Shown here: one piece after another, positions 1 through 64,000 of the stretch | Numbering within the stretch: the stretch's first letter is position 1 | How the letters are laid out: each line of letters opens with the position of its first letter | The notes under the pieces: model-generated | What the model was told of the DNA's origin: nothing | Database searches by the model: none | Seen by the model: only the letters and a program-made list of their open reading frames with translations | Source: Naegleria gruberi | Taxonomy: Eukaryota | Reading direction: 5' to 3' (one strand) | Assembly: GCA_000004985.1 (NCBI GenBank) | Contig: GG738882.1 | Length of the DNA stretch: 64,000 bases | Program-made: the position numbers and the translations under genes

Positions 1-107
1 TTAAATATGGAATAAATGATTGAAATATTTTAAGTGAGTTTTGGTGAAATAATGTTAACTATTCGATCGTCTGTAGAATTAGTAGGTAGACATTGTTCAT
101 GATGGTT

Positions 108-692
108 TTACACTAAAGAGAAATTACCCAAATAAATATTGTGAAATACTGTGACAAATTCCAAATTTCCATCTGAGGAACTATTTTCCTTCAATTCAAA
201 CTTTGATGGAATTTCAAAAATACGAGTTGGCTTAACAACTAATCCAGAGAAAGGCGTGATTTCTTGAGCATCCATTTGATATATGATATCGACCAATATT
301 GCATTTGGGCAAAACTTTACAAAGTGACCTTCAATAACTCTAACAACATCCAAGCTAACCTTAAATAATACTCCAACCAAATTGAGAATTGAGAAAGTCA
401 TTGAGCAAGTACTTTCAACTCGACTTGGAATCTTGCTGAAAATTTCAATTGGCCACTCCATTCGTCCATTATTATTACTTAACAGGAATGTTGATTCGAC
501 ACATTCATTCATGGTCACTTCTCTAACTACGAAAGGAGCTTCCTTTCCATCCAATTTTATGATCAAATCCTTGTCAAATCGAACTTCAAGTAAGGGAGCA
601 GAGACCAATCTTTTCAGAACAGAACGTGCATAAAATCCGTTTTGTTGTTTGGCAGAGGAAGAAGCAACATCACTTGATTTGTTTGATGGCAT
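108..692 (-). CDS. hypothetical protein (194 aa), single exon
   Basis: Complete ATG-to-stop ORF with coding-like codon usage. I recognise no family. Confidence 0.4.
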   Translation of the reverse strand: MPSNKSSDVASSSAKQQNGFYARSVLKRLVSAPLLEVRFDKDLIIKLDGKEAPFVVREVTMNECVESTFLLSNNNGRMEWPIEIFSKIPSRVESTCSMTFSILNLVGVLFKVSLDVVRVIEGHFVKFCPNAILVDIIYQMDAQEITPFSGLVVKPTRIFEIPSKFELKENSSSDGNLEFVTVFHNIYLGNFSLV

Positions 693-893
693 TTCATATG
701 CAAGAATAGTTTTGAATTAGTTTGAATTAGTTTTTTTCTTGTTTTTGAAAAATGTTTGTGAACTTTTGTGAATTTAAAGGTTTTTATTTTGCAAAATCAC
801 GTTTTTGAACCAAAAATATCATTTCAATCACGTTTGTGTTTATAATAGAACAGAAGACTTGTATTGAGATATTGTGTCTCATTCCAACGTTTT

Positions 894-2486
894 TTATTTC
901 TTCCTTTTTTCAACTTCAGTAATAGTTGCTTGCAAGAGTTTTTCCCATTGTGAATCTTCATCCCCAAACTTATTCTTAAATTTGTCAACGACCTCAATAG
1001 CCTCATTCTCATAACCCAAAATGATCATTGGTCTAATAACCTTATTGGTGATGAACAATAGCAATTTGTTGGGTATTGATTTTTCATAATAGGAGAGAAC
1101 TTGATAATTTTGTAAGGCCTCTTCCAATCGTCCAGCTCTGAGATGATTCAAACACTTTGTAACAATTAGGTCAACATGAGTTGGTACTCTTGAATAGTAT
1201 TCCACTTGATCCAATAACATTGTTGAATCCAATAAAGAAGGAGCTTCATTGATGCATAGATATTTAACTCTGGCGAGTATTTGAGGGAAAAATTTGAAAT
1301 CCTTGATTCTTGAGTGTGGTTTCTTATTCTTGAAAATTTCGAATAATTCCATACGCTTCAAATCTTCCATTCTTGAAGGTGCTTGAGAATTTGCCAAGAT
1401 ATTCAAACATTGAGTGGTACAAGAGATGTCATTAGTGCAGATCAGTTTGACATAGGGAATGTATGGATTTTTGGGAGCTCTCTTACTCTCTTCTTCAAAT
1501 ACTTTCAACATTGAACCATCTTTAACGAACTCTTGAAAGATGTTATACATGCCACCTAAATGAATTGGAAGATCTGTTTCCAAATCGTGGTACCAATCAA
1601 ATTCATCTTCAGAATAGACCTTCTCTAAAATATCTGTCCACGACTTGTCAATATCTCCTTCAGATGGTGTGGTATACTTTTGTTTCACAACTGGATACAA
1701 TTCAATAAATCTATGCATCAATGCTGTTGCATTTTGTAAATTCATTCCCAGTTCCAAACAGATTAAATTAACCATGCACATGAGTTTTTCTCTGGTTGTC
1801 ACACTTTCGATATTCACAAATTCTCTCAATAATAGTTCAGTAATTGCTGAATAATAAGTCACTTGATCATGCAACACAAGATCTTTTCCCTCGATATCTA
1901 TTCCACTCGAAAGGAGTACATGCAAATTCTTCAAATCTTCAAAACTAAACCACTCTTGAAAAATTCCCTTAATCAATAAACCATTAAAAGTTGAAAAATT
2001 TAACATTACATAAATGGCCTGTCTCTTCATCTCATCTAAATTCTCAATTAATTCATATTCATCTTTTTCCATTGTTCTGTTTATAATTGTATAGAAAGAA
2101 AAGTTTCGTATGGTACTTTGTACCAATTCGTTAAAAATACCAGTAGGAAGAGCTTTATCAGGGAATTCTCTTTGATTCTCTTTGATTTTCTTGTTGAGTT
2201 CATCTAAAGCAAGATGAACTGTGGTTTTTTCAAATGCAGGAGAAGAAACCATGTTTTTAATACCAGCTATTTGTTTGACAAGTTGTTCTTTGGAAGTTGG
2301 TGTTGCCAATGTGTTAACAATATCAGTGTTGACAAATGTTGCAAATTCCCGATCATGATAATTTGTTGTTGATTGCTGAGCAGAGTGATTTTGAAAATGG
2401 AGGAGGGTAGTTATTGATGATTTGTTCATCATTACTCTCTTCCTACTACTACTACTACTGAGAAGAGAGCCAAGGTGTTTAAACAT
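894..2486 (-). CDS. hypothetical 530-aa protein, predicted helical-repeat; basic Ser-rich N-terminus (possible mitochondrial presequence)
   Basis: Long ATG-initiated ORF. N-terminus reads MFKHLGSLLSSSSSRKRV. No recognisable catalytic motifs. Confidence 0.45.
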   Translation of the reverse strand: MFKHLGSLLSSSSSRKRVMMNKSSITTLLHFQNHSAQQSTTNYHDREFATFVNTDIVNTLATPTSKEQLVKQIAGIKNMVSSPAFEKTTVHLALDELNKKIKENQREFPDKALPTGIFNELVQSTIRNFSFYTIINRTMEKDEYELIENLDEMKRQAIYVMLNFSTFNGLLIKGIFQEWFSFEDLKNLHVLLSSGIDIEGKDLVLHDQVTYYSAITELLLREFVNIESVTTREKLMCMVNLICLELGMNLQNATALMHRFIELYPVVKQKYTTPSEGDIDKSWTDILEKVYSEDEFDWYHDLETDLPIHLGGMYNIFQEFVKDGSMLKVFEEESKRAPKNPYIPYVKLICTNDISCTTQCLNILANSQAPSRMEDLKRMELFEIFKNKKPHSRIKDFKFFPQILARVKYLCINEAPSLLDSTMLLDQVEYYSRVPTHVDLIVTKCLNHLRAGRLEEALQNYQVLSYYEKSIPNKLLLFITNKVIRPMIILGYENEAIEVVDKFKNKFGDEDSQWEKLLQATITEVEKRKK

Positions 2487-2669
2487 TTTTTATTGAATTG
2501 AATTATAATGTGGATATGTTCGTACGAGTTCTTTGGTTTACAATATGTTCCAAATTGATTAGTTGCTGTAATGAATATTCGAAATGTGCTTCATAAGGAA
2601 TGATATATAAACCTTAATTTAAGGAAATGAATTGATATGATTTATTGTTCACATTTTCAGATAATGAAT

Positions 2670-2787
2670 GGCTACGGCCATATCACGATGAATGCACCTC
2701 ATCCCGTCCGATTTGAGAAGTTAAGCATCGTCGAGCCACATCAGTACTGAGGTTGGAGACAACTTGGGAACCTGTGGTGCTGTAGTC
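2670..2787 (+). rRNA. 5S ribosomal RNA
   Basis: GGCTACGGCCATATCACGATGAATGCACCTCATCCCGTCCGATTTGAGAAGTTAAGCATCGTCGAGCCACATCAGTACTGAGGTTGGAGACAACTTGGGAACCTGTGGTGCTGTAGTC matches the eukaryotic 5S consensus (CCCGTCCGAT, AAGTTAAGC, GGGAA..GGTGCTGTAG). 5' and 3' ends pair to form helix I. About 118 nt. Confidence 0.85.
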
Positions 2788-2794
2788 TTTTTTT
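2788..2794 (+). terminator. Pol III terminator T-run after 5S rRNA
   Basis: TTTTTTT immediately 3' of the 5S gene. Confidence 0.6.
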
Positions 2795-2905
2795 AAATAC
2801 AAGGTAATTTTCCCACAATTATCCAAATTATGACACTTTCAAATGTAATATGGCAATAAGCAAACAAATCATACAATTTTGACAAAAGATTGAACTTTTT
2901 GTTTT

Positions 2906-4120
2906 TCATTGTAAAAAGTATTGATGAAGCTTTTTCAGTGCAACTTGCCATTCAGGTCCACAATTCACAGCTGCAAACTTGGCCACTCCGTTTAACATTC
3001 GAAATTCACATTCAAAATTAGCATTACAATCTCCCATTAATATCTCACGATCCTCTTCCCAAGAAAATAAAACAGTTCCTGTAAATTCAGCCAAAGGATT
3101 CAATTCAACAATTTTCACAATTAAATTTCCATTTGTCATGTCCTTGACAAGAATAATATCGATTGCATAGTTTGAAATTGGTAATTCTGCATTGTTTACA
3201 ATATTTTCCAAGATGAATGAAATGATAAGGTGTTTGATTTGATCCTTTTGTTTGAAAAGCGTTGGGAAATAGACAACTGGGTTGTATTGGGTTAAACCTG
3301 TAATTTTTCTATTGTAAACAAAGGCTCTAAATTCATGAGCTACATCAAAGTCGTTCCACTTTTCAAAATAATTACAAAGAACTTTAACAAATTGAAAATT
3401 CATAACTAGTAAACATACCTCTCTAATAATAAGATCAAGTGGTGATTTTGTTGGACTATCCAACATTGCTTTGAATTCTTGTTGAGCTCTCTTTGATTCA
3501 ATTAATAATTGAATTGCTTCATGTCCATTGTAAATTTTCAAAATTGAAATGCTTGCTCTATATAATGCATACATGATAATATTCGTCTTCTCTGACTTAT
3601 CCAATGATTTATCATCCAATAGCTCACTCTCCTTCAAAATATTCAAATATTCCTCATGAATTAACTTGACAAATCCTTTTCTATTAATGGCTGCATCCTT
3701 TGGTGAAAGAGTTGACAATCTAATAAAAACTCCACTTCTTCCACTCAATTCTTCCATTTCCTTCATCTTACTACTAATTCTATCAGCTAAATTATTCAAA
3801 ATTTTTGCATTTTCTCCAACTTTCCACTCATCATATTCCACTACATTATCTTTTTCATTTTGTGGAAATTCGCACTTCTTGAATTTTTCATTTTCATCAA
3901 TCAATGCCTTGATTTCACTTCTTTCCAATGTCATTTGCAATGATCGGAAGGAAAATGGCTCAATTACTTTGAAATAGGTATCAAAATTTGTTTCTTCCAA
4001 TAAGTGTTGATAATCATCATCGGATGAGCAAATCATTCGTGAATTGGTCGATTGCTTGCTTTTTGTGTTGGTTTTACGAAGGGAAACTCCAGAACGAATA
4101 TCATCGAGGAAGGAACTCAT
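2906..4120 (-). CDS. CDC123: CDC123 family protein (cell division cycle protein 123 homolog, D123 domain)
   Basis: Motifs GVFIRLSTLSPKDAA (cf. FPKLNWSAPRDA), AHEFRAFV and ELNPLAEFTGTVLFSWEED match the D123 family signature. The first ATG is at 4120; the ORF track extends to 4153 on a TTG start. Confidence 0.65.
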   Translation of the reverse strand: MSSFLDDIRSGVSLRKTNTKSKQSTNSRMICSSDDDYQHLLEETNFDTYFKVIEPFSFRSLQMTLERSEIKALIDENEKFKKCEFPQNEKDNVVEYDEWKVGENAKILNNLADRISSKMKEMEELSGRSGVFIRLSTLSPKDAAINRKGFVKLIHEEYLNILKESELLDDKSLDKSEKTNIIMYALYRASISILKIYNGHEAIQLLIESKRAQQEFKAMLDSPTKSPLDLIIREVCLLVMNFQFVKVLCNYFEKWNDFDVAHEFRAFVYNRKITGLTQYNPVVYFPTLFKQKDQIKHLIISFILENIVNNAELPISNYAIDIILVKDMTNGNLIVKIVELNPLAEFTGTVLFSWEEDREILMGDCNANFECEFRMLNGVAKFAAVNCGPEWQVALKKLHQYFLQ

Positions 4121-4288
4121 TTTTTTGTATTGGTTTTTATTGAGTTGAATCAAATCTGTTGCTATTTACAATTTTTACAAAAGTTCCAAGTTCATTGAAT
4201 ATCACAAAATATGTTATTTCAATTCTTGTGTTGTGTGGTGAGTAGTGCTTGGAATTGAGTTGTATTATACCATTGAACAGGGAACATA

Positions 4289-5758
4289 TTAAAAGTTTGG
4301 ACCTCTTTCACGAAGAGAAGCTCTAAAGTATAATAATTCCATACATGGGAAACATAACATGTAACCAAACCACAGAATTACATTTCCGAAACGAGTTCCT
4401 TTGACTTTTTCTGTAACGTAGAAGAGTGGAATTTGAGAAATGACCATGCAGAAGAAGTATGGTCTGAAGACTCTAAAAGTGTAGATTAGTACAAATTCAT
4501 GCAAGGCGGCAGTGACAAAGAATGTTGATGTGGCAGCCCAGAATTTGTTGAATCCCTTGACTCGTCTCATACTCTCCACATAGATGTGTCTGGACATGAA
4601 TTTGAGAACTGGTCTATTCCACAATCTCCAATATTGAGAGACACTGGTTGCAGACCACCATTCGAGATAGAATTCTCTATCAGCATATCTAACCATCTCT
4701 GCAGTTGCATTCATAAAACAGTGAAAGACACAATAGAATGTCAGCATCCAAATTATCATGGAAGGAATGGTCAAATTAATGATCAAATCATACCAATCGT
4801 AGGTCTCAATTTCCTGTAAGAATGGTGAGATGTGTCTTTGAATAACGAGATACATTACAAGGCAAATCAATAGACCTCCACCATATTCTCTTGCCACATA
4901 TCGATAATCAACCTTATCAGTTCTTGGAAATTCTATTTCATAGACCAAACTTGGAATTCTCACATACTCTACAAAGTCAAACACCAACCAGTACAATCTT
5001 TCCCAATGTGAATAGGACTCACACCTAATCTTCTCATAACGATTATTGAAAATCGGCTTGTTTCCATTTTGAGCGTATTTCCCTTCATAGACAATTTCCT
5101 CTCTGAAATATCTATTCGTGATGAAATAACTATGCATTTTGAAACTATTTACAACTGTTTGACAACCAAGAGCAGATCTACACAAAGGACTCATACTATC
5201 AGTGTTGAAAACTATCCAAGTAGGAACTGCAAACATAGTCAATTGTGCAAGTGCATAAATTGTACAATTAATTCCATCCCAAAAAGGAGACAATCTCTTC
5301 TTTTGAGCAAATTGAATAAGAATAAACTCAGATAACACTGAATAAATCAAAGAAAATGCAACTATTGAAAACCAATATCCAATTACAAAATGCACACCTT
5401 TCAACATTGTAAACAATAAAGTAAAGTCAATCAGTTGCCCACTCTGTCTCCAATTATGATACATTACATTTCCAGACCAAACAACCAACAATAATCCAAA
5501 CAAATTCAAAAAACCTTCACTACTTTTCATTTCCAGTAGTGATTTTCTTGATTGTGGTGGATAGGGAAACTTTCCTATCAATGTATCCTTCTTATCTGGA
5601 TTGACTCTAAACTCATCCGATGATGAAGAAGATGATTTCGTCTCTGAAGAATCCGAAGAAACTGAAGCAGTAGACTGATCAACTACCTTTCCTTTCAAAC
5701 TAGCTTCAGAAACAACCTCCACTCCACTGTTCGTATTATCAACAGCTTTACTAATCAT
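4289..5758 (-). CDS. MBOAT-family sterol O-acyltransferase / DGAT1-like acyltransferase
   Basis: Multi-pass membrane ORF carrying FYLEWWSATSVSQYWRLWN (the FYxDWWN motif of ACAT/DGAT1) and a conserved His in AALHEF. Confidence 0.65.
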   Translation of the reverse strand: MISKAVDNTNSGVEVVSEASLKGKVVDQSTASVSSDSSETKSSSSSSDEFRVNPDKKDTLIGKFPYPPQSRKSLLEMKSSEGFLNLFGLLLVVWSGNVMYHNWRQSGQLIDFTLLFTMLKGVHFVIGYWFSIVAFSLIYSVLSEFILIQFAQKKRLSPFWDGINCTIYALAQLTMFAVPTWIVFNTDSMSPLCRSALGCQTVVNSFKMHSYFITNRYFREEIVYEGKYAQNGNKPIFNNRYEKIRCESYSHWERLYWLVFDFVEYVRIPSLVYEIEFPRTDKVDYRYVAREYGGGLLICLVMYLVIQRHISPFLQEIETYDWYDLIINLTIPSMIIWMLTFYCVFHCFMNATAEMVRYADREFYLEWWSATSVSQYWRLWNRPVLKFMSRHIYVESMRRVKGFNKFWAATSTFFVTAALHEFVLIYTFRVFRPYFFCMVISQIPLFYVTEKVKGTRFGNVILWFGYMLCFPCMELLYFRASLRERGPNF

Positions 5759-6564
5759 TTTTACAAACTCTATACAACTCCTATTTATACAACAATATCA
5801 AATTCTGATTGAGGAGAAACTTTGGAATTGAGGTCAGGGGTAGTTCGAGCAAACTCGTTCTTTGTTTTTTTTTGAGTTTTATTTTAAGAATCATCGAAAA
5901 TTTTCAAGCAATTAAGTAATTGAACGAAGAAGCAATTTTGAAAATTTCCATAAGGAACCAATGGATGATGTATGGAGGAGGGAAGGAAGTCCTATTTTCG
6001 TGGTTGTAGGATTTTGAGAGAGATTTTAGAGTTTTGATTCAAAAATTGGTGCGATTGATCGTATGAACGAAGGGAAAGGAATTGAATGATATTTTGAGAC
6101 AAGCAAGAATTGAAAGTGTTTGAGTAGTGGCAGAGTTGATGATGAATACGCGAAAGTTGTAGATGAGACTTGCCATTTTCGATTGTGCCTACCTGGTGAA
6201 ATGATGCCGGCTGCATTGGACGAAACTTCCAATAAGCAAATTGTGAAATGTAATGTAACTGACAAATTTTTAGTTACGCTTTGTGTTTGGCGCCAAATGG
6301 AACCCGCTAAAACTAACCGTTGATATATCTAAGAGTGTGACTTTTCCCTCCAATTTTTAAAATCACCACAAAAAAAAACAAGCAAAGCAAGTTGCGAACA
6401 AATTGAAAGCCTCCCAGCGTTATCTTGTTCAACATACTCTAGTAGTCAATCATTTTTTAATTGATCGTACACACAACGAATCTAACCTTCATTACCTAGG
6501 ATCAATTCGTTTCTAAGTTTTTTAGTAGTCAAAAGTTTTCCCGTCATAGTATTTAATAATTATC

Positions 6565-9003
6565 ATGACTCTAATTGTTAAAAAGAGTGGAGAGAAGGAA
6601 CTCTTCTCCTCCGAAAAGATTAGAATCAGACTCCAAGACCACACCAAGGATCTCTATCACATTAATATAGATTCTATCATTGAAAAGCTTCAACTTGAAA
6701 TTCACAACGATATTACCACTGAAAAGTTGGACAACCTCATTGCTGAATGTATTGCCTATATGGCCTATTCTCATCCTGACTATTTAAAGTTGGCTGGTAG
6801 AGTGAAAGTTTCTACCCTCCACAAACACACAAAGTCAAAATTCTCTGAAGTCGTTCATGATTTGCGTAACTTCATCCACCCAAGAACTAATTTGCCATCA
6901 CCATTAATTTCCGAAGAAGTTTTTAATGTTGTTGCTGCCAATGTGGATGTTTTGGATCAAGCCATCAAGAGTGAAAGAGATTTCCAATTCGATTACTTTG
7001 GATACAAGACTCTCGAAAGAAGCTACTTGCTCAAACTTGCCGATAGTCGTATTGCCGAAAGACCACAACACATGTTTATGCGTGTAAGTTTAGGTATCCA
7101 CGGAGGTGACATTGAAAGAGCCATTCAAACCTATGATTTACTCAGTAGTGGTATGTTTATTCATGCCTCTCCAACATTGTTCAATGCTGGTACTCCAATT
7201 CCACAAATGAGTTCTTGTTTCCTCGTTTCTATGAAGGATGATTCCATTCATGGTATTTATGATACCCTTAAGACTTGTGCCCTTATTTCCAAGTCTGCTG
7301 GTGGTATTGGTTTGTCAGTTCACAATATTAGAGCTTCTGGATCATACATTAGAGGTACAAACGGAACATCAAATGGTTTAATTCCAATGTTGAGAGTTTT
7401 CAATGACACTGCCAGATATGTCGATCAAGGTGGTGGTAAGAGAAAGGGTGCCTTTGCCATTTATTTGGAACCTTGGCACTCTGACATTTTTGACTTTTTG
7501 GATTTGAGAAAGAATCACGGTAAGGAAGAAATCAGAGCTAGAGATTTATTCTTGGGTTTATGGGTCAACGATCTCTTCATGCAACGTGTTAAGGATGATG
7601 CCGAATGGTCACTCTTCTGTCCAAATGAAGCTCAAGGTCTTGCTGATGTTTGGGGTGAAGAATTCAATCAATTATATACCAAATATGAAAGAGAAGGAAA
7701 GGCCAAGAGAACCATCAAGGCTCAAGAACTCTGGTTTGCTATTATTGAAGCCCAAATTGAAACTGGTGTCCCATACATGTTGTACAAGGATTCTTGTAAT
7801 AGAAAATCCAATCAACAAAACCTTGGTACCATCAAGTCTTCTAACTTGTGTACTGAAATTATTGAATTTACTGCTCCTGATGAAGTTGCTGTATGTAACC
7901 TTGCCAGTATTGCTCTTCCAAAGTATGTCAATGAAGAAACTCAAACCTATGATCACCAAAAGTTATACGAAGTTGTCAAGATTGCCACTTACAATTTGAA
8001 TAAGATTATTGATAAGAATTATTACCCAGTCGAAGAAGCCAAGAAGAGTAACTTTAGACACAGACCAATTGGTCTCGGTGTTCAAGGTTTGGCCGATGCT
8101 TTCATCAAGATGCGTCTTCCATTCGAAAGTGAAGAAGCTAAAAACCTCAACAGGGAAATCTTTGAAACCATTTACTTTGCTGCCATGACCTGCTCAATGG
8201 AACTTGCTAAGGTTGAAGGAACATATGAAACCTATGAAGGAAGTCCAATCAGTAAGGGTATCTTCCAACACGAATTCTGGACCAGAGAAGGTGAACCATT
8301 CGAAGGTAAGACTATTACCAGCGGTAGATGGGATTGGGAAGGTTTGAGACAACAAGTCTTGCAACACGGTGTCAGAAACAGTCTCTTAGTTGCACCAATG
8401 CCAACTGCTTCCACCAGTCAAATCTTGGGCAACAATGAATGTTTCGAACCATATACATCAAACGTTTATACTAGACGTGTTTTGAGTGGTGAATATCCAG
8501 TCATTAACAGACATCTTGTTGCTGATTTGATCAAGATTGACATGTGGAATCCAACTATTGTTAACCAAATTATTGGTAATAGAGGTTCCATCCAAAATAT
8601 CCAAGGTATCCCTGATGATATTAAGGAATTGTACAAGACTGTTTGGGAAATTAAGCAAAGAAGCTTGTTGGATCTTGCCATTGAAAGATCTCCATTCATT
8701 GATCAATCTCAATCTTTGAACGTTTTCATTTCAATTCCATCAGTTTCCAAGATGAGTTCTATGCACTTTTATGCTTGGTCTAAGGGGTTGAAGACTGGTA
8801 TGTACTATTTGAGAACTCAACCAGCCGCCGATGCCATCCAATTCACTGTCGATCCAAACATGATGAAGCAAAGCGTTTCAACATCACAAGCTGAAGAACC
8901 AAAGCAAGAAGAAGAAGTTATCGTTTGCAAAAGAAAGAAGAGAGGCCAAGCTCCACCTGAAGGTGAAGAAGACGAAGAAGAATGCCTCGTCTGTGGTGCT
9001 TAA
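6565..9003 (+). CDS. RNR1: ribonucleoside-diphosphate reductase large (alpha) subunit
   Basis: 812-aa ORF. Has an N-terminal ATP-cone and conserved class I RNR catalytic-core motifs ([29 protein letters not shown]). The C-terminal CxxC tail reads ECLVCGA. Confidence 0.95.
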
Positions 9004-9109
9004 ATTCTCTTCCCTATTCTGTAAATTACACACAACCTACCCAAAACACATTGTGCACTTTAAGTAGTGACAAGTGAACCATCTAATTCTCTTATTTATT
9101 AAAACAAAA

Positions 9110-10306
9110 TTAATTTAAAATACCTTGTCGTTTTTTTAGAATATCATTTTCGTGCTCTTTTGCAAGTTGTGCCAAACATTCAAATGTATTACTCATACAT
9201 TCCTCTAACTTAAACTTGGATATGAGATCAAAGGCAAGGCAATTCTCATTTGGTAAGGTTTCTATCTTTTTCTGCCCACATAAAATAATACAAGGTTTTG
9301 AGTATTTTTTACAGAGCTGGGCAATCCATGACACTACTTTACCACCTTCTGATTGGTGATCATAACTACCTTCTCCTGTAAAGACAATATCTGATTGAGA
9401 AATGACTTGTTCCAAGTTATTAATTGCTCCAATCATTTCAATTCCCTTTTTGAGATTGACTTGTCCATTCAGTATTGAATAGAAACCACCTGCAATGCCA
9501 CCAGCTGCTCCAGCACCACTCAAATTACTGATATCTATATTCTGGTGTCGTTGAATTAACTTTGCAACTTGATTCATGCCCTTCTCTAAAATTTCTCGTT
9601 GCTCTTCAGTGGCTCCCTTTTGCTTGCTGAAAGTATGTACAGCTCCCCTCTCTCCAATAAATGGATTATTCACATCACATGCAATATCAATGGTTAAATT
9701 CTCATACTGGAATGGTAATCCTTCAGTGTTAATTAAAATATCAGAAATATTAATCAAATCTCCTCCCCAGAAAACTTCTCCACTACTCATCAATTTTCCA
9801 TTTAGCTCAATATCAACACATCCCAAACATTTCAAACATCCCAATCCAGCATCATTCGTACAAGATCCACCAATTCCCATCAAGATGTGAATATGATCCT
9901 TCTTTCCATGTTGTTTCAGAATATTCCCAATCACCACTCCCAATCCAAACGTACTCGTATTGAATGGATTTCTCTCCTCCATTTTCAATAATTCCAATCC
10001 ACACACCGTGGCCATCTCCAAAACATAGAGAAAATTATTCTCCACTTGTTTTCTAAAATATGGAACTGTTATCATCAAATCGGAATTTCTAACAGGTCTC
10101 CTCACTTGAACATGATCGAGTTGATAATTTCCTTCTTGATCCTTCTTGATGGCTTCAAGAAAACCTTCACCTCCATCCGATAAGGGAATATTAACAAAGT
10201 CATAATTAACTTGTCCTAAACCTTGCATGATTGCCTTTCCGCACTCTCTTGCTTTCAAGCTATCTTTGAATTTATCGAAACAACAAGCAATTTGAAGTCT
10301 TTTCAT
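9110..10306 (-). CDS. glycerate kinase, class I (bacterial GarK/GlxK family)
   Basis: Collinear with E. coli GlxK: MKRLQIACCFDKFKDSL (cf. MKIVIAPDSFKESL), PLSDGGEGF, ILMGIGGSCTNDAGLG, ACDVNNPFIGERGAVHTFSKQKGAT, GAGAAGG, VFTGEGSYDHQS. Confidence 0.85.
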   Translation of the reverse strand: MKRLQIACCFDKFKDSLKARECGKAIMQGLGQVNYDFVNIPLSDGGEGFLEAIKKDQEGNYQLDHVQVRRPVRNSDLMITVPYFRKQVENNFLYVLEMATVCGLELLKMEERNPFNTSTFGLGVVIGNILKQHGKKDHIHILMGIGGSCTNDAGLGCLKCLGCVDIELNGKLMSSGEVFWGGDLINISDILINTEGLPFQYENLTIDIACDVNNPFIGERGAVHTFSKQKGATEEQREILEKGMNQVAKLIQRHQNIDISNLSGAGAAGGIAGGFYSILNGQVNLKKGIEMIGAINNLEQVISQSDIVFTGEGSYDHQSEGGKVVSWIAQLCKKYSKPCIILCGQKKIETLPNENCLAFDLISKFKLEECMSNTFECLAQLAKEHENDILKKRQGILN

Positions 10307-10423
10307 TTTTTTTGTAATTTTAAAAATCTCATATTAAATAGTTAATTGAATATGATCTTGATTTACAATGAAATAGAATAGTTCAAAATAATTCATAAGA
10401 AAATATAAAATTTATAATTACAA

Positions 10424-11716
10424 TTAAGCATTAGAGTTGAACAAATCATCATCTTCAACATCTCGCCTACTTCTAAAGAATGAAGTCTTCTTTTGTTGTC
10501 CTGTTGGAGTACCTCCTTGTTTAGTATTCTTTTGAGTATTCAAAAGTTCCTTTTGTTTCCTATATCTCAAAATTTGTTTAATTAAATCTTCAATCACAGC
10601 AGAGACGTTCTTTCCAGTCTTGGCACTTGTTTCAAAATAAGGAGCACTTGAACTATCACTAAATTTGATTGCAGTGGCCAAAGGAACCTCTTTATATCAT
10701 CATCATATTATGAATTTATAGTATTCATCATCATTATCATCATTGAGGGAATGTTTTTGAATATTTTCATCAAGTGATCATTTTTTTTAAAGATTTTTCC
10801 CGCGTTTTTTCATACAATGTAAATTTTGATATTTTTCATCATCATGATAATGAAATATTAAATTATTAATTGATATTACATAATATATAACAAAACAAAT
10901 AATAATAACATTATGAAAAGGAAAGCAAAATAGGAGAAGAAATATAATAAAAAAAACGTTAGAATTTTAAAATTGATAAAAAACAACAACTCACCTCTCA
11001 CAATGTCTGCAATATCACACTTATTACCAATACAAATACATGGCTTGAGTAATCCGTAGGTATTCTTCTCTTCTTGTTGGAGAACATCGAAGGATTTGTG
11101 GAAGACTTGCATTTGGGAGAAACTGTTCATTTCATCAACGGAGAAAAAGAGAATGAAGGCATCAATATCATACCAAGGTATATCCTGTTAGTAGCCATTC
11201 AGAGTGGAAATACATTCATAATATATGATGAAATTAATAATAATAATAATATAACAACAACAATAAAAAGCAAAATATTCGTCATCAATTTGAAGAATAT
11301 TATGATATAATAACAATAAGAATTAGAAATTCAAGCGTTCGACCAATAATAACATACCTCTGGTTGAACATCTTCAAAGGAAGATCCTGCTGATGGTTGT
11401 ATATACAAAAATTCAATATCGAGACAGTCGTTGGAAATGGTGTATCGGTTGGAGTTTTCATCCTTCTTATCCATAATTTCACGATGATGGAAAGTGGCAC
11501 CCTATATTATTATTGTTGTTGTTCATATTCGAAAAGTAAGAGAAGAAGAAGAAATATTTTGTTATTGTTATTATTCAATAATGAATATTCGAAATGTCAA
11601 AATGTCAATTATCAGCATTAACACATTACTATAATACTTACAAAAGTCTTCTTTCCAGTGTTTGGATTACCACAAATTGCGATTTTAATATGTGTCACGG
11701 ATTTTGGCTTTACCAT
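10424..11716 (-). CDS. divergent Ras-superfamily small GTPase, 4 exons, no C-terminal prenylation Cys
   Basis: Exons approx 11642..11716 (MVKPKSVTHIKIAICGNPNTGKKTF, P-loop), 11358..11501, 10995..11184 (contains GNKCDI, the NKxD motif), 10424..10689 (ETSAKTGKNV, the G5 motif). Introns have GTAAGT/GTATGT/GTGAGT donors. The G3 region is atypical (LYIQPSAG). Confidence 0.55.
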
Positions 11717-12304
11717 TTTTTTAAAATTAACGACTGCGATGTTGACAGGAAGCTGTTCGAAACATCCAGACGTTTTCAATCATGATGATTATTTTTAATG
11801 GGAGAAAGACTGAATAACACCTCCTCCACCTTGGTATGAATGTTGATGTAAAGGGATGATAATTGTTTCAGTAAGGAGGGTGCTCTTTGGTAAGTAACTG
11901 ATGTTCAAGTCAATCTGTGAAATTGTGTTAATGTCCTGCCAATTATCCATCAGTAGTTACCTCACTTACCTAGATGGTTAACAATGGAGATGATTGAAAT
12001 GTGTTATACCAAGAACGAGGAGATGCCCAATTAGAAAAAGTTAGAGAATGGGAAGTGCTTACTGAAATTCAATTCATTGATGTGCGAAGTGCCAATAAAT
12101 TTATTCATATTGTGCCTTGTTGCTCTTTAGATTATGATTTTACTTTAACTCTCTGTTGTGTTGTAAAGTAAACAATCATATCAATATTCATTCTTTTCAT
12201 CAATAACAATACTAGTTAATCCATATTATTAAATATTAAATCCATCAACTCTTCCGATAATTGATTATCAAAGCAAGTGTGTTGGAAATTATTTCCGAAG
12301 AGAA

Positions 12305-12553
12305 TTAAAGAGTAAAGTGCGATTTGCCTTGATTCAAGTCTTTTCCAACATGTGCATAGGATTTCAATCTTTCCAAGCCTCCTCTTGCTTCACCAATTTT
12401 ATTGTGAAGCTTTTTTGGATTGGTTTCATTCTTGTAGGCTCTGAATTCTTCACGGATGGCTTGAATCATTCCATCCTTTCTCATGCTCGGATAGTATTTC
12501 ATGTTTTTGAGCAAATTCCGATAGAGTGAGAGAATTTCTTGCTTGTTGGACAT
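12305..12553 (-). CDS. LYR-motif (Complex1_LYR family) small protein
   Basis: 82-aa ORF starting EILSLYRNLLKNMKYYP. This is the L-Y-R/K motif pattern of LYRM/ISD11-like proteins. Confidence 0.55.
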   Translation of the reverse strand: MSNKQEILSLYRNLLKNMKYYPSMRKDGMIQAIREEFRAYKNETNPKKLHNKIGEARGGLERLKSYAHVGKDLNQGKSHFTL

Positions 12554-12722
12554 TTTTTAAAGATTTTAAATAATATTATTTATTATGTAAATATTTGGAT
12601 ATTTAATTGTTTAATTTCAAACATTAAATAATAAACCCTTAATTACTATAAAGATACAATTTTGAGCTTTGTTACTTTTGTGAATTATGCAATCATTAAG
12701 AAATGTTCAAAATGCCAAAAGA

Positions 12723-12803
12723 GAAAATCTATCGCGATCTACAGGACTCGAACCTGTGCGGGTCTCCCCAATTGATTTCTAGTCAATCACCTTAACCACT
12801 CGG
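12723..12803 (-). tRNA. tRNA-Ser (anticodon AGA)
   Basis: The reverse complement folds as a cloverleaf: acceptor GCGGTCT/AGATCGC, D-arm AGTGGTTAAGG, anticodon loop CTAGAAA, long variable arm, T-arm ACAGGTTCGAGTCCTGT. Confidence 0.85.
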
Positions 12804-13038
12804 TCAAGACCGCTTTACGATAATTGTGATAATCTTCAATTCACCACTAATAAGCCTATTAATTCTTTGCTGACAAGTCGCACACCAAAACAAGTCCATG
12901 AATGACGTGTGCGATAGAGAGATCATCTTAAATCCATTACATTCTTTTAAAACTGTATCGATCTTTCATCAATGACCTTAAGTCGTCTTCAATTTGTCTT
13001 CAATCAACACATCAATCTTTCAAAAAAAAACATCATCA

Positions 13039-14622
13039 ATGCCTCCACCAAAAAGAACTGATGCTCAACCAGCAACAACAACTACCACCACTGTTAAGAA
13101 GGTAGTTTCTGCAACTAATGATGATGTCTCTGGACCAGGTTAGTTTCGAATAGTTTCTAAACTTTCTTATTCTTCTTGTGTTAAAAAATTGTTGATTAAT
13201 TGCTTGCAATGTTAATGTTGTTGATTATGATTTCGTACAAACATTTAGTCATTGTTATCGATCTTGGAGCATATGTAAGTTTCCACATTTATTGCAATTT
13301 AAAACTAAACTATTCTAAACTTAATCTTAACATTTAATATTTTAATATTTTAATATCATCATCAACACATTAATCTTTGATCAACATCATCACAATAATA
13401 CAACAACAACAACAAACTAAACCTTTCCAATAACAATAATAATAACAACAAACTAATCTAAATATACAATCTTACACAACAAAAATAGGAAACCAAAGTA
13501 GCCATGTCAGATAAACCTGATCAAGTCATTTCCTTCCCAACTGTTGTTGCCTATCCACTTGATAAACTTAAATCACTTTCAGTTTCAGATTATCTCGTTG
13601 GAGAACAAGCTCTTAAAAAAGTTCGTACCAGCTCTAAAAAGAAAGATTCATCTGAAAGTTATGCTCTCAGATATCCAATTCAGAGAGGACTCATTATGGA
13701 TTGGGAACAAGTGGAAGCAATTTTAACATTTGCTTTCGAACAAGTTCAAAAAGATCCATCTCTCTTTCCAGTTGTAATTGGAATTCCTGGAAATTTAATG
13801 CCACAAGATCATATTGAAAGTATTGCTGAATTATTGTTTGAAATTTTCAGAGTGAAACACATTTACTTTGATTTACCAAGTGTTTTATCATTTAGAGGTG
13901 TTTCTCAAAAGGAAAAGAATGGATTGAGTGTTGAATCTGGAAGTGCATTGACCTATGTTACTCCAATTATTGATGGAAAAGCTCAATATGGATTAACACG
14001 TAAATTTACCTTATCTGGACAAGATGCTACTAAATATACAATTTCAATTATTGCTAAATCTGGATTTGCAATTGATGCTGCAGATGAATATCGTGTTGCT
14101 CAACACATAAAGACACAAATGGCCTACACTTGTAAGAATTTGAAAACTGAATTCGAATTGTTTGGAAAGAATCCTGCCGATTTCAAACAAGAATTAGAAA
14201 TGAGTGGAGAAAAGATGAATCTCGATAAGGAATGTTTCCTCATTCCAGAAATTATGTTTGAACCAAGCTTAACTGGTATCACTCAAAGTGAAGTTTCCAA
14301 TTTACCTCTCACAATATTCGAAACTGCCAAATTAGCTGCTGATGAAGATTTGAATTTGTTAGGCAAATTACTTTCCAACATTGTCATTGGTGGTGGTAAT
14401 TTATTATTTAATGGAATGTCTGAAAGAATTGAATCTGAATTGAAAGATATTGTAAAGAAGAGCAAAGTTAAAGCAGCTGTCAAAGTTCAAGCAAGTCGTG
14501 GTGAAGATTCTTTTGGACCTGTCATTGGTGGTGCTGTTTGGTCTGAAAAGAATGTTAAGGATATTGATTGGTTGACTAGAAATGAATACAAACAAAGTGG
14601 TGTTACTAAATTCTTTAAATAA
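13039..14622 (+). CDS. actin-related protein (Arp11/Arp10-like, dynactin-type), 3 exons
   Basis: Exons approx 13039..13138, 13249..13274 (VIVIDLGAY), 13489..14622. The actin-fold N-terminal motif VIDLG matches human Arp11 (VVIDLGEAF). C-terminal NIVIGGGNLLFNGMSERI corresponds to the actin LSGGTTM region. Donors are CAG|GTTAGT and TAT|GTAAGT. Confidence 0.7.
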
Positions 14623-14872
14623 ATGAATTCATTTGGTGAAGAAATTATTTATTTAAATGGATGTGTTTCTATTAGTTGATTGGAATAGTTTGGTTTCTTT
14701 TTGTTTCGAACAAATTGGATAGTACGAAACATAATGTTGTTAAAAGGAATCGGAGAACTTGAATTTTATAGGAAATACTGAAAGCATTGCGCCAATAATG
14801 AATTTGCAAGAAATTTAATTTTATTTACATTACTTTCGAATATATTATTTTACATCAATTTACACCACAAAC

Positions 14873-15259
14873 TCATGGCAAACACTTTCCAAAATCAATT
14901 GGCGTCACAACCACATGCAATTTCGCATCTGTTTCACTATCTTGCAAATTCAACCACAAGTCATTTGTCTGTCCCATCATGAAATTCGAAAAATTGACAA
15001 TTTTACATTTTCCCAATGGATCATCCTTTGAAAATCGATCCCAATCTTTCACAGTAAATTGCAAAGTATCAAGTTTTGGATTTTCCAGATCGATAATAAA
15101 TTCTTCATTCCAAACTGGGTTTAAATTCTTCTTGATGACTTTAGTTTTGAGGATTTTCTTGTCGTTGGAGGCTTGTATTTCAACGTATGGATCACTGCTG
15201 GTAATGTCAGCGATCATTAAATTATGAGCTTCGACAATTTCAAGTTTGATTGTTGGCAT
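14873..15259 (-). CDS. C2 domain protein (128 aa)
   Basis: SDPYVEIQ...KTKVIKKNLNPVWNEEF is the classic C2 Ca/lipid-binding signature. Confidence 0.75.
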   Translation of the reverse strand: MPTIKLEIVEAHNLMIADITSSDPYVEIQASNDKKILKTKVIKKNLNPVWNEEFIIDLENPKLDTLQFTVKDWDRFSKDDPLGKCKIVNFSNFMMGQTNDLWLNLQDSETDAKLHVVVTPIDFGKCLP

Positions 15260-16051
15260 TTTTTTTTATGTATTGTTTGATTGATGTTTGGCACTTTGAG
15301 GTTTGTTTTGGTAATTTAAAAGCCTCCAAGGGGAAACTAAATGTGATATTATTTGATTGATTTGATGAACTGGAGTTCAGTTTACTTCAGTTTATTTTCA
15401 GTTAAACTTTTGTTTTTTTTACTTTGAGAAATTAAGATTGAGAAAATGATGCAACTTTTATTTCATCTGATGAAGAAGTTGTTTAGAATAGTTTGAGGAA
15501 TGAAGTGTGTGAGGAAGTAATGAGGAATAGGTAAGAAAGTTGAAACCTTTCGAATAAAATGTAAGAAGGATTAAAAGGCAGTAAATGATAGAATAGTTAA
15601 TGCGTTTTTTTCCCCAGACATGCAACTTTTGAACACCATTTCTTTCAATTAACCTATTAATAATACTTTGAGCAGATTACTTTTAGTATCTTTCCTAATT
15701 TAGAAATTTAAATAATAATATTTTAATTAAAAATTCAAATTTAAAACACCATTTAACTCAACTTATTCAGCATTAAGTTTTATACAATGAATAAATCGCT
15801 AGTTTCACAAACTTGTCAAAAAAAATTATTAGAAACTCTTCAAACAAGTTTCGAGTAGACAGCTTTCAAAATAAATGAGAACTTTCACTCTTTCCAACTA
15901 GCCTTACTAGTAATTGGTCTGAGAACTTGTTAGCTCGAACTCTAAACTTTCACATTTCAAAATCATTTAAGAGTTGGTTGACCAACAGTTTTTTTGCCGA
16001 TAAAAGAGTTCACAATATAGATCATTTAAAAAATTAGCGTACACAATTGAT

Positions 16052-17615
16052 ATGCGTTCAGTGTTATTCTTTGTATTGTTGCTTGTCTTACTGACAAGTT
16101 GCTGTGTCAAAAGCCAAATTTAATTGTCAAGCCATCAAGAACTACTGGAACAGCTCCTTTAGCAGTACATTTTGATGCTACTGCTACTACACTCCCAGGA
16201 AAAGATGCATTCCGTGATATTACCTATTCTTTTGATTTTGGAGATGTCAACTCTGGCAATTGGTCAACTGACGGAAAATCAAAGAATACTCAAATAGGTG
16301 GACCAATTTCTGCTCATGTTTATGATAATGCTGGAACATACACTGTTTGGATTCGTGCCAGTGCTCCTGGTTACTACTATTCAGATGTCACTTTAACCAA
16401 TCCAAATGTTGACTTTGCTGGAAACAAAACTGTTTGTGTTTCAACGAGTGGAAATTATAATTCATGTCCGAGTGGTGCTCTCAAACAGAAAACCATCCCA
16501 ACAGGAACTGAATGGTCAGGTAAAAGATGGTTATTAAGAAGAGGCGAAACTTTTGACGAAATTGCAATTCAGGATGGAAATTCGAATGTGCAAGTGGGTG
16601 CATTTGGATCAGCAAGTCAACTGCCAATCGTTGCCAAAGTTGGAGTTGGATCTTGGCGTCCAGATACTCCTGATTTTCCAGTTGACATTTCAATTATGGA
16701 CCTGTCAATTCCAGGTGGCGTTTTAGATTCTCTTGGCAAGAGACATTTATTCTATAGAAATAACATTACTGGATGTGATAATGCACTTTGTGTTGGTTTT
16801 GGCGAACCTTATTATTGGATATTTGATGATCCTTATAGAAGAATTCCAATTTCTTCATTTTACAATCCTCAAGAATTCTTCTACGTCGACAATATTGCAG
16901 TTGGTAATACAGCAACTACACAGGGAAATTTCTTTGGGTCCATTGCTAAATCTGCATTTATGGGAAACTATGCTAAGTATACGAAATTTCACAATATGAG
17001 ATGCACCCAATGTTACAAAACTTTCTTTGGACATAATCATTTTGCTGGGGTTTCAATTGATGGAGGATACCACTCTTTTAAAATGCATTCAGGTGCAAGG
17101 CTACCTTGTCAACTAATGGTTGGATTACTCAATTTAATGTCATTTCGAATAACATTTTGGGAAGCTTGCAGGATAACAATGTTTGGGGTTCAATGATTTC
17201 TCCTCAAAATGGTGCATATCCAGAACGTATTACTGATATAATTATTGAAAATAATCAATATATTATTCATAGAAATGATCAATATGATTTGATCTTGTCA
17301 GCAAGAAATGTCACTTACAGAGCTAATACTAGAAGTGATGGTAAATCAGCTGCTGTCATGTTTGGACCTCATGGAGAAGCTCTTCCAGCTTATTGGTTAG
17401 GACCGTATTACACTACTAATACTCCTGTTGTAAATGTGACAGCTTCAACTTCAAATGTCACTCCTATTAAAAGTAGTCAACCAACAGCAGCGAATAGTGG
17501 TGTGAAAGGTAGTGGAAGTACTTCAAGTGAAAGAGTTGGAGAATCGAATGGAAATTTTGCTTGTTCCGTAATGTTATTGCTGTTGATAAGTTTAATTTTC
17601 ATTATCCAGTTTTAA
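16052..17615 (+). CDS. secreted PKD-domain / parallel beta-helix protein with GPI-anchor-like C-terminus; reading frame broken twice (frameshifted CDS, possible pseudogene or assembly indels)
   Basis: ATG at 16052 encodes the signal peptide MRSVLFFVLLLVLLTSCC but stops at 16121. The long ORF 16099..17196 runs in another frame and carries a PKD domain (TAPLAVHFDATAT...YSFDFGD). A third frame, 17082..17615, continues the beta-helix-like repeats and ends in the hydrophobic tail SNGNFACSVMLLLLISLIFIIQF. The breaks fall near A-run 16109-16112 and T/A run 17077-17083. Confidence 0.55.
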
Positions 17616-17630
17616 GTCAATTGATTCAAT

Positions 17631-18542
17631 TCAATTATAAACTTTAATATATTTACTATTTCCTCCACATAAAAGTAAATGACCATTTCTTTTATCAATT
17701 CTCAAATGAGATCCATAAACTAAATATTCCTTAATTAGTTCGACATTATTTTCAGTCATTTGAAATACACTTAATGAGCTAGGTCCCAAAATTATCATAT
17801 TCGAATCATCAAATGTGAGACATGAAATAAAATCATCGCTTTCTATCTGTTTCTTTTCTATAATTTTTGAAAAGTCTTCATTAAATTTCAATATATGTAC
17901 AATTCCCAAATTATTATCCGAAACACATAAACACGAAAACTCATAATTAAATTTGAAATCAGCAATTTCCAAAGGAAAATCATAAATTAATGTCGAAATG
18001 ACTTGTCCATTTGCTGAATTTAGTATAGAAAGCATTTTCTTATCTGAATTTACAACAAATAGAAACGAATTCATATTCGAAACGTCAACTATTCTTCCTA
18101 CTTTTTTAACTTCCCAAACTGGATTGATCAATTCATTAGATTCACTCAATAACACCCTATCCAATGAATAACAGCATACAGATTGATCATCATTCGAAAT
18201 AAACAAATTACAAATTCCATTTTTTCTTTCCTCAATTAAAAACTCGAAAAATTCCACAAATTTAAATTTTCGAATTAATTTTCTGGTTTTCATATTGAGA
18301 AATTTCAATTTTTTACCATATTTTCCAATAATTAAATTTAGCGTGTAGCAAATTTCAAATTCTTTAATTTTCATTCCATAAAATTGATCTTGCAATTGGC
18401 ATTGATAGGAAAATTTTGTTTCGATTGGTTTCGTCAACTTTTCCATGAATTTTTCTTTCATAGACGATTCACCATTTTGCCAAATCCTTCTAGATTCCGA
18501 TAATAATTCGCAGCAACAAACAACCTTCTCACTTTTTGACAT
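17631..18542 (-). CDS. hypothetical protein (303 aa)
   Basis: Complete ATG ORF. No recognisable motifs. Confidence 0.4.
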   Translation of the reverse strand: MSKSEKVVCCCELLSESRRIWQNGESSMKEKFMEKLTKPIETKFSYQCQLQDQFYGMKIKEFEICYTLNLIIGKYGKKLKFLNMKTRKLIRKFKFVEFFEFLIEERKNGICNLFISNDDQSVCCYSLDRVLLSESNELINPVWEVKKVGRIVDVSNMNSFLFVVNSDKKMLSILNSANGQVISTLIYDFPLEIADFKFNYEFSCLCVSDNNLGIVHILKFNEDFSKIIEKKQIESDDFISCLTFDDSNMIILGPSSLSVFQMTENNVELIKEYLVYGSHLRIDKRNGHLLLCGGNSKYIKVYN

Positions 18543-18830
18543 TTTGTTAAAATTAAAAATTAATTATGTTTTGATTAAAATTTCTTACAATACAAACCAC
18601 CAAACTACATAATTTGAGGATCAGATACTTTTGATTGAATATAAAATTCCAATTAGATTGTTTTTTGAAAGAGAAATGGTGGGTACCCACTTTTGCTTAA
18701 CCAATTACTCAATTATTACTGTTAGGTCAGTACCAATCCAATTACATATATTTGTGTGTTTCTAATTAAGAAATGCATAAATAGCAAGAAAAAAAACACA
18801 AAGATCTACATTGATCCATCTTGTTTGAAA

Positions 18831-19553
18831 ATGCAACAACACAATTCCTATCAAACTGTTTGCATTCCAATTGATATTTGCACAAATCAATTTTGTTCTG
18901 AATTCGTGCTGCCACTTGTCAATAGAGTTGATCCAAATCAATTCCGTTCGACAATTGATAACTGTTCCTCTATCTTACAGAAACACATTCCAAGAATCAG
19001 TAGAGACTCCCATAAGATGCTAGTTTTCCTAACCGCACTGTCAGGTGTCTTTTTACTTTTGGCATTTATTGCTCTTGTTATAGTATTTGTAATTCCACAT
19101 GAATATTTCTGGCTTCCAGTAATTCCAATGCCATTCTTTATGATTATTCCAATGGTTGTCTGTTTTGTGTCCTCTAAACGTAATGATTCCAATGTGAGAA
19201 TGATTAATTTCGAATGCAAAATGGAATTAGAAAGGTTTCTTCGAAGTGAAAATGATTCGTATTATTTACAATGTGGAGTTCAGTGGATTTTGAGATACGA
19301 TATGTTTTCAGATGAGGAGAATGCTGAAAATGCTTATAATCATTTGGGAAAAATTCCATACTTGGAATTATTAATTATGGATCGACCAATGGTTCATAAA
19401 AATCCACAAAATGATGGAAGTAAATTGGTTCAACAAGATTTTGGTCAACCAATTGCAGTATATAATGTTGAACAAGAACCTAATGGTGTAATTTATCAAC
19501 AACAAGAAATGAATTCGTACGAAAAGGAAAATGATCAAGAACAATTGCTATAG
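18831..19553 (+). CDS. hypothetical membrane protein with two predicted TM helices
   Basis: First ATG is at 18831; the ORF track start at 18756 is a GTG. Hydrophobic segments MLVFLTALSGVFLLLAFIALVIVFVI and LPVIPMPFFMIIPMVVCFV. Confidence 0.4.
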   Translation: MQQHNSYQTVCIPIDICTNQFCSEFVLPLVNRVDPNQFRSTIDNCSSILQKHIPRISRDSHKMLVFLTALSGVFLLLAFIALVIVFVIPHEYFWLPVIPMPFFMIIPMVVCFVSSKRNDSNVRMINFECKMELERFLRSENDSYYLQCGVQWILRYDMFSDEENAENAYNHLGKIPYLELLIMDRPMVHKNPQNDGSKLVQQDFGQPIAVYNVEQEPNGVIYQQQEMNSYEKENDQEQLL

Positions 19554-19676
19554 TCAATCTTAATATAATTGGAATAATAAAACTCTTGCAGGTTGTGTTT
19601 AGATTTCTAAGGATTCAGAAATAACCTTAATCATGGACTATCATTATTAATAAGAAATGTTTTATTTTAAGCATAA

Positions 19677-19749
19677 GTACCCTTGGCTCAATTGGAAGAG
19701 CATCGGCCTACGGAGCCGGGGGTTGTGGGTTCGAGTCCCACAGGGTATA
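19677..19749 (+). tRNA. tRNA-Arg (anticodon ACG)
   Basis: Cloverleaf: acceptor GTACCCT/AGGGTAT, D-arm GCTCAATTGGAAGAGC, anticodon loop CTACGGA, T-arm GTGGGTTCGAGTCCCAC. Followed by the T7 run 19753-19759. Confidence 0.85.
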
Positions 19750-19787
19750 ACTTTTTTTATGTTATTAATATTATTTTCCCATTTTAT

Positions 19788-20438
19788 TTAAACACATTCA
19801 TAACTTGTCTTATCTTCACAGAAATTGGTCTTTCCATTGTAAGCTCTGTACAATTTTCCACACTTTTCACCAGAGTATTCCTTAATACTGTAATGAGTTT
19901 GATTGCAAGTTCTATACCATCCATGATTGGATACCTCTTGTTCACACTTATCAATGGTCAATCCACTAATTCTAAACATTTTATCTTTCAATTCACAATC
20001 AACATCACTTTGTTCATATTCCAATACCCACAATAATTTTGGAAAGGCAGTAACTGCCAATTTTCCACAAAATTGAAAAGATGATCCTCCTTTCGAGTTG
20101 GAAGTGCATGGAACAGCTTCTAGCTTGTTAACTTTTTCACACTTGTTACAAGTGTCATCACAATGACTTTCTACAATACCAACATCACCATCACAATACG
20201 TCTTTTGATAGTATCTTCCTGCATTGACACAGGCAGCATTGGTGCTGGACAAGGCAGCTGGAAGTAAAGTTACCTGAGCGAGTGAATCGAGTGAACAACT
20301 TGGATGATCAAAAACATAGTCCTGAACGTAGTGATGTGTTTGATTGACAGGAAGGGAAGAAATAGAAATGATTAAAAGTGAATTGATCACAAGGAGAGAT
20401 AATAGGAGAGAAGAAGTGATGGTTTGCTTTTGAGACAT
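19788..20438 (-). CDS. secreted cysteine-rich protein (216 aa) with N-terminal signal peptide
   Basis: N-terminal hydrophobic signal sequence (SSLLLSLLVINSLLIISISS) and many Cys in the mature part. No family recognised. Confidence 0.5.
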   Translation of the reverse strand: MSQKQTITSSLLLSLLVINSLLIISISSLPVNQTHHYVQDYVFDHPSCSLDSLAQVTLLPAALSSTNAACVNAGRYYQKTYCDGDVGIVESHCDDTCNKCEKVNKLEAVPCTSNSKGGSSFQFCGKLAVTAFPKLLWVLEYEQSDVDCELKDKMFRISGLTIDKCEQEVSNHGWYRTCNQTHYSIKEYSGEKCGKLYRAYNGKTNFCEDKTSYECV

Positions 20439-20566
20439 TTTTTATTATCTATCTAACTTTGTAATGGAACCAAAGATATTCACACAAATTGACAAGCGGT
20501 ATTATTGAAGGAGTTCTATTAAAAATCTGAGATTTATTTACAGTTCAAGATGGTTCATGAAGTATC

Positions 20567-22603
20567 TTACAAATTATCAATTGTGACCTTGCCATGTTCT
20601 GGATGATTTGAAGGTAATGGGAAGGAGAAAACTTTGGAATAAAAGTAGAATTCACCATCCAATGACTTTTTGATATTTTCTGCCTTTCTGAAACCGTGTT
20701 GTTCTCCTTGGAATAATGTGTAAGAAACTGGTAATTTCTTCTCCTTAACTGCATTGTAAATCATTTCACTTTGATTTGGAGGAACAATCTTATCTTCATC
20801 ACCTTGGAAAATGATGAGTGGAACTCTGAGATTATCGACATGAGTAATTGGTGATCTTTCAATGTAAATTTCCTTTTCTTCAGGATATTTTCCAATTAAA
20901 TTATCCAAATATCTGGATTCGAATTTGTGAGTATCGTGTGCAAGAGCTTGCAAATCAGAAACACCATAATATGCAGCACCAGCTGAGAATACTTGCTTCT
21001 CAGGAGGAGAACACAAACAGGCAAATACTGTAAAACCACCTGCACTACCACCTGAAATACACAAACGCTTTGAATCAATTCTTCCTTGATCAGAAAGATA
21101 TTTGACACTATTATTCGAGTCGTCCACATCACTAATACCCCAAGTCTTGTGTAATCTGAATCTGTACTCTCTTCCATAACCAGTTGAGCCTGAATAGTCG
21201 ACATGCAATACACCAAAACCTCTTGAAGTCCAATATTGAGTCTTGTAGCTCAATGCTGTCATGACGCACGAGGTTGGACCACCGTGGATAAAGACAATGC
21301 AAGGAGGTTTTTCATTTTCTGGAGCAATATACTTTTCATTCTTTGGTGGATAAAAGTAAGCAAAGGCAGTTCTATTGAAACTTGTTGGGAATTCAATCAA
21401 TTCAGGGTGGGAGAAATTGTCTTGGGAGATGGTAATTTCAGCCGATTGTTTGACAAGTCTAATCTTTTGTTCCTCAATATCCAAATAGCAAATACTTGTT
21501 GGGAGGGATGGAGATGAAGCAATCAGGAATACCTTCTTTTTATCTGCTGAAAGAGCCAAAGATTTGAAGGAGGTAAATTGTGATTCCACTGCAGTCCACT
21601 TTCCTTCAGCAACAATGAAAACCTTTCCACTCAATGTACAAACAAATCTATCATCTCCAATAAGGACATAGGAAGAATTACCCAATTGCCACAATGGTCC
21701 TCCAATCTCAGTCTTTTCAATGTGAGTCATTAGATTTTCAGTCTTTCCACTTTCCAAACTATATCTCACAAGTGACCAGTATCCAGTTGGAAAATCAGTA
21801 ATGTAAAAGAGGAACTTTCCATCTGGTGAAAAGAGTGGTTCATTACAACTTTCCTCTTCACTCAAAGAAATCTTTCTACGAGTTGATTCAATTGGCTTAC
21901 TATCCTTATCGAGATCAACCATAAAAATTGCAGAATTATCCCATTGCATGTTTGGATGATTCCAAGCAATATAGGCCAATTTACTTCCATCTCTTGAAAC
22001 TTTAGGAGCAGCATAAAAATCCATTCCACTTGCCAATGTAATTGATTTTTCTTCATTACTCTTGGTTGACAAGGTGATAACACTATTTCTTGGCTCCTTT
22101 TCTCCAGTGACATGTTCTTCCTGAACAAAAACTAATCTTTCCCTTACTTCATCAACAAATCCATCACCAAATCTTACAGATGCATTTTCAGACAAGGAAA
22201 CCATCACAATATCACTCGATTCCTTTAAATTTACTTTCATCAATGCTTGATCTCTAAAATTCGAAAAGTAAACATCAGACTTGGAAGTAATCACGTGAGA
22301 CAATCCACCATATTCGTGAACTCTAGTTCTGGCAGAGTAGAAAATTGGACTCGTCTTGAAATCAGGAAATAAATCCTTCATCACCAATTGATCATCGGAT
22401 GAAGATTGGGATTTTTCAATAGAACACTCTACGAGAACACTTCTACCAGCCTCGCTTGGTCTCAACTCGACATAGACAAAAGTATTTGGATCGGAAGGAT
22501 GAGCAACAATATTGGAAAATCCAATACCAGACTCTGCAACCAAATCAGAAGAAATTGGTGAAATCCAGGAGCCGTATGGAGCAACAGTTTGATCTTGAGA
22601 CAT
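20567..22603 (-). CDS. S9 family serine peptidase (acylaminoacyl-peptidase / dipeptidyl-peptidase-like; beta-propeller + alpha/beta hydrolase)
   Basis: C-terminal hydrolase domain with the nucleophile motif GGSAGG and the upstream stretch IVFIHGGPTS. The N-terminal ~400 aa look like a beta-propeller. Confidence 0.8.
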   Translation of the reverse strand: MSQDQTVAPYGSWISPISSDLVAESGIGFSNIVAHPSDPNTFVYVELRPSEAGRSVLVECSIEKSQSSSDDQLVMKDLFPDFKTSPIFYSARTRVHEYGGLSHVITSKSDVYFSNFRDQALMKVNLKESSDIVMVSLSENASVRFGDGFVDEVRERLVFVQEEHVTGEKEPRNSVITLSTKSNEEKSITLASGMDFYAAPKVSRDGSKLAYIAWNHPNMQWDNSAIFMVDLDKDSKPIESTRRKISLSEEESCNEPLFSPDGKFLFYITDFPTGYWSLVRYSLESGKTENLMTHIEKTEIGGPLWQLGNSSYVLIGDDRFVCTLSGKVFIVAEGKWTAVESQFTSFKSLALSADKKKVFLIASSPSLPTSICYLDIEEQKIRLVKQSAEITISQDNFSHPELIEFPTSFNRTAFAYFYPPKNEKYIAPENEKPPCIVFIHGGPTSCVMTALSYKTQYWTSRGFGVLHVDYSGSTGYGREYRFRLHKTWGISDVDDSNNSVKYLSDQGRIDSKRLCISGGSAGGFTVFACLCSPPEKQVFSAGAAYYGVSDLQALAHDTHKFESRYLDNLIGKYPEEKEIYIERSPITHVDNLRVPLIIFQGDEDKIVPPNQSEMIYNAVKEKKLPVSYTLFQGEQHGFRKAENIKKSLDGEFYFYSKVFSFPLPSNHPEHGKVTIDNL

Positions 22604-22816
22604 TTTTTTAAATAGATTCTTTTCATGATCGGAGTTTATGATGGAGTTTTAAACTTGCACCTTAACAATTTATGAAGCTTGGAAATTTTGATCACCACAA
22701 TATTCTATTATCGATTGAGGAAAACCATTCAGGCTTACAAAAAGTGGCGCCAAAAATCAAATTAATAAGTCAAATAAAATACCTCGACTCCATCGATACT
22801 ACACTTAGCTTGGAAA
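22604..22816. promoter_or_regulatory. short divergent intergenic region between the S9 peptidase (-) and VPS4 (+) start codons (putative bidirectional promoter)
   Basis: Two ATG start codons diverge across a 213-bp AT-rich spacer. Confidence 0.35.
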
Positions 22817-24404
22817 ATGTTGGTACAAAAATACCTCAAAGAAGCACTAAGTTATGGGAAAAAGGCTTTTCAATTTGAGGAGAAACTTCCCTCCACACTT
22901 AAGGAATGTAACGAAAGTTATGCAAAGGCTTCGAGTTGTTTGAGGTGTGCCATTAGTTTCGAGAAGAATGAGCTTCTCAAGTCCATATACGAACAATTGA
23001 ATGCTACCTATGAAGGAAGAATAGGATTGTTAAGAGGAAATACAAATGAAAATTGTCATCAGCAACAACATCAAGAAGGAGGTGTCATCACTATTGATTC
23101 CGATTCAGATCGATCAGAGTCGAATCAAAGCCTTGAACAATCAGAGTCACTTCAGAGACCTTCCGAATTTCAAACAACAATGGAGACTTCTTCATCATCT
23201 CTGAAAAAAGTGGATTCTAAAAAGTCTAACAAGAGGCCAATTATGATTGACGAAAGTGGAGACGAAAGCAGTGCCGAAGAAGATGAAGAAGCCTCTTCTC
23301 AATATTCAAGTAAGAGAAAGAAGAGGAAGGATGTGGAGGAAATCAAATCATTCATCATTGATTCGAAAAAGAAAGGACCTAATGATCAAACTTGGAAACA
23401 AATAGTTGGATTGGAATCAGTCATTGAATGTATAAGGGAGGCAACAATTCTTCCTCAGAAATTTCCTCAATTATTTGTTGGGGAGAGAAGACCTTGGAGA
23501 GCAATTCTTCTCTATGTAAGTTTGATTGATTGAATTAATGCATTCTAATACTGTATAGGGACCTCCTGGTACAGGAAAGGTATGTAAATTGTAATCTTAA
23601 TATATTCACACGAATAATAACAAGACCTTATTGGCATCCACATTAGCAAGTGAATCTGAGGCAACATTTTTCAGTGTATCAAGTGCTGATCTTCTTTCGA
23701 AATGGGTTGGACAATCAGAGAAGAAAATTAAACAATTATTCGAATTTGCAGCATCCAGAAAGCCTTCAATTATTTTCATTGATGAAATAGATAGCTTGTG
23801 CTCTGCCAGAAATGACACTGACAGTGAAACTTCAAGGAGAATCAAAACAGAATTCCTCGTACAGATGCAAGGCATAGGATCTAGAGATGGTGTTACAGTC
23901 ATTGGTGCAACAAACTTGCCTTGGGATATTGACTCTGCTATAAGGAGAAGATTTGAGAAGAGAATATATGTTCCTCTACCAACTCAAGAATCAAGAAGAG
24001 AAATTATCAAACACAACCTTAGAAATACTCCAAACTCGCTCATTGAGGAGAATTTTCAAAAGATTGCTGAGCTAACAGACGGCTATTCAGGGTCTGACCT
24101 TTCTGTTGTCATACGACAGGCCATTATGGAACCATTGAGAAAGTGTCAACAAGCCACTCATTTTAGATTAATATCTGGATACTCTCCAATAACTGGAATC
24201 GAGCGCAATGACTTGTTAGAACCCGTGTTTGAAAATATTGAGCAGTTTGATACAGTTCAAATATCCTTGTACGATATTTCACCTGAAAAGCTATTACCAC
24301 CCTTAGTATCATTCGAAGACTTTGAAAAGGCATTGAACATTATTCACCCAACGCTATCAAGGGAAGATGTTGCAAAGTATCAAGAATTTTCCAAAATATT
24401 CTAA
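22817..24404 (+). CDS. VPS4: VPS4 (AAA ATPase with N-terminal MIT domain), 3 exons including a 21-nt micro-exon
   Basis: Exons 22817..23515, 23559..23579 (GPPGTGK only), 23625..24404. Near-collinear with VPS4 across IVGLESV...FPQLFVGERRPWRAILLY, SIIFIDEIDSLC, RRIKTEFLVQMQG and ATNLPWDIDSAIRRRFEKRIYVPLP. Also has the VPS4-specific beta-domain CQQATHF and an acidic Ser-rich linker. Confidence 0.9.
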
Positions 24405-24412
24405 TTTATAAC

Positions 24413-26257
24413 TTAAAATTTAACAAAGTCTGACAATATTCTCATTCTCCTACATCCTCTATAACTGTGGAAGGCAGTCAATCTAGCTGCCGATAAACTA
24501 CCACCCTTATTGTCGGTAATGTCAAGCTCCTCAATTGTTCTGTTATGTCTTAGAATTGGTCTAATCTTTTCATCGCTCAATTTACAACCTCGAATAGTTA
24601 AGAATCTAATATTTCTATTTTCACTGAGCTTTTGAGTGAATTTTGGATCCAATAAATTGGTGCAGTTGATAATCTTTAGAGTGACGAGGGAGTTGTTCTT
24701 TTTGAAAAGCTCACCCTCTGGCTCACTCCATGAATAAAGGGTTTTTGGAGAATTATTATTTGGTGTTGGTTTGTGATAAGTTACGTTGTTTGCAGTCAAG
24801 CTTTTGACTGGTGTATGGAGAAGTATTGATTCGAGAGATTCTATTCCTTCAAATACATCATCCAATAGAGTAAGAGTTTGAACAGAGGAGTGGGTCAATA
24901 ATTCACAAAATTCCTTACTCAATACTGTATGAGCAATCAAGAGAGTTTTCAAATGAGTTTGACAAGCATAGCTTTGAAGGAGTTGTTTGATTTCATGATC
25001 TTTCAAACCATTGACAATACAAGTTCTAATTTTGTAGTTTGTTTGTTGTTTGAGTGTGAGTTTTTCGAGAATACTTCTCCTTCTGTCTTCCATTATTTCA
25101 CGTTGTTGTCTCTTGGCTTCCTCTTCCTCTTCAGTGAGTACAAGTCTGATTTGTGAAATTTCCTTATTACTCTTGAATGGATACATTTTGAAATATTGTG
25201 CCATTCTAGATGTTTCATGGGAAAGTACAGAGGTAGATTTAAAGTTGAGAGTGGATTGAACTTCCAAATCGTCGTCATCTATCATCTTGTTAATTTTCAA
25301 TACTTCAATACTTGGGAATGTATTCAAAATATCAATAAAGAACATCCTCTTTCCCTTCATGAGACTGTCATCTTCATCCTGTTCATCACCTCCCATACTC
25401 ATATAAGTTTCATAGTCTTCAATGATTCCTTGTCTAAATCTGCTACATTCCGTCTCAATGTAAAGTGTCTTCATGTTCAGTTTGAAGAATTCATTGAATG
25501 AAACATCCATGAGCTTTTCTAAAAATCTATCTACTTGAGCTCTGTCCATATTCTTCACATGGAGAGCCAGTTGGAGTTTGTTATTCAATAGATTTTTAGG
25601 CAATTTACTCCAGAATGTGTTGATCCATGAATTTGTTTCATCCATGCACTCTACCAAAACATCTTCAAAAGGTAAGGCAGTGGATAACACAATTGATTGG
25701 AAAGAGGAAATCATCCTTGGCAAGTAGATCATTTCATGCATCATGAGAGATGTTTCTGCATGTTCCTCCAAATCGAGAATATTTGCAATCGAAGAAACTT
25801 TCTTTGTTTTTGAATTCTTACTTTTAGCATTGATTTCCTGATGATTTGAAATAGCATCATTTACCTGATGATTGAATAGTTTATGCAAATGATATCTGGA
25901 AATATACGAATCCAAAGTAAAAATCACAGAAGGAAAGACTAGGAATGGTGTAACATAATCCCGATGATGTGATTCTTTGAATTTACCAAAGAATGTTGGC
26001 ACCTTGGTTAATCTATTCATTTCCTCTTCAAACCACAGTGTATACTGTTGTTCTTCGTCATCTCTTGTGAGTGGTGATGCGCACTTGGTGTCATCAATAA
26101 TTCTCTCCTTCATAAAATCATACGGAAAGTGAATTGTATGAAAGGAGAGAATGTGTCTAATTAATTCTGCTGGCAAATGATTAAAAACATTATTGTCCAT
26201 ATTAATAGTTGGTATCATTAAATAATTATTATTATCAATGCTACTAGTAGTATTCAT
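24413..26257 (-). CDS. F-box / leucine-rich-repeat (RNI-like) protein
   Basis: F-box-like N-terminus (LPAELIRHILSF) and C-terminal LRR/RNI-like repeats (LTIRGCKLSDEKIRPILRHNRTIEELDITDN). First ATG is at 26257; the ORF track extends to a TTG at 26332. Confidence 0.5.
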   Translation of the reverse strand: MNTTSSIDNNNYLMIPTINMDNNVFNHLPAELIRHILSFHTIHFPYDFMKERIIDDTKCASPLTRDDEEQQYTLWFEEEMNRLTKVPTFFGKFKESHHRDYVTPFLVFPSVIFTLDSYISRYHLHKLFNHQVNDAISNHQEINAKSKNSKTKKVSSIANILDLEEHAETSLMMHEMIYLPRMISSFQSIVLSTALPFEDVLVECMDETNSWINTFWSKLPKNLLNNKLQLALHVKNMDRAQVDRFLEKLMDVSFNEFFKLNMKTLYIETECSRFRQGIIEDYETYMSMGGDEQDEDDSLMKGKRMFFIDILNTFPSIEVLKINKMIDDDDLEVQSTLNFKSTSVLSHETSRMAQYFKMYPFKSNKEISQIRLVLTEEEEEAKRQQREIMEDRRRSILEKLTLKQQTNYKIRTCIVNGLKDHEIKQLLQSYACQTHLKTLLIAHTVLSKEFCELLTHSSVQTLTLLDDVFEGIESLESILLHTPVKSLTANNVTYHKPTPNNNSPKTLYSWSEPEGELFKKNNSLVTLKIINCTNLLDPKFTQKLSENRNIRFLTIRGCKLSDEKIRPILRHNRTIEELDITDNKGGSLSAARLTAFHSYRGCRRMRILSDFVKF

Positions 26258-27153
26258 AAAAATCTCAGAGAGATTATGCTCTGTAAAATGTGCAGGATCT
26301 GTTGTAAAGTATAATAGAGAATTAGTAATCAATCAACACTCAAAGTTGTTGTTTGCTGGTTTACATGAAACTCTCCGAAGGAATTGGTTTGGTGGATTTT
26401 TTTTATCTTTTAAAAGAGAATCTTAAGCTTATCTTGTAAATGTCGCTTATTTTGAGTGTAAAACTTGGAATTGAGGTTGTAAGCAGCAAGGTGGTAACAA
26501 GAAGATAATATTTTCATCAATATGTAGTGCTTTTAACATTCCTCTGAATCTTCCAATGTTATCTCCCTTGAATATTGAAAATTAATTGTAAACCAAAAAT
26601 TGATAATATATTTTTAGAAATTTTACAATTATGATTAGTTCGATCAGATACCTGATTTGTAGGTGAATAGTTTAATTGGGAGAACGCAGAAGGCCGCCTT
26701 GAATCTGAAGTGGTAGATCGAAACTGCCTTCACCTACAGTTAACTTTTATCTTTTGGATTGACTGGGGAAAATCATTGCTTTAGCTCATGTTGAGATAGG
26801 AGAGATATCATTGATGAAGATCTACTGGCTAAAAGCCATTTCCAAAATTCTACCGTTATCACTTTATCCATTTTCACTCCTCTCCCACCTCAAATATAAT
26901 TCTCATCACAAACAAACCTCAATGACCTTACTCCATCAATGAATGGAATTGGATGAGTTTTTTTTAGATTTTGTAAAACAAACAGATAAGTTCCAACAAG
27001 CTTGCCAATGTGGTTCAGTGCTTGCAAAAAAATTCTAAAAAAAAATTCGTGTGATTTTTCATTTTTTTTAAAAGCGTCTACATCACAAGCCTTTTTGCTT
27101 TGTTCATCACACCATCACGGATTGATCATCATCATATTACATCTCTATAGAAA

Positions 27154-28263
27154 ATGAGCGTTAAAGTAGAAGAATCAACATCTGCTATTGATTTGTATAT
27201 TCACCCACTTATTCTGATTAACATTTCAGATCACTACACAAGAAAAAAGTATCAATTGAAGGGATCATCCGGTGATGCTTTTGATTCCAAGGTTGTTGGT
27301 ATCCTCTTTGGTACTCAAGACGGAAGAAGAGTTGAAGTTAGAACTTCCTTTGAATTAGTCTTCTCTGTCGATAAGGGAGGTGTTGTAAATATTGATCACA
27401 GCTATTTGCAAGAAAAGGTCGAACAATGTATGTTATTATTATTTATTGTTAATGATGATGATGACACAGAACTACTTTTCACAATTTTCCATCATATTAT
27501 TGTATATTTTGATTATGACATTTTAACTTGATCGTCATCGCTTGTGATTAATTTTAACTTTTGCTACAATTCGAAACACTACAACAACAACAAATTATAT
27601 TTCAACATTATTTTACAACACTACAACAAAATAGATAAACAAGTTTTCAAGAATTACGATGTTTTGGGATGGTACTCAACAGGAACAGAAATCAGAAAGG
27701 AATACTCACAAATTCAACAAGAAATTGTCAGATACAATGAAAATCCATTGATGCTTTTAGTTAGTGTTGCTTTTGGATCAGTTCAAAAGGAATTGCCATT
27801 GTATGTCTATGAAAGTAATATTAACAATACAACTGGTAGTGAAATTACTTGGGCTTCACTTACCTACAAGATTGAAACCGAAGAAAGTGAAAGAATTGTT
27901 GTTGATCAAGTCAACCGTATGGACAAGAGAGACGGATCTTCATCATCACTTATTCCACAATATGTTACAGTTTCAAATGCTGTTGGCATGTTGATTGAAC
28001 GTGTTGATATTTTGGTCAATTATTTGGAACAAGTCAAGGCAGGAAAGATTGAACCAGATTACAAAAAGTTACGTGAAATTTCATCCCTCTCCCATCGTTT
28101 GCCAGCTGTTGTTTCTGATAAGTTCAAGTCTGACTATGTTAATGATGTCAATGAAAGTCTTATCATTACTTACCTTGCTACCATGACAAAGGGTATCAAT
28201 CAATTCAATAACGTTGTTGAAAAGTACTCTTCCCTCAGTGCTGGTAAGAAGAGAATGTACTAA
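27154..28263 (+). CDS. CSN6: COP9 signalosome subunit 6 (MPN-domain protein), 2 exons
   Basis: Exons 27154..27427 and 27635..28263, with a GTATGT donor. MPN N-terminus LYIHPLILINISDHYTR. C-terminal FKSDYVNDVNESLIITYLATMTKGINQFNNVVEKY aligns to the CSN6 tail ([35 protein letters not shown]). Confidence 0.8.
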
Positions 28264-28365
28264 ATGTAATAAAAATTGTACTTTATAATAAGTTAAATTT
28301 CAATTTCCAAAGTGTTGCCTTGGAAAGGACCTAGGTCTAGAGCACATTTGCAATAATTTACAAGT

Positions 28366-29352
28366 TTAGTTTTTACAACCAACTGGCTGATTTGTGAATT
28401 GCCTTTCGAGCTTATTTCGCCTCACTTCATTTCCTTGCAGTATATCTTGTTGAGGTTGTTGTGGAATTGGTGAATTTCGTTCAGGATCTCCCATCAAATT
28501 CTTCTTTCTTCTCTGATGAATTTCATCCTTAATCTTATTAAGTGAAGGATCTTCTTGGTAGGTGTTATGATTCAGAGGAGCCATTGATCCATGGTCATGG
28601 GAAGCTCTCTTCTTGGCCAAAACTTCCTTTCTGAAGGAATGTAGTGATCCTTGTTCACCTAGAGGAGTATTTGCCACATGTGTGCTTGTGTTGGTGTTAT
28701 TTGTCTGTACAATAAGGTCTTCTTCTGGGCTACTGCTATCGCTTCCACTATTATCACCTCCAACTGTTGTTGTTTTCATAAACCTGAAAACGCTTGGATA
28801 TTTAATCTTCTTGTCATTATTGGTCTGGTTGTTGGAATATTTGGAATGCTCTCCATATTGATTGTGGTAGGAAGATTGATCAGGGTGTGAGTAGGAGGTA
28901 TTGTGTTCGTCTTCAGTTGGTTCTGAATTATTGAGGGGATCTTTGGTTTTCATTCGCTTGGAGGAGAGGATGGAATTGTTGATAAAACTTGCTGATGCAT
29001 TGAATATCGGACTTTCGTTCATGTGTGAAATATGTTGAGGTGGTTCATTCTGTTCTTCTATTGTGAATGGGGTTCCAACCGACTGCCCCAAGGGTGATGA
29101 AGAACCCGAGTCAATACTATAATCTTCTTCTTCTTGTACTTCTAAAACTTCTACGCTAGGCTTTCTAGCAAGTGAATGATGATTATTGTTGTTGTTGTTA
29201 GTTATACGTTTTCTTCTCTTTGGTATGAATTGGTATTGAGGATTTGAAAAGTTACCAACTGCATTGAGTTGATTTGCAATTTTCGTTGAGAAACGAGGGG
29301 ATACACTCATTGGTAAATTGTCTGGGAGATCGTCAAGGTCAGTGTCGTTCAT
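28366..29352 (-). CDS. low-complexity Ser/Asn/Gln-rich hypothetical protein
   Basis: ORF with homopolymeric Asn/His and Ser-rich tracts. First ATG is at 29352. Confidence 0.4.
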   Translation of the reverse strand: MNDTDLDDLPDNLPMSVSPRFSTKIANQLNAVGNFSNPQYQFIPKRRKRITNNNNNNHHSLARKPSVEVLEVQEEEDYSIDSGSSSPLGQSVGTPFTIEEQNEPPQHISHMNESPIFNASASFINNSILSSKRMKTKDPLNNSEPTEDEHNTSYSHPDQSSYHNQYGEHSKYSNNQTNNDKKIKYPSVFRFMKTTTVGGDNSGSDSSSPEEDLIVQTNNTNTSTHVANTPLGEQGSLHSFRKEVLAKKRASHDHGSMAPLNHNTYQEDPSLNKIKDEIHQRRKKNLMGDPERNSPIPQQPQQDILQGNEVRRNKLERQFTNQPVGCKN

Positions 29353-30260
29353 TGTTTTTATTTTGGAAGGAAAGAGATAAGGTGAGGCGATAAGTGTGTT
29401 CAAACTCTTTTAAATGTAGAAAGAGTTATTATTAGAAGTTTCTTGATGTTAAGATTTTGGAGGAGTATTGTTGTGGATATCACTAACTGTTAATAGTAGT
29501 AGAATAAATATTATTTGATGATGAGAATGATACTAAGAATTATTCCTAATGAAAAAGCTTTTTGTTCAAATTGATGATGTTAAAAAATTATTAACCGAAA
29601 AAGCTCGAGCTGCACGCCGTTGAATATTCTCTCAAATCGAAAAATGATGAGACTAAGCGTAGAGAGTGTTGTTGTTCACTAATTTTTTTTATAGTTTTTG
29701 TTGGTTGCGGTTTGCTAAAAAAACTGTAACGTTTTGGCGGGCATGTAAAAATAAATTAATCACTTTTATACTTATTAATACTGTCTGCAGTATAGGACAT
29801 TAAAAAGTTTGATTTAAACCTATCTTTTAACAATAGTGTTACCTAACCCTAGCCTACATTTCCTATGATAAACATCACAATTAATATCCATACACAACAT
29901 TGATATTCCTTAGTCCTTCAAGGTTCTCCAAAGTTCAAGCTTAAATCCAATCAAAATCTTTTTAAAAAATCCCTCAATTAACTTTCAAGTTCATTTCCTT
30001 ATGATATAATTTGATTTCGAAGAAAGCTTATCATATTGTTGGGAAATTAACAATCCCAAAAGATCATCTGAACTCCGAGGAGCATATCCTCATGAACATT
30101 GAAATATCAATATAAAAAGGACGTATTAAACATCGCAACAAATCGCATGTAAGCACAATCTATGAAATCTTGATTTTGCCTATCTTCAAAAGTATAAATT
30201 CGTCATGTCCAATAGGAAATTAAACAAAAAAACAATTCCAACAACAAATAAGAAGAAAAA

Positions 30261-30804
30261 ATGGCTCCAACACTTCTCCATACCATGATCCGAGTTGGTA
30301 ACTTGGAAAAGTCTATCAACTTTTATTGTAATATTTTCGGAATGAAGGAAAAGAGAAGAAGTGATTATCCTGAAGGTAAATTTACTCTTGCCTTCATTGG
30401 ATATGAAAATGATGCTCATGAAATTGAATTGGTAAGCTTGGCTTTATCAAATTATTTAATTAATATTATAATATTTAATGTTGTTGGATTAATAATTATT
30501 AAAATTTGATGAATTTAAATAATAATACTAATTAGACTTATAATTATGGTGTTGAAAAGTATGATATTGGTACTGGATTCGGACATTTGGCTATTGGTGT
30601 TGAGGATATTTACTCTGTTGTTGAACAAGTTAGAGAATGTGGTTGTAAGGTATGTCATTATCATAGTTTTTAAAGCTTTAATTTCTAATAATTTAGGTTA
30701 CAAGAGAACCAGGTCCAATGAAGCACGGCACTACTGTTATTGCCTTTGTTGAAGATCCTGATGGATACAAGGTCGAACTCATTGAACGTAAAACAATGAT
30801 TTAA
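30261..30804 (+). CDS. GLO1: glyoxalase I (lactoylglutathione lyase), single-domain E. coli GloA type, 3 exons
   Basis: Exons 30261..30431, 30536..30649, 30697..30804. Matches E. coli GloA nearly motif for motif: [35 protein letters not shown]. Intron donors are GTAAGC and GTATGT. Confidence 0.85.
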
Positions 30805-30887
30805 ATTAAATTTTACATTTTAACACAATTATTGGAGAGGTTTTTCCTTTATATATTCCTAGGATACATATTTACAATTATATTCAA

Positions 30888-33058
30888 CTATTTGGAAATG
30901 ATATTAATATCGGAAAAGTCATTACAAGTTGTCAAGTGGATAAACAATTTCTTTCTGAGGAAATTCATATTGTGACAATAGGTTGGAGTACCTGTGAGAA
31001 AGATGGTGTGACCTCTGCCACAAGCTACATCCTTGATTGGAATATTTCTGAAAAAGTCAACACGTACAGGTCTACACACAAAGCAATTTTGTTGATTTTC
31101 ATCTTCTCTAGTATGATGATACATTCTCTCTTGAACTTCATCTGTTTTTTGAGATTGGATGTATCCTAGTTGGCCATGCTTTCCTTCTCCACCAACATAA
31201 CATTCACCACTTCTTGAAAGGAGAACACAATGATTCCATCCACAAGCAACCTTACATATTGGAATTCCATAGAGTAATTTGAGTGGATAGACAAATCGTT
31301 GAGTCTTGGTATTTCCATTTAAAAGCTGACCATATGCATTCCATCCATTCTTTAGAAAAAACATTGTTTGAAATTTGCAATTATTAATTAATACTTACTG
31401 TATACACTCTTCCATCTGATTATTAATAATTGAGTTTGTCACAATGATTGGAGTAGTATTGATTAAGATTAAAGAAAATTATCATAGAACATACCATAGG
31501 TCAAAAAGACAGAATGGAAATATCCACAAGCAACTGCACAAATCTTTTCATCTTGCAAGGAAGTTATCAAATGAGGAATCAAATGTCTATTGGAAGAATC
31601 TGTTTCTTGTGAAAACAAAGTAGGATCATTTTCAATTTCTTGAATGGAGAGCTGTCCATATTGAGTGTCTCCCATACCAAATGTTTTTCCCTCGGAGGTG
31701 ATTAATATGGAATGCCATGCTCCTGCTGCACAATCAACAATTTCCATACATGTGAATGGAATTCTGTACTTGGAACCAACTTGAATGGGTTTTTCACCAT
31801 TCCTTGTGAATTCCCTTAAAATTCTTGGAGGAGTATTGACAGGAACTTCAAATTCCTTCAATAGAGAAGGTTGATAGATTTTAAATTCATGATCCTGTGT
31901 ATTCAAACTTGCATGACTTTTAGTAACTGTTCCACTGTATTTTAATATTACATTATATGAAATATTAACATTGAAAGTAGTTTACAAAAAAACTTACCAT
32001 TGACCATACGTATTCTTTCCACACGAGGCAACAGTTCCATCACTCATTACAAATATTGAATGATATCCACCACAGCACAGTTTTGCAATACTTGGTGCTG
32101 ATATTGTCTCTTCAAACTCGTCCATGGCCAATTGATTTTTTGAAAGTTCTGCAATTAATTCCCTTCTGTCCATTTCGAAATTCCTGAAATATGTTTGAGG
32201 ATTCAACAAGATTGGTAATGTACTTGAAATGGGAGGTGTTGCTTGTTCTGTTCCCAATTGACCTTCTCTACATTCACCCCAAACATATAAGTTTCCTTTT
32301 ATAGTTAAGGCAATGCTATGATGTCCACCACAACTAATCATTTGCACAGGTTCTTGAATCAAGTTGACTCTAGTAAATTGAGTAACGTTTGAATTTTGTG
32401 ATTGACCTGCTTGATGACTGTAATTTGCTCCACAACTCCACACTTGACCATTATAAGTGAGAAGAACAGTGTGATACCAACCACAGACAATACTTTTTAC
32501 ATTTAATTTCTCATCAGCCAATTGAGGTAATGATTGATTGGATGAGTTGTTCTTATTTGATAATTCTTCGTCAGTATGAAGATGATTGGAAAGAGAATTG
32601 AGAGTTTCTCTGCAGGTGATGAGTGAATTTTCATTGGATTGTTCTTGTGTTTCTAGTTGTGTTTCTTCTCTGGAGAATAGAGTTGAGTGTTGGTGATGAT
32701 TATTAGAAACATTGGATTGATCAAATATTGGAGGTAATTTACAAGGTTCTGCAAACGAATAAAACTGAGGATAATATTGTGCTTGATGAACCGAAACTTT
32801 GGGTGTTCTAACGAGCCCTGTTTGGCCAGAAGTGTAAAGGCCACAAACGAATAATTCATTCGAAAGTGTTGGCGAATCTGATAAACTTGAATCACTACTT
32901 GTTGACGCGGTCGTTAGACTATAACTTTGAATACTCGAAGTCATAGCTATTGAATGTGTTTGTGTTTTTTTAGATAAAGATCCACTTGGTATTGATGATA
33001 TTTTCGTTTTCGTGAAACAATCCGAATTTGGAAAGAGGATTAAATTGGAAGCAATCAT
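30888..33058 (-). CDS. RCC1-repeat (regulator of chromosome condensation-like) protein, 3 exons
   Basis: Exons approx 31998..33058, 31495..31934, 30888..31393. Repeated C.GW.H...L..G.V...G.N..GQLG units (VACGWNHCVLLSRSGECYVGGEGKHGQLG). Confidence 0.7.
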
Positions 33059-33270
33059 ATTTTACTATTGATTCAGAATTGAGCAATTGTTTTGATTTAC
33101 TCAAAGCACATCCAAAAAGATATTTTGTGGAACTATTGAAATAACATTGGAAAATCTCGAGTGAAAATAAGACTCATTTGGTTATTGAGAAAAAGTTACC
33201 TTAATTTGATTAAGACAATAATCTTTTAAACTAATTGCTTTAAACCTTGATGTAATGATAGTAATTACTA

Positions 33271-35725
33271 TTATATTGAACTATTGGAAGAAGAAGAGGA
33301 AGATATGCTGATGGAAATATCCACTGGTGTGACTGGGAAATTATCAGAATCTTCAGTAGGTTCTTCATATTGGAGCATGAATCTAACAAATGTGTCCTTC
33401 AAGATCATATTGGTTACAACCTTTTGAAGATCATCCAGCAAGTCAACTTGGCCAAAACCTTCGATAATTCTTTTAACTATGACTTCTCGTTCCTGCTTTG
33501 AAATATTCAAAGGGGTAGGTGAGTCTTCCTTCAAATATTGGGCAATAATTTCATTTTGCTTTTTAGATCTTTCCGAGGTTCTCTTGATATTCTTATACTT
33601 GAGCACATCTTCCAAAAAGTTGAAATTCTCAGCAGAAAATTCACTTTCACAGAATTGCTTAATGAAAAGCTTGTTAAATAATTCAAGAATAACTTACTCT
33701 AAATAATTCCTTTGAACTCTTTTTTGACATTATCTTTTCAAATTCGAAAGATTGAATGGTTTCCTGTTGCTGTTTGATACTGGCCATTAATTCATGTTGC
33801 TCTTTCATATTTCTTGCAACAATTACATAGACTTCAATCATTTCTTCATTCTGAATGATGGTTACTCTGGTAGATGATAATGAAACAGGAAGTTTGTTAC
33901 CAAGGGCTGTAGACAATAATGCATCCTTTCTCGAATTGGTATTATACGAAAGAGATTCAAATAAGCCAAGAAATTGATCCGTCTCAGCAGCAAGATCACT
34001 AACAAGTAAATAATTTGAAATTGCCAAGGTATTCTTCTTGAGAATTTTCGTTTCAAATATAGTATTGAAGGTGGCAATTTCTCCATTTTTACAATCCACA
34101 GTAAAGATGAAATCAGAGATGGCATTCATGATTACTCTTGCATGCTGTTCAGAAAGGGATGTTTTCTCTAGTAACTCTTGAATTCTTTCATTCTCAGATA
34201 CAATGACTGTTTGGGATTCGTCCAATGTTTCCAACATGTTATTAACATCATCAGTCAATAATCCCAGCTCATCCTTACCCATACACTTGACTCTCTTTTT
34301 GAAATTATTGCTAATGGTGATTTCTCTAACTGATTTGGCAAAATTCATCACTCTCTTAATAACAACAACCTCCAAAAAGACCATTATTGCAAATGAGAGC
34401 AGTAAAATCATTGCTGTCATTACTGCCCAAGTAATGATGAAAGAATTGGTTCCCAAAACAAATACTCTTCTTGCAAAGTCTGTTCTAATGATAATACTGT
34501 CATTTCGTGAAATGTCATAATATTTCTGAAATGTTGCCATTCTAGATCCATAAGCATTTCCATCATCTTCAATATCTGCACAATATCTATTCTCGGTTAT
34601 AGGATAAAGATTATTTTGTTGATCAACAAAAAGTGGTTGATTGAGCTGAGCCATATTGTCTTTCCATTTTGTTACTGAACTTGAACCATTGATTAGTGTT
34701 GTTTTCCAATCCCCAACTCTTTCAGTTAAATAAGTATTGATCCATTCGTGATTTTGTTTGAAAATGTATGAGCTGCTCTCTGGAGCACTTTCTCCACTAA
34801 GAGCAATTGCTAACAAATACCTATGTCTCCAATATTCCATATTAAAGAGGGTAATACAGAGTTGAACTCTATTTGCCATATCTTGCTTGTACTCTGCAAG
34901 ATCAAATCTAGCAAACACAATCAGGCCATATGTTTTTGTATTGTAATCATAATTATCCTGTATTGGCATGCCACTCATAAGAATAATATATGAAAGCAGC
35001 TCTGTTTCTGTCATGTTGGCCATTATAGCTTGCTTCTTTTCATATGAGTTCACTAAATTTGGTAAATCTTTAAATGGAGAGAAGAAGCCGACATGTCTTG
35101 TTGAAGGTACATCAACATTCCTCAATAAACGAGCTCCTAGTTCATTTCTCGACAAATCATTGAACTCTTCTGGTAGATTATCCAAACTTATTCCCCTAAA
35201 ACATGCTCTAAAAGCGAGCAAAGTTCCATCCTTCTTATATAATATTGCAAAATTCAATTTGGAAGCCAGTTGATAATTACAATTCAAATAAGTATCCATA
35301 TATTTCTCAGTAAATGATGAGTTTGTAGCCATAACAGCATCAACAGTATCATTAAATGCTCCATATTCGCTAAGCTTTGATGTCAATGACTGAAAATCAT
35401 CAAAATAGGCCCTTGTAGTTCTCTTTGCAGCTTCTACAGAATAAGTCTGCTCAACCGAATTAAACGAAAGTAAAAAGGCAGTCACCAACACAGCCAAACA
35501 AATAGCCATCAATAACAGAAATAACACTCCAAGCACTGTCATTGTTTTAAATCTAATACTACTCAATAAAACAACATCTCTCCTATTGGATTTTAAATTC
35601 AAAGTAGATGGTGGTCTCAACTTGACAATTCGAGGACCTGTTTCCTTAGATCGTTTCATATGATATTCTCTGTAGGCTTTGTCATCTTGCCAGGGAGACT
35701 CTGAAGGAGATTGTGATTGATACAT
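33271..35725 (-). CDS. receptor-like RGS protein: TM - large extracytoplasmic domain - TM - HAMP - PAS-like - RGS; 2 exons with a 40-nt intron inside the RGS box
   Basis: Exons 33698..35725 and 33271..33657. TM1 TVLGVLFLLLMAICLAVLVTAFLL, TM2 FIITWAVMTAMILLLSFAIMVFLEVVVI. HAMP match RVMNFAKSVREITISNNFKKRVKCMGKDELGLLTDDVNNMLETL. RGS box SFEFEKIMSKKSSKELFR|QFCESEFSAENFNFLEDVLKYK. Confidence 0.7.
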
Positions 35726-36326
35726 TTTCTTTAATTATTATGTAATTTACTATCTCGCTTGCTGATGGCATCGGAAAACATCAAACTCTATCATTTCGAA
35801 TGTACACTTGTTTCATGATTAATACAATTCAATATAAACAACAATATTTGTACAATATTAATATTAATATTGATGAAATTCTGTTTGTTTTCATCAATTA
35901 ATTAAATTCTCAGAGAACATTTTTTTTCTAATTTTCAAATCAAATCACCTCTGATCTATTTAAATACTATGTGATTATTGCTATTGTATCAATTCAAAGT
36001 CTCTAATAAGAGAAAGCTCACCTTAGAGGGAATTTTAAATTTTTATATTTTTTTCAAATTTAAAAAAAAGATCATCACGAGAAAATTCTTCAAACCTTTT
36101 TGATTGTTTTTGGTTTTCTACAAAGCTCAAAATTGGATTCATCATCAGAGTATAATTGCTATTGGGCGAGAATATATTTTATGCTTGGTTGTGTGATTTA
36201 TTGGTAAAATTCATCATCCCGAACATTAAAATAGAACGTTGAAAATTATAAATATAATAACATCAATCATCACGATAATAATATCTATTTAAAAAGTACG
36301 ACAATAATATCAACAAAAATCAAAGA

Positions 36327-37925
36327 ATGGACCACGGAATTGTTCTTAATTTTGAACAGGAAAGAGAGCAATTGGAATCGTCTTTTGGATCCTTTCGTCC
36401 AAAGCGTTATCATACTCTCCGAAAGGAATTGAAACTGCAAAGTAGAAGCAAACGTAAACCTAATACACCATCATCTGAATTTTCCATGAAAAAACAATCA
36501 ACCTACTTGGAGTGGAGAAAGTTTTTATTAGAACAAAAAGGGCAAACTTTTGCTTTTGTACAACATAATCCTTCTATGAAATTATCACCACAAGATACCC
36601 TGATGGTATTTGAAGCAAAGAAACAACAAGATCAAATGAAACCACCACAGTTTTTATTCCTCTCGGGTGGAACGACAAATCTTGGAGATAAGAAACATAA
36701 GAGAACACAAAGTAATAGACTCTCAGATGGTGGATCTTCCTATCAGGATCACTTGGATTCTTCTCAAATTTTAAATACAGGAGACGATACTGGATCAGAG
36801 GATAATGTAGATACTGCCGACACTATTAGTCAAACTGCTCCACGAACTAAATTATCTGAAGTTTATGAATTTGTCGGAATGCACCACATTTTCGAAGTCG
36901 GAAATGGATATGACGGAGTGGAAGTCACTTCAATCAAGTTTGCCAATGATAATAATGATTTGTTAGCTTTTGGTGCAACAGATGGTTGCATTTATATTGC
37001 TACAGCATGGAAAAAACCAGAAATTATACACAAATTGAAAGGGCACAAGGATGCCATCCTAGATTTTGACTGGTCACTGAGTAACGAGTACATTCTCAGT
37101 GTTTCTAAAGATTCAACAATTAGAATATGGAACACCACTACTGGTGCTTGTATTAGAATTCTTGATAAGCAGGGAACGGTTAGGGCAGTGAAATTCTTCC
37201 CAAGAAATCCAAACTTTTTCTGTGTAGGTTTTGAAGGAGGACTTGTTGGTTTATACAATCTGAGTACTGGTAAATTAGTGGAAAAACTCAAAATTAACAA
37301 ATTATCGATGGGAATGGGTAGTTTTGTCAATATTAACATGTCACTAGGAGGAAGTAATCATGTTACTTCTGTTTTTTTCTCTACACAGGGAGATCAAATA
37401 TTTATTGGAGATGTGACTGGTTTCTTGTGGATTTATGAGTTTGATATTAACAAACTCTGTTTTGGTAAATTAGTACAGAAAATTAAGGTATCACTCAATG
37501 GAAAAGCCATCACTTCTATTGATTATCAATTGTGGACTGGAAATTCTTCTAAAGTTAATCCTAGACTCTTGGTGAGTGCTATGGATAGTTATGTTCACCT
37601 CTTCCAATATAGCCAAACATCTGCAAAATTTGTAGAATCGATAAGATTCCCAGTCTCTCAAAAGAATCACAGTGTAAAGAGTCACTTTTGTCCTCTTGTT
37701 TCATTCATGGCCAGTTCATGCTTTGTGACAGGAAGTGAATCGACGGAAATTCTTTTCTATTCTACCAAGTTTGGAGCTTCAAATGCAATTAACAGATTAA
37801 TGGGTCACGCCTCTCCAGTTCTGGACGTCTCGTGGTCATATGATGAAACATTATTGGCCAGTTGTGACATGTCTGGTGTGGTAATACTTTGGAAGAGAAG
37901 ACCTTTGGAAGATAAGGATGTATAA
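36327..37925 (+). CDS. WD40-repeat protein (532 aa)
   Basis: Multiple WD-like repeats (ILSVSKDSTIRIWN; LASCDMSGVVILWK). Basic, Ser-rich N-terminal region. Confidence 0.7.
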   Translation: MDHGIVLNFEQEREQLESSFGSFRPKRYHTLRKELKLQSRSKRKPNTPSSEFSMKKQSTYLEWRKFLLEQKGQTFAFVQHNPSMKLSPQDTLMVFEAKKQQDQMKPPQFLFLSGGTTNLGDKKHKRTQSNRLSDGGSSYQDHLDSSQILNTGDDTGSEDNVDTADTISQTAPRTKLSEVYEFVGMHHIFEVGNGYDGVEVTSIKFANDNNDLLAFGATDGCIYIATAWKKPEIIHKLKGHKDAILDFDWSLSNEYILSVSKDSTIRIWNTTTGACIRILDKQGTVRAVKFFPRNPNFFCVGFEGGLVGLYNLSTGKLVEKLKINKLSMGMGSFVNINMSLGGSNHVTSVFFSTQGDQIFIGDVTGFLWIYEFDINKLCFGKLVQKIKVSLNGKAITSIDYQLWTGNSSKVNPRLLVSAMDSYVHLFQYSQTSAKFVESIRFPVSQKNHSVKSHFCPLVSFMASSCFVTGSESTEILFYSTKFGASNAINRLMGHASPVLDVSWSYDETLLASCDMSGVVILWKRRPLEDKDV

Positions 37926-38061
37926 ATTGTTAAATAAATTTAAATTGAATTCTACTCTGATTCAAAAACTAAAACTAGATTCAAGACCTTGGAATAAATT
38001 AATGTTCATTTTGTTATGTTTTAAACCTTGGAATAAATTAATTTTTATTTACATTCACTAA

Positions 38062-40687
38062 TTAATCAGTACCAACTAGTTGTCTTTCCACTACTTGTTT
38101 GTAAAGACCTCCCTTTTGAAGCAGATTGAAATGCTCTCCTTGTTCCACAACTGAACCTTCCTCAATGACACAAACCTTATTGGCCTTTATCACTGTGGCA
38201 AGTTTGTGAGCTATAACGATAACAGTCCTTCCATTCATTAATGAATTGAGAGCTTGTTGAACTTGGCTGTCATATTGTACTTCTAAAGAATGAGAATATT
38301 CGTCCAAAATTAAAATCTTCGGATCCTTCAAAAGGATTCTAGCAATGGCGATTCTTTGACGTTCAGAGGCAGAAAGTCTGACTCCTCTTTCTCCAATAAT
38401 AGTATCATATCCATCTTTGAAATTAGAAATAAATTCATGAACGTTTGCCTTCTTGGATGCTTCCATAACTTGCTCGTCTGTTGGAGCTTCATCACCAGTC
38501 CATCCGTAACAAATATTTTCACGAATTGAGGCACTAAACATGGCAGGATCCTGAGTAAGGAGACCAATGTTCTTTCTCAACCAAACAGGATCAATTTGAG
38601 TAAGTGGAACACCATCCAATGTAATTTGTCCATCATTTGGATCATAGAATCTTTGTAAGAGTGAGACAATGGTGGTCTTTCCTTGTCCTGGTCTACCAAC
38701 CAAAGCCAAAATACTTGATGGTGACATTTCAAGGTTAATCTTATTGAGTACTGAGTGTTCGGTTCTTGAAGGATAGGCAAATGAAACATCGTGCAAAACA
38801 ATGTGACCATTCAATTTTGGAAGTTCTCTAGTATCGGATTCCATAACGTTTGGATTACGTCTTTCAATGGCTGGAATACGTTGAAGTAAGTTGTAAACTC
38901 TAACAGTAGCCTCCAAAGCTCTAAACAATTCAACCAGCAATCCACTCAAGACACCAAAGCTGGCAGCAACCAACAAGGTATACATGATGAAACTAATAAG
39001 AGATCCAACAGTTATTTCACCATCCACAACAAGTCTTCCACCAAACCACAAAACGAGAATAATACTAGCATTACCAGCAAACATCATACCACCTGAAAAG
39101 ATACCATTAGCAAATGAGAATTTTCTTGCCAATGAGAGAGTCAAATCAATAGCAGCACTGTACAAGCTAATATGCTTGGTTTCCTTTGCAAAACTACGAA
39201 CAGTTCTCAAATTGGAGAAGGACTCTTCAGCAACATCAGTTGAATTGGCCAAAGCATCTTGTGTTCTCCTTGTGATATTCTTAATATATTTGGCATAAAT
39301 TAAAGAAATAAAAACGAGTGGAGGTATGACAGCAAGCATGATCAGAGTCAATTTCCAAGATATTATCAATAGGAAAACAATTCCACCAATTAATTGAGCC
39401 ACATAACGTAAAAACATTGAAAGATTCACTGTAACGGCATTTTCCAATGATTTTGTATCTGAACTCAATCTATTCAACAATTCTCCAGTTTTAGTGATAT
39501 CAAAAAATCCAACTTCTTGAACAATGATGGAATTGAAAAGATCCTTTCTGAGACGGGCAACAGCACGTTCTCCAGCATATGTAAAACTATTATATTTGTA
39601 AAATATATAAATGAAATTGATTAGAAGAAACATACCAAAAGTTTCTCAATGCAGTTGTAAGGCCAATACCAGCCACAACACCTAGTATAATGAGAGCCAT
39701 TTGATTAATATATTCCTTTCCTGTAGTTCCTGCAGGGATGGTATTAATAATCTCGCCAACATAAATTGGTAGGAATAGGCTCAAACCAGTACTAACAATC
39801 AAAAATATAATTCCGAAAAAGACGAGTGGTGTTTGTCTAAATCCTAATTTCATCAACCACATAAATTGAGTAAAACTAATTCTTGGAAAGCTCTTGAAGA
39901 GTTTAGCAATGCCAGTAGCACTAACTGGATTTTCATCTATAGCATTTGGCTTTAAATAATCATTATACGTATCATCAATATGGTTATCGTAGTATAACAA
40001 TTCTCGATCGTAATCATCCTCCATGGAAATTTTGGTAGTGTTTGTAATTTCAACTTCAACATCATCACCATCTTCGAGGTTAACATTTTTCATTTCCTTG
40101 TGTTCATTGTGATTTGTTAATTTGACTTTACGATGTTCATCATAGTCTTTTTCATTTTCCTCTTCTTCCTCGCTCAGTGATGGTTCATGATGATGGTTCA
40201 GGTCAGAACCGAGACTATTACTACTGGAAGTAGTATTAGCATTTCCATTTGTAGAAGTCAGGGAACCCTTAGAGACCAGAATTTGCTTTCTCTTCGGGAG
40301 TGGTGGAGTTTCCAAATCTTGAGCCTCTTCTTCCTTATTAACATTTCCAAAACGAACACGTAACTTGGATCTATCATCTTTAAAAGCAGGTGTATTTTCT
40401 ATTGGTTCTTCATCATCCGAATCATTATTCTTCTTTGGTGTTATTGTCGAATCAACATCATGAGCAGCAGCCGTTGTTGATGGTGATGATGATTTCGATC
40501 CGTTAATTGTAGGTGATTTTTCCTTCTTTGTATGATGAGAGTCTTCATCTTGTTCTTCTTCATGATGATGATGATGCGAGGAAGAAAGTACAATATCATC
40601 CAACTCTTCCTCTAAATCTTCGTCTTCCTCATCTTCCAAAAGTCTCGATTGAGAACGCGTTTTTAACGAGCCAAGTAGTGATGGCAT
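38062..40687 (-). CDS. ABC transporter, B-family half transporter (TMD-NBD) with long acidic/His-rich N-terminal extension; 2 exons
   Basis: Exons 39636..40687 and 38062..39586, with a 49-nt intron and GTATGT donor. Walker A GRPGQGKTT, ABC signature LSASERQRIAIAR, Walker B ILILDE. Six TM helices precede the NBD. Confidence 0.85.
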
Positions 40688-40994
40688 TTTTTTAAAGTTT
40701 TTTTTATTTTTTTTAACGTTCGCAAAATTTGTTCTGATGAGAGAAGTGATGGAAACATTTATGGAAAATTGAACAATCTGGAAGGTGATGTTGTTATGGA
40801 AGTATAGTTGTTGGAAGAGGACTGGAAGATATTTGATATTTTGAATGGCTCTAAACAGTTTTTGTTGAACGATTGTTTTGCTTGTTGTTGTCCAGATGAT
40901 AATCTATTCACTTTAAATGGAATACGATTTTTAATAAGTTAGTATAGGTTCAATGGTTGTTGTACATTTTCAAAAAGGGATAATATCTCAATAT

Positions 40995-41594
40995 TTACAA
41001 ATTCTTCTTCTTTTTGTTTTCTTCAATCTTGGCATCAACATCGTGTAAATCAAAGATGGAATAGAGTTCAATATTTTCAAAAGTTGGATCGGCAAGTTTT
41101 TGCTTTTCATCTGGAAGTGATAATCTATCCTTACTTCTATCAACCAAATAGAGAGCTGCCTTAACTTCAATATTATAATCTTCCTTTAGCATTTTGATAC
41201 CATCCAAAAGTGAAGAACCTGTTGAGAGAGCATCATCAACCCAGACAGCATGTAAAAGTGGTGAATCTGGTTTTCTTTCAGTGAATTTTTGTTCACCTTC
41301 TAATTGTTGACAAGTACCAGTTGACTTTCTATTCTTTCTAATATACAAAAAATCATAAGCTTCATAAACTGTTTTAGATCCTTGTTTTTCATGAAGAGTT
41401 GATGCATAGGCTGCAAATTGACTCACTAACATTCCTCCAGCCAATTCCATACCAACCAATACGAGAGGTTGTTCGGAGAGATTCTGTTGTGATGGAGGTA
41501 AATTTTCAGCTTGCAATGATGGTAAGGTTTGTTGAATATGAACCAAGTAATGTCCCATAATTTCCACAATTTTAGGAGCAACTCTCTTATCCAT
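40995..41594 (-). CDS. type I phosphoribosyltransferase-domain protein (OPRTase-like)
   Basis: PRPP-binding motif AVWVDDALSTGSSL and the upstream VLVGMELAGG segment typical of OPRT-like PRTases. Confidence 0.55.
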   Translation of the reverse strand: MDKRVAPKIVEIMGHYLVHIQQTLPSLQAENLPPSQQNLSEQPLVLVGMELAGGMLVSQFAAYASTLHEKQGSKTVYEAYDFLYIRKNRKSTGTCQQLEGEQKFTERKPDSPLLHAVWVDDALSTGSSLLDGIKMLKEDYNIEVKAALYLVDRSKDRLSLPDEKQKLADPTFENIELYSIFDLHDVDAKIEENKKKKNL

Positions 41595-41776
41595 AAAATT
41601 TGTACTAGCATTGAGATAATCTATTAGAATTCATAAGTCCATATTTTCCCATTATTATGATAGCAATAATTTCCATTCAATTAATTAATCCACATTCCGA
41701 TGATGAAAAAATTTGATCAAGTTAAAAATAGATTAATTCCAATATTGGATCAGAATTGAGTAAACAATGATCGAAT

Positions 41777-41983
41777 TCATTTAGAATAAATGATTTTAAA
41801 AAACCTACAAGGCAATTCAATTCCACTAGTAGCCTTGAAAGGTCCCATCTTTACATTTCTCACAACTCCATTCAATACTTCATCATACAATTCACCACAA
41901 GCTTCCACTCCACTTGAGAGTGATTCCAAGCTTAATTTAGTGGATTGTTTGGCTTTTTCAAGGAGGGAAAGGTGTGCTGGCAT
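41777..41983 (-). CDS. small ORF (68 aa), hypothetical; may have a 3' splice
   Basis: ATG ORF with coding-like composition. Has a possible GTAGGT donor near its 3' end. Not assignable to a family. Confidence 0.25.
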   Translation of the reverse strand: MPAHLSLLEKAKQSTKLSLESLSSGVEACGELYDEVLNGVVRNVKMGPFKATSGIELPCRFFKIIYSK

Positions 41984-42409
41984 TTTTTAATTGTTGTTTT
42001 GATTAATGGAAGTTCACTGTTTTGCTGATTCTGAAAAGCCACTTTACTGAGAATTGGGTGAGAATTCCATGAATTATTGTCCATTGTTATGTCGCTAAAT
42101 ATAGCTTGACTACAGTAGTTGCACCTTCCGAAAGTTGGGAATTATCAAATGAGAAAGGATAATAAGGAAGGATTGAGGATAATTTGATGGAGTAATTCAA
42201 TTTGTGCAACATTTCTTAATCATCACTTGAAACCTGGTTTTTTTGCTGGTTAACAACTGCAAAACAAACCTTGTTACATGTTCAAACATTATTAGAAGTA
42301 TGTACAATATTCAATATACAAGGTGAACTTGATGATTTGTTTCTCAACACAAAATCCTTTTCCGAAGCTAAAAATAAAACATCGGTTACCTTTTTAAACC
42401 ATGTTGTAA

Positions 42410-43156
<747 letters not shown>

Positions 43157-43353
43157 AATAAATTGAACTATTTGTAAAATCAGTAACAAGTTAATCCTTT
43201 AGCTCCATAATTTTGTACTTCACTCATGTTTGCAAAAATGGTTGCATTGAGGAATCTTCAAATGCTTTGACGATATTGATGGAAAGTTACTCGATAATAA
43301 ACAGAATCATTAAAAATAAGTAATAAACTATTTCAGGCGTTTCGATAATAAAA

Positions 43354-43545
43354 ATAGAAAGCAAAAATTTCAATCACCAATGAAATAGCCTTAATTCCTC
43401 TATATAGAGGTACTAACTCTCGTGTCATTAAAAATGAAATAATTTAAAATGACAGGGGGCGAGGGGGAATCGAACCCCCGGCCACAGCTTTGGAGGCTGC
43501 GATGTTACCATTACACCACCGCCCCTGTACATTAAATAATGAAAA
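43354..43545. repeat. left arm of an inverted repeat containing tRNA-Trp plus flanks
   Basis: Reverse complement matches 44766..44972. The tRNA is 71/71 identical, as are about 20 bp 5' and 26 bp 3'. A further ~45-bp 3' block is about 85% identical. Confidence 0.7.
43455..43525 (-). tRNA. tRNA-Trp (anticodon CCA)
   Basis: Reverse complement identical to the + copy at 44787..44857. Acceptor GGGGCGG/TCGCCCC, anticodon loop CTCCAAA, T-arm GGGGGTTCGATTCCCCC. Confidence 0.85.
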
Positions 43546-43693
43546 TAAAATTGCTAGTATGATGTAAGCATGACTCACTAGTAGCAAGAAAACTTTATAA
43601 TTTGAAATAACGAGTTTATTAAATTACGGCAGTAATTGAGAATGTTTTGAAGAGTAAGTATTTTTCTTTTGATTAGCATGTGAATTCAATCTT

Positions 43694-44458
43694 TCAATTC
43701 ATTTCTCTTGCTTCCTTTCTAATTATTTCACTTTCATTCTTTAATAATTCTCCTACAAATTCAAGTGAAGATTCATCTTTTTTAACAGCTTGTAAAACTA
43801 TTTCTCTGTCGTTTCTTAAATTTTCAGAAGCATACTGAAGTGCTGATCCATGTTGTTTGACAGCTGTCAAGACAATTTCTCTATCATTTTGAAGTTCTTC
43901 TGAAGCATTCTTAAGAGTATCACCATGTTGTTTTACAGATGTCAATACAATTTCTCTGTCGTTTGTTAATTCTTTTGAAGCAAAGTGAATTTCATATCCA
44001 TGATGTTGGACAGCTGTCAACATTATTTCTCTGTCATTTCTCAATTCCTCAGATGCATATTGAACTGCATATCCATCCCGTCTTATAGCTGTCAAGATAA
44101 TCTCTCTATCATTTCTCAATGCATGATCAGTGACAAATTTAAGTGCATGAGCATGTGATTTGACAGCATGTAGAACTATCTCTCTATCACTTTTAAACTG
44201 TTCAGGAAGAAATTTGAGTGAAAGTCCTTCGTTCTTGACAATTGCCAATGCTACTTCTCTATCGTTACGTAATTCCTCAGAGGCACTTTCAAGTACTCTA
44301 TATCCGCAGACTTCAGCAATCCTTTTGACAACTGGCTTGTAGTTCCATAATTTTAACCTATCGGCAGTCTCTACCAATTGCTCCTCGTCATCACATTGTA
44401 AAAGATTTTGAATTATATCATCGTTGGTGGTGTCAATTTCTGTCTCTTGTCTATTCAT
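43694..44458 (-). CDS. DUF4116-like tandem-repeat protein (about 8 x 24-aa LRNDREIVLTAVKQHG.ALQYASEE units)
   Basis: 254-aa ATG ORF dominated by repeats such as ASEELRNDREIMLTAVQHHGYEIHFASKELTNDREIVLTSVKQHG. The pattern matches my recollection of the Pfam DUF4116 repeat. Sits between the two inverted tRNA-Trp genes. Confidence 0.6.
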   Translation of the reverse strand: MNRQETEIDTTNDDIIQNLLQCDDEEQLVETADRLKLWNYKPVVKRIAEVCGYRVLESASEELRNDREVALAIVKNEGLSLKFLPEQFKSDREIVLHAVKSHAHALKFVTDHALRNDREIILTAIRRDGYAVQYASEELRNDREIMLTAVQHHGYEIHFASKELTNDREIVLTSVKQHGDTLKNASEELQNDREIVLTAVKQHGSALQYASENLRNDREIVLQAVKKDESSLEFVGELLKNESEIIRKEAREMN

Positions 44459-44765
44459 TTTTTTTTTAATTACTAATACTAAGCAACAACTCGATTTTAA
44501 GAGTTTAAATCGAAAGAGTTTGCAGAGTTTCGAATTGTTAGAGTAGAATTTCTAAAGACAGACATGGGTATTCGTGGTGAAATTGATAATGTTAAATCTT
44601 TACACACGATGTTACTATTTTAATCCGCGGCTAAATGGATAAGAGGTAACAAGGTAAGGATAAGAACATAAGATGTAACCTTGTGATTTTTTATTGGTGA
44701 TTGTTGGAAAAATCCAATTTACAATAACGAATATAATTACCAAAAGGTAGCTCTACCCATTGTAG

Positions 44766-44972
44766 TTTTTCATTAATTAATGTACAGGGGCGGTGGTGTA
44801 ATGGTAACATCGCAGCCTCCAAAGCTGTGGCCGGGGGTTCGATTCCCCCTCGCCCCCTGTCATTTTAAATTATTTCATTTTTATTTAAATAATTTTTTTT
44901 AATGACACTGAAATAGTTCATTACTACTCTATTAAGGCAATTTCATTAGTGATTGAATCATTTTGCTTTCTA
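44766..44972. repeat. right arm of the inverted repeat (tRNA-Trp plus flanks)
   Basis: See left arm. Has a 17-bp insertion (TTTAAATAATTTTTTTT) relative to the left arm, then shared AATGACAC and a conserved ATTAAGGC.ATTTCATT.GTGATTGAA block. Confidence 0.7.
44787..44857 (+). tRNA. tRNA-Trp (anticodon CCA)
   Basis: GGGGCGGTGGTGTAATGGTAACATCGCAGCCTCCAAAGCTGTGGCCGGGGGTTCGATTCCCCCTCGCCCCC. Canonical cloverleaf with a 4-nt variable loop. Confidence 0.85.
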
Positions 44973-45003
44973 ATAATCTTGGTGTATTGCAATAGACGAT
45001 GGT

Positions 45004-46767
45004 TTATTTCCTTGACAAATTATTTGCTGATTTTCCGTTTTGATTTCCATTATTATTAGCTGCCTTCTTTTCTCTTTCCTTAATAACCTTGTCAATCTTC
45101 ATCTTTCTCTGGAATTGAACACCAAGTTTAAATCTTTGTAAAGTATCCAACATGACAACTGCAATTTCATTTTGTAAAGGTTCAAATAAATCATCAGGAA
45201 GTTGATCATTCATTTTCTTATCTGGATTGGTGACTAATTGATCAGAGTCAACTGAAAAGAGTGTGAATTCTTGTAAAAGAGCTTCAACTTGATCGGCAAA
45301 TCTCTTACTCACATTCACTGAGTTTTTACCATCCAATCTCAAAAAGTCAACCAAAATTTCATTAGCCAATTCAAATCTCTTATTACAAACAATCTTGTAC
45401 TCCTCCTCAGTGACATTCTTAATCTTTTTCTTCTTTTTGAGTGATGACTTGTTATCAGTATCATTAAATGAAAGAGCTGGATTAGTTTGAGTCTTTTTCT
45501 GAGAATTATGAGTGGTGGTACTGTGACTTCCACTGGTAATTGAGTTTTGTTTCGTTTGATTATCACCAGAGGACACACTCGAGATGGCATCAGTGTCATT
45601 TCCAGAAGTGACACTCTTGGCAGCTCCATGATCATCTGTTTCACTTGTAGAGCTAGTGTCTGTAAAGAGAATATCTTGCATTTCCCAAATTTGTCTCGAA
45701 TATTCACGATACAAATTAGTTCTAATCAAAACTTCATAATTTTCCAATGATAATTCTTGTTTACAATGTTGCTTGAATAAATCTCTCAATTTTGGATCAT
45801 TCATCACATCTAAAAGCATGACAGCTTTGGCCTTCTTTAATCTTTCTCTATTCAAAGCTTCCTTATTAAGAGCTGCCACGAATAGGAAAATCATGACAGG
45901 TAGCACAATAATAAATGCAATTATTGTCACTGAAGAAATGATAATTGTATAAATTCCCATCCAATTATCTTCAGTATCTGACAAGTAAGATGACATGTCT
46001 TCAATGATGGCAATCTTTTTTTCAAACATTTCTTTTAAACCTTCATATTCTTCTCCTTCAATAATTGCAATAGCTGTCCCAGTTGAGTTGACATCAATAA
46101 TCTGTTTCTCCAAAATTTTCAGTTTCGAATGAGCATCCATTAGTTCACTAATCACAACATTTTTATCATAATCATGATTAGCAAAATCCTCTACAGGAAT
46201 AATATTAAAAATCTCATTCAGCATACTATCAATCCAATCCTGATGTGCCTCTAAATGATTATCCAAATTATTATTCGAATGAGCACTTTGATTATTCAAA
46301 AGTTTCGTCAAGCCATCACTCGGATGCACAATAAACGAATCCTGATCGAAAATACTCCTATCACTCATATTCAAATAAGCCTTCAAATGCAACCCACTCG
46401 TAATCAACTGCTGAATAACCAACACATCTTTCGTCGTCTTGTATACGAAATTATCCACCTGCGAACGTAATACGAAAGTTTGTGGAAAGATCACTACCAA
46501 CGCAACCAACAATAACACACTCACCACAATCCCACAAACTGACAATAACTTGACCATTGAAATTCGATAGGATTTTTTCTTCTTCATTAGAAAACAACAA
46601 CAACATGAAGGAAGGACGAGATAGAAACCACGACCATTTCGACCACTTTTAGAATTGTCGTTGTTGGTTGTGGAAGAGTTGGCTGTTCCTCCTTGAACAG
46701 TGTGTTTTTCTTTGGGAAGGGAGAGGAATTGGTGAGAGGTGTCAGCTGTTGGTAATTGATTTGACAT
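45004..46767 (-). CDS. 2-TM receptor-like protein with C-terminal split RGS domain
   Basis: TM1 LLSVCGIVVSVLLLVALVVIF, about 180-aa extracytoplasmic segment, TM2 GIYTIIISSVTIIAFIIVLPVMIFLFVAAL. RGS-like halves AVMLLDVMNDPKLRDLFKQHCKQELSLENYEVLI and EEYKIVCNKRFELANEILVDFL...MLDTLQRFK are separated by a Ser/Thr-rich insert. Confidence 0.55.
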   Translation of the reverse strand: MSNQLPTADTSHQFLSLPKEKHTVQGGTANSSTTNNDNSKSGRNGRGFYLVLPSCCCCFLMKKKKSYRISMVKLLSVCGIVVSVLLLVALVVIFPQTFVLRSQVDNFVYKTTKDVLVIQQLITSGLHLKAYLNMSDRSIFDQDSFIVHPSDGLTKLLNNQSAHSNNNLDNHLEAHQDWIDSMLNEIFNIIPVEDFANHDYDKNVVISELMDAHSKLKILEKQIIDVNSTGTAIAIIEGEEYEGLKEMFEKKIAIIEDMSSYLSDTEDNWMGIYTIIISSVTIIAFIIVLPVMIFLFVAALNKEALNRERLKKAKAVMLLDVMNDPKLRDLFKQHCKQELSLENYEVLIRTNLYREYSRQIWEMQDILFTDTSSTSETDDHGAAKSVTSGNDTDAISSVSSGDNQTKQNSITSGSHSTTTHNSQKKTQTNPALSFNDTDNKSSLKKKKKIKNVTEEEYKIVCNKRFELANEILVDFLRLDGKNSVNVSKRFADQVEALLQEFTLFSVDSDQLVTNPDKKMNDQLPDDLFEPLQNEIAVVMLDTLQRFKLGVQFQRKMKIDKVIKEREKKAANNNGNQNGKSANNLSRK

Positions 46768-47222
46768 TTTTTTTTAAAGTTTTGTTTTTTTTAGGAGGTT
46801 GGGGTGGATAAAGGAAATGATGGTGGATGTGATGAATATTTGGTAAGATTTTGAAAATCTTGAAATGTCACTTGCTGTCACTACTCATAATTATTTTTTA
46901 TGGAAAGGAACTGTTATTGGACTTGTTCAATATTTTTAATTGAATCCAAATATTCTAAATATTCAATTAGTCCAAAAACAATATTTTATTTTTTTCAATA
47001 TATATTTTTTGAAATACTTTGAATTTCTTCCCATCTACAGCTGTAGTTTGAATGAGGTCACCACAGAAACTTTGATCAAAAGATTCGATTCCTTTATTCT
47101 TCTAATTGGTTTCTAAAAATGACAAAAATTTCCATAATTGTTTATTGTAAAGTTAAGGAATATTCTAAAATTATCAAGTACCGATTTTGAATATTTTATA
47201 AAATGAATATTCCAAAAAAAAA

Positions 47223-48203
47223 ATGACTTTAAACCACACCACCACCTCATCCTCGTCACACGTATTACCAACAGAAACAACGACCGTTCGCTTCTCATTA
47301 TTAAATAGTAACAGCAAAAAGTTTAACCTCGTTGATTCGAATATTTATAAAAAGAAACCTAACGGTTGTGGATGTGCTTTATGTTCATTCTTTATGAATG
47401 ATTTTCCAGAGAGTTTAAATGCCGAAGATTATGAACCTTCACGTGTTGAGCAAGTAGCAAACATTGTGACACATGGCATTCCATTAATTATACTTTCGTA
47501 TATTTTCTACTTGACCTCACATGTTGTAAATACGAAATTAGAGATGATTTCATCTGTTCTGTATTGTTCGAGTCTTTTCATTCTATTATCCATATCGACA
47601 TTGTATCATGTCATGTGTTTAATTCATGGAAAACAATCAAGTAAGACCTATTGGTTTCGAATAATTGATTATGCAACAATTTACATATTCATTGCTGCAT
47701 CCTATACACCATACTTGCTCGTAGTTGGTATTGGCCATGAAAACTTTTATGGAAAATTGATGGCTGCATTTATTTGGTTATTGGCAATATGTGGCTTGGT
47801 AAAATCATTTTCAGAAGGAAGATTGCTGGCATTTATTAATAATAATGCATTATTTAACTTGATGGGATGGGCAGCTCTACTTGCCATGCCAACCTCAATG
47901 TTTATTCATGTTCCCTTGGAGGCATTCTTGACCTTACTATTTGGAGGAATATTCTTCTCTGGTGGAGTTTATTTTCTAAAAAAGGATGGAGTCATTCCAT
48001 TTGCTCATGCAATTTGGCATATATTGTCTGTGTGTGGATTCTTGATGCATTTCTTTTCAATTTATTATTACATCTTTCAATTGGATGGATTGTTCGTTCC
48101 ACATGGAGTTTACAATTCAAAAATGGCGTATGAGCAAATTATTGAAACACTTACTGGGCAGAGAATGCCATTTGGTCATTTGCGTGTATCCCCAATACAC
48201 TAA
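47223..48203 (+). CDS. PAQR / hemolysin-III family 7-TM membrane protein
   Basis: Motifs ANIVTHGIPL, STLYH, IDYATIYIFIAASYTPY and FAHAIWHILSV fit the HlyIII/adiponectin-receptor family. Confidence 0.8.
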   Translation: MTLNHTTTSSSSHVLPTETTTVRFSLLNSNSKKFNLVDSNIYKKKPNGCGCALCSFFMNDFPESLNAEDYEPSRVEQVANIVTHGIPLIILSYIFYLTSHVVNTKLEMISSVLYCSSLFILLSISTLYHVMCLIHGKQSSKTYWFRIIDYATIYIFIAASYTPYLLVVGIGHENFYGKLMAAFIWLLAICGLVKSFSEGRLLAFINNNALFNLMGWAALLAMPTSMFIHVPLEAFLTLLFGGIFFSGGVYFLKKDGVIPFAHAIWHILSVCGFLMHFFSIYYYIFQLDGLFVPHGVYNSKMAYEQIIETLTGQRMPFGHLRVSPIH

Positions 48204-48395
48204 AGAGTATCGACTAAATTGTTAGAATAGTAGCTCCCTAACTTGATGATGGAAAATATCAAAAAACTATTGGGAAGAAGAGGAAATCTGTTGCAAGTAC
48301 AATCAGCACTTACCAATCAGGGCAATAATTGAATTTATTCCACAACAATAGTAATTTAAGATGAGTTAAATTCTTGAATAAATTAATTTGTTTAT

Positions 48396-49891
48396 TTAAT
48401 AGTAAAGAGTGAATAAATCTTCAGAAATTTGAGTCATTTCCTTCTTCTTTTCAATATTGTCCCAATTAGACTTGAAAACATTATTGAATCCATAGATAGC
48501 TCCATACCAAGCTGCAGCAATAGTACCAGTACTGTCAGAATCACCTGCATGCAAGGCAGAGTGCAACATCATCTTTTCATAATTGTTTGGACCAGCACAC
48601 AATAAGGCATCATAGGCAATAATGCATGAATCATCACCTGATGCTCCAGCCCAACCAGCAAATGACCACTTTTTGTAATATTCATCTCTTTCAGCAATTC
48701 CATACTTCTTTGGGAATTGAGCAGAGAGTGCATTCAATTTTTGAGAATTTTTGAAATCTTCTTCACTGAGGAATAATCCTCTTTCAGATAAATATTGAGC
48801 AATCTTTTGTTCGAACTTGGTAATTTCTTCCTTCATTTCTTCCCAATCTCTTTTAGCAACCTTTTGCAAGTAGGTTCTAGTTCTTGGCATGATATCGTAC
48901 AAGAAGTAAACTCCCCATTGTGGAACTGGGATAGTTTGTTCAATAGCATAGGCTGTGAAAAGGGCAGAGACCAATGATCCCAAGAACCCATTTGGATGAT
49001 TGTGAGTCAATCTTCCTGATTCTACACTACAAGCAATGAGCATGTCACGTCTTTCAACTCCACTAATAGCTGCTCCAATAGACATGGCTCTCATCTAATT
49101 AATTCGAAATGTTAGATCAATTTAAAGAATAAAGATTATCAATTAACAACCAATGATGAAATAATACATACACTGCCACCACAACCACCTCCTCTCTTAT
49201 CGTATGGATAGAGATTCCATTTTTCAACACCACGAGATTCCAAAAATCTAACTCCCTTTCCACCTAAAAATGTCAATAATCACAAACACACAGTTAAAAC
49301 TACTACTTACAAGTTGGACCTGGAGCTCTTCCTCCCATATCATCCCAACAGATAATATATTCCTTACTCATTTCTTGCATTAATGGATCAACAAAATCGC
49401 TCATAAACTTGGCACAACTTTCAACATTATTTTCATCAAAACTATAAACCAATGTCTTGTCACTATTTGCTGCATTTCTAGCTTGCTTCATCCAGGTAAT
49501 CAATGCTCTCAAACTTGCCAAATGCATTACAGTATCATCAGAAACTCTCCATCCCTTGACATCAATTCCAGCCAAACTTCCATAATAATGTTTCAATTCA
49601 GCATGAATAGTTTCACCATCAAAATTAAATTCCCAAGCACCATTTCTATATCCTATTAATGATTAAAATTCCATCAATAACAGCAACAGAAATGATCCAA
49701 TTTGTAATAACAATGTTCATCATCATCACGAATTTTAAATATTTAATAAATAATTAAATATGATCCGATCGCGCAAATTGCCAACAACTTACCAATAGCA
49801 TCACCAACAGCACCCAAAATTACACTGGCCAACAATCGTTCAGCCAAATTGTTATTACTATTCGCAACATTGCTTGTTGTTGAAGAGATCA
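48396..49891 (-). CDS. ADP-ribosylglycohydrolase (ARH family), 4 exons; apparent 1-nt frame break in exon 2
   Basis: Exons approx 49793..49891 (ERLLASVILGAVGDAIG), 49311..49651 (YRNGAWEFN / FDGETIHAELKHYYGSLAGIDVKGWRVSDDTVMHLA), 49172..49263, 48396..49094. Collinear with ARH1 across AAGDALGYYNGKWEF...RWRVSDDTVMHLA, with GDSDSTG near the C-terminus. The frame shifts at the A-run near 49621-49624. Confidence 0.65.
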
Positions 49892-50005
49892 TTTTTTTTC
49901 TTTGTATTTTTGGAAGTTGCAGCAACGTGATGGAACTCATGTTCATCTTTTGTTGTAAACAAGTTCCTTTCTTCAACAAGACTTTAACAAGTATTTATTT
50001 GTTAC

Positions 50006-50512
50006 TTAACACCTCAGTAAAGATTCAACAATTGTATCAAGCTCTGAGATTGACTTGATGATGATTTCATTTTTGGTGGTCAAGATCAAAGGTTTGAATG
50101 TGAAATTTTGTAAGCAAGAAATAAGGTTACAGATCCAATCGCGAACAATTTCAACATCTCCACAACAATTCAAATCATTAAGAATTCCTGTTATTTTCTT
50201 CTTGGATTTTAATTGAATTGAAAATAAGAATGCAAAGATCTGAAGGAACATATTTCCCAAAGTTAGCATCTCTTCTTTCATCAACTCTGGTCTGTATTCT
50301 TTACAGTTATTAATGTCGGCTAGTACAATAGTTTGTGGATCATGAATTCCGCACATTCTCTCTATTAATAAATTAAGTTGAGATTTTTCATTGTTAGAAG
50401 AAGATCTTGTCATTAAATTTCTTAATGCCAAGTCATGGTGAAGTAAATTCAACTCCTTAATTAAATAATGATTAGCTCTTAAGCATCCGTCAACGACATA
50501 AAATAGAATCAT
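50006..50512 (-). CDS. hypothetical protein (168 aa); possibly a 3' part of the upstream gene
   Basis: ATG ORF immediately downstream of the 521-aa ORF on the same strand. No motifs recognised. Confidence 0.3.
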   Translation of the reverse strand: MILFYVVDGCLRANHYLIKELNLLHHDLALRNLMTRSSSNNEKSQLNLLIERMCGIHDPQTIVLADINNCKEYRPELMKEEMLTLGNMFLQIFAFLFSIQLKSKKKITGILNDLNCCGDVEIVRDWICNLISCLQNFTFKPLILTTKNEIIIKSISELDTIVESLLRC

Positions 50513-50634
50513 CAGTTGAGAGTTGGAATCCGTGTGCTTAAGAACTAAATTTGATTCATTCAGAGGAAGTAGCTTTTCAGAAATAGTGACACTTGTTTGA
50601 TAACTTGCATGTGGTGCAGTTACAACACCAAAAA

Positions 50635-52200
50635 TTACATATGGAATACTGATATCTGCAAGAAAATGAAAGTTAACTCTAACATTTTAGCGTCATAATT
50701 GGATGAAGGTGATTCTGAATTGAATGTGTTCAAATCAAAACAATGGCCATGGCTGCCAAATTTTTGTAAACAATTGTCATCCGAATCTTCTTCATCGTCA
50801 CTGTCATCATATAGTTGGTTAATATTACTGCTAACGCTCTTTGTATTGGTGATTTCTAATACTTGAACCAATATCTCTCCATCATACTTCATGTAACCAA
50901 CCTCAATAGGATTTGAGTACATAGGAGGATTGGTAGTGGAATTAAATTCAAATGAATCACCTTGTTTATAAACCATAAAAGGAATGTTTCTATCAGTAGC
51001 ATCCCCTGCAAGTAGAACTGTCTTTTTAACAATAAAATATGGATATGTTTTTTGTAAATAAACTTCTAAATCCTTTTCTTCGGCAACTGATAAGCATTTG
51101 AGCTTAATACGTGAAGTATAAGAAACAGGAAGTGTAAAAAATTTGTCAACAACTGATTGGGATCTTAAAGTGATAGGAGTTGAACATAAAGCGGCAATTG
51201 AACAGTTATCACTTGGTTGGTAGTTTGTCAGGGAAGCCATACGTATACATTCGTCTATTTCTGACATAATGGAGAATAAATCTTCCTTAATAAAAATGTT
51301 AAGCAATTTAGAATATGAAAGGCTATAATAAAGCCCATGCAAAGTGTTTTCTACTTGGTGAAATCTTGGCTTCATCTTCAGAATAACAAGCCCTCCACTG
51401 GTATCGATTAGAAACAGTTTTACCACTGCTTGTTTTTTAGATTCATCATCTATTTTTTTCTGCGTCATTTTAGTTGCAATATCTTTCAAAACAGCCCTTC
51501 CCTCCAGAATGATTTTAACAGTGTCTTTGTGAGCACAAAGGAACTCCTCTGCATTGGAAGCATTAATGTTACGTTTTTCAAATTCACCTATCGCAAAATA
51601 ATGATCTAGTTGTGCATTAGTACGCATAATTACAAAGTCAGAATGCATTCTACTAGTGTCTTCAACCCATTTCTTGTTCATAATATTTAGAGACAGTTTC
51701 AAACTTTGAGAAGCCAACTTTTCACCACTCTTGAAAAACAAACTATTTCTATTTTCCAATGATAAATCAGAAAAAATGTGATAACGGTTGAAAATCATTA
51801 AGAAATAATCCTTGAATGTCATTTCAGTAATTTCAGTTTTAGATTCTATCATGTTGTGGAGTTTAAATAATGGAAGAAATAAGCAGGAGGAAGAGAAGCG
51901 CAACAAATCAAACTGGTGTTTAAGAGGTGTTTTTTCTAATTTTTGGGCTAATTGTTGAGATTCATTGTATTCCTTATCCAAAAACAAGTAAAGTTTCTCA
52001 TCTTTTGGAAGATTATTATGCTTTGTCCATTTAATTCCAAAAGATGTAAGGAAACTACATAAATACCCCTTTAAAGTCGATGGTAGACTTGAATTTCTTT
52101 TAAATATTTGGTGTGCCACACTGTTTGGCTCTATTTCATCCATTGAAAATGGAAACTGCAAGTTTCGAAAAGTCATTCCAAAATGTTCTAGAATTCCCAT
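50635..52200 (-). CDS. hypothetical protein (521 aa)
   Basis: Long ATG ORF. Contains a weak vWA-like LFLIDTSGG stretch but no confident family assignment. Confidence 0.4.
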   Translation of the reverse strand: MGILEHFGMTFRNLQFPFSMDEIEPNSVAHQIFKRNSSLPSTLKGYLCSFLTSFGIKWTKHNNLPKDEKLYLFLDKEYNESQQLAQKLEKTPLKHQFDLLRFSSSCLFLPLFKLHNMIESKTEITEMTFKDYFLMIFNRYHIFSDLSLENRNSLFFKSGEKLASQSLKLSLNIMNKKWVEDTSRMHSDFVIMRTNAQLDHYFAIGEFEKRNINASNAEEFLCAHKDTVKIILEGRAVLKDIATKMTQKKIDDESKKQAVVKLFLIDTSGGLVILKMKPRFHQVENTLHGLYYSLSYSKLLNIFIKEDLFSIMSEIDECIRMASLTNYQPSDNCSIAALCSTPITLRSQSVVDKFFTLPVSYTSRIKLKCLSVAEEKDLEVYLQKTYPYFIVKKTVLLAGDATDRNIPFMVYKQGDSFEFNSTTNPPMYSNPIEVGYMKYDGEILVQVLEITNTKSVSSNINQLYDDSDDEEDSDDNCLQKFGSHGHCFDLNTFNSESPSSNYDAKMLELTFIFLQISVFHM

Positions 52201-52242
52201 AAACCCTTTGAAACTATTGGTGAGAAAACATACATGTCTTAC

Positions 52243-52783
52243 TTACTTGTAAATGTTCAAAATACTCCACAACTCATCTGGATCAACCAATTCGTCAGGT
52301 ACTTCGTCATCCATGAGTAGGTCTGCTTCCTCAAATTTTCTCTTCAAACCTACAGTTACTTGTAGAGTTTCTGAATCTCCTTTTGTTCTTTTTTTAACTT
52401 GGACCAACAATTTAGGCTGTGGAAGAACCTCTGTGGTGGTTGCCTTCTTATTCTTCACTAAGCTGAAGTCTTGTTGTATCGAACCAATATATTCAGATTT
52501 GGAAGAAGGAATAGAGTTAATTACATCATCCAAGGCTAAAGAATCAATCGGAAATATCTGGTCTGGTAGAGCATAGCCATATTGACCAGACTCAAATTTA
52601 AAAAAGAAAGCTCCTGCTGGGGGTGCATCTAGTATCGGCACCATCTCTTTTCTACTACATATCTGTGTGATGATTATTATTGTTATTTAATTATTATTTT
52701 AATGATATAATACAAACCGTTACAGGCCATAAAGGACGGTCCTCCTTAAATCTCACCCAAACAGGCTGCCCAACAAAGAACAT
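52243..52783 (-). CDS. PWWP-like domain protein, 2 exons
   Basis: Exons 52718..52783 (MFFVGQPVWVRFKEDRPLWPVT) and 52243..52662, with a 55-nt GTTTGT..AG intron. Has the VW..K....PLWP pattern, then AFFFKFESGQYGYALPDQIFPI, resembling the PWWP beta-barrel. Confidence 0.5.
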
Positions 52784-52989
52784 TTTTTTTGTGTAATTAT
52801 TTGATGATATTAAGAAATAAGCCTTAATTTTTCTAATTACTTTATAAACTTGAAAAATCTACTGATTGAAGATCATTTTGTAAAGTTGCCATTTCCATGC
52901 TATTGGTCATTGTGCTTATTGAATACACTCAATTAAATAGGACATGTGACTTTAAGCAATGTTGCGAATGTGTGAAAAATGTGAAAAAT

Positions 52990-53988
52990 TTATTCTACAA
53001 ATTCTGGAACTCTGAAAGAACTGGTCATGAAACCAACATAGTTGAAACTCTTTCCAACTATTGATGATTTCGACTTTCCAATAATGAAAATTGGAATTGG
53101 ATTTAATTGAGAAAGTCCAATCATAATTAAAGTTGGATTTTCAATTTCGTTTCGTATAAATTGTTCAATTTCTGTCGTAAATTCAGTATTGAACTGTTCT
53201 TTAGGGAAAATGGATTGAAAATTAATTGTTAAATCGTTAGTGTTAGTAAGTGGATGATTGTTGACAGATGTCTGAATGTCAGATTGAGAAATTTGAATAG
53301 ATTTGTTCATATATCGATCTTTGTTTTCGATAAGGGCTGGATTAACTCCCAGAAAATTGCTCAAATCAGTGAAAATATTTGAAGATGAAGTGTCACTTGT
53401 CATTGGAATAATAAATGGAATGAGAGGCGAATTTACAGAGCTATTTGCACTTGGATCTTTCCAAGTCATTCTATGTTGTTCCTTCAAAGGAGCGTGTACT
53501 TTACAGAGCCTGTTCTGAATGTCAATCATCCTTACCACATCTATATATGTCGATTTACAAATGTCAAAACTCAAATCATCATTTTTAACCAATGACTTGA
53601 ACATTACAACACCACTTTCGTTCATCTCAATAGAAACACTTCTAAACACCTTATTACTTCTATCACCATTCGAAACTGAATAATTACTCGTCCAATATTT
53701 GATACAATCATCATTTTCCCATTGATTTAATAATTGGCATTTCTTAATTAAAGTTTGAGGTTTCGAATTGAGAGAAATCATCTTTAGTAACCAGTTACTG
53801 CTCTTCAATTTATCAATCCAGAATTGTTTGACACAATTCGAATCACTTTCGTTTCCGATAATGTTTCGGAAAGAAGAGTTGACTAATTTGAGAGAAAATA
53901 ATTGTGTTGGAGAGTCGATATATTGGAAAATTTGATAGAGGATTTCATATGGTACATTTAGTTGGTTTGAATTACAGAGAATTGTCAT
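52990..53988 (-). CDS. F-box domain protein (332 aa)
   Basis: N-terminal VPYEILYQIFQYIDSPTQLFSLKLVNSSF is F-box-like. Confidence 0.5.
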   Translation of the reverse strand: MTILCNSNQLNVPYEILYQIFQYIDSPTQLFSLKLVNSSFRNIIGNESDSNCVKQFWIDKLKSSNWLLKMISLNSKPQTLIKKCQLLNQWENDDCIKYWTSNYSVSNGDRSNKVFRSVSIEMNESGVVMFKSLVKNDDLSFDICKSTYIDVVRMIDIQNRLCKVHAPLKEQHRMTWKDPSANSSVNSPLIPFIIPMTSDTSSSNIFTDLSNFLGVNPALIENKDRYMNKSIQISQSDIQTSVNNHPLTNTNDLTINFQSIFPKEQFNTEFTTEIEQFIRNEIENPTLIMIGLSQLNPIPIFIIGKSKSSIVGKSFNYVGFMTSSFRVPEFVE

Positions 53989-54353
53989 TTCGTTTTTTTT
54001 GATTGTTTCGAATAACTTTCGGCTAAGGATTGGAATTTTCTAGTAAATAGTTTCTCTTCTCATTCTCTGTACGAAATAACTGATATCTATTTACTCCGCG
54101 ATTGATCAGGATCTCAGCTGAGAGCTGAAAGTTATCCAACTTTCCTATTAAAAATTTATTCGAAAGTTTGTTGAAGTTTATTTTTAATTTCTCAATTCTC
54201 AGTTCGATTTATTTCGTCATCTCTCTTCATCAGCCAGTGGCATGAGAGATTTCTCAATTTCCAGCAAAACGTTAATTTCCACCAACTTATTCGAATCTCA
54301 GTATCAAGTTCATTTCACACTAGTTTACAATAAAATATATCCTAAATATGTTT

Positions 54354-55796
54354 TCAAACATTATTTCCCTCAATTCCTTCCTTAACCTCCGAATGATGCA
54401 CAACTTTTCCCTTCTCACTTTCTGCCACTTTCTTCCTACCTTTCTTCCCAACTTTCTCCTTCAAATTCGAAGGAGTCTTGAACAACCTCTGAACCTCTCT
54501 CAACGGTGAAATCAACACCAATTGAATAATCAAAAATCCCAAAATTGCAATATTCGAAAAGCAATGATAAAACAACAATGAAAATTGCCATCCAGTTGCT
54601 CCAGGTAGAAATGCCAATCCCAATAATTGGATGAAAAAGCAAATTGTTAATCCAATTTGAAGTCCAAGAGATTTTCGAAGTGCCTTCTTTTTGAGTTGAT
54701 AAGTATTGTCGATTTCTTGGTTTGTCTTGTTGACAGATTTGGAAAATGACTTGTCAATAACATGTGAAGTGAGGGATTGGTCTTTTTTAGTTGGGGATTG
54801 GATGCTGTTGGCGTCTGGAATGGGAGTGGTTGGGGTGATGTCAATGTTTTGATGTTTGCTGTCATGTGAAGAAGCACTTTTGACATTGTCACTTGTGCTT
54901 GTCAAATCTTCGAGTTCATAAGGTTGAGCAGTTGAGGAACCACCCTCTTCCAAGTGATGTGTCGTTCTCTTCATCATTTCTCTAATTTTCTTCTTACTTG
55001 CTTTGAGAGCTCTGTATAATCTGAAACCATAAGTCTATTCGAAATTATTCGAAAAGTTACAATGAAGAAATTCAACAATTACTTACATTCATAAAGATTG
55101 CAGTGGCTACCATTCCCATAAACATAATAACCATTGGAGTGATAAAGATTACGATGGATAATTGCTGTTGACTAATTGGTGAAATTCCACTTCCTCTCAA
55201 ACCATGTAAAACTGCAATAACTAAAATGTGACCAAGAAAGAATAACACAAAAAAGATGATTAGGAGAGAGATGAGAAGGTATTTGGATGCTTTGAATTCC
55301 TTTTCGGTTATATAGTTGGTCAAACGAGTAGTTTTTAAACTAGACGAAAATGAATCGAATAAAAATTTGTGAAAACTTACAAGACAAATCCAATAAAACC
55401 CATGATTAAAATTTGATTATACAACAAGACTGCACTCATTGATCTATCAATACCCTTAATTACATTATTCAAGTCAAATGCCACTCTATAAATCGGATTA
55501 AGAAATGACAATTCACTTGACAATCTCGTGACATTTTGAAAGAATGAAAAGAAAGCCAAAGCAATATTCATCCAATACAAGATGTGCTGATTCCGTTTCA
55601 ATTGTCGAAATTGAATAATATAATACACCAACAGAACAACAAAGAAAATTAAAAAAATAAAAATTGGACCTCCGTCAATTCCTGCCACTAATTGACTGTA
55701 CAAGTCAAATGAGAAGGAGGTTGCGTTCTGTGACTGGGTTTGTTGGATTACATATGCATCTTGAAGAAAATCATCTCCAATATTTCTGAATGTCAT
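54354..55796 (-). CDS. multi-pass membrane protein with 7-TM, GPCR-like topology and long third loop; 3 exons
   Basis: Exons approx 55381..55796, 55087..55339, 54354..55034, with two GTAAGT donors. Seven hydrophobic helices; about 150-aa polar loop between TM5 and TM6. Confidence 0.45.
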
Positions 55797-56776
55797 TCTT
55801 TCTCAATATGCAAACGAAAGCTTTCGAATAATATTGAAAAAAGTTGATGGACTTGATAACAAGATTACTTCAAGTTGCGAAAGACTTTGTTTTGTTTTTT
55901 TTAATGTGAAGTGTCTGTCTTCCGTACATATCATAAATAAGCCGACTCCTCAATAATTTTTTTATATTTTGCGTCAGTTGTCCAAGAATTTAGGCAACAC
56001 TTCTTAATTGACATTTTCACGGTATCTGTTTAGAGTTCCTAGTAAAGAAAAATTCTACTGGTGGTGGAACAATCTTTAGAAACATTGGTTTATAATATCT
56101 TTAAAAATCCAACAAGTATCAACCAATCTTTGGCTTTCGGTTGACTATGTTTCGAATAACTATGCTATTTGTTGGATTGGACCAAGGAGAAACCCTGGTG
56201 ATGAAATGGTTGCACAAAAGAGTTTCTTGTGGAAATTTTGAATAATTTCATCAAAGAATCTTTCGAATAAATTTGATTCGTATTCGGTTTAGGCAGGAAT
56301 TCATGTTTGAGTTTTCTGAAATGTCGCATCCAAACCATGAACTGCTTGCCACAAGATTTGTTTATCAAGGCTTTTCATTTGTGGATTAGTTTCATTGTTG
56401 GAAAGTAAACTAAAGATTGTGAAATAAAGCCAAGGTTCATTTCGGCTTAATTTTCATCCAAATCAGAATTATTCGAATCATGCATTCACTACAACTGATA
56501 TGAATGTAAACATTTTCCATCATCCTCAATGATATCCAATAACCTTCTGTCACTGGTCAAAATGTTAGATGATAAAAAATTGATGACAGCCATTTTCCTT
56601 TTAACATGCTTCAGATATCAACACTGAAGCAACAAACCCGTCAACAACTCATCACTGACGACATTTGAAACTCTTCACAAATTGATTACCCATCAATCAC
56701 CACTCAAACTCTTTCATTAAAAAAAAAAGCAAACACTTTTCACACAAACACCAACCAACACAGACTACATACAAAA

Positions 56777-57485
56777 ATGTCCTCTGAACAATTAACCCAA
56801 CAACAAATCAAAGAGTACAAGGAAGCCTTCGCCTTCTTCGATAAAGATGAAGATCAAAAAGTTTCCAAAGCTGACTTGGAAAAGACCTTCTTATCTTTGG
56901 GTGAAAACAAGTCACAAAACGACATTAGAAAGATGATTGAAGAGTGCGACTCATCACGTACTGGTTTTATTAGTTTTACCGAATTCTTGACTGTTCTCTC
57001 ACAAAAATTGAAGAACACGTAAGTTTTTTATTTTTCAACGTGTGTTGTTAACCAGCGTGCTGCTGCTTCTATTATTTATCATCATGTGATGGTGTTATCA
57101 TTATCGATTTATTTTCTTATTTCCTTTCCGTGATGATGGTGTTTCCCGCCCTTTTCTATTTTAATCACATATTTATTAAAAACAAATATTCATGATGGTG
57201 ATGTGATAACGATGCTATGATGATGAAAATACAAAATATTATTCAACACACAATAATAATAATAACAGTGATCGTGAAGAAAAGATCAGAGAAGCTTTCC
57301 GTGCTTTTGACGAAGATGGACACGGAAGTATTCCATCCAAGGAATTGAAGGATGCCTTGTGTAATTGGGGTGAAAAATTCACTGAACAAGAATGGGGCCA
57401 AATGAGAAACGAAATTGGTGCTAAGGATTCTGGAGATTTTGATTATGAACAATTCATCTCAAAGATGTTGAACAAGTCTCAATAA
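56777..57485 (+). CDS. calmodulin-like EF-hand protein (about 152 aa), 2 exons
   Basis: Exons 56777..57018 and 57269..57485, with a GTAAGT donor. QIKEYKEAFAFFDKDEDQKVSKADL and DREEKIREAFRAFDEDGHGSIPSKEL align with the calmodulin EF-hands and central helix ([24 protein letters not shown]). Confidence 0.8.
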
Positions 57486-57785
57486 ATTGTGTAATATCGT
57501 GTAATACCACTATTCATATTTTGACTGATTGGTTGGAGTATTAATACTGAATAAACAATAATTTGTAAACGAATATCAGCAACATGTAAATTTATTGGCA
57601 AAGTAAGATTTCACCTTATTGTAAAGGAAGATCTTGCATATCATTTTCTTCACCCTATTTCTCATTCTTTTATCAAAATCTAGTTGTAGTTTTCACACTC
57701 TTTTGATAATTTCACACCAAGTTGAGTGTGTTGTTGATATTTGAATTGGCTCATTAATCGAATCTCTCTGTCAATTCTCCAAAAC

Positions 57786-58892
57786 TTAATCCTTCAAATA
57801 CTTAATTTTAATTGCCAACATGAGAGCCAGCAAAAGAAGAATGTTTCTATTTTGAACGACTTGTTTCTGAGCCATTCTCGAATATTCGAACAGGGAAGAA
57901 ACCTCCATTGCATGCAGAGAGTGTGAAGTAATGATTTGAATAATACCATCCAAAAATTCTTCCATATTGTGAATAGATAATTGAAGTTCATTTCCTATTG
58001 GAATGGAAATTATTGGAGACTCAGTCGAAGAAGAGGCTGGTGATGTAGTAAACTTGAATGAATCCTCAGCATTCTTGTAGAGTGCATCCAATTTTGATTT
58101 TTCACGTGTTGAAATTTGAGTCCAATACTTGTTGTGTGTTCCTGATCGTGTGGAATTATGTGAAATTCCCTGTGTATCTCTAATTTGTGGGCTTCTAAAT
58201 GGGTTATCATCATCAGAATCCTCATCAGAATCTTCATCCACATCCAAATCCTCTTCATCAGAAATAGGAAAATGAGAAAATTGAGGAGGCAGTCCAGGTA
58301 ACACAAAAGGAGGATTTCTTGTTGCCCTTATTCTCTGTCTATTATTATTAATCATATTTCTGCTAATTCCATTAATAGTACTTCTCTGATTTACTCTACT
58401 GGCCGATCGGCTTGATGGCATGAAAAGTGGAAAATTAGCATCATCGGATGAAGAACTTGATTCAGACTCCTCATCCTCATCAGAGTCTTCGTCATCTTCC
58501 GAGGATGTAGGTGAGACAAGAGGAGGTAAAGCCTCCTCATGTGTTTCTCGATCATAAACAATTCCATCATCTCCTAAATAATGTTCTGCACAGACTTCAT
58601 CATCATCATCATCAGAATCAGTCTCCCAATTTTCATCATCAGAATAGTCAGAATCGTCTTCATCATCGATCAATACTGGAAGATCATCATCACTATCGGA
58701 GGCTTCAGAATCTACCAAGGGTGGCAATTCATCATCATCAGACTCTACCAGTGGAGGCAATTCATCTTCATCCTCTTCCGAAGTTTTATCTGAATCAATT
58801 AATGAAGGCATTTCATCTTCACTCTCTTCCGTATCATCATCATCATGACGTTTAGAGTTATTCCCATTTGAAAGCCTTTTTCGTTCACTCAT
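57786..58892 (-). CDS. highly acidic Asp/Glu/Ser-rich protein with ELPPLV repeats and C-terminal hydrophobic (tail-anchor-like) segment
   Basis: ATG ORF of 368 aa. Repeats DELPPLVESDDDELPPLVDSE. C-terminal ILLLLALMLAIKI. Confidence 0.45.
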   Translation of the reverse strand: MSERKRLSNGNNSKRHDDDDTEESEDEMPSLIDSDKTSEEDEDELPPLVESDDDELPPLVDSEASDSDDDLPVLIDDEDDSDYSDDENWETDSDDDDDEVCAEHYLGDDGIVYDRETHEEALPPLVSPTSSEDDEDSDEDEESESSSSSDDANFPLFMPSSRSASRVNQRSTINGISRNMINNNRQRIRATRNPPFVLPGLPPQFSHFPISDEEDLDVDEDSDEDSDDDNPFRSPQIRDTQGISHNSTRSGTHNKYWTQISTREKSKLDALYKNAEDSFKFTTSPASSSTESPIISIPIGNELQLSIHNMEEFLDGIIQIITSHSLHAMEVSSLFEYSRMAQKQVVQNRNILLLLALMLAIKIKYLKD

Positions 58893-59139
58893 TTTTTTTA
58901 AATATTTAATTTAAATAATAAAATTTTAAAAAAGTATTGAAACGTGAATTCTTTATTTCCCTTATTAATACCACACAGATTGGGTTTGTAAATGGAAAAG
59001 TATTAATTAAAGGACATACTGAAAAAAGGCAATAAAGTCTTTATTAAATTATTCCTAGAGTTTGAATTGTTTCTGTACACAAATTGTTGTCTAGTTGTAA
59101 AGTGTGTGAATTGATGTGTAATAGTTGTTGTGAATGAGA

Positions 59140-60207
59140 TTATTTTCTATGAATATAATGCGAAGAATCGATTTGATAATAGAAAGGAGGTCTTGTACAA
59201 TTGATTGATTCAACCTTTTCCATGAATGAAATGTCATTGTTAGTGACGAGTTTCCATGGATGAAGTTTCGAATGATTTTGATGATGAGAATTGTGGTGAT
59301 GCTCGGATTTGTTTGATTCGTCAGGAGCACTTCTCGTTATGTGTGATAATCCACAAATGCTTGCCTTGACATTAATTCTCTCGGTTAATGGAAGTCTGTG
59401 ATAAATTCCAATAATTTCCTCGACAACTCTAATCATGGTAGCAGCATGAGTAATTATCAGAACTGTTGGATCTTGCGTTGTATTGAGAGATTGTTTGAGT
59501 TGACTCACATTATTTTGAATATTCACAAATGTTCCTCTCACTCTTCTAATAAGATCATACATTAACTCGTGTTGTTTCAATTGGGTGAAATACTTGAGGT
59601 AATTAGTTGGATTCAAAGCAAAATATTCAGATTCCAAATCTAATTCACTACTATCATATTGTTCTACAATATACTCTGCCAAAAGTGGGAACTCCTTTCT
59701 AATAGTTTCAATATTAGGAGGCATCATATCAAAAGACCACAATCTCTTCAATCCATAAAATTCCATCAATCCAAAATCAATAAAAACTTGAACATTTAAC
59801 TTGTAACCATCCTTTTCAGCTTCTTCTAAAACAGCTTTCAATAAGGTTTCAGTTGTTTGTAAACATCTGTGAAATGGTGAAGTGTAGAGTTGAAAGGTTT
59901 TTCTAACTTGTTCATCATTGCTAGGAAGGTCAATTGACTGTTCTAATTTTTTCAAAATATATTCATTGTATAAATTTTGTCCCAACATTGATGCACAAAA
60001 GAATCCTCTATCAGTCAATGGTGGATCTGCTTCATAATCTCCATTAGCATCGACTGGAGTACTAGGTGTTGATGAAGGTGAAGGAGGAGAAGTAAATGTA
60101 CCAGTACCATATTTAATGAGTTGAGAAGTTTTCTCTCCGTGTCTAGTGACAAACAATTCGTTCAATGAAGGAATTGTAAATTGAGGAAAATCAATAGTAA
60201 TTGGCAT
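59140..60207 (-). CDS. histidine phosphatase superfamily (phosphoglycerate-mutase-like) protein
   Basis: RHG catalytic motif LFVTRHGEK about 25 aa after the first ATG (60207). DPPLTDRG, SPFHRCLQT and C-terminal LIITHAATM also fit. The ORF track extends upstream to a TTG at 60375. Confidence 0.65.
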   Translation of the reverse strand: MPITIDFPQFTIPSLNELFVTRHGEKTSQLIKYGTGTFTSPPSPSSTPSTPVDANGDYEADPPLTDRGFFCASMLGQNLYNEYILKKLEQSIDLPSNDEQVRKTFQLYTSPFHRCLQTTETLLKAVLEEAEKDGYKLNVQVFIDFGLMEFYGLKRLWSFDMMPPNIETIRKEFPLLAEYIVEQYDSSELDLESEYFALNPTNYLKYFTQLKQHELMYDLIRRVRGTFVNIQNNVSQLKQSLNTTQDPTVLIITHAATMIRVVEEIIGIYHRLPLTERINVKASICGLSHITRSAPDESNKSEHHHNSHHQNHSKLHPWKLVTNNDISFMEKVESINCTRPPFYYQIDSSHYIHRK

Positions 60208-62029
60208 TGTTCTATCATGTAAAAAGTGTTGAATCACAGTTTTTGGTGAAGGAGTTGGTGCACTACTTGATGTATTACTACTATTACTATCAAAACTATT
60301 TGATTTGTTTTCTTGGTGATGATGATTTACTTTCAATTGAAGTACAGGTGATTCATCTATGATATGTATTTCCAATAATTATTGTTGTTATTCATTCAAA
60401 ATACAATATACAATTCGTAACGAGATGATTATAATAAAACACAAATATTCGAAAATGTTCAACAAAATATTCAAAATATTCGAAAAAGACCAAGTTGAAA
60501 CTCTACCTGAAAAGACGTTATTTTCCAATCCCTCTGTTCCATTTGAAGTTGTTGAAGAAGATTTACAACATTCAGAAGCCTTTGTACAATTTTCATTACC
60601 ACTACAACCACCCAACGTTCTTATAACGGAAGAAGATGAAGATTCAACAACAACGACCTCAGAATCACATCGATGATTCTCACTGTGGTGGGTCATTTTT
60701 TTTGCTTTTTTATTCTGTAACGATTCTTTGGTGAGAGAACAAAGTAGGTCGTGGGTTCGTAACGATGGGGAAGCTGTTGTTTTTTTTTATTTTCAATAAA
60801 GTCTAGGTTAGAAAGTGTTGTACGAACTTGTGGACATGTGACAATTTTGAATAGAAACGGGATGGATTGCTGTTACAAGTAATGATGGTTACAAAGGGTT
60901 ATGTTTTGGATTGTTTTGTTTATGAGGATATTGGTTTCTTTTTATTTTGAAGTTAATACTTGTAGGATTGGGTTGTTATTATTATATTATAAAATATTTG
61001 AAGAATTCAAATAATGGATATCGAAGTAAAAAGTCAAAGGAATGAAAATATTTAAGGGTTGAATCAATATTTGAGTAAACAATTCAAAATAATTAGGAAG
61101 TTTCCTGCTTGGTAGTTCTCAACAATTACAATTTAATTTCTCATGTATTGCACTTCCTTCCAAAACAATATTTCTATTATCAAGATATTATTGCACTTCA
61201 TGAAGAGGAATATTTCCCTCTTGTAAAACAGAAAGATATTATTGCTCAATTGATGCTTGAATGCTTTCTGGACAATTGCCCAGTCTAGTGATTGGTCCAG
61301 ACTTTACACAAGTCCAAAAGGAGATTTTAAGGCCGAATAAGTTTCTGTAATACAATTTTATTCTCCATTAAGGCAACTACAAGTTAACAAGAGGCACACC
61401 CATGCAAGAAAAAATCAATTAAATTCTTCGGAGCAAAAACTCCGTCTCCTTTTCGCTGTGTCTTTTCTTCAACTCTCGGAAAGGCATTCGGAAGATTTTA
61501 ACAAAAAAAAGCACGTAAATTCTCTCACCCCAAACTTTAGACAAACTCTCAAACTCTTGTGTAGAGAACAATAACAATAACAATAATCCAAACTACTACA
61601 CTATCCCAATATATATTAATACTATTTTTATGAACAAGTATACGTTTGAACAAGCGAAAATTATCAATTATCAAATCTATTATTATTCTTCTTCTTGTTA
61701 CTACAACAATAATAACAACAATATTCCCTATTAATACGCGCATTCATAAAGCCTGTTTGTTGAAAGAGAGAAAGAACACATTCCCATTACAACCCTCTCC
61801 CCTAATTTATTGTTAAAACTCTCAACAGCATGTTATCAACTATTAGCTCCTCTCCATCCTTGTTAGACAACAACAACAACAACATGTTGTTGCATCCTCA
61901 GTAGCGTTCAATCCTACTCTTGTGGGAAGCATTCCTTCAACACCAAGAACAACATTAGCTTCTACTACCAATCAAGTTGCTCATCCGAATGTTGTTGTCT
62001 CCTCCTCACCATCAATTCATCATCAACCA

Positions 62030-63859
62030 ATGACAAGTCAATCGACGACGAATTATTACCATACCGATCATGCACAGTATCATTCATTCAGTAATGAAGT
62101 TGGAGTTTCGTCTGCCCTTCCTCCCAAGATGCAACAAAAGAAGAGACATAACACAACTGCCTCGACAAGTTCTTCCTCATCCTCCTCTTCTAATGAGCAT
62201 ACCACCATATTGGAAATTGCTAGTGGTGAAGCTTTGTCATCAACAACTAATGGTATAACACCTGCGACTCCAATTCCAGTCCGACAATATCAGCAACCAA
62301 CAATTCAACCAATTCTCACAATGAATTCCAACACCATTCAACCACATCAACAGCAGCAGCAACATGGATACTTTATGAATGGATCCACTCAATCATCATT
62401 TGATAATACTCAAATGCAATCTCATCAAGGACACGTCATGATAATGATGGACGATGATAAGGGAGAAGCAAAGAAGAGAAAGAGAAGAAATCAAGCCAAA
62501 TCAGCTTGTGAGCAATGTAGAAGAGCTCACACTGCCTGTACTGATCAAAAACCTTGTCTCAGATGTGTCAAGTTAGGATTGCAATGTGTTGAAGCTCCTA
62601 AAAAGAAACAAAAACCAAATGGTAAAAGCTCATCTGGCAATAACAGTCCTCCTCCAACAAATGTTAATAATACATACAGTACAGATACATCTCCTTATGG
62701 TAGTGATTTGAGCAGTTTAGCCACCAGAATTCAAAACATTCCCAATATGAATCCAATTGCAAGTGAGCAACATCAACATGAATCAGTAATGAATTCAGCA
62801 GGAAAGAGCTCTTCAAGTTCTTCCTCTTCTGATGGTGACTACTCTTCTGGAACAACCAACAGTCCAACTCAACAAACAACCTCCTATCCTCCTCAAGTTC
62901 CTACCATCCAAACTCCACAACCTTCCTTTGCAATTAATAGATTAACACCTCTCTCAGTTTCTCAATTCCAAACCTTAATTAAGGAAGGCAATGTAGAAAA
63001 GGTGCACCAAGTTTGTGAAATTTCCTATCAACTCATTACTATGAGTGTGGATGAAATCAAGACTATCTATCCAGTGCTCGTTCCAGCTGGACAAGAACAG
63101 TTAACCTTCAATACCAACAGAAATGGGTTCTTATTGGCCTATTTGTATGGTAAATTCAATATTATGAACGCCATGAGAGATATTTTGTGGAAGCAATACA
63201 GATCAGAATACTTTAGTTTCCTTTTCAAGTTAATTTCATTTGATGATGATAAGGCACTCATTAGAATGTATCTTCAAGGTATTCAATATGATTTGAATAC
63301 TGTTGAAAATGAAAAGAGTATTGGTCTGTTGAGTTTCTGTGCCTGTTGTGGAAGAATTGAAATTTTCAAATTGCTCTGTGAAGAATTCCAATGCTCCCTT
63401 TTCCAAGTGAGAAATGAAAAGTATTTACCAATACACTTTGCCTGTAGTTACTCAAATGTAGAAATTGCAGAATACATCCTCCAAAAGTATCCAATCCAAT
63501 TGGATATTCAAGTTAACAATAATAGTTCTCCACTATTGGTTTCAGCAGCATATGGCAGTCTCAAAAGTATCAAATTTTTAATTGATCGAGGAGCCAATGT
63601 AAATTTATGTGACATTGATGGTCTGTATGCTATTCACTATGCCGTCAAGTACAATCACTTTGCTGTTGTCCAATATCTAGCTCAACATAATGCTGATTTT
63701 TCTGTCAAGAATAACTCTGGTCAAACAATATTTGACTTCGCGACAGATTCAGACAAGAAGTTTATGCTAGAACTAATTGTACAAAACAAAAACCTTAATG
63801 ATAGAATTTTATTACAGGAGGATATAATCAAAAACATGAAACCAACATCATGTAAATAA
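62030..63859 (+). CDS. Zn(2)-Cys(6) binuclear cluster (GAL4-type) DNA-binding protein with C-terminal ankyrin repeats
   Basis: ACEQCRRAHTACTDQKPCLRCVKLGLQCV is the Zn2Cys6 motif. C-terminal ankyrin repeats (LLVSAAYGSLKSIKFLIDRGANVNLCDIDGLYAIHYAVKYNHFAVV). The open frame extends 5' to 61847 without an ATG; first in-frame ATG is at 62030. Confidence 0.7.
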   Translation: MTSQSTTNYYHTDHAQYHSFSNEVGVSSALPPKMQQKKRHNTTASTSSSSSSSSNEHTTILEIASGEALSSTTNGITPATPIPVRQYQQPTIQPILTMNSNTIQPHQQQQQHGYFMNGSTQSSFDNTQMQSHQGHVMIMMDDDKGEAKKRKRRNQAKSACEQCRRAHTACTDQKPCLRCVKLGLQCVEAPKKKQKPNGKSSSGNNSPPPTNVNNTYSTDTSPYGSDLSSLATRIQNIPNMNPIASEQHQHESVMNSAGKSSSSSSSSDGDYSSGTTNSPTQQTTSYPPQVPTIQTPQPSFAINRLTPLSVSQFQTLIKEGNVEKVHQVCEISYQLITMSVDEIKTIYPVLVPAGQEQLTFNTNRNGFLLAYLYGKFNIMNAMRDILWKQYRSEYFSFLFKLISFDDDKALIRMYLQGIQYDLNTVENEKSIGLLSFCACCGRIEIFKLLCEEFQCSLFQVRNEKYLPIHFACSYSNVEIAEYILQKYPIQLDIQVNNNSSPLLVSAAYGSLKSIKFLIDRGANVNLCDIDGLYAIHYAVKYNHFAVVQYLAQHNADFSVKNNSGQTIFDFATDSDKKFMLELIVQNKNLNDRILLQEDIIKNMKPTSCK

Positions 63860-64000
63860 ATATTCCTCAATTTTTTATTTTCAAATTCATATTTTACAAA
63901 ACATTATCTTTGAATTTTCACACCCAACCAGCCAACTGGAAGATTTTTTGAAAGAGTATCCAATATTCCTCCAATTGCATCTCTATTTCACTCAACAACA

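What the first reader, a model, noticed from the sequence alone, without database searches (positions are those of the whole stretch)
16052..17615. Secreted PKD / beta-helix GPI-type protein with two frame breaks at homopolymers
A convincing signal peptide (ATG 16052, MRSVLFFVLLLVLLTSCC) is out of frame with the long ORF that starts 47 nt downstream. That ORF (16099..17196) carries a PKD domain and has no in-frame ATG for about 200 codons. It overlaps a third frame (17082..17615) that continues beta-helix-like repeats (NNILGSLQDNNVWGS…IIENNQYII) and ends in a GPI-anchor-like tail. Both junctions lie at A/T runs (16109-16112 and 17077-17083). Possible explanations are homopolymer indel errors in the assembly, a recently inactivated pseudogene, or, less likely, programmed frameshifting. 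The protein is bacterial-adhesin or polysaccharide-lyase-like, so it is also an HGT candidate.
Basis: partly seen in the sequence, partly recalled or inferred. Interest (0 to 1): 0.5.

Follow-up and report, generated by a model that had tools for sequence, protein, structure and literature searches.

The report
Broken bacterial-origin surface gene in Naegleria
This is a Naegleria gruberi gene of bacterial origin for a cell-surface, sugar-polymer-binding protein; it looks recently broken by frame-shifting lesions, and the public gene model hides the damage behind two invented introns, so it is an annotation correction and not a new mechanism.

Summary
The three-frame layout is real. An ATG with a signal peptide lies in one frame (16052-16123). 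A PKD domain plus beta-helix lies in a second frame (to 17094). The rest of the helix, a Ser/Thr-rich stalk and a GPI-type hydrophobic tail lie in a third (17100-17615).

The window is Naegleria gruberi NEG-M. The locus is NAEGRDRAFT_70155 (XP_002674740.1), whose deposited model I reproduced exactly as join(15520..15530, 16062..16976, 17093..17615).

Its 116-nt "intron" is in-frame coding sequence holding seven family-conserved residues, and it does not look like the real 41-79 nt introns nearby.

Break 2 is not at the T/A run. It lies at 17095-17099, where N. gruberi is 28 nt (3n+1) shorter than its sister orthologue and lacks a conserved loop motif. Break 1 can only be placed within 16055-16120.

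The assembly is Sanger, and 40.5 kb of other ORFs with 650 homopolymer runs show no breaks. There is no in-frame slippery site and no downstream RNA structure.

Best reading: a recently inactivated pseudogene, or null allele, of an old bacterial transfer. Bacterial relatives sit in exopolysaccharide gene clusters. No reads or transcripts were available, so sequencing error is not formally excluded. Interest is low to moderate.

The parts
15520..15530 (+). First exon of the deposited model XP_002674740.1 (ATGAGGAATAG, giving 'MRN' plus AG). Probably a gene-finder contrivance to supply a start codon.
   Evidence: The regex search found it. The spliced join including this exon translates exactly to P0001.
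15531..16061 (+). The deposited model's 531-nt 'intron 1' (GTAAGA...TTCAG). It swallows the in-situ ATG at 16052. Real or artefact is undecided; it is 7-13 times longer than the real introns in this window.
   Evidence: real introns are 41-79 nt with GTAAGT/GTATGT.
16052..16123 (+). In-situ start codon and signal-peptide reading MRSVLFFVLLLVLLTSCCVKSQI*, one nucleotide out of frame with the gene body. Break 1 (a -1 type shift) lies somewhere in 16055-16120.
   Evidence: Hydropathy is 2.82, similar to the orthologue's signal peptide at 2.78. The distance from the ATG to the PSRT motif is 80 nt, against 72 nt in the orthologue.
16117..16365 (+). PKD domain (frame 1).
   Evidence: Pfam PF00801, E = 2e-7, 31.3 bits against a cut-off of 23.5, residues 23-105 of the translation from 16051.
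16399..17094 (+). N-terminal two-thirds of the right-handed beta-helix (frame 1). It ends at the conserved ...GGYHSFKMHSG.
16977..17092 (+). The deposited model's 116-nt 'intron 2' (GTATAC...TTCAG). It is in fact in-frame coding sequence (YTKFHNMRCTQCYKTFFGHNHFAGVSIDGGYHSFKMHSG), holding 7 of the 65 family columns conserved at 85% or more (H317, R320, H331, N332, G336, K347, H349 in P0002 numbering).
   Evidence: GC is 34.5% against 16-28% for real introns, and the 5' splice site lacks the +5 G and +6 T of all real introns here.
17095..17099 (+). Break 2, where frame 1 changes to frame 0 (-1 type). The site is 28 nt (3n+1) shorter than the sister orthologue, and the family's G-L-x-x-Y-x-D loop motif is missing.
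17100..17411 (+). C-terminal third of the beta-helix (frame 0), from ATLSTNGW to GPYY.
   Evidence: The conserved N380, G383, P397, E404, E412, N414, R436 and N438 are all retained.
17412..17555 (+). Ser/Thr-rich stalk (48 aa, 38% S+T) ending in small residues (ESNGN) that could serve as the GPI omega site. This stretch is absent from the bacterial homologues.
17556..17615 (+). C-terminal hydrophobic tail FACSVMLLLLISLIFIIQF plus the stop codon. It looks like a GPI-attachment signal.
   Evidence: mean hydropathy 2.67. The orthologue P0002 has an equivalent tail (2.96).

Best explanation
The locus is NAEGRDRAFT_70155 of Naegleria gruberi NEG-M. It descends from a bacterial gene taken up by a eukaryotic ancestor long ago.

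The bacterial gene encodes a PKD domain followed by a right-handed parallel beta-helix. This is the fold of polysaccharide lyases, epimerases and hydrolases, and the bacterial gene sits in Wzx/Wzy exopolysaccharide clusters.

In the eukaryotic lineage it gained a signal peptide, a Ser/Thr stalk and a GPI-type tail. The intact product would be a cell-surface or secreted enzyme, or binder, for bacterial polysaccharides (inferred).

In the sequenced strain the gene is disrupted. A 3n+1 deletion removes a conserved loop and shifts the frame at 17095-17099; it measures about 28 nt relative to the sister orthologue. A second -1 type lesion separates the start codon and signal peptide from the body, within 16055-16120.

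Everything else is still pristine. So this is a very recent unitary pseudogene, or a null allele captured in the consensus.

The deposited 482-aa protein is an artefact of a gene finder bridging the lesions with a 531-nt and a 116-nt GT-AG 'intron'.

Shown: the frames, the homology, the fold, the positions of the breaks and the structure of the deposited model. Inferred: that the lesions are biological, and what the protein does.
For: 1. Identity of the locus. The join(15520..15530, 16062..16976, 17093..17615) translates exactly to XP_002674740.1. The NEG-M genome was Sanger-sequenced (PMC9928731 Table 1).

2. Break 2.
- Frame-1 homology to the eukaryotic orthologue and to the bacterial proteins ends at 17094. 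Frame-0 homology starts at 17100.
- This segment is 36-44 residues long in all but two of 46 homologues (33 in the distant P0044 and P0046). In N. gruberi it is about 31, and the G-L-x-x-Y-x-D motif is lost.
- L001 has 36 nt between the two homology blocks and the window has 8, a difference of 28 = 3n+1.

3. The 116-nt 'intron'.
- It encodes 38 in-frame codons with 7 family-conserved residues.
- It starts GTATAC and is 34.5% GC. Seven real introns in the window are 41-79 nt, start GTAAGT or GTATGT, and are 16-28% GC.

4. Assembly quality. The 35 other long ORFs total 40,548 nt and contain 650 homopolymer runs of 4 or more, with no unexplained frame break. Most close or overlapping same-strand ORF pairs are joined by canonical short introns.

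5. No frameshifting signals. There is no in-frame slippery heptamer, and the downstream folds have z = -0.36 and +1.45.

6. Single copy. This is the only N. gruberi hit in the protein search.

7. Origin and residence.
- N. gruberi and P0002 are sisters in 100 of 100 NJ bootstraps, at 60% identity. The next sequences out are from bacterial or unresolved metagenomic contigs.
- Relative synonymous codon usage (RSCU) correlates with host genes at 0.92, and GC3 is 0.21-0.23.
- The flanking genes are eukaryotic (C2, ABC transporter with intron, polyubiquitin, RGS).

8. Function.
- The homologues lie next to Wzy, Wzx, glycosyltransferase and Bac_transf genes in L002, L005 and L006.
Against: - Apart from the two breaks the gene looks fully functional. 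There is no in-frame stop in 381 + 177 codons, 60 of 65 conserved columns are retained, and codon usage is host-like. That also fits an intact gene with two sequence errors, or a null allele beside an intact one.
- No reads, second assembly or transcripts could be examined.
- The 28-nt figure is relative to a 60%-identical sister, not to the ancestral allele, and this loop varies in length across the family (33-44 residues).
- Break 1 might not be a lesion at all if the annotated 11-nt exon and 531-nt intron are real. Its donor GTAAGA matches 5 of 6 consensus positions, and frame 1 also reads as a plausible signal peptide.
- The codon-usage test could not place break 1.
Confidence: 0.66

Rival explanations
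1. The gene is intact in the organism, and the two frame breaks are base-calling or assembly errors in the reference.
For: - The rest of the gene is pristine: 60 of 65 conserved columns kept, no stops, host-like codon usage.
- Both shifts are of the same -1 type, as missing single bases would give.
- An AAAA run lies inside the break-1 zone.
Against: - The assembly is Sanger, not a homopolymer-prone platform.
- Break 2 lies in GCAAG, not in a run. It coincides with a shortfall of about 9 codons that removes a conserved motif, which a single-base miscall cannot produce.
- All 650 homopolymer runs in 40.5 kb of other ORFs are unbroken. That puts an upper bound of about 0.5% per run, so two errors in one 1.5-kb gene would be expected in under 1% of genes (my estimate).
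Confidence: 0.15
2. The deposited gene model is right, or becomes right in the cell. Both GT-AG segments are spliced out, giving a 482-aa protein with a shortened beta-helix. In effect the frameshift is rescued by intronization.
For: - Both segments have GT...AG ends, and the spliced product is an open 482-codon frame.
- The alternative N-terminus MRNSVILCIVACLTDKLLC is signal-peptide-like.
- The donor of intron 1, GTAAGA, is close to the consensus.
Against: - Intron 2 begins GTATAC. All seven real introns found here have G at +5 and T at +6.
- It is 116 nt and 34.5% GC, against 41-79 nt and 16-28% GC.
- It is an open in-frame reading of 38 codons that is highly similar to the orthologues. It carries H317, R320, H331, N332, G336, K347 and H349, conserved in 88-100% of the family.
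- Together with the missing loop, about two rungs of the helix would be lost.
- Intron 1 is 531 nt and contains an ATG-CGT (M-R) exactly where the model's own M-R would sit. That is more simply explained as the ancestral start.
Confidence: 0.07
3. Programmed ribosomal frameshifting (two -1 events), or transcriptional slippage, yields a full-length protein.
For: - Both shifts go in the same direction.
- The heptamers AAATTTA (16116) and TTTAAAA (17077) exist near the breaks.
Against: - Both heptamers are out of register with the incoming frame.
- A shift at 17077-17083 would discard the conserved K and H that are read in frame 1 downstream of it.
- The true break-2 site, GCAAG, is not slippery.
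- The 100 nt downstream of each site fold no better than shuffles, with z = -0.36 and +1.45.
- The orthologue P0002 and all bacterial homologues are single ORFs.
- Runs of 4 A are too short for transcriptional slippage (established knowledge).
Confidence: 0.02

Closest known systems
XP_002674740.1 / EFC41996.1 / UniProt D2VMJ2, NAEGRDRAFT_70155, 'predicted protein [Naegleria gruberi]'
   Same: It is the same locus. The spliced join of window coordinates 15520..15530, 16062..16976 and 17093..17615 translates to it exactly.
   Different: The deposited protein lacks the in-situ signal peptide reading. It also lacks 38 conserved beta-helix residues, because two contrived introns bridge the frame breaks. 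The record does not flag the locus as disrupted.
P0002, an uninterrupted 546-aa orthologue on contig JBMUHC010001225.1 of GCA_049309705.1 (an unidentified eukaryote, 43-51% GC)
   Same: - 60% identical, and sister in 100 of 100 NJ bootstraps.
- Same architecture: signal peptide, PKD, beta-helix, Ser/Pro-rich stalk and hydrophobic C-tail.
   Different: - It is a single open frame.
- It has 28 more nucleotides at break 2 and 4 more residues at the PKD/helix boundary.
- There is no synteny with the window.
Bacterial PKD + beta-helix proteins in exopolysaccharide clusters (e.g. KatS3mg122_0623 of a Caldimonas MAG, P0011)
   Same: - 42-47% identical over the PKD and the whole helix.
- All strongly conserved residues are shared.
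   Different: - They have no Ser/Thr stalk and no hydrophobic C-tail.
- They lie beside Wzx, Wzy, glycosyltransferase and priming-transferase genes.
- They are uncharacterised: the helix has no Pfam or NCBIfam model.
Mannuronan C-5 epimerases / alginate epimerase-lyases (AlgE4 A-module 2PYG, 8JA4) and other pectin-lyase-fold enzymes (phage tailspikes, GH28/GH87/GH110, PL6, RbmB)
   Different: - Only 9-16% sequence identity.
- The epimerase motif DPH(D/E), recalled from the literature, is absent from all 61 family members.
- No assignment to a specific CAZy family is justified.

Membership tests
PKD domain (Pfam PF00801) | Match to the Pfam model above the gathering score | tested here: met
   31.3 bits against a cut-off of 23.5, E = 2e-7, residues 23-105 of the frame-1 translation. 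The orthologue P0002 scores 36.9 bits.
Right-handed parallel beta-helix (pectin lyase-like fold) | Three-dimensional fold of stacked beta-rungs, superimposable on solved members | tested here: met
Right-handed parallel beta-helix (pectin lyase-like fold) | Sequence match to Pfam Beta_helix (PF13229) or a related model | tested here: not met
   No Pfam or NCBIfam model other than PKD hits the window translations, P0002, P0011 or P0030 at the thresholds used.
Mannuronan C-5 epimerase (AlgE/AlgG type) | Catalytic motif YG(F/I)DPH(D/E) (recalled from the literature) | tested here: not met
   None of the 61 family members contains DPH[DE]. Identity to 2PYG and 8JA4 is 12-13%.
GPI-anchored surface protein | N-terminal signal peptide, plus a C-terminal hydrophobic segment preceded by small omega-site residues, with no cytoplasmic tail | tested here: inconclusive
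   The sequence pattern is present...ESNGN followed by FACSVMLLLLISLIFIIQF-stop. No dedicated GPI predictor was available and there are no biochemical data. The signal peptide is out of frame with the body.
Spliceosomal intron of N. gruberi (for 16977..17092) | GTAAGT/GTATGT donor, short AT-rich non-coding body, YAG acceptor | tested here: not met
   The donor is GTATAC, the length is 116 nt and GC is 34.5%. It is open in frame and encodes conserved residues. Seven real introns in the window are 41-79 nt and 16-28% GC with GTAAGT/GTATGT donors.
Spliceosomal intron of N. gruberi (for 15531..16061) | GTAAGT/GTATGT donor, short AT-rich non-coding body, YAG acceptor | tested here: inconclusive
   The donor GTAAGA matches 5 of 6 positions, the acceptor is TTCAG and GC is 27.9%. 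But it is 531 nt long and contains the in-situ ATG. No transcript data were available.
Programmed -1 ribosomal frameshift site | Slippery heptamer X XXY YYZ in the incoming frame | tested here: not met
   The only heptamers (16116 AAATTTA and 17077 TTTAAAA) are out of register with the incoming frame.
Programmed -1 ribosomal frameshift site | Stable downstream stem-loop or pseudoknot | tested here: not met
   Folding z-scores are -0.36 and +1.45 against shuffles.
Unitary pseudogene | A frame-disrupting lesion relative to intact orthologues, and no intact paralogue | tested here: met
   Two frame changes relative to P0002 and to the bacterial homologues. This is the only N. gruberi hit among 64 family members.
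Unitary pseudogene | The lesion is present in the organism's DNA (not an assembly error) and is fixed or homozygous | not testable with these tools
   No reads, second assembly or other N. gruberi strain could be accessed. The look-up of the deposited protein in the assembly collection found nothing.
Bacterium-to-eukaryote horizontal gene transfer | The eukaryotic copies nest among or next to bacterial sequences, the gene is absent from other eukaryotes, and it is integrated in a host chromosome | tested here: met
   - 62 of 64 hits are bacterial or metagenomic. The two eukaryotic copies are sisters at 100/100.
- The outgroup contig checked (L007) is bacterial in its gene content.
- The window's flanking genes are eukaryotic and contain introns, and codon usage is host-like.
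- Caveat: this is an NJ tree only, and most hits have no taxonomic label.

The most novel reading that the evidence does not exclude
The frameshift-bearing stretch 16977-17092 really is spliced out in vivo. That would be a newly 'intronized' piece of coding sequence that rescues the reading frame after the deletion at 17095-17099. The amoeba would then make a GPI-anchored beta-helix protein shortened by about two rungs and lacking the conserved H/R/N/K/H residues, perhaps kept as a binder and no longer an enzyme.
Probability: 0.05. Interest if true: 0.6.

Novelty: new member of a known kind. Interest (0 to 1): 0.25.

Why it matters
- **Annotation.** XP_002674740.1 / D2VMJ2 is a chimeric artefact. 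It lacks 38 conserved residues and its probable signal peptide, and it should be re-annotated as a disrupted gene. Anyone using it for orthology, HGT catalogues or structure prediction gets a wrong protein.
- **Biology.** This is a clean example of a bacterial polysaccharide-active beta-helix gene that a eukaryotic lineage domesticated, adding a signal peptide, a stalk and a GPI-type tail. It then appears to have been lost very recently in an axenically grown laboratory strain of a bacterivorous amoeba.
- **The family itself.** The underlying bacterial family is a recurrent but unnamed component of Wzx/Wzy exopolysaccharide clusters. No Pfam or NCBIfam model covers its catalytic-looking domain.
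- **Scope.** None of this is mechanistically new.

Tried and rejected
1. Homopolymer error at 17077-17083. Rejected: the conserved K-M-H-S-G is read in the same frame downstream of the run.
2. Tiny or canonical introns bridging the breaks. The only GT..AG candidates near break 2 are 7 nt long. Those near break 1 (10-58 nt) would delete the signal peptide.
3. A high indel error rate in the window. I surveyed all close or overlapping same-strand ORF pairs. The ABC-transporter pair that looked like a second frameshift is a 49-nt GTATGT...ATAG intron. Most other pairs have canonical introns.
4. A codon-usage (RSCU) likelihood test to place break 1. Not decisive: frame 1 scored 0.66 and frame 2 scored -0.06 over 18 codons, against a null SD of 3.9.
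5. Nucleotide alignment with L001 to pinpoint the indels. The sequences are too diverged for anything beyond the 28-nt length difference.
6. Synteny between the window and L001. None found.
7. Naming the organism of L001 through its PIN_4 neighbour. This gave only unnamed metagenomic relatives. One lies on a 558-kb contig whose fragmented eukaryotic domain calls show it is a eukaryote.
8. Look-up of the deposited protein in the assembly collection, to find other N. gruberi contigs. Nothing on record.
9. Literature search for the locus identifiers. No paper in the held library mentions them. The N. gruberi genome paper itself is not in the library.
10. Sequence search of PDB with the family profile. 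Only the PKD domain matched, plus a weak hit to the GH136 lacto-N-biosidase helix at E = 2.7e-4.
11. The first NJ attempt, using Biopython's distance calculator, timed out. I redid it with numpy.
Full report
**What is in the sequence**

- ATG 16052 opens MRSVLFFVLLLVLLTSCCVKSQI and stops at 16121-16123.
- A second frame is open from 16051 to 17196.
- A third frame is open from 17082 to 17615.

With the window's base composition, open stretches of 381 and 177 codons have chance probabilities of 5e-13 and 2e-6. The second frame carries a PKD domain above Pfam's threshold (31.3 bits against 23.5). Its first Met is at residue 216. The third frame ends in a 48-residue stalk that is 38% Ser/Thr, then ...ESNGN, then a 19-residue hydrophobic tail running to the stop codon. 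That layout is what a GPI-attachment signal looks like.

**Where the window comes from**

The window is eukaryotic: 33% GC, with densely packed genes. They include a C2-domain protein, an ABC transporter, polyubiquitin and an RGS protein, and they contain short GT-AG introns.

The best database hit to a repaired translation is 'predicted protein [Naegleria gruberi]'. Its identifiers are XP_002674740.1, EFC41996.1, NAEGRDRAFT_70155 and UniProt D2VMJ2.

I reconstructed that gene model from the window. The join(15520..15530, 16062..16976, 17093..17615) translates to the deposited 482-aa protein without a single difference. So the window is the NEG-M reference at this locus, and the deposited model was built around the same two frame breaks.

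That genome was Sanger-sequenced (PMC9928731, Table 1).

**The deposited introns**

The model's second 'intron' (16977-17092, 116 nt) is not a credible intron.
- It begins GTATAC and is 34.5% GC.
- It is an open continuation of the upstream frame, encoding YTKFHNMRCTQCYKTFFGHNHFAGVSIDGGYHSFKMHSG.
- That peptide aligns residue for residue with the intact orthologue and with bacterial homologues.
- It contains seven of the 65 columns conserved in at least 85% of the family: H317, R320, H331, N332, G336, K347 and H349.

Seven real introns in the same window are 41-79 nt, start GTAAGT or GTATGT, and are 16-28% GC.

The model's first 'intron' (15531-16061) is 531 nt. It joins an 11-nt exon (ATGAGGAATAG) to the body and swallows the in-situ ATG at 16052. 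Its donor, GTAAGA, is acceptable, so I cannot exclude it.

The in-situ ATG-CGT (M-R) sits exactly where the model's own M-R would be, one nucleotide out of register. It also lies at a distance from the mature N-terminus (80 nt to PSRT) that matches the orthologue's signal peptide (72 nt). That is most simply explained as the ancestral start codon displaced by a one-base lesion.

**Where the breaks are**

- tblastn with the orthologue P0002 and two bacterial proteins shows frame-1 homology running to ...HSFKMHSG, ending at 17094.
- Frame-0 homology begins at ATLSTNGW, starting at 17100.
- The TTTTAAAA run (17076-17083) is read through in frame 1. The conserved K (17080-82) and H (17086-88) lie in or after it.
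- So the break is in GCAAG (17095-17099), which is not a homopolymer.

In a 47-sequence alignment, the segment from DGGYHS to NVISNN is 36-44 residues in all but two of 46 homologues (33 in the distant P0044 and P0046). In N. gruberi it is about 31. The motif G-L-x-x-Y-x-D, present in nearly all homologues, is missing. At the DNA level the orthologue has 36 nt between the two homology blocks and the window has 8. The difference of 28 nt is of the form 3n+1. A single deletion of that class would explain both the missing motif and the frameshift.

*Break 1.* This can only be bracketed to 16055-16120.
- Both frames read as hydrophobic leaders.
- A synonymous-codon test slightly prefers frame 1 from about 16058, but well within noise.
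- The Q of CQKPNL matches the orthologue's AQTPSL. That weakly places the break upstream of the AAAA run.

**Error, pseudogene or recoding**

Against sequencing error:
- The platform is Sanger.
- Break 2 is outside any run and is tied to a multi-codon shortfall.
- The 35 other long ORFs of the window (40,548 nt) hold 650 homopolymer runs of 4 or more, 168 of 5 or more, and 34 of 6 or more, with no unexplained break.
- I checked every close or overlapping same-strand ORF pair. The one that looked like a second frameshift, the ABC transporter at 39.6 kb, is a canonical 49-nt intron. Most others have canonical introns.

Against programmed frameshifting:
- The only X XXY YYZ heptamers nearby are out of register.
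- The real break-2 site is not slippery.
- The downstream 100 nt fold no better than shuffles, with z = -0.36 and +1.45.
- All homologues are single ORFs.

What keeps error, or a heterozygous null allele, alive is that the gene is otherwise immaculate. It retains 60 of 65 conserved columns, has no in-frame stops, and has host-like codon usage. If the lesions are real they are very recent.

My probabilities are: real lesion (pseudogene or null allele) about 0.66, sequence error about 0.15, annotated splicing about 0.07, recoding about 0.02. The remainder is for mixtures, for example a real 5' intron together with a real deletion at break 2.

**What the protein is**

An AlphaFold2 model of the intact orthologue, built with a 58-row alignment that includes the window's two segments, is confident: pLDDT 86.6 and pTM 0.84. 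Only the leader, stalk and tail are disordered.

- After those come phage tailspikes, GH87/GH28/GH110 hydrolases, NosD, and PL6 and RbmB lyases, all at 9-16% identity.

No Pfam or NCBIfam model covers this roughly 340-residue helix. A profile search of PDB sequences finds only the PKD domain, plus a weak hit to a GH136 helix. The epimerase DPH(D/E) motif is absent from all 61 members. So I do not file it under any specific enzyme family.

Three of the four bacterial loci with usable context place the gene inside Wzx/Wzy-type exopolysaccharide clusters. Neighbours include Wzy_C, Polysacc_synt, glycosyltransferases, Bac_transf and Asn synthase (L002, L005 and L006). The fourth is next to a GH3 gene.

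The conserved residues on the helix are mostly basic or His (R161, R238, H317, R320, K347, H349, R436). My inference is a secreted enzyme that cuts or modifies an acidic exopolysaccharide. In the amoeba it would be tethered to the cell surface.

**Origin**

Of 64 family members found, only two are eukaryotic: the N. gruberi locus and P0002.

P0002 lies on a 6.8-kb contig of GCA_049309705.1, which is 43-51% GC. A close relative of its PIN_4 neighbour sits on a 558-kb contig whose gene calls are fragmented RPC5, WD40, Ras and DEAD pieces. That pattern indicates an intron-bearing eukaryote.

The two eukaryotic proteins are 60% identical and are sisters in 100 of 100 NJ bootstraps. The next sequences out are metagenomic, and the one with readable context is bacterial. 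Both eukaryotic copies, and none of the bacterial ones, have the stalk and hydrophobic tail.

In N. gruberi the gene's synonymous codon usage correlates with host genes at 0.92, against a host ORF mean of 0.85. Its GC3 is 0.21-0.23.

This supports an old bacterium-to-eukaryote transfer, followed by domestication. It rules out contamination and a recent arrival. No N. fowleri or N. lovaniensis protein appeared among the hits, so the gene is patchy even within the genus. I did not search those genomes at the DNA level.

**Verdict**

The 'at homopolymers' detail is wrong for break 2 and unproven for break 1.

The most likely reading is a freshly disrupted, single-copy, HGT-derived surface beta-helix gene whose public protein record is a gene-finder artefact. 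That is useful for annotation and as a small case study of gain and then loss of a foreign gene. It involves no new mechanism, so interest is about 0.25.

Noticed in passing
window 16384-16400 (PKD/beta-helix boundary): N. gruberi is 4 residues shorter here than P0002 and the bacterial homologues (DVTLT----NPNV). It also has L at a column that is V in every other family member (V117). This may be a second, in-frame sign of decay, or just lineage variation.
   Followed up: partly
L001 335-1750 (-): The contig carrying the intact orthologue has, 1.3 kb away, a second beta-helix gene (Pfam Beta_helix PF13229, E = 5.9e-9). It has its own Ser/Thr stretch and hydrophobic C-tail. This may be another bacterial-type surface beta-helix protein in that eukaryote.
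   Followed up: partly
L002, L005, L006 (bacterial loci): The bacterial PKD + beta-helix family recurs inside Wzx/Wzy exopolysaccharide clusters, yet its roughly 340-residue helix has no Pfam or NCBIfam model. It is an unnamed, probably enzymatic, accessory component of EPS clusters.
   Followed up: partly
window 33274-35734 (-): Two adjoining ORFs, probably one gene split by a short GTAAGT intron, combine weak (below Pfam cut-off) CHASE4 and HAMP matches with a significant C-terminal RGS domain. That would be an unusual receptor-like RGS architecture for a eukaryote.
   Followed up: no
window 38062-40903 (-): An ABC transporter whose two ORFs overlap by 53 nt looked like a second frameshift. 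It is actually interrupted by a canonical 49-nt intron (39635-39587, GTATGT...ATAG). It served as the control for what real introns look like here.
   Followed up: yes
window 50009-50686 and 50638-52242 (-): These overlapping same-strand open frames have no canonical intron between them. They are most simply two tandem genes (stop near 50635, next ATG at 50512), but a further frame break was not excluded.
   Followed up: partly
window 42467-43156 (+): A polyubiquitin gene with three ubiquitin repeats (Pfam E = 4.6e-97). It confirms the eukaryotic chromosomal context.
   Followed up: no
window 17615-17631: The focal gene and the convergent 303-aa ORF on the minus strand (17631-18542, no Pfam hit) end only 15 nt apart. 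That leaves almost no 3' untranslated space between them.
   Followed up: no

What the first reader, a model, noticed from the sequence alone, without database searches (positions are those of the whole stretch)
33271..35725. Chemoreceptor-like sensor module (TM-sensor-TM-HAMP-PAS) fused to an RGS domain
The predicted protein has a prokaryote-style topology. After 61 cytoplasmic residues comes a TM helix, then an extracytoplasmic domain of about 330 aa, then a second TM helix. A clear HAMP linker follows (KDELGLLTDDVNNMLETL fits the DEiG.La..fN.M...L consensus), then a PAS-like region. The C-terminus is a eukaryotic RGS box, split by a 40-nt intron. HAMP domains are rare in eukaryotes, and there they normally feed histidine kinases. 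A HAMP-PAS module driving a G-alpha GAP domain would be a direct ligand-to-G-protein-deactivation receptor, and I do not recognise this as a described architecture. A second gene (45004..46767) repeats the 2-TM plus RGS theme without HAMP, which suggests a small family of sensor-RGS receptors.
Basis: partly seen in the sequence, partly recalled or inferred. Interest (0 to 1): 0.75.

Follow-up and report, generated by a model that had tools for sequence, protein, structure and literature searches.

The report
Bacterial-type sensor fused to RGS domain
This Naegleria gruberi gene encodes a membrane receptor built from bacterial-style parts (outside sensor, HAMP and PAS relay modules) that ends in a eukaryotic domain that switches G proteins off, and it belongs to a sizeable, undescribed family of such receptors in these amoebae.

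Summary
The window is Naegleria gruberi NEG-M. On the minus strand, exon 1 (35725..33698), a 40-nt intron (33697..33658) and exon 2 (33657..33271) encode an 804-aa protein. Its order is: cytoplasmic N-terminus, TM1, a 339-aa extracellular CHASE4 (Cache-superfamily) domain, TM2, HAMP, coiled coil, PAS, RGS.

The RGS domain keeps the Gα-contact residues.

The gene is not a one-off. At least 37 other 50%-identity clusters, from N. gruberi, N. lovaniensis, Willaertia magna and metagenomes, share the same domain order. Sister proteins carry the same sensor on adenylate/guanylate cyclases.

The public model (XP_002674822, 1427 aa) probably wrongly merges this gene with the downstream RCC1 gene.

Most likely function: a ligand-regulated GTPase-activating receptor for Gα. 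This parallels the 7TM-RGS receptors of plants and Naegleria but uses a bacterial two-TM transducer.

The ligand, the GAP activity and the coupling are all inferred. No paper in the searchable library describes the architecture. I rate it a new variant of a known kind.

The parts
33271..35725 (-). Whole gene: CHASE4-HAMP-PAS-RGS receptor, 804 aa, two exons. It corresponds to the first ~800 aa of the public model XP_002674822.1 / D2VMK1 / NAEGRDRAFT_80549.
35543..35725 (-). N-terminal cytoplasmic segment, aa 1-61. It is K/R-rich next to TM1 and is modelled as disordered.
35462..35542 (-). TM helix 1, aa ~62-88. In the model it continues into the extracellular stalk helix.
   Evidence: hydropathy; AF2 helix 57-122
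34445..35461 (-). Extracellular sensor, aa 89-427: CHASE4 / Cache-superfamily fold. It has a stalk helix, a membrane-distal alpha/beta module (125-295) and a membrane-proximal beta module (361-418). C290, R380, C382 and D416 are nearly invariant. It carries five N-glycosylation sequons.
34355..34444 (-). TM helix 2, aa ~428-457.
   Evidence: NCBIfam TM2+HAMP matches to bacterial kinases and DgcN
34196..34354 (-). HAMP domain, aa ~458-510. AS1 runs to aa 472, the connector is 473-485 and AS2 starts at 486. The motif is KDELGLLTDDVNNMLETL.
34121..34195 (-). Signalling-helix / coiled-coil linker, aa ~511-535. It is continuous with HAMP AS2.
   Evidence: AF2 helix 486-535; alignment A2
33806..34120 (-). 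Cytoplasmic PAS domain, aa ~536-640.
33743..33805 (-). Helix C-terminal to PAS (J-alpha-like), aa ~641-661, leading into the RGS domain.
   Evidence: AF2 helix 641-659
33376..33742 (-). RGS domain, aa 662-770, interrupted by the intron. The equivalents of RGS4 residues E87, N88, N128, D163 and R167 are kept (E686, N687, N727, D764, R768).
33658..33697 (-). 40-nt intron (GTAAGT...TTAAG) between codons 676 and 677.
   Evidence: position conserved in homologue L001; RGS score 68.7 against 59.1 bits
33271..33375 (-). Acidic, Ser-rich C-terminal tail (aa 771-804) and TAA stop (33273..33271).
30888..33058 (-). Downstream RCC1-repeat gene. The public model fuses it to the receptor through a 335-nt 'intron' (33281..32947, donor GTTCAA). 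It is most likely a separate gene.
45004..46767 (-). Second, unrelated 2TM-RGS gene (XP_002674826 / D2VMK7, 587 aa). TM helices are at ~74-96 and ~272-300. Its RGS domain is split by a ~95-aa insert. It has no HAMP, PAS or CHASE4.

Best explanation
The gene encodes a single-polypeptide receptor-GAP of Naegleria gruberi, probably dimeric like its bacterial relatives.

Proposed chain of events:
1. An unknown extracellular ligand binds the CHASE4 (Cache-superfamily) ectodomain.
2. The conformational change passes through TM2 into a HAMP domain.
3. It continues along a continuous coiled-coil helix into a cytoplasmic PAS domain and its C-terminal helix.
4. This changes the availability or orientation of the directly attached RGS domain.
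5. The RGS domain accelerates GTP hydrolysis on Gα subunits.

Some Naegleria Gα subunits load GTP spontaneously. A ligand-controlled GAP can therefore act as the receptor step of the pathway, as the 7TM-RGS proteins of plants and Naegleria are thought to.

Shown here: the gene structure, the topology signals, the identity and order of all four domains, conservation of the Gα-contact residues, and the existence of a conserved multigene family.

Inferred: plasma-membrane location, dimerisation, ligand binding, GAP activity, and the direction of regulation (whether ligand switches the GAP on or off).
For: - Domain identities: RGS E 7.5e-19. CHASE4 and HAMP are above Pfam cutoffs in homologues at the same aligned positions. 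PAS is supported by a family profile against PDB (E 2.4e-7).
- RGS competence: it aligns without gaps to RGS2, RGS4 and RGS8. The equivalents of RGS4 E87, N88, N128, D163 and R167 are kept in this protein and are the majority residue at those alignment columns across the family.
- Family: at least 37 other clusters have the same order, owned by N. gruberi, N. lovaniensis and Willaertia magna.
- Selection: comparison with a ~99%-identical public contig shows 10 synonymous and 4 non-synonymous differences.
- Fusion is real: the intron position and the RGS exon are conserved in a 45%-identical homologue, where the RGS ORF is followed by a convergent gene.
- Biological context: some N. fowleri Gα subunits are self-activating, and isolated RGS domains of its 7TM-RGS proteins accelerate Gα GTP hydrolysis (PMC9283941).
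- Precedent for the sensor: CHASE4 domains bind extracellular signals in Pseudomonas PA2072/IsmP, namely iron and ATP (PMC10904736 and PMC12625894).
Against: - There is no transcript or protein evidence for this gene.
- GAP activity and Gα partners are untested.
- The ligand is unknown. The ectodomain shares only ~7-12% identity with solved sensors, so no binding site can be transferred.
The PAS-to-RGS coupling geometry is therefore unmodelled.
- How a HAMP/PAS dimer could regulate a protein-binding domain such as RGS has no worked precedent.
- In this protein alone, the CHASE4 and HAMP scores are below Pfam's cutoffs.
- The public annotation proposes a longer RGS-RCC1 fusion.
Confidence: 0.7

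Rival explanations
1. The public gene model is right. The protein is 1427 aa and continues from the RGS domain into a C-terminal RCC1-like beta-propeller, so the output is RGS plus an RCC1-type GEF or interaction domain.
For: XP_002674822.1 / D2VMK1 is annotated this way. Both ORFs lie on the same strand, about 210 nt apart.
Against: - The joining 'intron' (33281..32947) is 335 nt and has a GTTCAA donor placed 8 nt before an in-frame TAA. The four clear introns in this locus are 40-80 nt with GTAAGT or GTATGT donors.
- The RCC1 ORF has its own ATG codons.
- The closest RCC1 orthologues, in N. lovaniensis (818 aa) and Willaertia magna (538 aa), carry RCC1 domains only.
- In the 45%-identical receptor homologue, the RGS ORF ends and a convergent ABC-transporter gene follows.
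- In the local domain scan most RGS-bearing family members end within ~100 aa of the RGS domain; the paralogue P0014 and P0073 do not (see noticed in passing).
Confidence: 0.08
2. The RGS domain is not a GAP. It acts as a Gα-GTP binding or anchoring module, like the RH domains of GRK2 or RGS-RhoGEFs. The protein would then be a scaffold, or would itself be regulated by Gα, rather than a deactivating receptor.
For: RH domains of GRKs also appear among the weaker PDB sequence hits. Naegleria has an RGS-RhoGEF that binds Gα as an effector (PMC9283941).
Against: The best matches are R4-type GAP-competent RGS proteins (RGS2, 4, 8, 16) over the full domain. The residues that contact the Gα switch regions in RGS4 are kept and are conserved in the family. 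No effector domain follows the RGS domain.
Confidence: 0.12
3. The gene is a decaying remnant of a horizontally acquired bacterial sensor, or an assembly or contamination chimera, and has no function.
For: The sensor, HAMP and PAS parts are of bacterial type. CHASE4 is otherwise almost entirely prokaryotic (PMC4822843).
Against: - The ORF is intact over 804 codons and contains a spliceosomal intron.
- GC content matches the surrounding eukaryotic genes.
- The flanking genes are ordinary Naegleria genes.
- The same locus occurs in independent assemblies.
- Paralogues and orthologues in three species keep all motifs.
- Synonymous differences exceed non-synonymous ones, 10 to 4.
Confidence: 0.03

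Closest known systems
7TM-RGS receptor-GAPs (Arabidopsis AtRGS1; the 28 N. fowleri 7TM-RGS proteins, PMC9283941)
   Same: Both are membrane receptors with a C-terminal cytoplasmic RGS domain. Both are proposed to control the GTP-hydrolysis step of self-activating Gα subunits. The Naegleria 7TM-RGS proteins come from the same genus.
   Different: Those proteins use a seven-helix GPCR-like membrane domain. This protein has two TM helices, an extracellular CHASE4 domain, and a HAMP-PAS relay of bacterial type.
Pseudomonas aeruginosa PA2072 / IsmP, a CHASE4-bearing PAS-GGDEF-EAL receptor (PDB 8wct; PMC10904736, PMC12625894)
   Different: The output there is c-di-GMP turnover (GGDEF-EAL) rather than an RGS domain. 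The Naegleria ectodomain is ~90 aa longer, has eukaryote-style glycosylation sequons and a conserved Cys pair, and shares only ~7% identity in the structural alignment. The known ligands (iron, ATP) cannot be transferred.
Mammalian GPR158 (mGlyR) and GPR179 with RGS7 (papers found; functional details from my own knowledge)
   Same: An extracellular Cache-superfamily domain is linked to an RGS protein.
   Different: There the Cache domain sits on a class C 7TM receptor and the RGS protein is a separate, recruited polypeptide. Here the two are covalently joined through a 2TM-HAMP-PAS transducer. The similarity is functional, not evidence of common descent.
Bacterial transmembrane sensors with periplasmic PDC/Cache domains (DctB, LuxQ, WalK, dCache chemoreceptors such as McpB)
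   Same: The topology is the same: TM1, PDC/Cache sensor, TM2, then in many of them HAMP and PAS. Full-length integrative models of WalK and McpB are the best long Foldseek matches.
   Different: No histidine-kinase (HisKA/HATPase) or MCP-signal domain was reported by Pfam. The output is a eukaryote-type RGS domain.
CHASE4-HAMP adenylate/guanylate cyclases found among the closest relatives (P0051, P0055, P0056, P0059)
   Same: They have the same CHASE4-TM-HAMP sensor module and are detected by direct sequence similarity to this protein. A Cache-bearing bacterial-type adenylate cyclase was the only Cache protein previously noted in Naegleria (PMC4822843).
   Different: The output is a class III cyclase domain instead of PAS-RGS. 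The organisms that encode these four proteins were not determined here.

Membership tests
RGS domain (Pfam PF00615) | Profile match above the curated cutoff over the whole domain | tested here: met
   68.7 bits against a cutoff of 23.9, E 7.5e-19, profile positions 2-109 of 117. Full-length alignments to RGS2, 4 and 8.
RGS domain (Pfam PF00615) | Residues that contact the Gα switch regions (RGS4 E87, N88, N128, D163, R167) | tested here: met
   E686, N687, N727, D764 and R768 are present and are the majority residue at those columns across the family. RGS4 numbering is from my own knowledge.
RGS domain (Pfam PF00615) | GAP activity on a Gα subunit | not testable with these tools
   Needs a GTPase assay.
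HAMP domain (Pfam PF00672) | Profile match above the curated cutoff | tested here: inconclusive
   This protein scores 21.5 bits, below the cutoff of 25. Homologues score 26-43 bits at the same aligned position. NCBIfam TM2+HAMP matches reach E 1e-6 to 1e-8.
HAMP domain (Pfam PF00672) | Position directly after the last TM helix; two amphipathic helices joined by a connector carrying the DExG motif | tested here: met
   In the AF2 model the helix runs to aa 472, a coil spans 473-485 and a helix starts at 486. D485, E486, G488, N495 and L498 are nearly invariant.
HAMP domain (Pfam PF00672) | Parallel four-helix bundle in a dimer | not testable with these tools
   Only a monomer could be modelled.
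CHASE4 domain (Pfam PF05228, Cache clan) | Profile match above the curated cutoff | tested here: inconclusive
   This protein scores 22.6 bits, below the cutoff of 26.2. Homologues and paralogues score 28-53 bits over the same region. 56 of 69 relatives match at E <= 0.01.
CHASE4 domain (Pfam PF05228, Cache clan) | Extracytoplasmic location between two TM helices | tested here: met
   Hydropathy, charge distribution, sequons and a conserved Cys pair. Topology is predicted, not measured.
CHASE4 domain (Pfam PF05228, Cache clan) | Fold of a solved CHASE4 domain | tested here: met
PAS domain | Sequence-profile similarity to PAS domains | tested here: met
   The single protein has no Pfam PAS hit. 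Paralogues give weak PAS_9, PAS_8 and PAS hits. A 34-sequence family profile hits PpsR PAS at E 2.4e-7, 3mjq at 1.9e-5, and RbdA, PAS kinase, CitA PASc and FixL.
PAS domain | PAS fold (antiparallel beta-sheet flanked by helices) | tested here: met
7TM-RGS receptors (AtRGS1 type) | Seven-transmembrane N-terminal domain | tested here: not met
   Only two hydrophobic helices are present. It is a functional analogue, not a member.
Methyl-accepting chemotaxis proteins | Cytoplasmic MCP-signal domain | tested here: not met
   Pfam reported only RGS, CHASE4 and HAMP for this protein at E <= 1, so no MCPsignal match. 'Chemoreceptor-like' applies to the input half only.
Two-component sensor histidine kinases | HisKA and HATPase_c domains | tested here: not met
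   None reported in this protein. NCBIfam kinase models match only the TM2-HAMP segment.

The most novel reading that the evidence does not exclude
Heterolobosean amoebae run a large part of their heterotrimeric G-protein signalling through a lineage-specific family of bacterial-type transmembrane sensors. In this family the CHASE4/Cache, HAMP and PAS modules directly gate an RGS GAP domain. Together with the sister CHASE4-HAMP cyclases, this would form a modular receptor toolkit. It would show that the bacterial HAMP/PAS transmission mechanism can drive a purely eukaryotic protein-binding output. It would also give a second, evolutionarily independent class of receptor-GAPs besides the 7TM-RGS proteins.
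Probability: 0.5. Interest if true: 0.75.

Novelty: new variant of a known kind. Interest (0 to 1): 0.62.

Why it matters
Receptor-GAPs are known so far as 7TM-RGS proteins. They are the proposed way of controlling self-activating Gα subunits in plants and, by recent biochemistry on isolated RGS domains, in Naegleria.

This family would be a second, structurally unrelated receptor chassis with the same output, assembled from prokaryotic signalling parts. Three consequences follow:

- It extends the known outputs of HAMP/PAS transmission to a eukaryotic G-protein regulator.
- It revises the published view that Naegleria has a single Cache-domain protein (PMC4822843).
- It offers an experimentally tractable system. 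Cache-type ectodomains can be screened for ligands, and RGS output can be read with standard GTPase assays. This could identify what these amoebae sense.

The family was seen here in N. lovaniensis. N. fowleri, the pathogenic species of the genus, was not checked.

The work also flags a probable gene-merging error in the reference annotation.

Tried and rejected
- Single-sequence AlphaFold of exon 1 failed (pLDDT 36). Only the run with the family alignment was usable.
- The word-indexed homology search found only two hits with the single protein. It found the same two with the 56-sequence alignment. The family appeared only in the exhaustive representative search. I therefore could not list all named species or count N. 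gruberi paralogues.
- The afdb50 fold library was unavailable.
- The comparative-genomics paper most likely to have catalogued unusual RGS architectures is not held (Anantharaman et al. 2011, Gene 475:63, PMC3396428). An earlier mention of this architecture cannot be excluded.
- Literature searches for RGS combined with HAMP, CHASE4 or Naegleria found nothing relevant.
- A bacterial chemoreceptor or histidine kinase was considered and rejected, because no MCP-signal or kinase domain is present.
- A real RGS-RCC1 fusion was considered and judged unlikely (see rivals).
- Contamination or a pseudogene was considered and rejected.
- I did not try to transfer the iron- or ATP-binding residues of PA2072, because the structural alignment has only ~7% identity.
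Full report
**Source and gene structure**

Exact look-ups of five ORFs in the window return Naegleria gruberi NEG-M proteins from one 381,539-bp scaffold (for example ribonucleotide reductase XP_002674738). GC content is 30-38% throughout.

The finding lies on the minus strand. A 680-codon ORF (35725..33683) runs into a GTAAGT donor after codon 676. Forty nucleotides later, after TTAAG, the frame reopens and continues to a TAA at 33273..33271. The spliced product is 804 aa.

The public model for this locus is XP_002674822.1 / D2VMK1 / NAEGRDRAFT_80549, a 1427-aa 'predicted protein'. It differs from my model in two ways:

- It uses a 28-nt intron with an upstream CAAG acceptor, which adds the residues LFIK.
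- It splices from 8 nt before the stop codon into the next gene, an RCC1-repeat protein.

**Which intron, and is the RCC1 fusion real?**

The 40-nt intron is the better choice for three reasons:

- It gives a gap-free alignment to RGS2, RGS4 and RGS8 across the junction.
- It raises the Pfam RGS score from 59.1 to 68.7 bits.
- A 45%-identical homologue from a metagenome (P0002, locus L001) has a 36-nt GTAAGT...AAAG intron at exactly the same codon boundary (FR|QFC). The alternative upstream AG acceptors I checked in that homologue run into stop codons.

The RCC1 fusion is probably an annotation artefact:

- The joining 'intron' (33281..32947) is 335 nt with a GTTCAA donor. The four clear introns of this locus are 40-80 nt with GTAAGT or GTATGT donors.
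- The RCC1 ORF has its own ATG codons.
- The closest RCC1 orthologues, in N. lovaniensis (818 aa) and Willaertia magna (538 aa), contain RCC1 domains only.
- In L001 the RGS ORF is followed by a convergent ABC-transporter gene.

No transcript data were available, so this rests on comparative and splice-signal evidence.

**Topology**

Hydropathy shows two strong helices, aa ~62-88 and ~428-457. The flanks predicted to be cytoplasmic are K/R-rich: 5 K/R in aa 40-61 and 7 in aa 458-480. Five of the seven N-x-S/T sequons lie in the 339-aa loop. Two loop cysteines (C290, C382), together with R380 and D416, are nearly invariant in the family. This fits an extracellular, possibly disulfide-bonded domain. 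Topology is predicted, not measured.

**Domains**

Pfam on the spliced protein gives RGS at E 7.5e-19. CHASE4 scores 22.6 bits (cutoff 26.2) and HAMP scores 21.5 bits (cutoff 25), both sub-threshold. NCBIfam models of bacterial kinases and DgcN match the TM2-HAMP segment at E 1e-6 to 1e-8.

The sub-threshold calls are rescued by relatives. An exhaustive HMMER search with exon 1 found 1616 proteins at E <= 1e-3 and 22 at E <= 1e-30. Of 69 top hits scanned with Pfam, 56 match CHASE4, 52 match HAMP and 40 match RGS. Individual members score up to 53 bits for CHASE4 and 43 bits for HAMP at the aligned positions.

For the region between HAMP and RGS, a 34-sequence alignment shows the usual PAS pattern. 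Its profile hits solved PAS domains: PpsR at E 2.4e-7, 3mjq at 1.9e-5, and RbdA, PAS kinase, CitA PASc and FixL.

**Structure**

AlphaFold without an alignment failed (pLDDT 36). With a 72-row family alignment it gave pLDDT 85.8 and pTM 0.65. The model shows:

- a long helix from TM1 into an extracellular stalk (aa 57-122);
- a membrane-distal alpha/beta module (125-295);
- helices (299-337);
- a membrane-proximal beta module (361-418);
- one continuous helix through TM2 into HAMP AS1 (420-472);
- a connector (473-485);
- AS2 continuing as a signalling helix (486-535);
- a PAS fold (539-639);
- a C-terminal helix (641-659).

**RGS competence**

In the alignment to RGS4, the residues I know to contact the Gα switch regions (E87, N88, N128, D163, R167) correspond to E686, N687, N727, D764 and R768. 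Each of these is the majority residue at its alignment column across the family.

**The family**

Local domain-by-domain searches show the order ectodomain, TM2-HAMP, PAS, RGS in at least 37 other representatives of 50%-identity clusters. Named owners are:

- N. gruberi paralogues on other scaffolds: D2VY64, D2W2R3, D2W0H3;
- N. lovaniensis XP_044549017, which UniRef calls a 'HAMP domain-containing protein';
- three Willaertia magna proteins.

The rest come from metagenomes. Close relatives carry the same CHASE4-TM-HAMP module on class III cyclase domains (P0051, P0055, P0056, P0059). More distant bacterial relatives carry GAF-GGDEF and similar outputs.

The gene is under constraint. A ~99%-identical public contig differs at 10 synonymous and 4 non-synonymous coding sites.

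**The second gene**

45004..46767 (XP_002674826) has two TM helices and an RGS domain split by a ~95-aa insert. It shows no similarity to the CHASE4, HAMP or PAS parts. It illustrates the general abundance of TM-RGS proteins in Naegleria, not membership of this family. No other RGS domain is present in the window. The neighbouring genes are ordinary eukaryotic genes with no obvious functional link.

**Mechanism**

By analogy with bacterial receptors of identical input architecture, ligand binding to the CHASE4 domain should displace TM2 and switch the HAMP bundle. The change should then propagate through the coiled coil and the PAS dimer to the RGS domain, altering its access to membrane-bound Gα-GTP. 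This is inference.

Published context supports part of it:

- N. fowleri Gα subunits include self-activating ones. The RGS domains of its 7TM-RGS proteins accelerate their GTPase. The genome also holds 79 further RGS proteins that were not examined in detail (PMC9283941).
- RGS fused to at least one TM helix is widespread in eukaryotes (PMC3971589).
- CHASE4 belongs to the Cache clan. Naegleria was previously reported to have a Cache domain in only one protein, an adenylate cyclase (PMC4822843).
- The CHASE4 domain of Pseudomonas PA2072/IsmP senses iron and extracellular ATP.
- Papers on mammalian GPR158/mGlyR and GPR179 mention both a Cache domain and RGS. From my own knowledge, these receptors recruit RGS7-Gβ5, which would be a non-covalent functional parallel. 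I did not read those papers here.

**Novelty**

No paper in the searchable library combines RGS with HAMP or CHASE4 in this sense. The one paper most likely to have listed it (Anantharaman et al. 2011) could not be read.

The sequences are public and carry automatic domain names. The receptor-GAP concept is known. I therefore rate this a new variant of a known kind: a real, conserved and apparently undescribed receptor class, with its function still inferred.

Noticed in passing
window 30888..33281 (minus strand): The reference annotation (XP_002674822.1, 1427 aa) appears to merge two genes, the receptor and an RCC1-repeat protein. It does so through a 335-nt intron with a weak GTTCAA donor placed just before the receptor's stop codon. 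The RCC1 orthologues in N. lovaniensis and Willaertia are stand-alone proteins.
   Followed up: yes
relatives P0051, P0055, P0056, P0059 (not in the window): The same CHASE4-TM-HAMP sensor module is fused to class III adenylate/guanylate cyclase domains in close relatives. This suggests that one sensor chassis was shuffled between RGS and cyclase outputs. The organisms encoding these four proteins were not determined.
   Followed up: partly
locus L003 4687..6543 (JGI metagenome 3300059836): P0082 (618 aa) has CHASE4 and RGS with a shorter, bacterial-length ectodomain (TM2-HAMP at aa ~287-362). It sits on a 7.9-kb contig whose neighbours have no Pfam hits. The organism is unknown, so it is unclear whether the family extends beyond Heterolobosea.
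   Followed up: partly
window 43455..44857: Two tRNA-Trp(CCA) genes in opposite orientation (43455..43525 minus strand, 44787..44857 plus strand) flank a 254-aa protein made of seven DUF4116 repeats (43694..44458, E 7e-110).
   Followed up: partly
window 47223..48203 (plus strand): A haemolysin-III / PAQR-type membrane protein gene lies ~450 nt from the second 2TM-RGS gene (45004..46767) and is transcribed divergently from it. No functional link was tested.
   Followed up: no
window 61922..63859 (plus strand): This ORF combines a fungal-type Zn2Cys6 binuclear cluster domain (E 3.6e-7) with C-terminal ankyrin repeats. That is an unusual pairing outside fungi.
   Followed up: no
window 16099..17196 (plus strand): This ORF has a PKD domain but no ATG start in the listed frame, so it is probably part of a larger spliced gene. 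Its gene structure was not resolved.
   Followed up: no
window 42467..43156 (plus strand): A polyubiquitin gene with three identical ubiquitin repeats.
   Followed up: no
paralogue P0014 (N. gruberi D2VY64, 1166 aa; not in the window): The closest N. gruberi paralogue continues ~325 aa beyond its RGS domain with no recognisable domain. This may be another merged gene model or a real extension.
   Followed up: no

What the first reader, a model, noticed from the sequence alone, without database searches (positions are those of the whole stretch)
43354..44972. Inverted duplication of a tRNA-Trp locus enclosing a single repeat-protein gene
Two 71-nt tRNA-Trp(CCA) genes are 100% identical and sit in inverted orientation with 5' ends facing inward, 1.26 kb apart. 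The identity extends beyond the tRNA: about 20 bp upstream and 26 bp immediately downstream are identical. A further downstream block of about 45 bp is about 85% identical, and the right arm has a 17-bp insertion. Together these give diverged arms of about 200 bp. The interval contains only the DUF4116-like repeat-protein gene. The structure resembles a foldback/cassette arrangement or an old inverted segmental duplication. It could affect local recombination or chromatin, since tDNAs can act as insulators.
Basis: seen in the sequence. Interest (0 to 1): 0.6.

Follow-up and report, generated by a model that had tools for sequence, protein, structure and literature searches.

The report
Inverted duplicate tRNA-Trp genes in Naegleria
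Two identical tryptophan tRNA genes, each with about 200 bases of its own flanking DNA, lie back to back on either side of an ordinary helical-repeat protein gene in the amoeba Naegleria gruberi; this looks like a routine local gene duplication, not a new kind of element.

Summary
The window is Naegleria gruberi nuclear DNA. Two 71-nt tRNA-Trp(CCA) genes, at 43455-43525 (-) and 44787-44857 (+), are identical and transcribed divergently, with 1261 nt between them. Homology covers -20 to +26 (117 nt, one mismatch). Allowing an 18-nt insertion in the right arm, it reaches +33. A 42-column outer block is 88% identical. No similarity exists further upstream or beyond the block. The arms occur nowhere else in the 64-kb window, and I recognised no target-site duplication and found no transposase. 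The interior holds only a DUF4116 alpha-solenoid gene with normal host composition.

Best reading: a DNA-level inverted duplication of a roughly 200-bp tRNA-Trp unit. Both copies keep their A box, B box and T-run terminator. N. gruberi is reported to carry about 924 tDNAs. Retroposition is excluded because homology runs past the Pol III terminator and upstream of the gene.

Mobile-cassette, invertible-segment and insulator readings have no positive support. I could not test whether the flanks are shared by all tRNA-Trp copies, because the rest of the N. gruberi genome was unreachable with these tools. Low interest: a new instance of a known kind.

The parts
43455..43525 (-). Left tRNA-Trp(CCA) gene, 71 nt. 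A box 43508-43518, B box 43466-43476. T4 Pol III terminator within 43446-43449.
   Evidence: ARAGORN; Rfam RF00005 57.5 bits; motif coordinates
44787..44857 (+). Right tRNA-Trp(CCA) gene, 71 nt, identical to the left copy. A box 44794-44804, B box 44836-44846. T4 terminator at 44863-44866.
43355..43545 (-). Left arm of the inverted duplication. It holds 20 nt upstream (43526-43545), the tRNA, 33 nt of shared downstream sequence (43422-43454), a 26-nt non-alignable segment and the outer block (43355-43395).
   Evidence: the repeat finder I1/I2; alignments; blastn; permutation tests
44767..44972 (+). Right arm of the inverted duplication. It holds 20 nt upstream (44767-44786), the tRNA, shared downstream sequence interrupted by the 18-nt insertion, a 22-nt non-alignable segment and the outer block (44931-44972).
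44884..44901 (+). 18-nt AT-rich insertion found only in the right arm (TTTAAATAATTTTTTTTA). Its placement is ambiguous by a few bases.
   Evidence: Gapped alignment; exact coordinates
43397..43410 (.). Perfect 14-nt palindrome CCTCTATATAGAGG inside the non-alignable segment of the left arm. It is probably a small hairpin-type insertion that contributes to the local loss of alignment.
43319..43336 (-). 18-mer matching 44908-44925 at 17/18. It lies outside the outer block on the left but inside it on the right, so it is non-collinear. Either a small rearrangement or chance.
   Evidence: the repeat finder I8; blastn E 5e-4 for arm against arm and 0.04 window-wide
43694..44458 (-). Enclosed gene: a 254-aa DUF4116 repeat protein with 7 Pfam repeat matches and a 75-nt DNA period. 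It is predicted to be an all-helical alpha-solenoid. Its ATG lies 328 nt from the 5' end of the right tRNA, and its stop codon lies 168 nt from the 5' end of the left tRNA.
   Evidence: ORF; Pfam PF13475 E 7e-110; 75-nt period (D2); AlphaFold pLDDT 93; no PDB relative; GC 0.348 and GC3 0.227, typical of the window

Best explanation
This is an ordinary local inverted duplication, at the DNA level, of one nuclear tRNA-Trp(CCA) transcription unit of Naegleria gruberi. The duplicated unit ran from about -20 to about +100 relative to the tRNA, roughly 190-200 bp. The two copies ended up on opposite sides of a pre-existing or later-arriving DUF4116 gene. Each copy keeps an intact internal Pol III promoter (A and B boxes) and a T-run terminator 5 nt past the gene. 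Both are therefore most likely working tRNA genes that raise tRNA-Trp gene dosage. After the duplication the flanks picked up a few point differences (5 of 94 alignable non-tRNA positions) and three or four indel or replacement events. The tRNA bodies stayed identical, through purifying selection and perhaps occasional gene conversion between the arms. The DUF4116 gene is a bystander. Shown: the anatomy, the extent of homology, intact Pol III signals and the absence of mobile-element hallmarks in the window. Inferred: the duplication mechanism, the activity of both copies and the bystander status of the gene.
For: The window is N. gruberi: its RNR ORF is 100% identical to the NCBI N. gruberi protein. 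The tRNA bodies are identical and valid. Homology extends 20 nt upstream and, in blocks, about 100-115 nt downstream, past the first T4 terminator. Copying therefore happened at the DNA level and not through a Pol III transcript. Homology stops sharply at -20 and at the end of the outer block. A box, B box and terminator are present in both copies. The flanks of the tRNA-Ser and tRNA-Arg genes in the window differ from the Trp flanks, so the shared flank is not a generic tRNA context. Pooled flank divergence is 5.3%. At that rate the chance of zero differences in the 71-nt body is 0.02, which is consistent with selection on both copies. Divergence of the inner flank and the outer block does not differ significantly (Fisher p 0.16), so one duplication event is enough. 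N. gruberi is reported to have 924 tDNAs (PMC2888827), so duplication of tRNA genes is frequent in this genome. [quoted passage not shown] The DUF4116 gene has host-like GC and GC3.
Against: Whether other tRNA-Trp copies in the genome share these flanks is unknown. If they do, the two arms might be independent members of a dispersed family and not a local duplicate pair. The inner flanks (1 difference in 53 positions) are better preserved than expected if both genes are active, because inner tRNA flanks are among the fastest-evolving sequences in animals and plants (PMC6130373). This hints at recent gene conversion or at constraint, and not at simple neutral decay. The non-collinear 18-mer shows the history is not a single clean copy event. 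No orthologous locus could be obtained to date or polarise the event.
Confidence: 0.72

Rival explanations
1. The duplication is older and is kept uniform by gene conversion. The two arms are old copies, and the near-perfect core (-20 to +33) is a recent conversion tract between inverted repeats. The outer block and the scrambled middle show the true age. This modifies the best explanation and does not replace it.
For: The core has 1 difference in 53 flank positions, whereas the outer block has 4 mismatches in 41 aligned positions plus 1 gap, and the 22-26 nt between them cannot be aligned. Inner tRNA flanks normally diverge fastest (PMC6130373), which is the opposite of what is seen here.
Against: The difference between core flanks and outer block is not significant (Fisher p 0.16). 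The unalignable middle can be explained by a few indels, including a 14-nt palindrome. No third copy or outgroup is available to demonstrate conversion.
Confidence: 0.3
2. The flanks belong to a family-wide unit. All or many tRNA-Trp genes of N. gruberi share this -20..+100 context because a roughly 200-bp tDNA module was amplified throughout the genome. On this reading the two arms are merely two nearby members and need not be copies of each other.
For: N. gruberi has an unusually large tDNA complement, 924 (PMC2888827). The window holds 4 tRNA genes in 64 kb, against none in 64 kb sampled from N. fowleri and N. lovaniensis. The homology occurs in discrete blocks.
Against: No other copy of any arm block occurs in the 64-kb window. 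The flanks of the Ser and Arg tDNAs are unrelated to the Trp flanks. Proximity and mirror symmetry favour a local event.
Confidence: 0.12
3. The structure is a mobile or foldback cassette. The two arms are terminal inverted repeats of a non-autonomous DNA element that carries the DUF4116 gene as cargo.
For: Formally there are roughly 200-bp inverted terminal arms around a single gene. A palindromic footprint-like sequence lies in the left arm.
Against: No target-site duplication is recognisable at the arm ends (sequence, my reading). The interior has no transposase or other mobile-element domain. No further copies occur in the window. The flank motif is absent from viral contigs. The cargo gene has host-like composition. 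DUF4116 relatives examined in N. lovaniensis and in a bacterial contig have no tRNA within 10 kb. The best DUF4116 hit, on a 2.3-kb contig, also has none.
Confidence: 0.04
4. The pair is a functional tDNA bracket or an invertible segment. The two tDNAs either insulate the DUF4116 gene from its neighbours through TFIIIC, or they mediate flip-flop inversion of the 1.2-kb interval by homologous recombination between the 117-bp identical arms.
For: Both tDNAs have perfect B boxes, which are TFIIIC sites. The gene's promoter region abuts the right tDNA and its 3' end abuts the left tDNA. tDNA barrier activity in yeasts is established knowledge (from my own knowledge, not tested here).
Against: There is nothing specific in the sequence. 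Any pair of nearby tDNAs would satisfy this description. No recombinase is encoded nearby. No population or chromatin data are available.
Confidence: 0.05

Closest known systems
Paired or triplet tRNA genes with identical anticodons in Dictyostelium discoideum (reported in PMC8163159, citing the genome paper)
   Same: These are nearby copies of the same tRNA gene in a compact, AT-rich protist genome with hundreds of tDNAs. They are interpreted as local duplications.
   Different: The organism is from a different supergroup (Heterolobosea). Here the shared flanks were mapped base by base. I did not verify the orientation or flank statistics of the Dictyostelium pairs.
Homogeneous anti-parallel tDNA pairs surveyed across eukaryotes (Bermudez-Santana et al. 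2010, PMC2888827)
   Same: Both members have the same isoacceptor and are in head-to-head (divergent) orientation. The species was part of that survey, with 924 tDNAs.
   Different: That survey defined clusters by gaps under 1000 nt. This pair is 1261 nt apart with a protein gene between, so it would not have been counted as a cluster.
Foldback or MITE-type elements with long terminal inverted repeats
   Same: Two inverted arms of about 200 bp bracket a short interval.
   Different: There is no target-site duplication, no multiplicity in the window and no transposase. The arms are complete Pol III genes and not anonymous repeats.
tRNA-derived SINEs or retroposed tRNA copies
   Same: A tRNA sequence has been copied to a second site.
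   Different: Homology includes 20 nt upstream and about 100 nt beyond the first Pol III terminator. There is no A-rich tail. This pattern is incompatible with copying through a Pol III transcript.
tDNA chromatin barriers (budding-yeast HMR tDNA; inverted tDNA clusters flanking fission-yeast centromere cores)
   Same: tDNAs with intact B boxes flank a domain symmetrically.
   Different: The resemblance is only positional. No heterochromatin context is known here and no functional data exist.

Membership tests
Local DNA-level duplicate pair of a nuclear tRNA gene | Two valid tRNA genes with the same anticodon and (near-)identical bodies lie close together | tested here: met
   ARAGORN and Rfam; bodies identical at 71/71; 1261 nt apart
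Local DNA-level duplicate pair of a nuclear tRNA gene | Homology extends into non-transcribed flanks on both sides, beyond chance | tested here: met
   117-nt core at 99% (E 2e-61) and a 42-column outer block at 88% (E 3e-9); a pattern search finds 2 matches against 0 expected
Local DNA-level duplicate pair of a nuclear tRNA gene | The flank is specific to this pair and not shared by every copy of the isoacceptor family | not testable with these tools
   The N. gruberi genome outside the window was unreachable. The tRNA body and flank are absent from metagenome and viral collections.
Local DNA-level duplicate pair of a nuclear tRNA gene | Both copies retain Pol III promoter and terminator elements | tested here: met
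   A box, B box and T4 run located in both copies. Activity itself was not tested.
TIR / foldback / MITE-type mobile element | Terminal inverted repeats | tested here: met
   Arms 43355-43545 and 44767-44972
TIR / foldback / MITE-type mobile element | Target-site duplication directly outside the arms | tested here: not met
   Reading the sequence, the left outside flank is ...GATAATAAAAA and the right outside flank is ATAATCTTGG.... I see no matching direct repeat abutting the ends. The arm ends are fuzzy in AT-rich DNA.
TIR / foldback / MITE-type mobile element | Multiple dispersed copies | tested here: inconclusive
   No other copy in the 64-kb window. The rest of the genome is not testable.
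TIR / foldback / MITE-type mobile element | A transposase, or a remnant of one, for an autonomous member | tested here: not met
   The interior encodes only DUF4116 repeats. The neighbours are polyubiquitin and an RGS-like membrane protein.
tRNA-derived retroposon (SINE-like) | Homology confined to the Pol III transcript, with an A-rich or LINE-like tail | tested here: not met
   Homology starts at -20 and continues past the T4 terminator at +6..+9, reaching about +102 on the left arm and about +115 on the right.
tDNA insulator / barrier | Demonstrated TFIIIC-dependent barrier activity | not testable with these tools
   Only the B-box sequence is present.
Invertible segment between inverted repeats | Both orientations of the interval present in a population, or a dedicated recombinase | not testable with these tools
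   Only a single assembly sequence is available. No recombinase domain is found among neighbouring ORFs.

The most novel reading that the evidence does not exclude
The roughly 200-bp tRNA-Trp unit, meaning the tDNA plus its own -20..+100 flanks, is a self-propagating or recombination-spread module that helped inflate the N. gruberi tDNA complement to about 900 copies. In this inverted configuration it would form a recombinogenic, potentially invertible or insulated cassette around a lineage-specific DUF4116 gene.
Probability: 0.06. Interest if true: 0.5.

Novelty: new member of a known kind. Interest (0 to 1): 0.15.

Why it matters
It matters little on its own. It is a clean, well-delimited example of how tRNA gene families grow by small DNA-level duplications that carry their own promoter-proximal and terminator flanks, in a genome with an unusually large tDNA count. 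It could serve as a marker for dating tDNA turnover, or for detecting gene conversion or inversion between short inverted repeats in Naegleria strains. It would gain interest only if the arm proves to be a dispersed, mobile module genome-wide.

Tried and rejected

2. I spent the third and last homology search on a chimeric query (PRTase + RGS-like + HlyIII) to obtain orthologues of the flanking genes. It returned nothing, probably because low-complexity words filled the candidate list. That search was wasted.

3. The polyubiquitin protein matched exactly in N. fowleri (L001) and in an ENA contig (L002). Neither locus shares other genes with the window, and neither has a tRNA. They are not usable as an orthologous locus.

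4. The N. fowleri RNR locus (L004) keeps MBOAT-RNR-glycerate kinase synteny. Synteny then breaks, and no tRNA is present where N. gruberi has tRNA-Ser. Microsynteny is too short to reach the Trp locus 34 kb away.

5. Both metagenome scans (the full 71-nt tRNA, then a 38-nt sub-pattern) and two viral scans (flank motif, sub-pattern) found no hits.

6. None of the 20 DUF4116 hits I fetched showed, by eye, the N-terminal 55 residues of the window protein, so I identified no orthologue. Loci of the best hit, of an N. lovaniensis paralogue and of a bacterial homologue have no tRNAs.

7. I compared the outer block by eye with the B-box consensus, looking for an external B box of the Dictyostelium type. 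I counted 7 of 11 matches with the invariant C missing, and rejected the idea.

8. A PDB sequence search and a Foldseek search for the DUF4116 model gave only generic helical-repeat matches.

Full report
**Source and context.** The window is AT-rich (GC 0.30-0.38), gene-dense DNA with long uninterrupted ORFs. Its ribonucleotide reductase ORF (6565-9003) is 100% identical over 812 aa to the NCBI Naegleria gruberi protein. It is 85% identical to the N. fowleri protein and 76% to that of Willaertia magna. The window is therefore N. gruberi nuclear DNA. The gene order around the finding is as follows:
- polyubiquitin, 42467-43156 (+)
- tRNA-Trp (-)
- DUF4116 gene, 43694-44458 (-)
- tRNA-Trp (+)
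- an RGS-like membrane protein, 45004-46767 (-)
- a HlyIII/PAQR-like protein, 47223-48203 (+)

**Checking the observation.** ARAGORN finds four tRNA genes in the window, among them tRNA-Trp(CCA) at 43455-43525 (-) and 44787-44857 (+). Rfam's tRNA model scores both at 57.5 bits against a gathering score of 29. The two 71-nt bodies are identical. Their 5' ends face inward, so the genes are transcribed divergently with 1261 nt between them.

The repeat finder reports a 117-nt inverted repeat, 43429-43545 / 44767-44883, at 99% complementarity. blastn gives E 2e-61 for it. The repeat covers 20 nt upstream, the tRNA and 26 nt downstream. The single mismatch is at -11.

A gapped alignment shows that the right arm carries an 18-nt AT-rich insertion (44884-44901). 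After the insertion, 13 more bases are shared (43422-43434 / 44896-44908). All 33 nt downstream of the left copy are therefore present in the right copy.

Next come 26 nt (left) against 22 nt (right) that do not align above chance. The left segment contains a perfect 14-nt palindrome, CCTCTATATAGAGG, at 43397-43410. A 42-column block follows, 43355-43395 / 44931-44972, at 88% identity (E 3e-9). A degenerate pattern for this block matches exactly these two sites, with none expected by chance.

Permutation tests find no similarity upstream of -20 (p about 1) or beyond the outer block (p 0.2). One further 18-mer, 43319-43336 against 44908-44925 at 17/18, is out of order with respect to the block. 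Its E-value is 5e-4 arm against arm and 0.04 window-wide.

This is the only significant inverted repeat in the 64 kb.

**What the parts are.** Both tRNA copies have the following elements:
- an A-box-like element, TGGTGTAATGG
- a B box, GGTTCGATTCC, that matches the consensus perfectly
- a T4 run starting 6 nt past the 3' end, with further T runs behind it

By sequence, both are complete Pol III units.

The tRNA-Ser and tRNA-Arg genes of the window have unrelated flanks. The shared Trp flank is therefore not a generic tRNA context of this genome.

The enclosed ORF is a bona fide DUF4116 protein (PF13475, E 7e-110, seven repeat matches; 75-nt DNA period). AlphaFold predicts an all-helical solenoid with mean pLDDT 93. 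This agrees with a published alpha-solenoid model for the family (PMC8078820). No solved relative exists by sequence or by fold. The gene's GC (0.348) and GC3 (0.227) are typical of the window's genes, so nothing marks it as foreign.

Its closest database relatives are only 40-55% identical across the repeats. None of the 20 I inspected showed its N-terminal 55 residues by eye. It is a lineage-specific member of an expanded repeat family.

**How the structure most likely arose and works.** Homology begins 20 nt upstream of the mature 5' end and continues about 100 nt past the first Pol III terminator. The copy was therefore made from DNA and not from a Pol III transcript, which excludes a SINE-like retroposition.

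Mobile-element hallmarks are missing:
- I recognised no target-site duplication when reading the arm ends in the sequence.
- No transposase or other mobile-element domain lies inside or next to the structure.
- No further copy of any arm block occurs in the window.

The simplest account is a single inverted duplication of a roughly 190-200-bp tRNA-Trp unit, followed by limited decay. That decay amounts to 5 differences in 94 alignable flank positions (5.3%), plus the 18-nt insertion, a one-base gap and the remodelled middle segment with its palindromic insertion.

At 5.3% divergence, the chance that the 71-nt body carries no difference is 0.02. This fits purifying selection on both copies, meaning both are in use.

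The inner flanks (1/53) are not significantly better preserved than the outer block (4/41; Fisher p 0.16). Gene conversion is therefore not required. It remains plausible, because inner flanks of active tRNA genes are among the fastest-evolving sequences in animals and plants (PMC6130373), and here they are the best-preserved part.

Functionally, the pair most likely just doubles local tRNA-Trp gene dosage. The DUF4116 gene sits between the copies as a bystander. Its promoter region shares a 328-nt divergent spacer with the right tDNA, and its 3' end lies 168 nt from the left tDNA.

**Comparison with what is known.** N. gruberi was reported to carry 924 tDNAs, an order of magnitude more than kinetoplastids (PMC2888827). 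Frequent tDNA duplication is therefore expected in this genome. The same survey describes homogeneous and anti-parallel tDNA pairs across eukaryotes. [quoted passage not shown] The present pair is one more instance of that kind.

In the small samples I could fetch, N. fowleri (43 kb, L001 and L004) and N. lovaniensis (21 kb, L005) show no tRNA genes at all, against four in this 64-kb window. This agrees weakly with a higher tDNA density in N. gruberi.

**What could not be done.** It needs the rest of the N. gruberi genome, which these tools did not expose. The tRNA body, a 38-nt sub-pattern and the flank motif have no exact match in the metagenome or viral collections.

No orthologous locus was obtained. 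The identical polyubiquitin protein of N. fowleri sits in a different gene neighbourhood. Microsynteny around RNR ends after three genes. My last homology search was wasted on a chimeric query.

**Verdict.** The "inverted segmental duplication" reading is supported. The foldback, cassette, MITE and insulator readings have no positive evidence. This is a new instance of a known, common kind of event and is of low interest, unless a genome-wide search shows that the 200-bp arm is a dispersed module.

Noticed in passing
window 2670-2788 (+): A solitary 5S rRNA gene (Rfam RF00001, 105 bits) lies between two protein ORFs (894-2486 and 2906-4153, both on the minus strand). In this region, 5S genes are therefore dispersed among Pol II genes, as the tRNA genes are.
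   Followed up: no
window 44857 / 43455 (last base of each tRNA-Trp): With the ARAGORN and Rfam boundaries, the discriminator base (position 73) of this tRNA-Trp is C, followed by TGTCATTTT. From my own knowledge, eukaryotic tRNA-Trp usually has A73, so the identity rules of the Naegleria TrpRS might differ. The cloverleaf was hand-parsed only. The RNAfold minimum-free-energy structure was not a canonical cloverleaf.
   Followed up: no
window 42467-43156 (+); L001 10001-10690; L002 1248-1937: The 229-aa tri-ubiquitin protein, ending in an extra N, is 100% identical between N. gruberi and N. fowleri. Within the N. gruberi gene the three DNA repeats are only about 85% identical to one another (D1). 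The two species' loci share no other gene.
   Followed up: partly
window 42240-42262: A 23-mer 357 nt upstream of the first matching site resembles the IFAGKQLE-coding part of the ubiquitin repeat (D3). Translation gives 'GFFAG*QLQ'. This may be a decayed fourth ubiquitin unit upstream of the gene.
   Followed up: partly
window 4289-10306 versus L004 7431-14435: MBOAT, RNR large subunit and glycerate-kinase-like microsynteny is conserved between N. gruberi and N. fowleri. The gene order then diverges, and the tRNA-Ser at window 12733-12813 has no counterpart within 10 kb in N. fowleri. tDNA positions appear not to be conserved between these species.
   Followed up: partly
window 6565-9003 (+): Outside Heterolobosea, the best full-length matches to the RNR large subunit are Flavobacteriales and other Bacteroidota proteins at 62-66% identity. 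A 968-aa record labelled Cocos nucifera scores higher than the Acrasis protein. That could reflect the known affinity between eukaryotic and Bacteroidota class I RNRs, or contamination in that plant assembly.
   Followed up: no
L006 10001-11302: One of the closer DUF4116 relatives (P0030, 433 aa) lies on a 3.1-Mb contig among clearly bacterial genes, including sigma-70, CoiA, Cpn10 and glycosyltransferases. DUF4116 repeat proteins therefore occur in bacteria as well as in Naegleria.
   Followed up: no
window 43397-43410: A perfect 14-nt palindrome, CCTCTATATAGAGG, is present only in the left arm, exactly where the two arms stop aligning. It looks like a small hairpin-type insertion or repair footprint.
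   Followed up: partly

What the first reader, a model, noticed from the sequence alone, without database searches (positions are those of the whole stretch)
45004..46767. Second receptor-like RGS gene with a split RGS box; nearby 7-TM gene
This is an independent 2-TM protein with an extracytoplasmic segment of about 180 aa. Its C-terminal RGS domain is interrupted by a Ser/Thr-rich low-complexity insert of about 90 aa. Two membrane-anchored RGS proteins within 12 kb, plus a 7-TM GPCR-like gene at 54354..55796, point to a local concentration of G-protein signalling components.
Basis: partly seen in the sequence, partly recalled or inferred. Interest (0 to 1): 0.5.

Follow-up and report, generated by a model that had tools for sequence, protein, structure and literature searches.

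The report
Two-pass membrane RGS with split box
This Naegleria gruberi gene encodes a membrane protein with an outward-facing four-helix bundle shaped like a bacterial chemoreceptor sensor and an inward-facing G-protein "off-switch" (RGS) domain interrupted by a floppy Ser/Thr-rich loop; it belongs to a large amoeba-specific family, so it is real and mildly novel, but not a gene cluster.

Summary
Window 45004..46767 (-) is one uninterrupted 587-codon ORF, identical to a Naegleria gruberi "predicted protein". It has two hydrophobic helices (about residues 72-94 and 270-299), a loop of about 175 aa between them, and a C-terminal RGS domain split by a disordered Ser/Thr-rich insert of about 80-87 aa.

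Both RGS halves are recognised and belong to one domain. Pfam RGS scores 23.7 bits on the native protein (cut-off 23.9) and 28.1 bits as one stretch once the insert is removed. A family profile matches RGS10 in two collinear pieces. The AlphaFold model's top-ranked solved matches are almost all RGS structures.

The insert is not an intron artefact. The gene belongs to a family of at least 66 sequence clusters in Naegleria and Willaertia with the same architecture, and a variable insert (0-87 aa, median 34) sits at the same loop.

New here: the outer loop folds as a four-helix bundle continuous with both membrane helices. Its best structural matches are bacterial chemoreceptor and histidine-kinase sensor domains, by fold only.

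Most likely it is a receptor-like GTPase-activating protein for G-alpha subunits. The "local concentration of G-protein signalling" reading is weak: N. gruberi has 229 RGS proteins, the two neighbouring RGS genes share only the RGS box, and the 7-TM gene matches no GPCR family.

The parts
45004..46767 (-). Complete intron-less CDS (587 codons plus stop) of the 2-TM RGS protein
   Evidence: ORF list. It is 100% identical to the N. gruberi predicted protein P0001. The stop-to-stop frame leaves only 2 codons upstream of the ATG.
46570..46767 (-). Cytoplasmic N-terminal tail (res 1-66). It is Ser/Thr/Asn-rich and ends in a Cys cluster C55-C58 (46594..46605) and KKKK, just before TM1.
   Evidence: Sequence. 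A conserved 'TCCG..EL' motif sits at the same place in the family consensus. Palmitoylation of the Cys cluster is inferred only.
46486..46554 (-). TM1 (res about 72-94)
   Evidence: Hydropathy peak of 3.1. The net charge is +5 before it and 0 after it.
45961..46485 (-). Extracytoplasmic domain (res about 95-269), predicted to be an up-down four-helix bundle. Its first helix continues TM1 and its last helix continues into TM2. A loop at about res 135-153 is specific to this gene.
45871..45960 (-). TM2 (res about 270-299), with Pro290 invariant in the family
   Evidence: Hydropathy peak of 3.2. P290 is invariant in 33 of 33 aligned members. In two overlapping models the helix runs unbroken from the ectodomain through TM2 to about res 323.
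45649..45822 (-). RGS box, N-terminal half (res about 316-373; helices alpha1-alpha4, with alpha4 extended)
   Evidence: Pfam RGS profile positions 4-40. The family profile aligns to RGS10 residues 12-57. Model helices have pLDDT above 90.
45409..45648 (-). Ser/Thr-rich disordered insert in the alpha4-alpha5 loop (res about 374-453), ending in KKKKKIK
   Evidence: Composition. The segment is non-helical, with pLDDT mostly below 50. Insert length at this site varies from 0 to 87 aa across the family.
45088..45408 (-). RGS box, C-terminal half (res about 454-560; alpha5-alpha9). It contains a second small insertion in the alpha6-alpha7 loop (res about 508-520, 45208..45246).
   Evidence: Pfam RGS profile positions 44-100. 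The family profile aligns to RGS10 residues 50-133. The family alignment shows the extra 13-14 residues.
45007..45087 (-). Basic, Asn-rich C-terminal tail (res 561-587)
   Evidence: Sequence. Only 7% identical to the closest relative.
33271..35725 (-). Neighbouring, unrelated receptor-like RGS gene (804 aa after splicing out the intron at 33658..33697). It has two hydrophobic segments seen by eye in the translation (no hydropathy scan was run on it), a CHASE4-like outer domain, HAMP, and a canonical unsplit RGS box.
   Evidence: RGS scores 73.8 bits. CHASE4 (22.9 bits) and HAMP (21.8 bits) fall below their Pfam cut-offs.
54354..55796 (-). Orphan 7-TM protein gene (3 exons, 449 aa, long third cytoplasmic loop). 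It is context only and not shown to be a GPCR.
   Evidence: Splice model. No Pfam family matches. An N. lovaniensis orthologue has 46% identity over 98% coverage.
47223..48203 (+). PAQR/HlyIII-family 7-TM protein, the divergently transcribed neighbour (context only)
   Evidence: Pfam HlyIII, 78.5 bits.

Best explanation
Architecture (shown by computation). The gene encodes a type of receptor-like RGS protein. The parts in order are:
- a cytoplasmic tail with a Cys cluster;
- TM1;
- an extracytoplasmic four-helix bundle of about 175 aa;
- TM2;
- a helix that runs without a break from TM2 into helix alpha1 of an RGS domain.

RGS domain (shown). It keeps the residues that in RGS4 touch G-alpha. 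The RGS4 numbering is recalled from memory. The equivalents of RGS4 S85, E87, N88, N128, D163, S164 and R167 are S340, E342, N343, N485, D541, T542 and R545. The domain is interrupted in the alpha4-alpha5 loop by a disordered Ser/Thr-rich segment of about 80 aa that ends in a poly-Lys patch. A second small insertion sits in the alpha6-alpha7 loop. By the topology of the RGS bundle (recalled, not measured on the model), both loops lie at the end of the bundle opposite the G-alpha-binding face. This would explain why they tolerate insertions.

Function (inferred). The protein probably acts as a membrane-resident GTPase-activating protein for one or more Naegleria G-alpha subunits. Some of these are self-activating in N. 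fowleri, so signalling there is gated at the GTP-hydrolysis step. In this it would resemble 7TM-RGS proteins. The outer bundle would be the sensor, probably working as a dimer. Ligand-induced movement of TM2, which carries an invariant proline, would be passed through the rigid TM2-alpha1 helix and change the orientation or availability of the RGS domain at the membrane.

Insert (speculative). It most likely serves as a flexible regulatory loop: a phosphorylatable acidic Ser/Thr tract next to a basic, membrane-binding patch. Its length evolves freely, and this gene carries the longest version in the family.
For: Single gene: one ORF, identical to the deposited protein.

Topology: hydropathy, positive-inside charges and sequon enrichment agree.

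RGS identity:
- Pfam gives 28.1 bits as one stretch once the insert is removed.
- 30 of 33 family members hit Pfam RGS at E<=0.01, best 2.1e-9.
- The family profile matches RGS10 at E 7e-5 in two collinear pieces. Most of the 40 PDB sequences listed at E<=10 are RGS proteins; the exceptions are four TAF1 entries and two SGTA-like TPR entries.
- hhalign against the canonical RGS box of the neighbouring gene gives 97.2% probability, E 3.4e-11.
- A family HMM finds exactly these two loci in the window.
- The AlphaFold2 model has 154 residues at pLDDT>=90.
- Foldseek ranks 1-41 are RGS-domain structures (RGS proteins plus SNX13 and EhRGS-RhoGEF), spanning both halves, with probability about 1.0 for the best and TM-score (target) up to 0.78, including RGS4-Gi-alpha1, 1agr.

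Contact-residue columns are the best conserved in the family. N at the N88 and N128 equivalents occurs in 37/55 each, D163 equivalent in 40/55, R167 equivalent in 38/55 (R) plus 7/55 (K), and F168 equivalent in 53/55.

The insert is coding and family-wide. The closest relative has 86 aa at this site against 87 here, with recognisable shared motifs.

Ectodomain fold. A continuous TM2-alpha1 helix appears in two overlapping models.

Biological context: N. fowleri has self-activating G-alpha subunits and membrane RGS proteins with demonstrated GAP activity (PMC9283941).
Against: No experiment bears on this protein.
- The native sequence falls 0.2 bits below Pfam's RGS gathering score. Single-sequence searches against PDB find no RGS.
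- Foldseek E-values for the RGS model are only 0.1-1, because the alignment must bridge the insert.
- The ectodomain has no conserved ligand-binding motif that I could identify. It is the fastest-evolving part, at 23% identity to the nearest relative.
- Low-complexity insertions are common in Naegleria proteins, for example Nf G-alpha6, so the insert may have no function.
Confidence: 0.6

Rival explanations
1. Constitutively active, membrane-tethered GAP. The two membrane helices and the outer bundle only anchor or dimerise the RGS domain at the membrane and sense nothing. Regulation, if any, works through expression level or through the cytoplasmic insert.
For: The ectodomain shows no sequence-level relationship to any ligand-binding family. 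It has very few conserved positions: only one invariant and one nearly invariant column in A3, and the invariant one, P233 in alignment numbering, is the TM2 proline P290. It is 23% identical to the closest relative.
Against: A fold of about 175 aa and its spacing (TM1-TM2 distance about 165-185 aa) are kept across at least 55 diverged members. A few positions are conserved (motif G-N-x3-A-x3-L-x-S-x2-Y). Sequon enrichment indicates a surface-exposed glycoprotein. Rapid ectodomain divergence combined with a conserved output domain is what expanded receptor families typically show (my inference).
Confidence: 0.22
2. The RGS-homology domain has lost GAP function and acts as a scaffold or G-alpha effector-type binding module, as in GRK, axin or RhoGEF RH domains. 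The large insert would be a sign of this relaxed constraint.
For: The Pfam score is marginal. The conserved Trp of the 'ENxxFW' motif is replaced (EN-Y-E-V-L here; EN-F-x-F/L-L in the family). The more distant family members lose the Asn equivalents, which are present in only 37 of 55.
Against: This protein retains all the G-alpha-contact equivalents checked. The RGS halves are its most conserved parts, at 65% and 46% identity to the nearest relative. The neighbouring canonical RGS box also lacks the Trp (ENFNFLED). By recalled topology, not measured on the model, both insertions lie away from the G-alpha-binding face. N. fowleri RGS domains tested so far use the canonical interface.
Confidence: 0.12
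3. Artefact. The 'insert' is a retained or unannotated intron, or two genes have been fused, so the split RGS box does not exist in the mature protein.
For: The neighbouring RGS gene does have a short intron inside its RGS box. Frame +1 of the insert is also open, so the absence of stop codons alone is weak evidence.
Against: There is no GTAAG or GTATG donor in or near the insert, and its GC content (0.385) is above that of the flanking CDS (0.339). Introns seen in this window are 40-52 nt and begin with GTAAGT. Inserts of the same character at the same loop occur in paralogues and orthologues from N. fowleri, N. lovaniensis, Willaertia magna and metagenome assemblies, with conserved flanking motifs and a poly-Lys end.
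Confidence: 0.02
4. The window holds a functional cluster of G-protein signalling genes (two RGS receptors plus a GPCR) that are co-regulated or act in one pathway.
For: Two receptor-like RGS genes lie about 11 kb apart. Two 7-TM genes (PAQR and an orphan) lie within 9 kb of the second RGS gene.
Against: With 229 RGS proteins in N. gruberi, the chance of a neighbour within +/-12 kb is about 12.5%. The two RGS proteins share only the RGS box. The orphan 7-TM protein hits no GPCR profile. PAQR proteins are not established G-protein couplers (my knowledge). The genes in between are unrelated housekeeping types: WD40, ABC transporter, ubiquitin and phosphoribosyltransferase.
Confidence: 0.04

Closest known systems
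7TM-RGS receptor-GAPs (Arabidopsis AtRGS1; the 28 N. fowleri 7TM-RGS proteins, Bosch et al. 2022, PMC9283941)
   Same: An integral membrane protein with an outward-facing part and a C-terminal cytoplasmic RGS box. It occurs in an organism whose G-alpha subunits can self-activate, so a membrane GAP is the plausible regulated step. The canonical G-alpha-contact residues are kept.
   Different: It has two membrane helices, not seven. The sensor candidate is a folded extracytoplasmic four-helix bundle rather than a heptahelical bundle with EGF/lectin/GPS N-termini. TM2 runs as one helix into the RGS domain. The RGS box carries a large insert.
Bacterial 4HB sensor modules of chemoreceptors and histidine kinases (Tar, Tsr, MCP2201, Vc1313, PcaY, HK9, NarQ, QseE)
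   Different: There is no detectable sequence relationship. The protein is eukaryotic and probably glycosylated. The output is an RGS domain instead of HAMP plus a kinase-control or kinase domain. No HAMP domain lies between TM2 and the output. Homology as opposed to convergence is unresolved.
Yeast Sst2 / Aspergillus FlbA-type RGS boxes interrupted by linkers (recalled from the early RGS literature, not tested here). Sst2 Ser539 is phosphorylated by Fus3 (PMC9394524).
   Same: The RGS box is broken into conserved blocks by non-conserved, phosphorylatable linker sequence, while in Sst2 the domain remains a functional GAP.
   Different: Sst2 is a soluble DEP-domain protein recruited by a GPCR tail, whereas this protein is itself membrane-integral and has no DEP domain. 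Whether the insertion point is the same loop was not checked. That Ser539 lies inside the Sst2 insert is my recollection.
The neighbouring gene at 33271..35725 (-): CHASE4-like / HAMP / RGS
   Same: It is also a receptor-like protein with a folded outer domain and a C-terminal RGS box. Its two hydrophobic segments were seen by eye in the translation, not by a hydropathy scan. The RGS boxes are homologous (hhalign E 3.4e-11).
   Different: It has a different outer domain, and a HAMP plus a long linker before the RGS. Its RGS box is unsplit at the protein level, being interrupted only by a 40-nt intron in the DNA. There is no similarity outside the RGS box.

Membership tests
RGS domain (Pfam PF00615) | Profile-HMM match at or above the curated gathering score (23.9 bits) | tested here: inconclusive
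   The native protein scores 23.7 bits in two stretches, 0.2 bits short. With residues 371-444 removed it scores 28.1 bits in one stretch over profile positions 4-100 of 117. At E<=0.01, 30 of 33 family members match, best 2.1e-9.
RGS domain (Pfam PF00615) | Both halves align collinearly to one RGS box of a solved structure or a canonical RGS | tested here: met
   The family profile matches RGS10 (2i59) at E 7e-5. Profile positions 20-65 align to RGS10 residues 12-57, and positions 110-199 to residues 50-133. hhalign against the canonical RGS box of the neighbouring gene gives 97.2% probability, E 3.4e-11.
RGS domain (Pfam PF00615) | All-helical RGS fold (terminal plus bundle subdomains) | tested here: met
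   AlphaFold2 model with 154 of 277 residues at pLDDT>=90. Foldseek ranks 1-41 are RGS-domain structures (RGS proteins plus SNX13 and EhRGS-RhoGEF), with TM-score (target) 0.62-0.78 for the best and alignments of 227-251 columns that span the insert. This rests on a prediction, not an experimental structure.
RGS domain (Pfam PF00615) | G-alpha-contact residues (RGS4 S85, E87, N88, N128, D163, S164, R167; numbering recalled from the RGS4-Gi-alpha1 structure) | tested here: met
   S340, E342, N343, N485, D541, T542 and R545 occupy the corresponding columns. These are among the most conserved columns of the family.
RGS domain (Pfam PF00615) | GTPase-accelerating activity on a G-alpha subunit | not testable with these tools
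   This needs a biochemical assay. N. fowleri membrane RGS domains do have this activity (PMC9283941).
7TM-RGS receptor-GAPs (AtRGS1 type) | Seven transmembrane helices N-terminal to the RGS box | tested here: not met
   Only two hydrophobic segments are present, and the same holds across the family. The protein is therefore not a member, although it may work in a similar way.
7TM-RGS receptor-GAPs (AtRGS1 type) | C-terminal cytoplasmic RGS box on an integral membrane protein | tested here: met
4HB_MCP sensor module (Pfam PF12729 and relatives) | TM1, four-helix bundle, TM2 topology with the bundle outside the cell | tested here: met
4HB_MCP sensor module (Pfam PF12729 and relatives) | Sequence-profile membership | tested here: not met
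   This protein has no hit. Three of 32 relatives hit 4HB_MCP_1 only at E>=0.051. The family profile finds no sensor domain among PDB sequences.
4HB_MCP sensor module (Pfam PF12729 and relatives) | Dimeric ligand binding that displaces TM2 | not testable with these tools
   Inferred by analogy only.
G-protein-coupled receptor (for the 7-TM gene at 54354..55796) | Seven TM helices | tested here: met
   Seven hydrophobic segments are seen by eye in the spliced 449-aa model (no hydropathy scan was run on it), which is colinear with the N. lovaniensis orthologue.
G-protein-coupled receptor (for the 7-TM gene at 54354..55796) | Match to any known GPCR family profile | tested here: not met
   No Pfam GPCR family matches at E<=1. 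The only homologues found are unnamed Naegleria proteins without Pfam domains.
Sst2/FlbA-type RGS proteins | DEP domains N-terminal to an interrupted RGS box | tested here: not met
   There is no DEP hit at E<=10. The N-terminal part is membrane helices plus an ectodomain.

The most novel reading that the evidence does not exclude
The Naegleria/Willaertia family may be a distinct class of eukaryotic receptor. A bacterial-style periplasmic four-helix-bundle sensor, possibly acquired from bacteria, would be wired through a continuous TM2 helix directly to an RGS domain. Extracellular ligands would then switch heterotrimeric G proteins OFF without any 7-TM protein. The conserved acidic-Ser/Thr-then-poly-Lys insert would act as a phospho-regulated electrostatic latch that docks the RGS bundle on the membrane or releases it.
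Probability: 0.2. Interest if true: 0.7.

Novelty: new variant of a known kind. Interest (0 to 1): 0.4.

Why it matters
Receptor-GAP signalling is established for plant AtRGS1. In it the regulated step is GTP hydrolysis by a membrane RGS protein rather than nucleotide exchange by a GPCR. It was recently extended to N. fowleri 7TM-RGS proteins.

This gene and its family suggest that heterolobosean amoebae also built receptor-like GAPs on a different chassis, a two-helix membrane anchor with a chemoreceptor-like outer bundle. That would widen the range of ways eukaryotes couple extracellular sensing to G proteins. It also adds candidate surface proteins in the genus that includes the pathogen N. 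fowleri.

There is a practical point as well. The insert pushes the protein just under Pfam's RGS threshold, so it is deposited as a domain-less "predicted protein". Counts of RGS genes in Naegleria (229 reported) are therefore probably underestimates.

The claim of a signalling gene cluster does not matter, because it is not supported.

Tried and rejected
- Single-sequence searches of the whole protein and of the insert-deleted RGS region against PDB sequences found no RGS. Only profiles did.
- The word-indexed homologue search returned only the protein itself. With the ectodomain profile it returned a single unnamed hit. The exhaustive HMMER search was needed to find the family.
- The full-length family profile against PDB gave only E 0.25-0.7 for RGS proteins. 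Restricting the profile to the RGS region improved this to 7e-5.
- BLASTP between the two RGS genes of the window found nothing, so tandem duplication is rejected.
- Intron hypothesis for the insert: I looked for GT..AG pairs and strong donors. Of 171 GT..AG combinations, 37 are in frame, but none has a GTAAG, GTATG, GTAAA, GTAAT or GTGAG donor. This was rejected together with the comparative evidence. The 'no stop codons' argument was downgraded because frame +1 is open too.
- The ectodomain profile against PDB sequences and Pfam gave no sensor family, so homology to bacterial 4HB sensors is not claimed.
- Pfam on the spliced 7-TM protein gave no GPCR family.
- The Anantharaman et al. 2011 paper on RGS architectures could not be read. 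Whether it already describes this 2-TM family is therefore unknown.
- A literature search for 4HB_MCP + eukaryote + RGS found nothing.
Full report
**Source and gene model.** The window is AT-rich (about 33-35% GC). The ORF at 45004..46767 (-) encodes 587 aa. It is 100% identical over its full length to a protein deposited as 'predicted protein [Naegleria gruberi]', which carries no precomputed Pfam domain. The stop-to-stop frame extends only two codons beyond the ATG, so the gene is a single exon as annotated.

**Topology.**
- A 19-residue hydropathy scan gives exactly two strong peaks, with cores at residues 72-94 and 270-299.
- Net charge is +5 just before TM1, 0 after it, -5 before TM2 and +4 after it. 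By the positive-inside rule, both termini are cytoplasmic and residues 95-269 are outside.
- N-glycosylation sequons in the corresponding loops of 32 family members number 103 against 56 +/- 7 expected from composition, and 0 of 1000 shuffles reach 103. The RGS cores show 28 against 29.5.

**RGS box.**
- On the native protein Pfam RGS scores 23.7 bits in two stretches. This is 0.2 bits below the gathering score and explains the domain-less annotation.
- The N half alone covers profile positions 4-40 (14.6 bits). The C half alone covers 44-100 (17.6 bits). With residues 371-444 deleted in silico the match becomes one stretch over positions 4-100 at 28.1 bits.
- Single-sequence searches of PDB found nothing, so I looked for relatives.

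**The family.**
- An exhaustive phmmer search of 1.84 billion representatives found 66 clusters at E<=1e-3, of which 42 are at E<=1e-10.
- Cluster look-ups place them in N. gruberi, N. fowleri, N. lovaniensis and Willaertia magna, plus unnamed metagenome or assembly contigs. Several are auto-named 'RGS domain-containing protein'. One N. gruberi member is named 'RGS and transmembrane domain-containing protein'.
- Almost all members share the same plan: a Ser/Thr/Asn-rich tail; a 'TCCG..EL' motif; TM1; a loop of 165-185 aa; TM2 with an invariant proline; 'AINRD'; and then the RGS box.
- Thirty of 33 aligned members hit Pfam RGS at E<=0.01.
- A profile of the RGS region matches RGS10 at E 7e-5 in two collinear pieces. 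Most other PDB sequences listed are RGS proteins; four TAF1 entries and two SGTA-like TPR entries are the exceptions.
- hhalign against the canonical RGS box of the neighbouring gene gives 97.2% probability, E 3.4e-11.
- An HMM of the family finds only these two loci in the six-frame translation of the window.

**Structure of the cytoplasmic part.**
- AlphaFold2 with the 30-sequence alignment gives mean pLDDT 78, with 154 of 277 residues at or above 90. A non-helical, low-confidence stretch corresponds to residues 374-453.
- Foldseek against PDB returns RGS-domain structures at ranks 1-41, among them RGS1, SNX13, RGS16, RGS17, RGS8, RGS3, RGS2, EhRGS-RhoGEF, RGS7, RGS9 and RGS4-Gi-alpha1. For the best hits the probability is about 1.0 and TM-scores normalised to the target are 0.62-0.78. 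The alignments of 227-251 columns bridge the insert. E-values are only 0.1-1 because of that bridge.
- The two halves thus form one RGS fold.
- Helix alpha4 is extended (model helix 46-78), and alpha5 starts early (159-181). The insert sits on a helical stalk in the alpha4-alpha5 loop.
- A second insertion of 13-14 residues, specific to this gene and its nearest relative, lies in the alpha6-alpha7 loop.
- From the known RGS4 topology (my knowledge of the 1agr structure), the alpha3-alpha4, alpha5-alpha6 and alpha7-alpha8 loops form the G-alpha-binding face. The alpha4-alpha5 and alpha6-alpha7 loops lie at the opposite end, which would explain why insertions are tolerated there.
- The residues aligned with RGS4 S85, E87, N88, N128, D163, S164 and R167 are S340, E342, N343, N485, D541, T542 and R545. 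These columns are among the best conserved in the family.

**The insert.**
- Residues 369-452 are 35-36% Ser+Thr and end in KKKKKIK.
- The insert has no strong splice donor, and its GC content (0.385) exceeds that of the rest of the CDS (0.339). The introns I could define in this window are 40-52 nt and begin with GTAAGT.
- The lack of stop codons is weak evidence on its own, because frame +1 is also open.
- The comparative evidence is decisive. In 55 near-complete family members the segment between the conserved blocks ranges from 0 to 87 aa, with a median of 34. In the closer members it has a recurring pattern: an acidic Ser/Thr-rich tract followed by poly-Lys and 'G-F/Y-T-E-K-D-L'.
- This gene has the longest insert. 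Its nearest relative, a metagenome protein with 39% identity overall, has 86 aa with recognisable shared motifs.
- The insert is therefore a real, coding, fast-evolving loop and not an artefact.
- Its function is unknown. I consider a phospho-regulated or membrane-binding loop the most likely role, with 'neutral low-complexity expansion' a serious alternative. Such insertions occur in other Naegleria signalling proteins, for example Nf G-alpha6.

**The outer domain.**
- AlphaFold2 on residues 58-306 with 32 relatives gives pLDDT 84.4 and pTM 0.72. The model is an up-down four-helix bundle whose first helix continues TM1 and whose last helix continues through TM2.
- The overlapping cytoplasmic model continues that helix to about residue 323, the start of the RGS box.
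- Foldseek puts Tar, Tsr and Vc1313 first.
- At the sequence level there is no support. The profile finds no such domain in PDB. Pfam 4HB_MCP_1 appears only at E>=0.05, in 3 of 32 relatives.
- I therefore describe the architecture as chemoreceptor-like but do not claim membership or bacterial ancestry.

**Context and mechanism.**
- Bosch et al. 2022 report 13 G-alpha subunits in N. fowleri, some of them self-activating. They also report 28 7TM-RGS proteins and 79 further RGS proteins. Isolated 7TM-RGS domains accelerate GTP hydrolysis through the canonical interface.
- De Mendoza et al. 2014 count 229 RGS proteins in N. gruberi and note that RGS domains are fused to TM segments in most lineages.
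- In such a system a membrane RGS protein with a folded outer domain is most simply a receptor-like GAP. This is inference.
- The RGS halves are the most conserved parts against the nearest relative (65% and 46% identity). The ectodomain is the least conserved (23%). This is the pattern expected of a conserved output with a diversifying sensor.

**The 'local concentration' claim.**
- The other RGS gene (33271..35725, -) is real. After removal of a 40-nt intron that interrupts its RGS box, it encodes 804 aa with weak CHASE4 and HAMP matches and an RGS match of 73.8 bits.
- It shares only the RGS box with the gene studied here.
- The 7-TM gene is supported as a three-exon, 449-aa model colinear with an N. 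lovaniensis orthologue. The deposited N. gruberi model looks wrong. The protein matches no GPCR profile.
- The immediate divergent neighbour is a PAQR/HlyIII 7-TM protein.
- The genes in between are unrelated. I see no evidence for a functional cluster.

**Verdict.** The gene is a member of a Vahlkampfiid-specific family of 2-TM, four-helix-bundle, split-RGS proteins. This is a new variant of the known receptor-like RGS theme. Its interest is moderate, and the family-level architecture matters more than this locus or its genomic neighbourhood.

Noticed in passing
window 47223..48203 (+): A PAQR/HlyIII-family 7-TM protein (Pfam 78.5 bits) is transcribed divergently from the RGS gene, across a 455-bp spacer.
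   Followed up: partly
window 33271..35725 (-), intron 33658..33697: The neighbouring receptor-like RGS gene has a 40-nt GTAAGT..AG intron exactly inside its RGS box. The outer domain gives sub-threshold CHASE4 (22.9 bits) and HAMP (21.8 bits) matches, making it a bacterial-type sensor/HAMP module fused to RGS.
   Followed up: partly
window 54354..55796 (-): The deposited N. gruberi model for this locus (P0076, 476 aa) starts at an internal Met and continues into unrelated sequence. A 3-exon, 449-aa 7-TM model is colinear with the N. lovaniensis orthologue P0075 (46% identity, 98% coverage). The public annotation is therefore probably wrong.
   Followed up: yes
window 43694..44458 (-): A 254-aa protein made of about seven repeats of 'NDREIVLxAVKxxGxALxxAS'. 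By eye it looks like DUF4116-type repeats.
   Followed up: no
window 38062..40687 (-): An ABC transporter (ABC_membrane plus ABC_tran) is split into two overlapping ORFs, 39590..40687 and 38062..39633. This implies a short intron or a frameshift.
   Followed up: no
window 48396..49094 (-): An ADP-ribosylglycohydrolase ORF covers only profile positions 127-284, so an upstream exon is probably missing from the ORF.
   Followed up: no
window 42467..43156 (+): A tri-ubiquitin (polyubiquitin) gene.
   Followed up: no
window 45339..45707 (-), frame +1 of the insert: A 122-aa ORF is open in a second frame across the insert. This looks like a composition effect (A/C-rich, T-poor coding strand) rather than an overlapping gene.
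   Followed up: partly
window 45898..45900 (-), residue P290; family alignment A1: A proline in TM2 is invariant in 33 of 33 family members. A 'TCCG..EL' Cys motif precedes TM1 (CCCC, residues 55-58, in this protein). These are candidates for a signalling kink and a palmitoylation site.
   Followed up: no
P0030 (1302 aa) and P0026 (1144 aa), family members: Some family members are much longer. P0030 has extra hydrophobic segments, which may reflect merged tandem copies. P0026 has a long low-complexity N-terminal extension.
   Followed up: no
window 30888..33058 (-): ORFs with repeated 'GxxGQLG' and 'CGxxHS' motifs look like RCC1-type repeats split by introns. This is by eye only.
   Followed up: no
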